Source of the DNA: Eledone cirrhosa
Taxonomy: Eukaryota
DNA length: 64,000 bases
Assembly: GCA_964016885.1 (NCBI GenBank)
Contig: OZ024751.1
Span: 22,630,001-22,694,000, forward strand
Reading direction: 5' to 3'
Under the pieces are notes generated by a model. It saw nothing but the letters and a program-made list of their open reading frames with translations. It ran no database searches and was not told where the DNA came from. The position numbers were made by a program, and so were the translations under genes. Shown one piece after another: positions 1 through 64,000 of the stretch (position 1 is its first letter; the number at the start of each line of letters is the position of its first letter).

Positions 1-27449: not shown

Positions 27450-28145
27450 TTGTGTGTGTGTTGTGTGTATCTGTGTGCGTGTATAGATACTTTATGTATA
27501 TATGTGTATATGTGTGTGTGTGTATACATCATACATACATGCGTACATATAGAGATATATGTCTACACTATACATACACATACATGTCTATGTCTATATC
27601 TGTGTGTGGGTGTCTGTGCGCGCGCGCGTGTGTGTATGTGTGTGTATGTGTGTGTGTATGTGTGTATGCGTGTGTGTATGTATGTGTGTGTGTATGTATG
27701 TGTGTATGTGTGTGTGTGTGTATGTGTGTGATTGTGTGTGTGTATGTGTGTGTGTGTGTGTGTATGTGTGTGTATGTGTGTGTATGTGTTGTGTGTAAAT
27801 ATTTTACAAATGAAGAATTGTCATGAGATGTTGCTACATTCGTGCTTTAAAGCTATAAAGAAAAACAATAGTAAACATTCTATATTTAGAAGTGGATACT
27901 GGTTCATATACTCTGTCCATCAAAATGTTTCCTCAACCTCTGAGGCACACGCTAGACTGCCTTTATGTCGTAGCTTAGCCTGCTAGAAATGCCAACCAAA
28001 TCCCTCTGCCCCGTGTAACATATAACTTCAACCCGTTGGCTCCCTGGACACATTTCTCGTTCTGTCCTAGGATCAAAATATGATTTCATAATCGATTTTA
28101 ATATAAGCGTCGTAATAATTATATATTTTTTTATATTATATCATA

Positions 28146-28763
28146 CTCGCAGTGGTACCCGGCGTTGCACGGGATAAGGTATTTTGGAACGCGGGCCGCC
28201 GACAGTCCTAATCCTGGAAAAACTGCATGCCTGGACAATATGTAAAGAAAATAAATCGAATACTCTGATGGCTGGATAATCAAGGTTTTCCTCGATGAAG
28301 CAGAAAAATGCAGGTTTTCACCTAATGCGGGTCCTAGGGGATCAAGAAAATGAATTTTTTTATGTGCATAATATGCCTTGAAATTTCGGGAAAATTGGCT
28401 AGATGTAACGCCTCAAAAAAGCCCTAAAAAGCTGAAAAAAATGAAGTTGTTCCCCTAATGCGGGCCTTAGGCCATAAAAAAGTTGGATTTTCTTTGCTCA
28501 CGGTATGAAGAAGAGACTGACTAATACATAATTACAATTTCAAGGAAATCGGTCTGACGTAACGCCTCAAAAAACCACTAAAAAGCTGAACAAACGCTGT
28601 TTTTCACCTAATGAGGGCCCTAGGGAATCAAAAATGTGCATAACACTCCCTGAAACATACGTAATACACATGTAAAGTTTGAAAAAAATCGGTTGGGTAC
28701 TTCTCGAGTTTTAGGGATTCAAACTCACAGACAGACATCCTCAGTTTTATATATAGAGAGAGA
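28146..28763 (-). mobile_element. Non-autonomous Helitron-like element
   Basis: On the minus strand: 5' TC(TATATATAAAA)...TGTCTGTCTGT; 3' subterminal hairpin CCCGTGCAACGCCGGG then CGAG (CTAG-like); lies between A and T; three internal repeats of about 140 bp (cctaatg.ggg..ctagg). Confidence 0.75.
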
Positions 28764-29106
28764 TTAGAGTCAAGGAAGGATTACTTAGAGAGTATTCTTT
28801 ATCCATAATTTGCTGGTGGGTCGTTCAGTACCTAAGCTCCTACATGAAATACCATTGGGTCGTCTATAATGTAATGACTGGCCAGTCGGCCGCGTGCGAG
28901 TGATCGTGCTAAAACACTGCAAAGGGGAGAGACACATCAGTTAATGACTGAATAAAGACGGGATAGATATGGCTGAAAATGTCATTCATGATAAATCTGC
29001 TGCTCGACCACGGCTATTCTGGAACCAAACGACAACAAAACAACGCCCATAATAATTGCTTACATTAGCATAAAACCGCAAATGATGGGTGTGGTAAGGG
29101 CGAGAG

Positions 29107-29234
<128 letters not shown>

Positions 29235-29701
29235 TTTAATTCATTAGAATCAATTCATGACTACTACTTATTTTTGTCACGCTCACCGCCACCCTCTACG
29301 TCACAACTGCGGAGATATGAACTTAGAACATGAAAGGGACAAATGTAACTACCGAGATGAGCTTAATCCAAACCCCCTACAATATCAGCCACCACCTTCT
29401 GCATTCTACAAAATTCCCCCTTAATGATTGCAATAAAAAGTGAAAGACCACACCCAGTGGACTGCACGTATTGAATCTATTAGAAGACCTTTGTGTGATA
29501 ATTACACCTTTAAATTGACGTTTATGTGATTTTTATTTGGGAAATTGTCATGATTCTCTAATCATCCAGATATATTACGAAAGGGCTGTATCGTTCTCAT
29601 TTCTCTATAATGTCTCAACAAGTTAGGATCTTGGTCGTCAAAATGGCGCTACTGGGAATTCTATATATATATTTATTTATTTATCCGTATTCATTAACCT
29701 G

Positions 29702-29756
<55 letters not shown>

Positions 29757-29790
29757 AGAGAAAGAGAAGGGGCTGTTTGTGTGTATGCAC

Positions 29791-29864
<74 letters not shown>

Positions 29865-29869
29865 ACACA

Positions 29870-29900
<31 letters not shown>

Positions 29901-30261
29901 TTACCTATTTACCTATAAATACATATACTCGTGCACAGACACAAATACATGCGCACACATACAAACACATGCACACACACTCACACATACACACTTTCTG
30001 TGTTTTTTTTTTAATGTTATTTTATTTGTCGTTACGTGTGTAGTGTACGCGTTGTAAACAAGCGAGACATTGAAATCCTGACTGAAAGAGAATGGTGTAG
30101 GGTTATGTTCTCTACACATTAACACATTGAATAGAGAAGGCTATGGGGTGAGGCTTTGTCTGCGATTAAACATGTTTACCTATAGAACAGATATTATGCC
30201 TTTTTCTTCTATTCAATATCCTCTCCTTACTGTTATTTCTGGCTTTTATATCAAATAAGTG

Positions 30262-30852
30262 AATGTGGTGAAGGTGGTAGTGGTGATGATTGTGGTGCTG
30301 TTGTTGGTGGTGGTCGTGGTGATGGTGGTGGTGGTGGTGGTAGTGGTGGTGATTGTGGTGCTGTGGTGGTGGTTGTGAATGGGGTGATGGTTGTTGTTGA
30401 TGGTTGTGATTGTGGTGCTGTTGTTGGTGGTGGTCGTGGTGATGGTGGTGGTGGTGGTGGTGGTGGTGGTAGTGGTGGTGATTGTGGTGCTGTGGTGGTG
30501 GTTGTGAATGGGGTAATGGTTGTTGTTGGTGGTTGTGATTGTGGTGGTTGTGAGGTGGTGGTGGTGGTAGTGGTGGTGGTGGTGGTGGTGGTTGATGGTG
30601 GTGATGGTGGTGGTAGTGGTGGTGGTGCTGGTTGTGGTGTTGGTTGTAAGGGGTGGTGGTTGTGGTGGTGGTGGTTGTGAGGGGATAGTGGTGTTGGTTG
30701 TAAGGGGTGGTTGTGAGGGGGTGGTGGTAGTGGTGTTGGTTGTAAGGGGCGGTGGTAGTGGTGGTGGTTATGGGGGGGTAGTGGTGTTGGTTGTAAGGGG
30801 TGGTGGTAGTGAAGAGGTAGTGAATGTGGTTGGTGGTGATGGTGGTGGTGGT
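30262..30852. repeat. (GGT/TGT)n tract with a 120 bp internal duplication
   Basis: 30290-30400 is repeated at 30410-30530. Confidence 0.9.
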
Positions 30853-30959
30853 ATGTGTATGTATTACGTGTGTTGTGTTTTGTGTGCATGTGTGTGATTA
30901 TGTGAATGTTTCATGTATGTCTATACGCAGCGGTATGTGTGTTTTGAATGTATGTATTG

Positions 30960-30998
<39 letters not shown>

Positions 30999-31029
30999 TA
31001 TAGATATATATATAGAGAGATATATATAT

Positions 31030-31072
<43 letters not shown>

Positions 31073-31588
31073 CGCACAAAGACACATATATACACATATA
31101 TTCACACGCACACACTCACACACATGATATATACACAGACACACATGATATATACACACCATACATACTACTTACACATACGCACCCATGCATACACACA
31201 CATATATATATGTGTGTGCGTGTGTGTTCAAGCGTGTGTGTATGAGCGCCTACTTGCGAAGTAAGAACGTCCATCTGTCTGTTTATTATTGTAGTTGTTG
31301 TTGTTATTGTTATTGTTTCGTTTATGTTATTTTTTTAATATTACTTACTACACTTTTCCAAATATTATTATTTTATCCCTAATTCAGCAGAACCTTTATT
31401 ATTATCAAAGCCATTCCTGCAATGACCCTCCCATTTAATTCACATATCCTCTTTTTTTAATGATTTTGCAAGATGTACTTTTAATTTCTGAATGATTTTG
31501 CTGCTACTTCTAGCTAGTTAATAAACCAGTCACATACAGGCGCCATTTTTCACAGTTGTTATTATTGTGGTTATTGTGAGGCTGTTGG

Positions 31589-32085
31589 TGGTGGATTGGC
31601 AGTATCGGTAGAGCGTCGGTCATAATTTCTGGCATATAGTTATGTCCCTTTTCGCTCTGAGTTTAAATCCCGCCGAGATTAGCTTATGTATACCTAACGG
31701 GTAGACTATGCAGCATGGAGTTACGTCCCTTTACGTTCTCAGTTCAAATTCCGACGAGATTAGCGTTGCCTTTCATCCTTTTAAGAGGTGGATAAAATAA
31801 AGCTCCAGTAATGCACTGGGGTCGATTTAAATTACTTTCCCCTACCCCAAAATTGTTGGCCATGTGCCTTAATCAGAAATCATTTTTGTTGTTGTTGTTG
31901 GATTGGCAGTATCGGTAGAGGATCGGACGCCATGTTTTTTCAGCATAGAGTTACGGCCCTTTTATAATCTGAGTTCAAATCCCGCCGAGGTTAACTTAGC
32001 CTTTCATCCTTACTGGGGTCGATAAAATAAACTACCAGTAATACACTGGGGGTTATTGCTAGCCTTGTGCCAAAAGTAGAAATAA
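31589..32085 (+). mobile_element. Cluster of three head-to-tail family A SINE pieces
   Basis: B boxes near 31660, 31741 and 31971. Confidence 0.85.
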
Positions 32086-32665
32086 TTATTATTGTTGCTG
32101 TTGTTTCTGCCATTGTTGTCGTTGTTGTCGTTGTTGTTGTTGCTGCAAGAATCAACGTCACTTTAATACAAGAGAGTAATTCTTTCATTAAAAACGGAAT
32201 AAAATTGAGGAAGAGGAAGTAAGGTTTCTATTTTCTCTTTAAGGTTCTTTGGTTTACTTTGTGTGTGTGTGGGGGGGGGGGGGTGAGTGGGTGATTGGAA
32301 TGGGCATGGGGGGGGGTCTGAGCGTATTTCTGTGTTGGAGAGAGGGGCTCTGAATATTTCATGTGAATATGCATCTGTACGATTGGGGAAAGTGTGAGCG
32401 TGGTGGAGGGGCGTAATTCCGAGCACAAGTAAAACTGAGAAGGGAACTGTAAGAGGGTGACAGAGAGATGTGTGTGTGTGTGTGTGTGAGAGGGAGAGAG
32501 AGGGGGAGAGGGAGAGAGAGGGAGAGAGAGGGAGAGAGAGAGGGAGAAAGAGAGAGAGAGAGAGACTGACAGACAGAGAGTGTGCGTGTCAAACATATAC
32601 ATATGTATTGATTATATGTATATATATGTATATTTATGCGTGGGTGTGTATGTGTGTATACATAT

Positions 32666-32723
<58 letters not shown>

Positions 32724-32821
32724 CATAAATACATGTATATAGATATATAGACACTAGTATATCATGAGGCGTCCCTACGACTCCATGAGGAGTTAAATAT
32801 CCATAGATGAATAATTATCTA

Positions 32822-32893
<72 letters not shown>

Positions 32894-33056
32894 AGTGGAA
32901 GCTTAGTAAAATCGAAGCTTTGGCTGCGGCCAAGCAAAGTCGACCTACAATAAGGAATGAGTAGCAAAGCACTCAATAAGGGTAGGTCCTCAGAGTAATA
33001 ACATTACGTTTAGATAGCTTGACAAATTGAAAATTGCGGCAGGCCAAACCCAACCA

Positions 33057-33072
33057 TACAATACCATAACAA

Positions 33073-33164
<92 letters not shown>

Positions 33165-33174
33165 TTGTTTTGGT

Positions 33175-33180
<6 letters not shown>
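33057..33180. repeat. Palindrome with 22 bp arms around a (TA)n centre
   Basis: tacaataccataacaatgaata / tattcattgttttggtattgta (one mismatch). Confidence 0.85.
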
Positions 33181-33210
<30 letters not shown>

Positions 33211-33216
<6 letters not shown>

Positions 33217-33565
33217 TGTATATATAGTGTATTTTGCAATACACTGTATGCTTAATTAAAAGCATTTCGAAGACCTTATGCTATTGTTTTAGAGTAGTGA
33301 CAGTCTCACTTACTTTTAATTTTCAGCAAACAGGGGAGATAAAGCTGACAGAGCTATGTTTCGTACTGATTGGTACTTATCAAAGCCAAGTACTCCACCT
33401 GTTTGCTGAAAATCATGAGAATGTTTGATTCTTATAGAATTTCTAGTAATAATCAGGAACTGATTATACAGAGCGGATGCCGGTCAAGCAGAAATTGAAA
33501 ATTAGAATTGGCGTTCTGAAATAGCGATATATATATGAATGTATATATATACACTGTATGCTTAA

Positions 33566-33569
<4 letters not shown>
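33211..33569 (-). mobile_element. Retrozyme-like monomer (310 bp period, terminal direct repeat) in (TA)n
   Basis: atacactgtatgcttaattaa at 33239-33259 and 33549-33569; HHR-like fold inside. Confidence 0.65.
33319..33413 (-). ncRNA. Degenerate type I hammerhead within a long stem-I hairpin
   Basis: Minus strand: ggct-TTGATAA-GTAC(caatca)GTAC-GAAA-CA(tagctc)TG-TC-agct (33387-33343), enclosed by a perfect 16 bp stem; two core substitutions. Confidence 0.7.
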
Positions 33570-33641
<72 letters not shown>

Positions 33642-33747
33642 TATGTATACGTACATACATATATATATATAGACGTACAGTAGTATGTATATATATATAC
33701 ATACATGCACACATATATATATGTACGTATGGATTCACCGAACATTT

Positions 33748-33878
<131 letters not shown>

Positions 33879-34369
33879 TGTGTGTGTCTGTGTGTGTATA
33901 TGTGTGTGTCTGTGTATGTGTACAAAGAGAGAGAGACAGAGAGTAACAGAGTGACAGACTAATAGAAACAACAGTCAATGACTGAGGAAGAGGTTTATAG
34001 AGTAGGAAAGGAAAATAGAAAGTATAGGATTTATTATATATAAAGTACATCAGAACATTGACGTTATGTATATTTATGAGACATGTGGAGCAAAATGGAG
34101 GACCGAAGACTTAAAAACTCTCCCTGTCCAACGTTTACAATGTCTCGTAATGAATAATAAGAAAGTTCTATTTTTAGGGTTGTCAAGCTGCGTTCTTTGA
34201 ATAAAATCAATCAATGAAAAAAAAAAGGGGGGGTTGCACATTCCATCACTGAATTGCAGTGATAAAAAATGGCTGTGCTACTCATCACCGCAGTTTTCCA
34301 CAGTTAGTTGCAAAGGAAGAACACCGTTTGCACAGATGTAGTTGATAGGTTTCAGAAAGACAGGGATTT

Positions 34370-34820
34370 TAAATTTATATTATATTTATATATTTTATTT
34401 TACTATATTTATTCATAAAATTTGATTATATTTATTTATTTATATTTACTTATATTTATTCATATTATTATTTTTGCATTTATATTCTATATTTATTTAT
34501 ATTATTTTATTGTATTTATATTATTTTATATTTATTTATATTATTTTATTATATTCATTCATATTGTTTTACATTTATTTTATTTTATTATATTTATATT
34601 ATATTTTATTATATTTATATCTTATTTTATTGTATTTATTTATATTATATTATTATATTTATTTATTATATTTTCTTATATTTATTTATATTATTTTATT
34701 AAATTCATTTATATTATATTTTATTTATTACATTATTTTATGTATTTATATTATTTTATTTATTTATTATATTATTTTTTTTATTTATTCTATTATTTTA
34801 TATATTTATTTATTTTTCTT
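34370..34820. repeat. AT-rich low-complexity (TTA/TTTA) tract
   Basis: Direct inspection. Confidence 0.9.
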
Positions 34821-35029
34821 GTTGACAGAGAGCATTTTTATAGCTTTCATTATATTTTACACTGTCGTTTTTTTTTTCTAAAATCATCTTAAAATTTTAT
34901 TTCTTGTTATTGATTTCTGGCGAAGGGATTTAAAAGGGAATAAAATCAGGATTGGAGAAAGGGAAATATGCTTATGTAAGGTTCATTACTTTCTGCAAAT
35001 ATATGTAGATTTATATATTTTCGTGTGAT

Positions 35030-35123
<94 letters not shown>

Positions 35124-35134
35124 AAGAATATATA

Positions 35135-35203
<69 letters not shown>

Positions 35204-35269
35204 ATATATATATGTATGTATATATATATCACAAGAATACATACATATACATATATATATATATATATA

Positions 35270-35734
35270 CGCAAAAAGTAACGGAAACACCACAGTACAA
35301 TGAAGAAATGTATTAGTTTAACGCTTGGTATAGTAGAGTCTTTAAATTTCGGACGATAGTCTTTCATCAGAAGTCAGAATGAGAAATAAAATATGAAAAA
35401 GAAAGATAGAGATTAAGAAGAGGAAGGAACGGAAACATTGTTTTTCTTTTTTTAGAAAAAGCACGTGTGTATTCAGTCAGACAAATAGTGATGTCTCGCC
35501 AAAACAGAAGGATATACATAGGATATATATAGAGGTATAGGAATAGAGATTATATGATAACTCTGCCTTATTCATAATATAACAGATCTGGAATTTGGAA
35601 AAGCCTCTCTTGGTTGAACTCAACTAAGTTACGAGTCGTCAATGATTGTTAAATTCTCTTCTCGCCATCTCTCGCGTACTAAACACCTTTATAATACATT
35701 TGATAAAGATGGAACCGAGTAAAACTTGGTTCAG

Positions 35735-35805
<71 letters not shown>

Positions 35806-36050
35806 TAAATTTAGCGAGAATCGCATTTCGGCGGGTAGAAATTAGCGAAACGCAACTTCCATATTGTGCAGACAAGCGCTCCATGGATATGAAGAAGATG
35901 ATACCAGAGCTATAAACATAAGTTAAAATGGTCATACCCGCTGAGACGATGGTTAAGAAGCCATTAACTACAATAGCCAAAAAAGCGAACAAGCTAAACT
36001 GGTCATAGAAAATGAGATATGATTGAAATATATACAATTGTTTCTTTTGG
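35270..36050 (-). mobile_element. Possible internally deleted PLE relic: ORF N-terminus-like peptide, degenerate HHR and 3' tail
   Basis: MERLSAQYG...RRNAILAKF/(TA)n/NQVLLGSIFIKC...REMARREF; minus-strand CTGATGA-aa-GAC(tatc)GTCc-GAAA at 35370-35347. Confidence 0.4.
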
Positions 36051-36256
36051 TGTGGTTTATTTGCACACATTTGCAGCTTATCTAATCTATATCTCTTTCC
36101 ATCACTCCATTTTCTTACTATCTCTACATATATCTTCCTCCTTCTCTCTCCCTCTCTCTCTTCGATTTCCCCCTCTCTTTCTTGATATTTTAATCCCTTT
36201 CTCCCTCCTCCCCTCTTACTTGCTTTCTCTGTTGATATTTTAATCTCTTCCTCCAT

Positions 36257-36296
<40 letters not shown>

Positions 36297-36423
36297 ATGT
36301 AGGAGGTGAGTTTTATTGTAGTACAATAAAGCAATGCAGATATCGGATAAGAAGCACTCTACAGTTTGTGGGACTGGAGTATGCATAATATAAGATCAAA
36401 AGATGGTTAAAGGAGTTCCATAT

Positions 36424-36492
36424 ATTTTATTATGCGCATTTCAAAAACAAACATCATCAAACAATAATATTTGTGTTTTCATCAGATAAAAC
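36424..36492 (-). ncRNA. Minimal type I hammerhead ribozyme (left arm)
   Basis: Reverse complement of the 36601-36669 motif. Confidence 0.85.
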
Positions 36493-36600
36493 AGGAGAAC
36501 ATGATATGAAGGCTAAAAAACACTTGTGGATAGTGCAGTTTTAAATCAACATATCTGCACTATCCACAAGTGTTTTTTAGCCTTCATATCATGTTCTCCT

Positions 36601-36669
36601 GTTTTATCTGATGAAAACACAAATATTATTGTTTGATGATGTTTGTTTTTGAAATGCGCATAATAAAAT
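36601..36669 (+). ncRNA. Minimal type I hammerhead ribozyme (right arm)
   Basis: gttttat-CTGATGA-long AU/GU stem II-GAAA-T(GCGC)A-TA-ataaaat; palindromic stem III loop. Confidence 0.87.
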
Positions 36670-36700
36670 ACATGGAACTCCTTTAACCATCTTTTGATCT

Positions 36701-36746
<46 letters not shown>

Positions 36747-37308
36747 TAATCATCTCATCTCACTTCCCTTCTTGCCATCTCTCTTCTTCTCTTAATCTCA
36801 CTCCACCAATCGTTGTCTCGTTCCATATCTTAATCTCCATCTTCCACCATCTCTCTCCCTCACTATCTGTCTCTCTCACTCCCTCACTTTCTCCATCTAT
36901 CGTAATCTCTACTCCCTCTACCCCTCTCCCCCAGCTCACGGTCCCTATCTCTTTTCCAACACATTAGTCATCATCGTCCTACATGAAATTCCTAATGGTT
37001 GTTGATTTTGGTCGATAATTTCACAATTTCACAGACAACACTGGATACAGATGACCGATAAGTGACCCCTCCAATCATTATCACACCACCACCACCACCA
37101 CCACCACCACCACCAACACCAACACCACCACCACCACCACCAACACCACCACCACCACCACCAACACCACCACCAACAACAACAAAACAGGGGATACCAT
37201 CAAACCCTTCGATCACTTCACCCTCTCAATACTCATAGGTCCCACAAAAGTTCCCTTGCCAACAAAAACACGCCGAAAACTTCCAAGATAAAGACAGGCA
37301 CACGCAAC

Positions 37309-37351
<43 letters not shown>

Positions 37352-37518
37352 CATGCACACAAATAGACACATATACGAAACACACGTACGTACACGAACT
37401 ACGTGTACAATGGACGTTATTTCAACGATATTGTACGAGATTTAGAAAAAATCCTATTGTTTTGTATTTGGTCACTCTCTTCTCTTTCTTTTTATTTATA
37501 TATATAGAGATATGTATG

Positions 37519-37571
<53 letters not shown>

Positions 37572-37639
37572 GTACACATACATGCCCCAGCATTTCCTCA
37601 GCTTGTCTGCTGGTCTGCTGGAACACGTAATAGAATATC

Positions 37640-37749
<110 letters not shown>

Positions 37750-38027
37750 TGCAAAGAGAGAGACAGAGAGAGAGAGGGAGAGAGAGGGGGGGATGTTTCT
37801 CGTTAGTGGAGAACCCAGCCTTCCAATGAACCTATCACGTTCCGTTCTGTCCAAAATGTGTTTGATATTAAGATGTTCAAAACAAATCAAATATTTTGTT
37901 TAAAGATCTTCGTATTATTGTTGTTATTGTTGCTGGTATTCTTCTTGGTAGAACACACACATACGCGCACACACACACGCACACACACATATACGCGCAC
38001 GCACGCACACACACACATACGCGCACG

Positions 38028-38124
<97 letters not shown>

Positions 38125-38219
38125 ATATCTGTAAGTATGTATGTATGTGTGTCTGCTCGTAATTAAGATTAGTTTTCTGAAGAGAAATGAAAGAAAACCA
38201 CTGTTGAATAAGATGCTCA

Positions 38220-38303
<84 letters not shown>

Positions 38304-38741
38304 GAATGAATTATACTTATATGTATGGATGGATGCATGCATGTATGTATGTAAAAACGTATATATACGTGTGAGTGTATATGCAAATGTAAGCTGAAGC
38401 TATTAATACTGTCTAAGTGTGGTAATAAATTCACTTTAGAAGATTTGAGTGATGTTAGGGTGGGATTATTGGAATATATCTCCTCGGAGTTGGATATAAT
38501 GGCACTAAGAAAGGTTTTGAGATGGTAATAGTGGTGAGGTTTGTCAGGGGGGTCGGGTTGGGAGAGTGAGGGACGAAGACGAGAGGGTGGAGGTGGAGGT
38601 AGAGGTGGTGGTGGTGGTGGAGGTAGAGATGAGTAAGTAAGGGTGAAAGTGATTTAGATCAAGATAGACAGTTTGAGATACACACACACATACTGTATAT
38701 ATATACATACATAGATATAGATACACATACACACACACATT

Positions 38742-38772
<31 letters not shown>

Positions 38773-38937
38773 ATGTGTGTGTGTGTGTGTCTGTATGTGA
38801 GTAGGTGTGGGTATATATATATATATATATATATATATGGATGTATGTGTATATATGTCCTGGTTTATTAGGTACAACATACTCATATTCGAAGAAGGGC
38901 AAAACAAAATAACAAAATGTAAGAAATATATGAATGA

Positions 38938-39010
<73 letters not shown>

Positions 39011-39138
39011 AATCAATATTAACAACAATAACAGCATTAACAATAAGAAAATGTTAAGCCGAGAGTGAATATGAGTCATGAAGGCATGTTTTGATGCCTC
39101 GTAAAGATACACATATTGGCACATATACACACATACAT

Positions 39139-39187
<49 letters not shown>

Positions 39188-39332
39188 CGTGTGTGTAACA
39201 TTGTGTGTGAGTATGTGTGTGTGTGTGTCAGTCTGTGTGTCTTCACGATGCATCTATCTATCACTCTCAAGAGCGTGAAACTAATAAAACTTTGTTCGTA
39301 ACTGCCTCTCAGTTTTGTTCCCGTTCCATTTT

Positions 39333-39421
<89 letters not shown>

Positions 39422-39424
39422 AGG

Positions 39425-39472
<48 letters not shown>

Positions 39473-39604
39473 CATGTGTTTGGGTATTCAATTAGGGTCC
39501 AATTGAAAACATCACATTTAGCAGAACGAGTGAACATTTGTTCCGATACCTTAAATAATGGCTGCCATATATTTATGTAATATATATATATATTTATATT
39601 TATG

Positions 39605-39663
<59 letters not shown>

Positions 39664-39807
39664 GATTTTTTTATGTAATATAATGAATATATAGCCTATC
39701 ATAACTATATGGTGGGAGCATTTGTGTGTATATGTGAATATACGGTAGACTGTGTTATAATAATGGTATTGGTGAGGTGTATTTAAATATGATATACTGT
39801 ATATAAT

Positions 39808-39966
39808 ATTTGTTTCTACTTTAGGCACAAGGCCAGCAATTACCCAGTGCATTACTGGTACTTTATTTTATCGACCCCGTAAGGATGAAAGGCAAAGTAA
39901 ACCTCGGCGGGATTTGAACTCAGATCGTAAATGAACGTAACTATGCTGGAAAGCATGGCGTCCGAT
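39808..39966 (-). mobile_element. SINE family A, 5'-truncated, with a 13 bp target-site duplication
   Basis: tgtatataatatt at 39798-39810 and 39966-39978. Confidence 0.92.
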
Positions 39967-40135
39967 GTATATAATATTGTTATCAGTATATACCTATGGT
40001 TCACTGATAGTGTGGTAATGATGGAGATATTACGTATGATGAATATATTGTCTGCTCATGAAGTATATCGTGAATGGTGTATATATATCTATATATATAT
40101 TATATATATATATATATACACCATTCACGATATAT

Positions 40136-40344
40136 ATAGGAGAAAGTATGACCCCGACGGCAGAGCTCAAGCCGTTTCGACGGCTATTTCTGTCCGGCTA
40201 GACTCTGTCCAGAAATAGAAGTCGAAACCGCTTGAGCTCTGCCGACGAGGTCATACTTTTTCCCATCACCCACTCTACTACCCTAAGTATTGAGTACTCT
40301 GGTGCGTTATGGTCCATCTGGTTCCTTACCACAACTCTTTCGTT
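40136..40344 (+). mobile_element. Family P fold-back element
   Basis: Same arms and tail as other P copies, longer loop. Confidence 0.9.
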
Positions 40345-40368
40345 ATATATATATATACACACACACAC

Positions 40369-40461
<93 letters not shown>

Positions 40462-40489
40462 CACATAAACACACACACACACACACACA

Positions 40490-40526
<37 letters not shown>

Positions 40527-40531
<5 letters not shown>

Positions 40532-40703
40532 ATATTAATAAATGGAAACTATATTTATAAAACCATATTTATTTTATTATACATATTTCAAGGGCAACCA
40601 GGGCAAATTTTGGTGCGCTTTCATCAGATAAAATACAAATTTGTTTTATAAATATTGACATACCCACATAAAGACAACCTTAACGGTTGAGGTTCGCTGG
40701 ATA
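40527..40703 (-). mobile_element. Family Q element
   Basis: Homologous to 15040-15226. Confidence 0.85.
40570..40635 (-). ncRNA. Minimal type I hammerhead ribozyme (family Q)
   Basis: Minus strand: tattttat-CTGATGA-aagcgcacca...tggttgccctt-GAAA-T(atgt)A-TA-ataaaata. Confidence 0.8.
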
Positions 40704-40710
40704 TATATAT

Positions 40711-40910
40711 ATATTTAATATAGAAATGGCTTCTACAGGACTAGAACTGTTTCATTCGGAGGAAATCATCAGGAAAGCCCATGATGATTTCCTCCGAATG
40801 AAACAGTTCTAGTCCTGTAGAAGCCATTTCTATATTAAATATTTATACTCTGCTATGTATTGAGTACCTTACTTACTGTGGTTACCCCCGATTGAACCCG
40901 GGATAAACAT
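40711..40910 (+). mobile_element. Family R fold-back element: 61 bp perfect arms (40711-40771 / 40782-40842) with an HHR-like core
   Basis: (C)TGATGA-tttc(ctcc)gaat-GAAA-cagttc; tail contains tattgagtac; homologous to 54636-54704 and 61346-61557. Confidence 0.85.
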
Positions 40911-40926
40911 ATATATACATATATAC

Positions 40927-40957
<31 letters not shown>

Positions 40958-41039
40958 GCATTAGTTTACATGTAATATATAGATGCTGGTGTGATAATAA
41001 TAGTGTTATATAGAATATGTGGAAGATAGAATAATGATG

Positions 41040-41185
41040 GATCCTCCGTCGCTTTCGATGATGAGCATCGATTTACAGTTGTTCGATTTACTGAACGTCT
41101 AGCTCGAAGGGTGTTGTTTGATTATTCCACAATCACAGACACGTGTATCCTGAGCGTAAATCACAGACACGTGTATCCTGAGACA
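41040..41185 (-). mobile_element. SINE family B 3' fragment
   Basis: ccgtcg...acagacacgtgtatcc motif shared with 50670-51030 and 60860-61172. Confidence 0.6.
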
Positions 41186-41329
41186 GAAACCCTACATGGG
41201 TGTACAGTCCACCAGACGAACTTCCACACCGTTTCTAAACATCCGTGGTTCCCACGTTCGATCCCACGTGACACTTAACATAGCTTTGAGTCAACCTTCT
41301 TCTCTATCCACTCCCTTTTCTTCTCTCCT

Positions 41330-41546
41330 TTTCGTTGTCCTCGTCATCACCACCATCAACCTTCTCCTCCTCCGCCTCACCCTCCTACCCCATTCTCATC
41401 TATTCAGCCGCTTTTCTTCTTCTTTTCCTTGTCCTCGTCGTCATCGTAATCATCATTATCATCATCATCACCATCATCATCCTTCTGCTGCTGCTACCCC
41501 CCCCCCCCACTGCTTTTCGTTGTCCTCGTCATCACCATCATCATCA

Positions 41547-41578
<32 letters not shown>

Positions 41579-41880
41579 GTCGTCGTCGTCGTCACCACCA
41601 CCACCACCACCACCACCACCACCACCATCATTATCATCACCACCATCATCATCATCATCATCATCATCATCCTTCTACCCCATTCTCATTTATTCAGTAC
41701 ATTTTCTTCTTCTTTTCGTTGTCCTCCTCGTCATCATCATCATCATCATTCTGCTGCTCCTCCTCCTCCTCCTCCTCCCTTCCTCCTCGCCTGCTTTCCT
41801 CTATCTCTCTCTTTCCTCCTCCACCCTCCACCACCCATCTACTCCACCCCCTTCCTCCCACCTTTCCTGTGTCTCTCTTT
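41330..41880. repeat. (CAT/CGT/CAC/CCT)n low-complexity tract
   Basis: Direct inspection. Confidence 0.88.
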
Positions 41881-42057
41881 CTCTTTTTTTTTTTCACCTG
41901 ATGATATCAATAAGTTGTCCCAGTTCACCTTTCGATCGATTTCTTTCAATTGAACCACAACAAGGTTAGAGGTGGGGGGCGGGGTAGATGGTGGAATGCA
42001 GGAGTGGGGTGAGGGTGGCAGTGAGAGGTCTATAAGTGCAGGGTACCTAAACTGGAT

Positions 42058-42241
42058 ATTGTTGTTGTTGTTGTTGTTGCTGCTGCTGCTGCTGACGGTG
42101 TTGTTATTGTTGTTGTCGATAATGTTGTTATGTTGTTGTTGTTGTTGTTGCTGACGGTGGGGTGGAGTGCGGCAGGGCAATTGTAGAAGCGGGTTGATGA
42201 TGTTGTTGTTGCTGTTGTTGTTGTTGCTTCGCTGATTCTGC

Positions 42242-42291
<50 letters not shown>

Positions 42292-42364
42292 CAGCAGCAG
42301 TAGTAGCAGGAGAAACAGTAGTAGTAGTAGTAGTAGTAGCAGTAGCAGCAGTAGCAGCAGCAGC

Positions 42365-42423
<59 letters not shown>

Positions 42424-42530
42424 AAATTGTTGTTCTTGCATTCGCTGTTGATGCTATTTTACAGTTGCTGGTGTTGTTTGCGGGGGTAGCAATAGTTGTT
42501 GTTGTTGTTGTTGTTGTTGCTGTTGTTGTC
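42058..42530. repeat. (TTG)n and (AGT)n tracts
   Basis: Direct inspection. Confidence 0.88.
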
Positions 42531-42906
42531 ATCAATTAAAAATCACAAATAAAATGTCAAATTTCAATGTTCATTAAAGCTAGTAAAGATAATTATCAAG
42601 AGCTAGGGATTATTAATTCTCTTTTCACCTACTCTACCCTGCTCCCACTGCAGATACCCCGCCGCTAATGCACTCCACCACACCAGTGCTGCATCTCAAA
42701 CTCGCCATGGTAGAGGAAAAGGTATAACAGAATTATAGAAATGGATAAATTAATTAATTAATTAACAGATTAATAAATAAATAAATAAATAAATAAATAA
42801 GGGTGTAGGGTTTTATAAAAGTCCACCCTTTTCTTTCTATTCTGTTCACGAGTTCATGTGTGTGTTTGTGTATTCGAACATGCACACAATATGTACTCAA
42901 GGACTC

Positions 42907-43047
<141 letters not shown>

Positions 43048-43117
43048 ATATATTGTTATATTTGGGGAAGGTGATATTGTTATAATATTGCTAGAAATAA
43101 TAATAAACCACACTCGC

Positions 43118-43187
<70 letters not shown>

Positions 43188-43300
43188 TGTCTGTGTGTAT
43201 TCTATTGTTAATGGCTGAAACGCATGCATAAGACCTTCTGTTGTCCAGCTTACACCAGAGGTTCTTGTTTCTTTACAAACACAGACGCATACATACATAC

Positions 43301-43340
<40 letters not shown>

Positions 43341-43949
43341 CGACTGCAAGAACAATAGTAACGATAACGGCTCGAATGACAGTAATAACAACCACAGAAG
43401 CAGCAGTAGCAACGCAGTAGCAACAGCAACAACAACTGCAACAAGAAAAACCACAACCATTTTTTCAGCAACGGAAAACTCGCAACAACAACAACAAAAA
43501 AAAAGACACAAGAACAAAAGACACATAAAAAGCAATTAAAATTAACCAAAAAAAAAAGCTAAGAAAAAAATGAAAAAAATAAATATTAACAAACTAAATA
43601 TAAATAAGCAAAAAAAAAAAAAAACAAGAAAAACCAAAACAAGGAGAATTTCTAAAGTTACCATTCTTTTACTAATGGAATGACAAAAATAAAGGAAGCA
43701 AGGATTGAATAAATGTTAAATGGAAAGTCTTCCTGTTTTGACATAGTTCTTAGTTTTCCTTACAAGCAGCATTTTCCCTCCTAGAAGCTAACAAGTAGAT
43801 TGCAGTGACGTACATTGTAATGTCAAATGTGGACGCCATTTTGAACGAGAGGCAAACCTTGAAAAAATAAGGTTTGTTGTTTTTACCTTCGGAGAAGATA
43901 ATATAATGTTAAGTGCTGCGAGGTATTGTGTTAGGTTTCTGTATGTGTT

Positions 43950-44022
<73 letters not shown>

Positions 44023-44506
44023 AGGGGGGATGTGTGTGTAGGTGTGGGAGTTGTGTGTGAGAGAGTGTGTGTATGTGTGTGGAGGATGGTGTGTGTTGGG
44101 GTGTAGGGGGAGTTGTGTGTGAGAGTGTGTGTGTATGTGTGTGGGGGTGTGGGGCTTGTGTGTGTGAGGGGGGAGGGGGGTTGTATGTGTGTGTGAGAGA
44201 GAGAGTGTGTGTATGTGTGTATGTGTGTATGTGTGTGGAGGAAGGGTTGTGTGCGTGGGGTCGGGGTGGGGGTGGGGGAGTTGTGTGTAAGTGAGTGAGA
44301 GAGAGAGAGAGTGTGTGTGTGTGTGTGCATGTGGATGTGCGTCCGTGTGCATATGCGTGTGTGTGCAGGTGTGCGTGTGTGAGGGAGAGAGAGAGAGAGA
44401 AAGTGTGTGAGTGAGTATGTGGGTGAGAGGTGTGTGTGTGTATGTATAAGTGTGAGAAAGAGAGAGAGAGCGTATGTCTCTCTCTATTACTCTCTCTCAC
44501 TCACTC

Positions 44507-44549
<43 letters not shown>

Positions 44550-44859
44550 CTCTCTCTCTCTCTGGATGATTGAGTTTATGCTGAGTTTATTTATGATTTG
44601 TTTTGAAGGGGTTGGTTAATAGATTTATATATATTTTTTATTTACATACTTTCATGTGTTTCTGCAAATACACGTGCACATACACACATCCAAAGACACA
44701 CACACACACACGTATATATATATATATATATATATATGCAGAGAGAGAGAGAGGGGGGGTGGGGGCGATAAATATACATATGAAATATATAACAATAATT
44801 CAATAATAAAAGCAAGACTGACTACGTGACCAAAAACTACACACACAAACATATATATG

Positions 44860-44890
<31 letters not shown>

Positions 44891-44926
44891 GTGTGTGTGT
44901 GTGTGTGTGTGTATACACATATACAT

Positions 44927-44958
<32 letters not shown>

Positions 44959-45006
44959 TCATAGAGTGAGAAGTAGTGCATACAGTAGTTAACTTAATAT
45001 ATAATA

Positions 45007-45071
<65 letters not shown>

Positions 45072-45107
45072 AATAAATATATATATATATATATATATAA
45101 ATATTAT

Positions 45108-45342
<235 letters not shown>

Positions 45343-45595
45343 GAGAGAGAGAGGAAGAGAGAGGGTTGGTAAATGAAGTAGATAACTTAATATGTATAAT
45401 GCAGAGAGATGTAAAAAGACACATCTATATATAGAAAGCTGGTAGGATTCATCAAAGTGACACTAGAATCAGCCAATCAGTGAACAAGTTGTTCTAGATT
45501 CACAACCAAATCTCTCTGTCGTTACAATAAACATTTCAAGCGGAACGGAAAATACATTTATTTTATATTGTTTTATTGTTTTATCTGTGTTTGTT

Positions 45596-45651
<56 letters not shown>

Positions 45652-46416
45652 ATATATATATATATATATAGAAAGATTTGAATGGATACAGTTTAGTTGA
45701 AAGGAATTTATTGACACGTGTTTCTATAACAGTTACATAACCTAAAACAGCTATCTACAAACTTTTAGTTATGCAGACATTCAATATTTCAATGTTATTA
45801 TTTACTGTCATTTCATCAGAATAATATTACTGAGGACCTATTTAGTTTTTATAGAGAATATTAGGAGGGAGGGGTGAAGTTGTTAGAAGAATAGTTGAAG
45901 GAGTGGTTTTTCGATAGCAGTGAGAATTCTTGGTGGCAGTGAGTAATTAGATTCCCATCTGTTGTTTTGACATTTTTTATAGAATATATTATTGGTTATT
46001 TTTCTAAATCTATAGAAGGATTAGAGATAGTAAAGATATGCGTGGTTGGTTTTGTGTTTGCACTTAATTAACATTCAGACTTAAATTTTTCTTTCAAGTG
46101 TACGTATCCTTTCACCCACGCATTCACACACAAATATATTTGCACACCTCTACAAAATACATATACTCACAATTCACATATTCATACTTACATATATATA
46201 CACATGCATACACATATATATACACACATGTATTCATATACATACATACGCGCTCATGTGTATACATTTTCATACTCAACTTATCTTTATATACACACGT
46301 ATAGACACACTCATATATACATACATACTCTAGTCCATGTGTACACACATACACATACTTACACATCCATATACACATATATACATACATATATATATAC
46401 ACATATATATATATAC

Positions 46417-46497
<81 letters not shown>

Positions 46498-46831
46498 CAT
46501 ACATACATACACATACACATACACACACATACATACATATATATATATAAGCACTTTAATACATGAATACACTTACATCTAACTATACACATCAAACATA
46601 TATATATATTTACTTATTTATATACATTTTCACATATATATACATACTTATGGACGTTTTTAGATACATTCATTATCGCATATTTGTACCTATTCTCATC
46701 AGCATATCTTTTCATTATTAGTATGGTAATTTAAGGTTATTAATATATGTTGAGAAGAGATTGTTTTTATATTTTTCTAACTAGATTAAGGTTTATATAG
46801 TTGGGGGATGTCCCTCTTTTATGTAATATTC

Positions 46832-46969
46832 TGCAAATTGTGTAATCTTGAGATTTATTACATAATCACACACAAGAAGAAACTGCTGAATAACAGAATT
46901 GAACGAACATTATTCTGCCGTCACAGAACTAAAACCCTTTTTTCCCACTACAAGCCGAATATTACATAA
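46832..46969 (+). pseudogene. C-terminal 45 codons of a PLE ORF (end of the GIY-YIG endonuclease region)
   Basis: CKLCNLEIYYIITHKKKLLNNRIERTLFCRHRTKTLFSHYKPNIT* matches the CxLC..E...I...LLNxRxE...CRH pattern of invertebrate PLEs (Hydra-clade-like, from recall). Confidence 0.78.
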
Positions 46970-47290
46970 AAGAGGGACATCCCCCAACTATATAAACCTT
47001 AATCTAGTTAGAAAAATATAAAAACAATCTCTTCTCAACATATATTAATAACCTTAAATTACCATACTAATAATGAAAAGATATGCTGATGAGAATAGGT
47101 ACAAATATGCGATAATGAATGTATCTAAAAACGTCCATAAGTATGTATATATATGTGAAAATGTATATAAATAAGTAAATATATATATATGTTTGATGTG
47201 TATAGTTAGATGTAAGTGTATTCATGTATTAAAGTGCTTATATATATATATGTATGTATGTGTGTGTATGTGTATGTGTATGTATGTATG

Positions 47291-47369
<79 letters not shown>

Positions 47370-47962
47370 GTATATATATATATGTGTATATATATATGTA
47401 TGTATATATGTGTATATGGATGTGTAAGTATGTGTATGTGTGTACACATGGACTAGAGTATGTATGTATATATGAGTGTGTCTATACGTGTGTATATAAA
47501 GATAAGTTGAGTATGAAAATGTATACACATGAGCGCGTATGTATGTATATGAATACATGTGTGTATATATATGTGTATGCATGTGTATATATATGTAAGT
47601 ATGAATATGTGAATTGTGAGTATATGTATTTTGTAGAGGTGTGCAAATATATTTGTGTGTGAATGCGTGGGTGAAAGGATACGTACACTTGAAAGAAAAA
47701 TTTAAGTCTGAATGTTAATTAAGTGCAAACACAAAACCAACCACGCATATCTTTACTATCTCTAATCCTTCTATAGATTTAGAAAAATAACCAATAATAT
47801 ATTCTATAAAAAATGTCAAAACAACAGATGGGAATCTAATTACTCACTGCCACCAAGAATTCTCACTGCTATCGAAAAACCACTCCTTCAACTATTCTTC
47901 TAACAACTTCACCCCTCCCTCCTAATATTCTCTATAAAAACTAAATAGGTCCTCAGTAATAT

Positions 47963-48008
47963 TATTCTGATGAAATGACAGTAAATAATAACATTGAAAT
48001 ATTGAATG
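47963..48008 (+). ncRNA. Hammerhead-like motif in the PLE pseudo-LTR (mirror copy at 45778-45823, minus strand)
   Basis: tatt-CTGATGA-AATG...CATT-GAAA-tattg-aatg; stem III and the cleavage triplet are non-canonical. Confidence 0.55.
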
Positions 48009-48225
48009 TCTGCATAACTAAAAGTTTGTAGATAGCTGTTTTAGGTTATGTAACTGTTATAGAAACACGTGTCAATAAATTCCTTTCAACTAAACTGTAT
48101 CCATTCAAATCTTTCTATTTTTCTCCGGATTACTTTTGGAACTACAACTGGAACCGTCGAGCAAACTCTACGTGAGCTGATAATCTACTGTGTGTAATAT
48201 TTATATTACAACACAACGGAAAATA

Positions 48226-48386
<161 letters not shown>

Positions 48387-48463
48387 TATTTTGATACTTA
48401 TGTAAATATGATTGTGTGTGTACCTGAGATACATAAGTATATTTGTGTATATATACTTATGTA

Positions 48464-48493
<30 letters not shown>

Positions 48494-48496
<3 letters not shown>

Positions 48497-48630
48497 GGAA
48501 AAAGTATGACCCCCGACGTCAGAGCTCTGCCGTCGGGGTCATACTTTTTCCTACTACTCACTCTACTACCCTAAGTATTGAGTACTCTGGTGCGTTATGG
48601 TTCATCTGGTTCCTTACCATAACTGCTTCG

Positions 48631-48632
<2 letters not shown>
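48494..48632 (+). mobile_element. Family P element with a short fold-back turning at GAGCTC
   Basis: aggaaaaagtatgaccccc.gacg.cagag|ctctgccgtcggggtcatactttttcct plus the P tail. Confidence 0.88.
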
Positions 48633-48684
<52 letters not shown>

Positions 48685-48685
48685 C

Positions 48686-48734
<49 letters not shown>

Positions 48735-49209
48735 TGAGTGAAAGAGAGAGACAGACATTCATGCGTGTGTGTGTGTGTATGCGTGTATGGCTGTGTGTGT
48801 GTGTGTGTGTGTATTGAAAAGACCGAAATCCTTTGAGGACTTGATAATGTATATAAAGATAGAGCAAATAATTCTTCGAGAACGAGAGAGAGAGAGAGAG
48901 AGAGAGAGAAGGAAAAAGATAAAGCAAGAGAAAAAGGAGAGAATGTGATAAAGAAACAAAGCTAGAGAGACAGAGAGAAGAAAGATAAAACTAGGGACAG
49001 AAGGAGAGAGACATTGGGAGAGAGAGAGGAGGGGAGGGGGCGAAAAAGAAAGAAAGCAAGATATATAGAAAGAAATATATAAAGAAAGCAAGCAAGAAAG
49101 AAAGACATAAAGAAAGAACGAAAAAAAGAGATATAGAAAGAAGTAGGCAAAGAAAGAACGAAAGAAAGAAATAAAGATAGAAGGAGACAAAGAAAGAAAG
49201 AATGAAAGA

Positions 49210-49570
49210 AAGACATAAAAGAGAAGGAGACAAAGAAAGACAGAGACAAAGGAAGAAAGACATAAAAAAGAAAGAGACAAAGAAAGAGACAAAGGAAGAA
49301 AGACATAAAAAAGAAGGAGACAAAGAAAGAGACAAAGGAAGAAAGACATAAAAAGAAAGAGACAAAGAAAGAGACAAAGGAAGAAAGACATAAAAAAGAA
49401 AGAGACAAAGAAAGAGACAAAGGAAGAAAGACATAAAAAAGAAAGAGACAAAGAAAGAGACAAAGGAAGAAAGACCAAAAAAAAGAAAGAGACAAAGAAA
49501 GAGACAAAGGAAGAAAGACATAAAAAAGAAGGAGACAAAGAAAGAGACAGACAAAGGAAGAAAGAAACAC
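49210..49570. repeat. A/G-rich tandem repeat of about 43 bp
   Basis: gacataaaaaagaa.gagacaaagaaagagacaaaggaagaaa repeated about 8 times. Confidence 0.9.
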
Positions 49571-49960
49571 ATAGACGAAGAAAAAATGAAAGAAAAGTGT
49601 ATAATTGTTTGTTAAAAACTGCAATAGAAAGTCTTTCCATTACAAGTTTCAACTGTTAGTGATATCCAGATCTTGGCCAGAGATGTTTTATAAACTAATT
49701 TAGAACAATTCCTCTCTCAAATGGCTGCTTTAATCGTTTAATCGTTTCTATCTAGCCATTACTGGTGTCAGGTGTTTCTGTATTTATTATTAATAAACTT
49801 TTATTCTCAACACCACCTCCATTTCTCTCTTTGTCTCGCCCTATCTTTCTCTCTCTCTCTCTCTCTCTCACTCTCTCTCTCTCTCTCTGTTGTGTCTCGC
49901 TCTTTCCCCCATCATCACCATTCGTCTCTCCTTTGTCTCGGGAGAATTTCGATTGTACCA

Positions 49961-50012
<52 letters not shown>

Positions 50013-50058
50013 TGTATATTATATGTATGAATATATAAATAAATATATATATATATAC

Positions 50059-50101
<43 letters not shown>

Positions 50102-50664
50102 AATAACATACATACATACATACATACATACACAGATACACACATACATACATACATACATACATACATACATACATACATACATACATACATACATACA
50201 TACAATATAACTCTTGCCTTAGAGATCTAAGGACACAATAGTCTTGCAACAACAACAATTGCTACAACAATTACTACACACAAACATTTCTAAATACAGC
50301 TCCACAGTCGACCGACATTATGAGAAGAATATTTATTCCTTTCATTCTCATCAAGAATCTATTTTGTTGAAATCTCGCGGGAGGATTTACAGTAATTCCA
50401 TAGCAGATAACAGTAACAGAGATTCTACAAAATATATCCCGGTCCCTTGGCTTAATATTTCAAAGCACCTAGCCGGTATCTGAGAGATAGGAGGTTCCGT
50501 TTCTCGTAACGGTCAATGGCAGCTTCTTTTACCGTCTTTAAGTGTCTTCATCCTATTTTATAAGCTATGTTGTAGCATCTCCCTGCCTGCATAAGTGCAC
50601 CGCTCTTTACATTATCTTTGTCTCCTCAGCGCTTCATAAAAAGTCTGAGAGATCGGCTATGCGT

Positions 50665-51030
50665 TGGATCTTCGTCGGTTCCGACGATGAAGGGTTCTGT
50701 AATTCGAATAAACAACTTCATCGTGAAATTAAAGTGCAAATGGTTGATCATTCCACAGACACGTGTACCCTTACTCAGGGAGAATCTAAGTGACACAGTA
50801 TGTGGCAAACCTGGCTTTTTGAACTGCAGGTATAAGGTGGAGGAATGTTGGCTTTGACAAAGCGTGCTCCAATTGTTAATTCAACGGAAGAGTCTGCTCG
50901 TGAAATTAACGTGAAAGTGGTTGAGCATTGCACAGACACGTATATCAGTAACGTAGTTCTCAGGGAGATTCAATGAGATAAAGAGTGTGACCTGACTAAC
51001 CATTTGAATTACAGGTACAGCTCATTTGTA
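50665..51030 (-). mobile_element. Two SINE family B 3' fragments
   Basis: cgtgaaattaa.gtg.aa.tggttga.catt.cacagacacgt occurs twice. Confidence 0.75.
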
Positions 51031-51099
51031 TTACAAGCTTAGTAGATAGAAACATCATGAAAGAGATATAGTGGGAAAATCGATCCTAGTATTGGACTG

Positions 51100-51482
51100 A
51101 AATATTTATTTATCGACTTTGAAAATTTGAAAGGTTAATTTGATCTTGGCGGGATTTGAACTCACAGCGCAGTGAACCAGAACGAATACCGCAAAGAATT
51201 CTATCCGACGTTCGAGGCTAAGGTGATCTTGGTGAGATTTGAACTCACGACTCAGAGAGCCAGAACGAATACTGCAAAGCATTTTATCTGATGTTATAAC
51301 GACTCTGTTGATCTTGGTGGGATTTAAACTCATGGTGCAGTGAGCCGGAACGAATACCGCAAAGAATTCTATCTGACGTTGAAGTGACCTTGGTGAGATT
51401 TGAACTCACGACGCAGAGAGCCAGAATCATGCTGCAAAGTATTCTATCTGACGTTATAACGACTCCGTCACTCCACCGCCTA
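51100..51482 (-). mobile_element. SINE A relative with four tandem tRNA-like heads
   Basis: gattt.aactca B boxes near 51153, 51236, 51321 and 51396. Confidence 0.75.
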
Positions 51483-51534
51483 TCCGTGTAAGATCATGGA
51501 AATATATATTCTACCACAGAATATATTTATTAAG

Positions 51535-51895
51535 AATCAACAGAATAAGAAAATAAGTATCGTAAGAATAAACGAACAGGAATCAAGAGAAGAAGAGAAT
51601 GACATCGTAAGAATAAAAGAACTAAGAATCAAGAGAAGAAGAGAATGACATCGTAAGAATAAAAGAATGAGAATCAACAGAATAAGGAAATAAGTATCCC
51701 AATAATCAAGAAAAGAGAAAATAAGTATCGTAAGAATAAAAGAACCAAGAATCAAGAGAAGAGAATGAAATCGTAAGAATAAAAGAACAAGTAAGTAAGA
51801 AAATAACTATCGTAAGAATAAAATAACAAGAACCAAGAAAAGAGAATAACATCGTAAGAATAAAAGAATGAGAATCAGGAGAATAAGAGAATGAC
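51535..51895. repeat. Degenerate tandem repeat of about 45 bp (ATCGTAAGAATAAAAGAA)
   Basis: About 8 copies. Confidence 0.85.
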
Positions 51896-51941
51896 AACTG
51901 CCCTTGAAATTTATTAATATATAACTGAGAAATATATAAAA

Positions 51942-52133
51942 GGGGCGGTGGATTGGCAGTATCGGTAGAGGGTCGGATGCCATGTTTTCCAGCATAGTTA
52001 CGTCCCTTTACGGTCTGAGTTCAAATCCCACCGAGGTTAATTTTGCCTTTCATCCTTACGGGGTTGATAAAATAAAGTACCAGTAATACATCGGGGTAAC
52101 TGCTGGGCTTGTGCCAAAAGTAGAAACAATTAT
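51942..52133 (+). mobile_element. SINE family A, full length
   Basis: ggggcggtggattggcagtatcggtaga...gtagaaacaatta. Confidence 0.93.
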
Positions 52134-52204
52134 TTAATGACTGTATTTCTATTCCAATTTCTCATCTTTCGTGATGTTTATTATTTCTCACAGCATGGCG
52201 TCCA

Positions 52205-53075
52205 TATATGTGTATGTACTTATATGTATGTGTACTTATATGTGTGGTTTTTATATGTGTTTATATGTTTGTATGTGTGGTGATATATGTATCTAGAGGT
52301 GTGTGTATATGTGTTTAGAGTTGTGTATATATGTGTTTATAGGTGTGTTTGCATGTGTGTTTGTAGGTGTATGTAGTTTATATGTGTGCGTGTGTGTGTT
52401 TATAGGTATGTTTATATATGTGTATAGGTTTATGTGTGTGTCTTTATGTATGTGTGTTTATAGCTGTCTTTGAATGTGTTTTTGTATGTAAGTATATAGG
52501 TGTGCGTGTGTGTGTGTATTTGTATGTGAGTTTATATATGTGTGTATAGGTGTATTTGTATGTGTGTTTATATGTGTGTATATGTGTAGTTCTGTATATA
52601 TTTACAGGTGTGTAAATATATGTTTATAGCTGTGTTTGCATGTGTGTTTATAGGTGTGTTTATATATATATATGTTTAAATGTATGTGTATATGTGTGTA
52701 TATAGGTGGGCTTGTGTGTGTGTTTATAGGTGTGTTTATATGTGTTTAAATGTATGTGTATATGTGTGTATATGTATGTTTATAGGTGTGTTTGTATGTG
52801 TGTTTTATACATAGCATATATATAGTTTGCATGTAGTTTATTTTTATGGTGTATATGTGGTTTATATGGGGTTTATAAATATAATATTTATGGCATATGT
52901 GTACTATATACACGTTTATATGTCTGCTTTGTGTGGTTATATGTGTGGTTTATGTATAGTTTATATGTGGTTTGTGTGTGTAATATATGTGGTTTGTGCA
53001 TAGTTTATATGTGGTTTGTGTGTGTTTTATGTGTTGTTTGTGTGTGGTTTGTATGCGGTTTAAATGTGGTTTATA
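52205..53075. repeat. Degenerate (TG/TA)n tract
   Basis: Direct inspection. Confidence 0.9.
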
Positions 53076-53324
53076 AAAATCAAACTTTACCCAAGAGAAA
53101 GATTTAATGATGAAAATTTTCTCAGTTTATTTCTCTATTAAAACTTTAATGTCATTCGTAGTAATAAATTATGAAGAGGCGAGATGATAGAAATACCATG
53201 AGATATTTCCACCGTTTTACTTAGACTGAGAAGTACCCGAGGCTTGAGACGCATGAGGCAGCCAAAGGGCTCCAATGCAACGTTCGATGTTTGTTCACAG
53301 ATTTCTTGACTGTCTACGTGTGTG

Positions 53325-53430
<106 letters not shown>

Positions 53431-53447
53431 CAAAGAGTGAAATTTTG

Positions 53448-53509
53448 TATTTTATCTGATGAGAGTGTACCAAAGTTTTTGGTACCCTTGAAATATATAT
53501 AATAAAATA
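53448..53509 (+). ncRNA. Minimal type I hammerhead ribozyme (family Q variant)
   Basis: tattttat-CTGATGA-gagt-GTACCAAA(gttt)TTTGGTAC-type stem-GAAA-T(ATAT)A-TA-ataaaata; perfect 8 bp stem I, palindromic loop III. Confidence 0.87.
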
Positions 53510-53551
53510 AATATGGTTTTATAAATATAGTTTCCATTTATTAATATCATT

Positions 53552-53586
<35 letters not shown>

Positions 53587-53821
53587 GGGGGGGGGGGGGA
53601 GACAGAGAGAGAGGTAGGATTGGAAACAGTAATGCACTGGTTTCCAATCCTACGTTTTCTCTAAAACCTTTAAAAACTCCCTTTTCCAAAAAAAAAAAAA
53701 TATATATATATATATATGTGAGAGTGTGTGTGTGTGTGTTCGCTTCTGTGTGTGTGACTTAGACTTTGAAGCTCTTGCGTCTTGAGACACGAGGTAGCCA
53801 AAGTGGTCCAATGACCACAGT

Positions 53822-53905
53822 CTCGACTCAGAGAGTAGAGAATCGAAAGGAATATCACAAAGCATTCCATACGATGTTCTAACGACTCTGCCAATTCACC
53901 GTCTT
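53822..53905 (-). mobile_element. Degenerate SINE A 5' head
   Basis: tctaacgactctgccaattcaccg. Confidence 0.6.
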
Positions 53906-54407
53906 TCTCACAGTATATTTTCGACGAACCTTTTATTGGATATTCTAAAGATTAGAAGGGTTAATTGGTGGTTTCCTTCTCAGCGTACACATTTTATTGT
54001 TATCTACAAAACAACGTTACTTGATGCATCAGAGCAAATGCTGGTAAGATACTGGTGGAATATGTAACATATATTGCACATAAGGAAGGAATTAATACAA
54101 ACTGCAACTGATAAGAAAGGTAGATGTAGAGATGAGGTACGGGTTATCAGTGGGCAAACTAATTTAACTAGGCTGTGATAATATCCGGTATAGTCAGGTA
54201 AGTAATGTTCCACCTTGGGACATGACTCAGCAAATACATACATATGTATACACACATACATATATACATACATACAAAGAAATACACACACACACATGCC
54301 AATATATATATTATATATATTTATCACATATATATATATCCATCCATACGTATATATCACAACGTGCAAATGTGTGTATGTGTGTGTGTGCGTGTGTGCG
54401 TGTGCGT

Positions 54408-54449
<42 letters not shown>

Positions 54450-54580
54450 GTGTGCGTGTGTGTGTGTATGCGCGCGCGTGCGCGTGCAGAGTAATGACTA
54501 AAGACTAATGACTGCAGACGCGATTTGAAGGCCAAAACTTCGAAGTCACAAACAAATTTTTCGTTGAAATTCACACGCAC

Positions 54581-54631
<51 letters not shown>

Positions 54632-54635
54632 CATA

Positions 54636-54700
54636 TCGAGGGTAACCACAGTAAGTAAGGCACTTCTTCTGAATGAAACAGTTCTAGCCCTGTAGAAGCC

Positions 54701-54704
<4 letters not shown>
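54636..54704. mobile_element. Family R fragments joined in opposite orientations, in (TA)n
   Basis: ggtaaccacagtaagtaagg (minus-strand tail) followed by gaatgaaacagttctag.cctgtagaagccattt (plus strand). Confidence 0.75.
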
Positions 54705-54765
<61 letters not shown>

Positions 54766-54947
54766 AATACAAATAAAGGTGTATGTATATATGAATATAT
54801 ATGCATGTGTGTATGTATGTATATTTGAATGTATAAACAAGTAGTCAGAAAGACACACAACTTTTTCTGTGTCGACAAAAATTCTTCATGGCATTATGCT
54901 GACTCGAAAAATGTATTGGAATTTATATTTTTTTTTATTTCTTCTTA

Positions 54948-55002
<55 letters not shown>

Positions 55003-55185
55003 CACACACACATATATATACATATAAGTATATATATGTATTTATATATATATGTATATATACATTCATATATATACATATTTATAAATATATGTATATA
55101 TATATATTTATATATATATGTATATATACATTCATATATATACATATTTATAAATATATGTATATATATATATTTATATATATGT

Positions 55186-55223
<38 letters not shown>

Positions 55224-55275
55224 TCATATATATACATATTTATAAATATATGTATATATATATTTATATATATGT

Positions 55276-55315
<40 letters not shown>

Positions 55316-55475
55316 TCATATATATACATATTTATAAATATATGTATATATATATTTATATATATGTTTATATGTATATATATATATATATATATGAATG
55401 TATATATATATATATATATACATTCATATATATACATATTTATAAATATATGTATATATATATTTATATATATGA

Positions 55476-55523
<48 letters not shown>

Positions 55524-55568
55524 TATATAAATATCTATATACCTGTCTATATATGCATATATATATAT

Positions 55569-55652
<84 letters not shown>

Positions 55653-55668
55653 CACACACACATACATA
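54948..55668. repeat. Interrupted (TA)n with a higher-order unit (tacattcatatatatacatatttataaat)
   Basis: About 5 copies. Confidence 0.93.
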
Positions 55669-56089
55669 TTTCGGGGATGACCTTAATACTGCAGTAGAGA
55701 TTTAGTGTCTTAGTTTGTTTGTGACAGTGCCAACCTATTTCCTGAACCTTTAACCTAGTGTTGTTGTCAAGTTGTCCCCTTCAGACACAAATATTCCTTA
55801 AGTGACATATTGTCAAAAGTCTATGAGGAATTTTCTTCCCTAAGGAAAGACAAATTCTAGCAAATACTGGCAAATATTTCCTTATAATCGTACAGAAAAC
55901 AGAAAAATGTGGTTTTTAACTGCAACTACAGCAACACCAACGCTAGCAATAACAACAACCTTATCTATACAACAATAAATTTAACAACTACAACAACACT
56001 AATAATAACAACGTCAAGTTTAACAACAGCAACGCCATCTACAACAAGAACAAGAACAAAATACTTTATAGCACCAGCACTCCCAATAA

Positions 56090-56280
56090 TAATTGTTTAT
56101 ACTTTTGGCACAAGGCCAGTAATTAAATCAGTGTATTACTGGTACTTTATTTTATCGGCCCCCGTAAGGATGAAAGGTAAAGTTAACCTCGGCGGGATTT
56201 GAACTCAGACTGTAAAGGGCCGTAACTCTATGCTGCAAAGCATGGCGTCCGACCCTCTACCGATACTGCCAATCCACTCC
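56090..56280 (-). mobile_element. SINE family A with a 16 bp target-site duplication
   Basis: cactcccaataataat at 56078-56093 and 56275-56290. Confidence 0.92.
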
Positions 56281-56299
56281 CAATAATAATAACATCTAT

Positions 56300-56770
56300 A
56301 AAACCAAGACTAACAACACCACCAACATTAACAGCAACAATAACAACAATAATAGCAACAATAACACCACCAACACCAACATGAACATCAACAACAATAC
56401 TATCTAGAACAACAACACTAACACCACCAATGTCATCTACAACAACACCACAACCACCCCCAACAACACCACCAACAAAAACGCCAACAACAACAACAAC
56501 ACCACCAACAACAACACCACCACCTCCAACAACAACACCACCACCACCAACAACAACAACAATAACAACAGCAGGGATAGGGAGACCACTATGACCACCA
56601 CCACCACCACAACAACTAACAACAACAACAACAACACCAATAACAACAAGAACCCCCCCCCCCCCCTAACACTACACCACCACCACCAATAGCAGCAACA
56701 ACAATAAGAACAACACCATGAACACCACCACAATAACAACAACAATAACAGCAACAACAAGAACAAGATG
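56300..56770. repeat. (AAC/CAC)n tract
   Basis: Direct inspection. Confidence 0.9.

Positions 56771-64000: not shown

Follow-up and report, generated by a model that had tools for sequence, protein, structure and literature searches.

We identified at 33 kb of the window (the whole 64-kb stretch of DNA that was analysed) what is probably a solo, 1.1-unit copy of a multi-copy 323-nt type I hammerhead repeat with a family-wide U3-A8 core and covarying stems. On this explanation the family is likely a non-LTR retrozyme, whose tandem transcripts would fold as double hammerheads, be cut at GUC, and be circularised and reverse-transcribed into (TA)n.

The locus and its hammerhead motif

The features of the locus are as follows, in window coordinates; X1, X4 and X9 are public runs that were mapped to the unit.

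33179 to 33212, no strand: (TA)n on the RNA 3' side, merging with the unit's own short (AT) tract
33204 to 33226 and 33527 to 33549: repeat block 1 (23 bp), period 323
33240 to 33259 and 33550 to 33569: repeat block 2 (20 bp), period 310
33204 to 33259, minus: complete copy of the terminal repeat, holding 13 nt (33227 to 33239) that are missing from the second copy
33527 to 33569, minus: second copy of the terminal repeat, 43 nt, with a 13-nt deletion
33227 to 33549, minus: a single 323-nt monomer, in circular permutation with respect to the predicted cut; the joint from 33549 to 33227 occurs in X1, X4 and X9
33398 to 33413, minus: outer stem (16 bp), 5' arm
33384 to 33396, minus: stem I, 5' strand (GGAG, loop 1 with UAC, GGCU)
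33377 to 33383, minus: core UUGAUAA, with U3 (33383) and A8 (33378) in place of the C3-G8 pair
33363 to 33376, minus: stem II (4 bp) and 6-nt loop 2, with two compensated pairs in the family
33359 to 33362, minus: GAAA core box, with no variant row among the best 40 of 80
33349 to 33358, minus: stem III insert, palindromic in most family reads and broken at 33356 in the window copy
33347 to 33349, minus: GUC triplet; cut predicted between 33347 and 33346 from hammerhead numbering
33335 to 33346, minus: stem I, 3' strand (AGCU 33346-33343, loop 1 33342-33339, CUCC 33338-33335)
33319 to 33334, minus: outer stem (16 bp), 3' arm
33569 to 33638, no strand: (TA)n on the RNA 5' side

The first-pass annotation of this DNA had described an exact 21-bp terminal direct repeat, which we found at 33239-33259 and 33549-33569, and (TA)n on both sides, which is also present. 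The longer gapped repeat that it put at about 36 bp exists as well, but its actual extent is 23+20 bp, in two blocks with periods of 323 and 310. Because the joints of the family return after 323 nt, the monomer is about 323 nt long rather than 310 bp, and the 13-nt gap is a deletion in the second repeat of the window locus. The locus ends away from the cut site, is 1.1 units long and contains one ribozyme; no second copy of the unit was found within the 64-kb window. The ends of the unit are direct, not inverted, repeats, and its GC content is 34%. No tRNA gene was found in the window, nor any exact match to the B-box-like motif GTTCRANNC inside the unit. In the window at large this motif is enriched (26 matches, 6.9 expected), in line with the many SINE-like repeats there; the repeat at 58800-58935 is presumably an octopus SINE. 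Just outside the unit, a 23-bp inverted repeat (33056-33078 and 33159-33181, 95.7%) flanks (TA)n at 33076-33161, its left arm closing a 187-nt single-copy segment (32892-33078). Elsewhere, 17333-17854 consists of 1.8 copies of a 285-bp unit that has a long near-perfect palindrome and adjoins (TA)n.

Read on the minus strand, the motif runs GGAG..GGCU-UUGAUAA-GUAC/GUAC-GAAA-CAUAGCUCUG-UC-AGCU..CUCC, as had been proposed, and the perfect 16-bp stem said to enclose it (33319-33334 with 33398-33413) was found. The topology is type I: three stems surround the core, and stem I holds the open end. Every base pair drawn in the fold is a standard one, both in the window copy and in the family variants. 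U4, G5, A6 and A9, the GAAA box, A15.1-U16.1 and C17 are intact, and the 3-8 pair is Watson-Crick as U3-A8. The core lacks a literal CUGANGA and fits a documented U3-A8 variant (Perreault et al. 2011, PMC3088659). The 104-nt hairpin is markedly stable (z -6.9, unmatched in 200 shuffles); taken by itself, the 63-nt motif does not exceed its shuffles in stability (z -0.9). A hammerhead descriptor with a U3-A8 core matched one site in the window, the present motif, and the C3-G8 descriptor matched six. Over 40 block-wise dinucleotide shuffles, the mean was 0.075 sites (maximum 1) for U3-A8 and 0 for C3-G8, and a stricter filter left no U3-A8 sites in the shuffles.

An Rfam scan of the motif gave no match that reached its gathering score. 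The HH9 model (RF02275) scored 18.2 bits against 33325-33400 on the minus strand (gathering score 52; E 0.027 in 151 bases), aligning over model positions 1-77. The type I topology, UAC in loop 1, the 6-nt loop 2, GAAAC and GUC line up with HH9, but the stems and core positions 3 and 8 differ, and at 18.2 versus 52 bits the motif is not a member. The loop 1 and loop 2 sequence motifs align with the HH9 consensus; 33390 varies (12-42% overall; 16% in X1, 40% in X4, 42% in X9).

Other hammerhead motifs occur in the window. A second unit between (TA)n tracts (59512-60288, plus strand, core at 59873) has a canonical C3-G8 pair, a very long stem II and a 46-bp terminal direct repeat with a period of 684. 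It shows no similarity to the 323-nt unit; the absence of any BLAST match between the two agrees with the earlier statement that they are unrelated in sequence. A 223-nt segment between (TA)n tracts at 15260-15482 (plus strand, core at 15298) holds a hammerhead-like motif that has the canonical CUGAUGA and a 4-bp stem II and is single in the window. Minimal-type motifs with a short palindromic stem III lie at 15126 (+), 40627 (-), 53456 (+), 36485 (-)/36608 (+) and 45819 (-)/47967 (+), those at 15126, 40627, 53456, 36485 and 36608 having been found by descriptor. Several are in inverted pairs or beside inverted duplications, as in Penelope-like termini.

The repeat family and its core

With the monomer (33227-33549) as query, four of eleven listed public runs were mapped at 80% likeness. 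The family sample therefore comprises copies at least 80% alike, from contigs (X1, X4 and X5) and raw reads (X9) under three coded organism labels; run X1, from which the window may derive, does not count as independent of it. Totals of 3267 contigs in X1, 36 in X4 and 2 in X5, and 4650 raw reads in X9, mapped to the unit. Thus, as the first-pass annotation had supposed, the unit is not single-copy: it is a multi-copy, retrozyme-sized, non-coding hammerhead repeat family. The commonest joint, from 33549 to 33227, was present in 23 X1 contigs, one X4 contig and 207 X9 reads (about 45 starts), with up to 50 letters on the shorter side of the joint reads. Head-to-tail joints can also come from partial tandems, and no record spanning two hammerheads occurs among the mapped X1, X4, X5 and X9 records, which are all too short for it. 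A family-specific pattern had 0 matches in the viral contig and metagenome contig collections.

X9 read ends at 33254, 33318, 33441 and 33496 were considered as element ends and rejected. All are heterogeneous loose ends on AATT, and we infer a restriction-library artefact. Another 217 X9 reads depart from the unit behind 33385, 5' of the core, and continue in a single foreign sequence (agreement 0.93); this is likely one interrupted or truncated copy.

The likeness of the copies bears on whether this is a fossil family, in which the ribozyme was once active with U3-A8 and the copies, having ceased to be transcribed or mobilised, survive as dispersed DNA repeats. X9 reads differ widely from the window copy (138 of 4650 are at least 99% alike and 1652 less than 90%), and the lack of a two-ribozyme dimer among the mapped records also suits this view. 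However, copy divergence is usual in active retrozymes (PMC7229834, in its available text), 633 of the 3267 X1 contigs are at least 99% alike to the window copy, and the core and stems are kept across the three organism labels. We therefore regard a fossil family as unlikely.

The core letters do not point to decay either. Variants were taken from the best 40 of 80 rows, the weakest of which reaches 28% in some column, and we infer that the remaining rows are smaller than 28%. Among these best 40 there is no row for 33383 or 33378, that is, no C3 or G8 variant. In X1, all five T>C, two T>A and one T>G places at 5% or more were identified and none is 33378, with A8 holding in more than 95% of the depth; one A>G place in X1 and several places in X4 and X9 were left unassigned. 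All seven changed places in X5 were identified, none of them in the core, and X4 contig 15 (33353-33458) spans the core with 0 other letters. A minority C3 or G8 class may be present in the family. UUGAUAA is nevertheless the family state, in which U3 and A8 jointly replace C3-G8. U3-A8 is a natural hammerhead core variant, cited as active in vitro (PMC3088659). In animals it was first found in Penelope-like elements of Schistosoma, which contain about 1,300 U3-A8 minimal hammerheads (Cervera and de la Pena 2014, PMC4209133); the available text of PMC8490949 mentions schistosome core mutants, the U3-A8 swap not among them. Since U3-A8 is both the family state and a published natural variant, the two transitions that had been thought to restore CUGAUGA in a decayed hammerhead are one compensated swap, not decay.

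The check for CTGATGA and stem covariation that the first-pass annotation had suggested, made here on the copies from the four read and contig sets, did not recover CTGATGA as the family core but did reveal covariation in the stems, on the U3-A8 background. Three changes are two-sided and compensatory. The stem II pair 33364/33375 is changed in 390 of 1282 and 395 of 1306 X9 reads, its neighbour 33366/33373 in 234 of 1258 and 244 of 1303, and the stem III pair 33352/33355 in 204 of 1284 and 214 of 1286, with the palindrome kept. The two stem II pairs differ in how often they are changed, which suggests that they changed step by step. Five of the six compensated places in X4 have an equal depth of 9.89 in two contigs (5.4+4.49), and the sixth has 12 in three; this equal depth in contigs 13 and 14 points to paired changes on the same molecules. 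In X1, 33364 (10.6%) outnumbers 33375 (4.3%), and the one-sided change still gives a U-G pair. A change at 33387 converts a stem I G-U to A-U in about half of X1 and X9. Under a random-placement null that ignores relatedness, at least three compensated pairs among nine changes have a probability of 1.4e-4; that the 13 core letters show no change is not significant by itself (P 0.11).

The single change proposed to restore a palindromic stem III likewise proved to be the family majority, with C at 33356 making up 82% of the depth in X1 and 52% in X4, and occurring in 913 of 1286 X9 reads. The window letter is a common minority state, also seen in an X5 contig and in X4 contig 15, and is not private damage. 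That 33356 is not C in 18-48% fits weak constraint on the palindrome. One X4 contig end reads the palindrome and the loop CAAAAA together. A loose X1 end at 33350, tried as a third palindrome, has a neighbouring core without read-through and was not counted.

These data weigh on the original proposal that a canonical core was inactivated by transitions to U3 and A8, which for the family would mean a dead master copy amplified with no need of the ribozyme. Both changes are indeed transitions from the consensus, and Naiad Penelope-like elements, which prefer (TA)n, spread without canonical hammerheads (PMC8557442). However, together the changes keep the 3-8 pair, the compensatory stem changes lie on the U3-A8 background, and no C3 or G8 row is among the best 40 of 80; a core change in X4 contigs 13 and 14 would exceed 30% of depth, and none is listed. 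We consider a dead master very improbable. Similarly little credit is due to the unit being a pseudo-LTR terminal repeat fragment of a longer autonomous Penelope-like element, with a ribozyme that serves that element and not a small circle. Retrozymes are related to pseudo-LTRs (10.64898/2026.07.22.740005), most Penelope-like copies are truncated, and such elements gave the first U3-A8 cores seen in animals (PMC4209133), but the family joint leads back to the beginning of the unit itself after about 323 nt, and the hammerhead is of canonical type with loop 1 and loop 2 motifs, not minimal with a long stem II. A pseudo-LTR origin is compatible with a retrozyme family as regards origin. A hammerhead-like motif that arose by chance in a DNA repeat or MITE with a hairpin, despite the sub-threshold Rfam score and the unremarkable stability of the 63-nt motif (z -0.9), is extremely improbable given a descriptor rate of at most 0.075 per window and direct rather than inverted ends, and is largely refuted by three compensated pairs lying exactly in stems II and III.

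Predicted folding and life cycle

Folds were predicted with nearest-neighbour parameters, which take in neither tertiary contacts nor Mg2+, for family-majority sequences assembled from unphased per-site letters and for the window copy. The circular monomer of the window copy is predicted to be stable (z -5.6, 0 of 100 shuffles). In the best monomer fold, the stem I 5' strand and U3-U4-G5 pair with the stem III insert, at 2.3-2.9 kcal/mol below the hammerhead fold, and the monomer is thus predicted to be blocked, its ribozyme hidden by self-pairing. For a tandem dimer of majority letters, the double hammerhead has the lowest predicted energy; P is 0.96 for the stem III duplex and 0.90 for stem I. 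Restoring C3-G8 in silico lowered the stem I occupancy from 0.74-0.92 to 0.00-0.32 (ranges over two temperatures and two parameter sets), and for this loss C3 by itself suffices. A second subfamily changed in the same direction, with low occupancy either way (0.03-0.47 versus 0.01-0.05 with C3-G8). The window copy is predicted not to form the palindromic duplex (P 0.01; self-dimer -7.3 versus -20.1 kcal/mol), and restoring C3-G8 in it has either no such effect or the opposite one. In these models C3-G8 traps the core on the palindrome, possibly the reason for the swap. More tentatively, and we would lean against it at present, U3-A8 may be a selected design: C3 would lock the core on the long palindromic stem III, and the swap would preserve a switch in the family, with monomer circles silent and activity confined to the double hammerhead of multimers.

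The life cycle of animal retrozymes runs from multimer through cleavage and circle to reverse transcription (PMC7229834), probably with a Penelope-like helper (10.64898/2026.07.22.740005). By analogy, the present family would be transcribed as multimers, and the tandem transcripts, on the folding models, would adopt the double hammerhead and be cut at GUC into monomers. These may be ligated to circles and reverse-transcribed into (TA)n tracts by a helper, probably a Penelope-like enzyme. Naiad elements prefer (TA)n and Neptune elements show a microsatellite bias, and target-site duplications cannot be read in (TA)n flanks (PMC8557442). No Penelope ORF was evident by eye among the frames of at least 120 aa in 11800-64000.

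At the RNA 3' end of the window locus, the (AT) tract that belongs to the unit merges into genomic (TA)n. With ends off the cut site and a length of 1.1 units, this fits target-primed synthesis on a circle, in which nicked (TA)n would prime at the unit's (AT) tract and synthesis would run past one round; truncation of a linear multimer gives the same picture. Such a priming polarity is not general, because the internal TA tract of the 59.5-kb unit is at the other junction, on the RNA 5' side. The window copy cannot free a monomer by itself, since it has one ribozyme, and it is probably a dead end because it is solo and its minority letter at 33356 breaks the palindrome and weakens dimer pairing. 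Of the earlier description as an inactivated copy of a retrozyme family, the multi-copy, retrozyme-type family stands; the U3-A8 core is probably not what would inactivate the copy, and a dead end is probable on these other grounds.

Relation to known hammerhead systems

On the features tested, the family likely belongs to the non-LTR retrozyme type, with an uncommon but known core variant. Like animal non-LTR retrozymes (Cervera and de la Pena 2020, PMC7229834; Li et al. 2026, 10.64898/2026.07.22.740005), which are 170-400 nt, low in GC, non-coding and self-paired with one type I hammerhead, it forms head-to-tail joints and occurs in solo copies (PMC7229834). It differs in having U3-A8 as its family state and a palindromic stem III that is longer, at 12 nt. 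In the axolotl and newt units, cleavage is known to depend on dimers. The monomer of the present family is predicted to hide its ribozyme by self-pairing, which PMC7229834 treats as an exception among animal retrozymes (some mussel circles). Retrozymes are known as RNAs, circles and arrays, and the present family from DNA sequence. It shares the 3-8 swap and a palindromic stem III for dimer action with the hammerheads of Schistosoma mansoni Penelope-like elements, but those are minimal and mostly single, whereas the 323-nt family is of canonical type with loop 1 and loop 2 motifs in a head-to-tail unit (PMC4209133).

The U3-A8 core itself is therefore already known. In the literature we found no description of a canonical retrozyme unit with U3-A8 as its family state, although supplements and subscription papers may hold similar cases. 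A looser U3-A8 pattern matched 119 metagenome loci in four of 64 parts scanned; three of 120 matches had stems I and II, with no homologue of the 323-nt unit among them. One contig, L054 (383-602, minus strand), carries two hammerheads 147 nt apart, both U3-A8 (UUGACAA) and unrelated to the 323-nt unit, with a 7-bp stem I and a near-palindromic stem III, beside a 200-nt tandem repeat. Contigs L020 and L063 hold single, weaker candidates. Because the L054 tandem also has two U3-A8 cores, the variant is uncommon but not unique.

What appeared to be a dead ribozyme is thus likely a working family, and motifs that fail CUGANGA should be checked for a paired 3-8 swap before they are called decayed. 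If this is true, surveys of animals based on CUGANGA would have missed U3-A8 retrozyme families. If the folding prediction holds, a rare core variant would have a natural explanation that can be tested directly, and animal retrozyme circles would have a simple switch that keeps them from cutting themselves, a point left open in the available text of PMC7229834.
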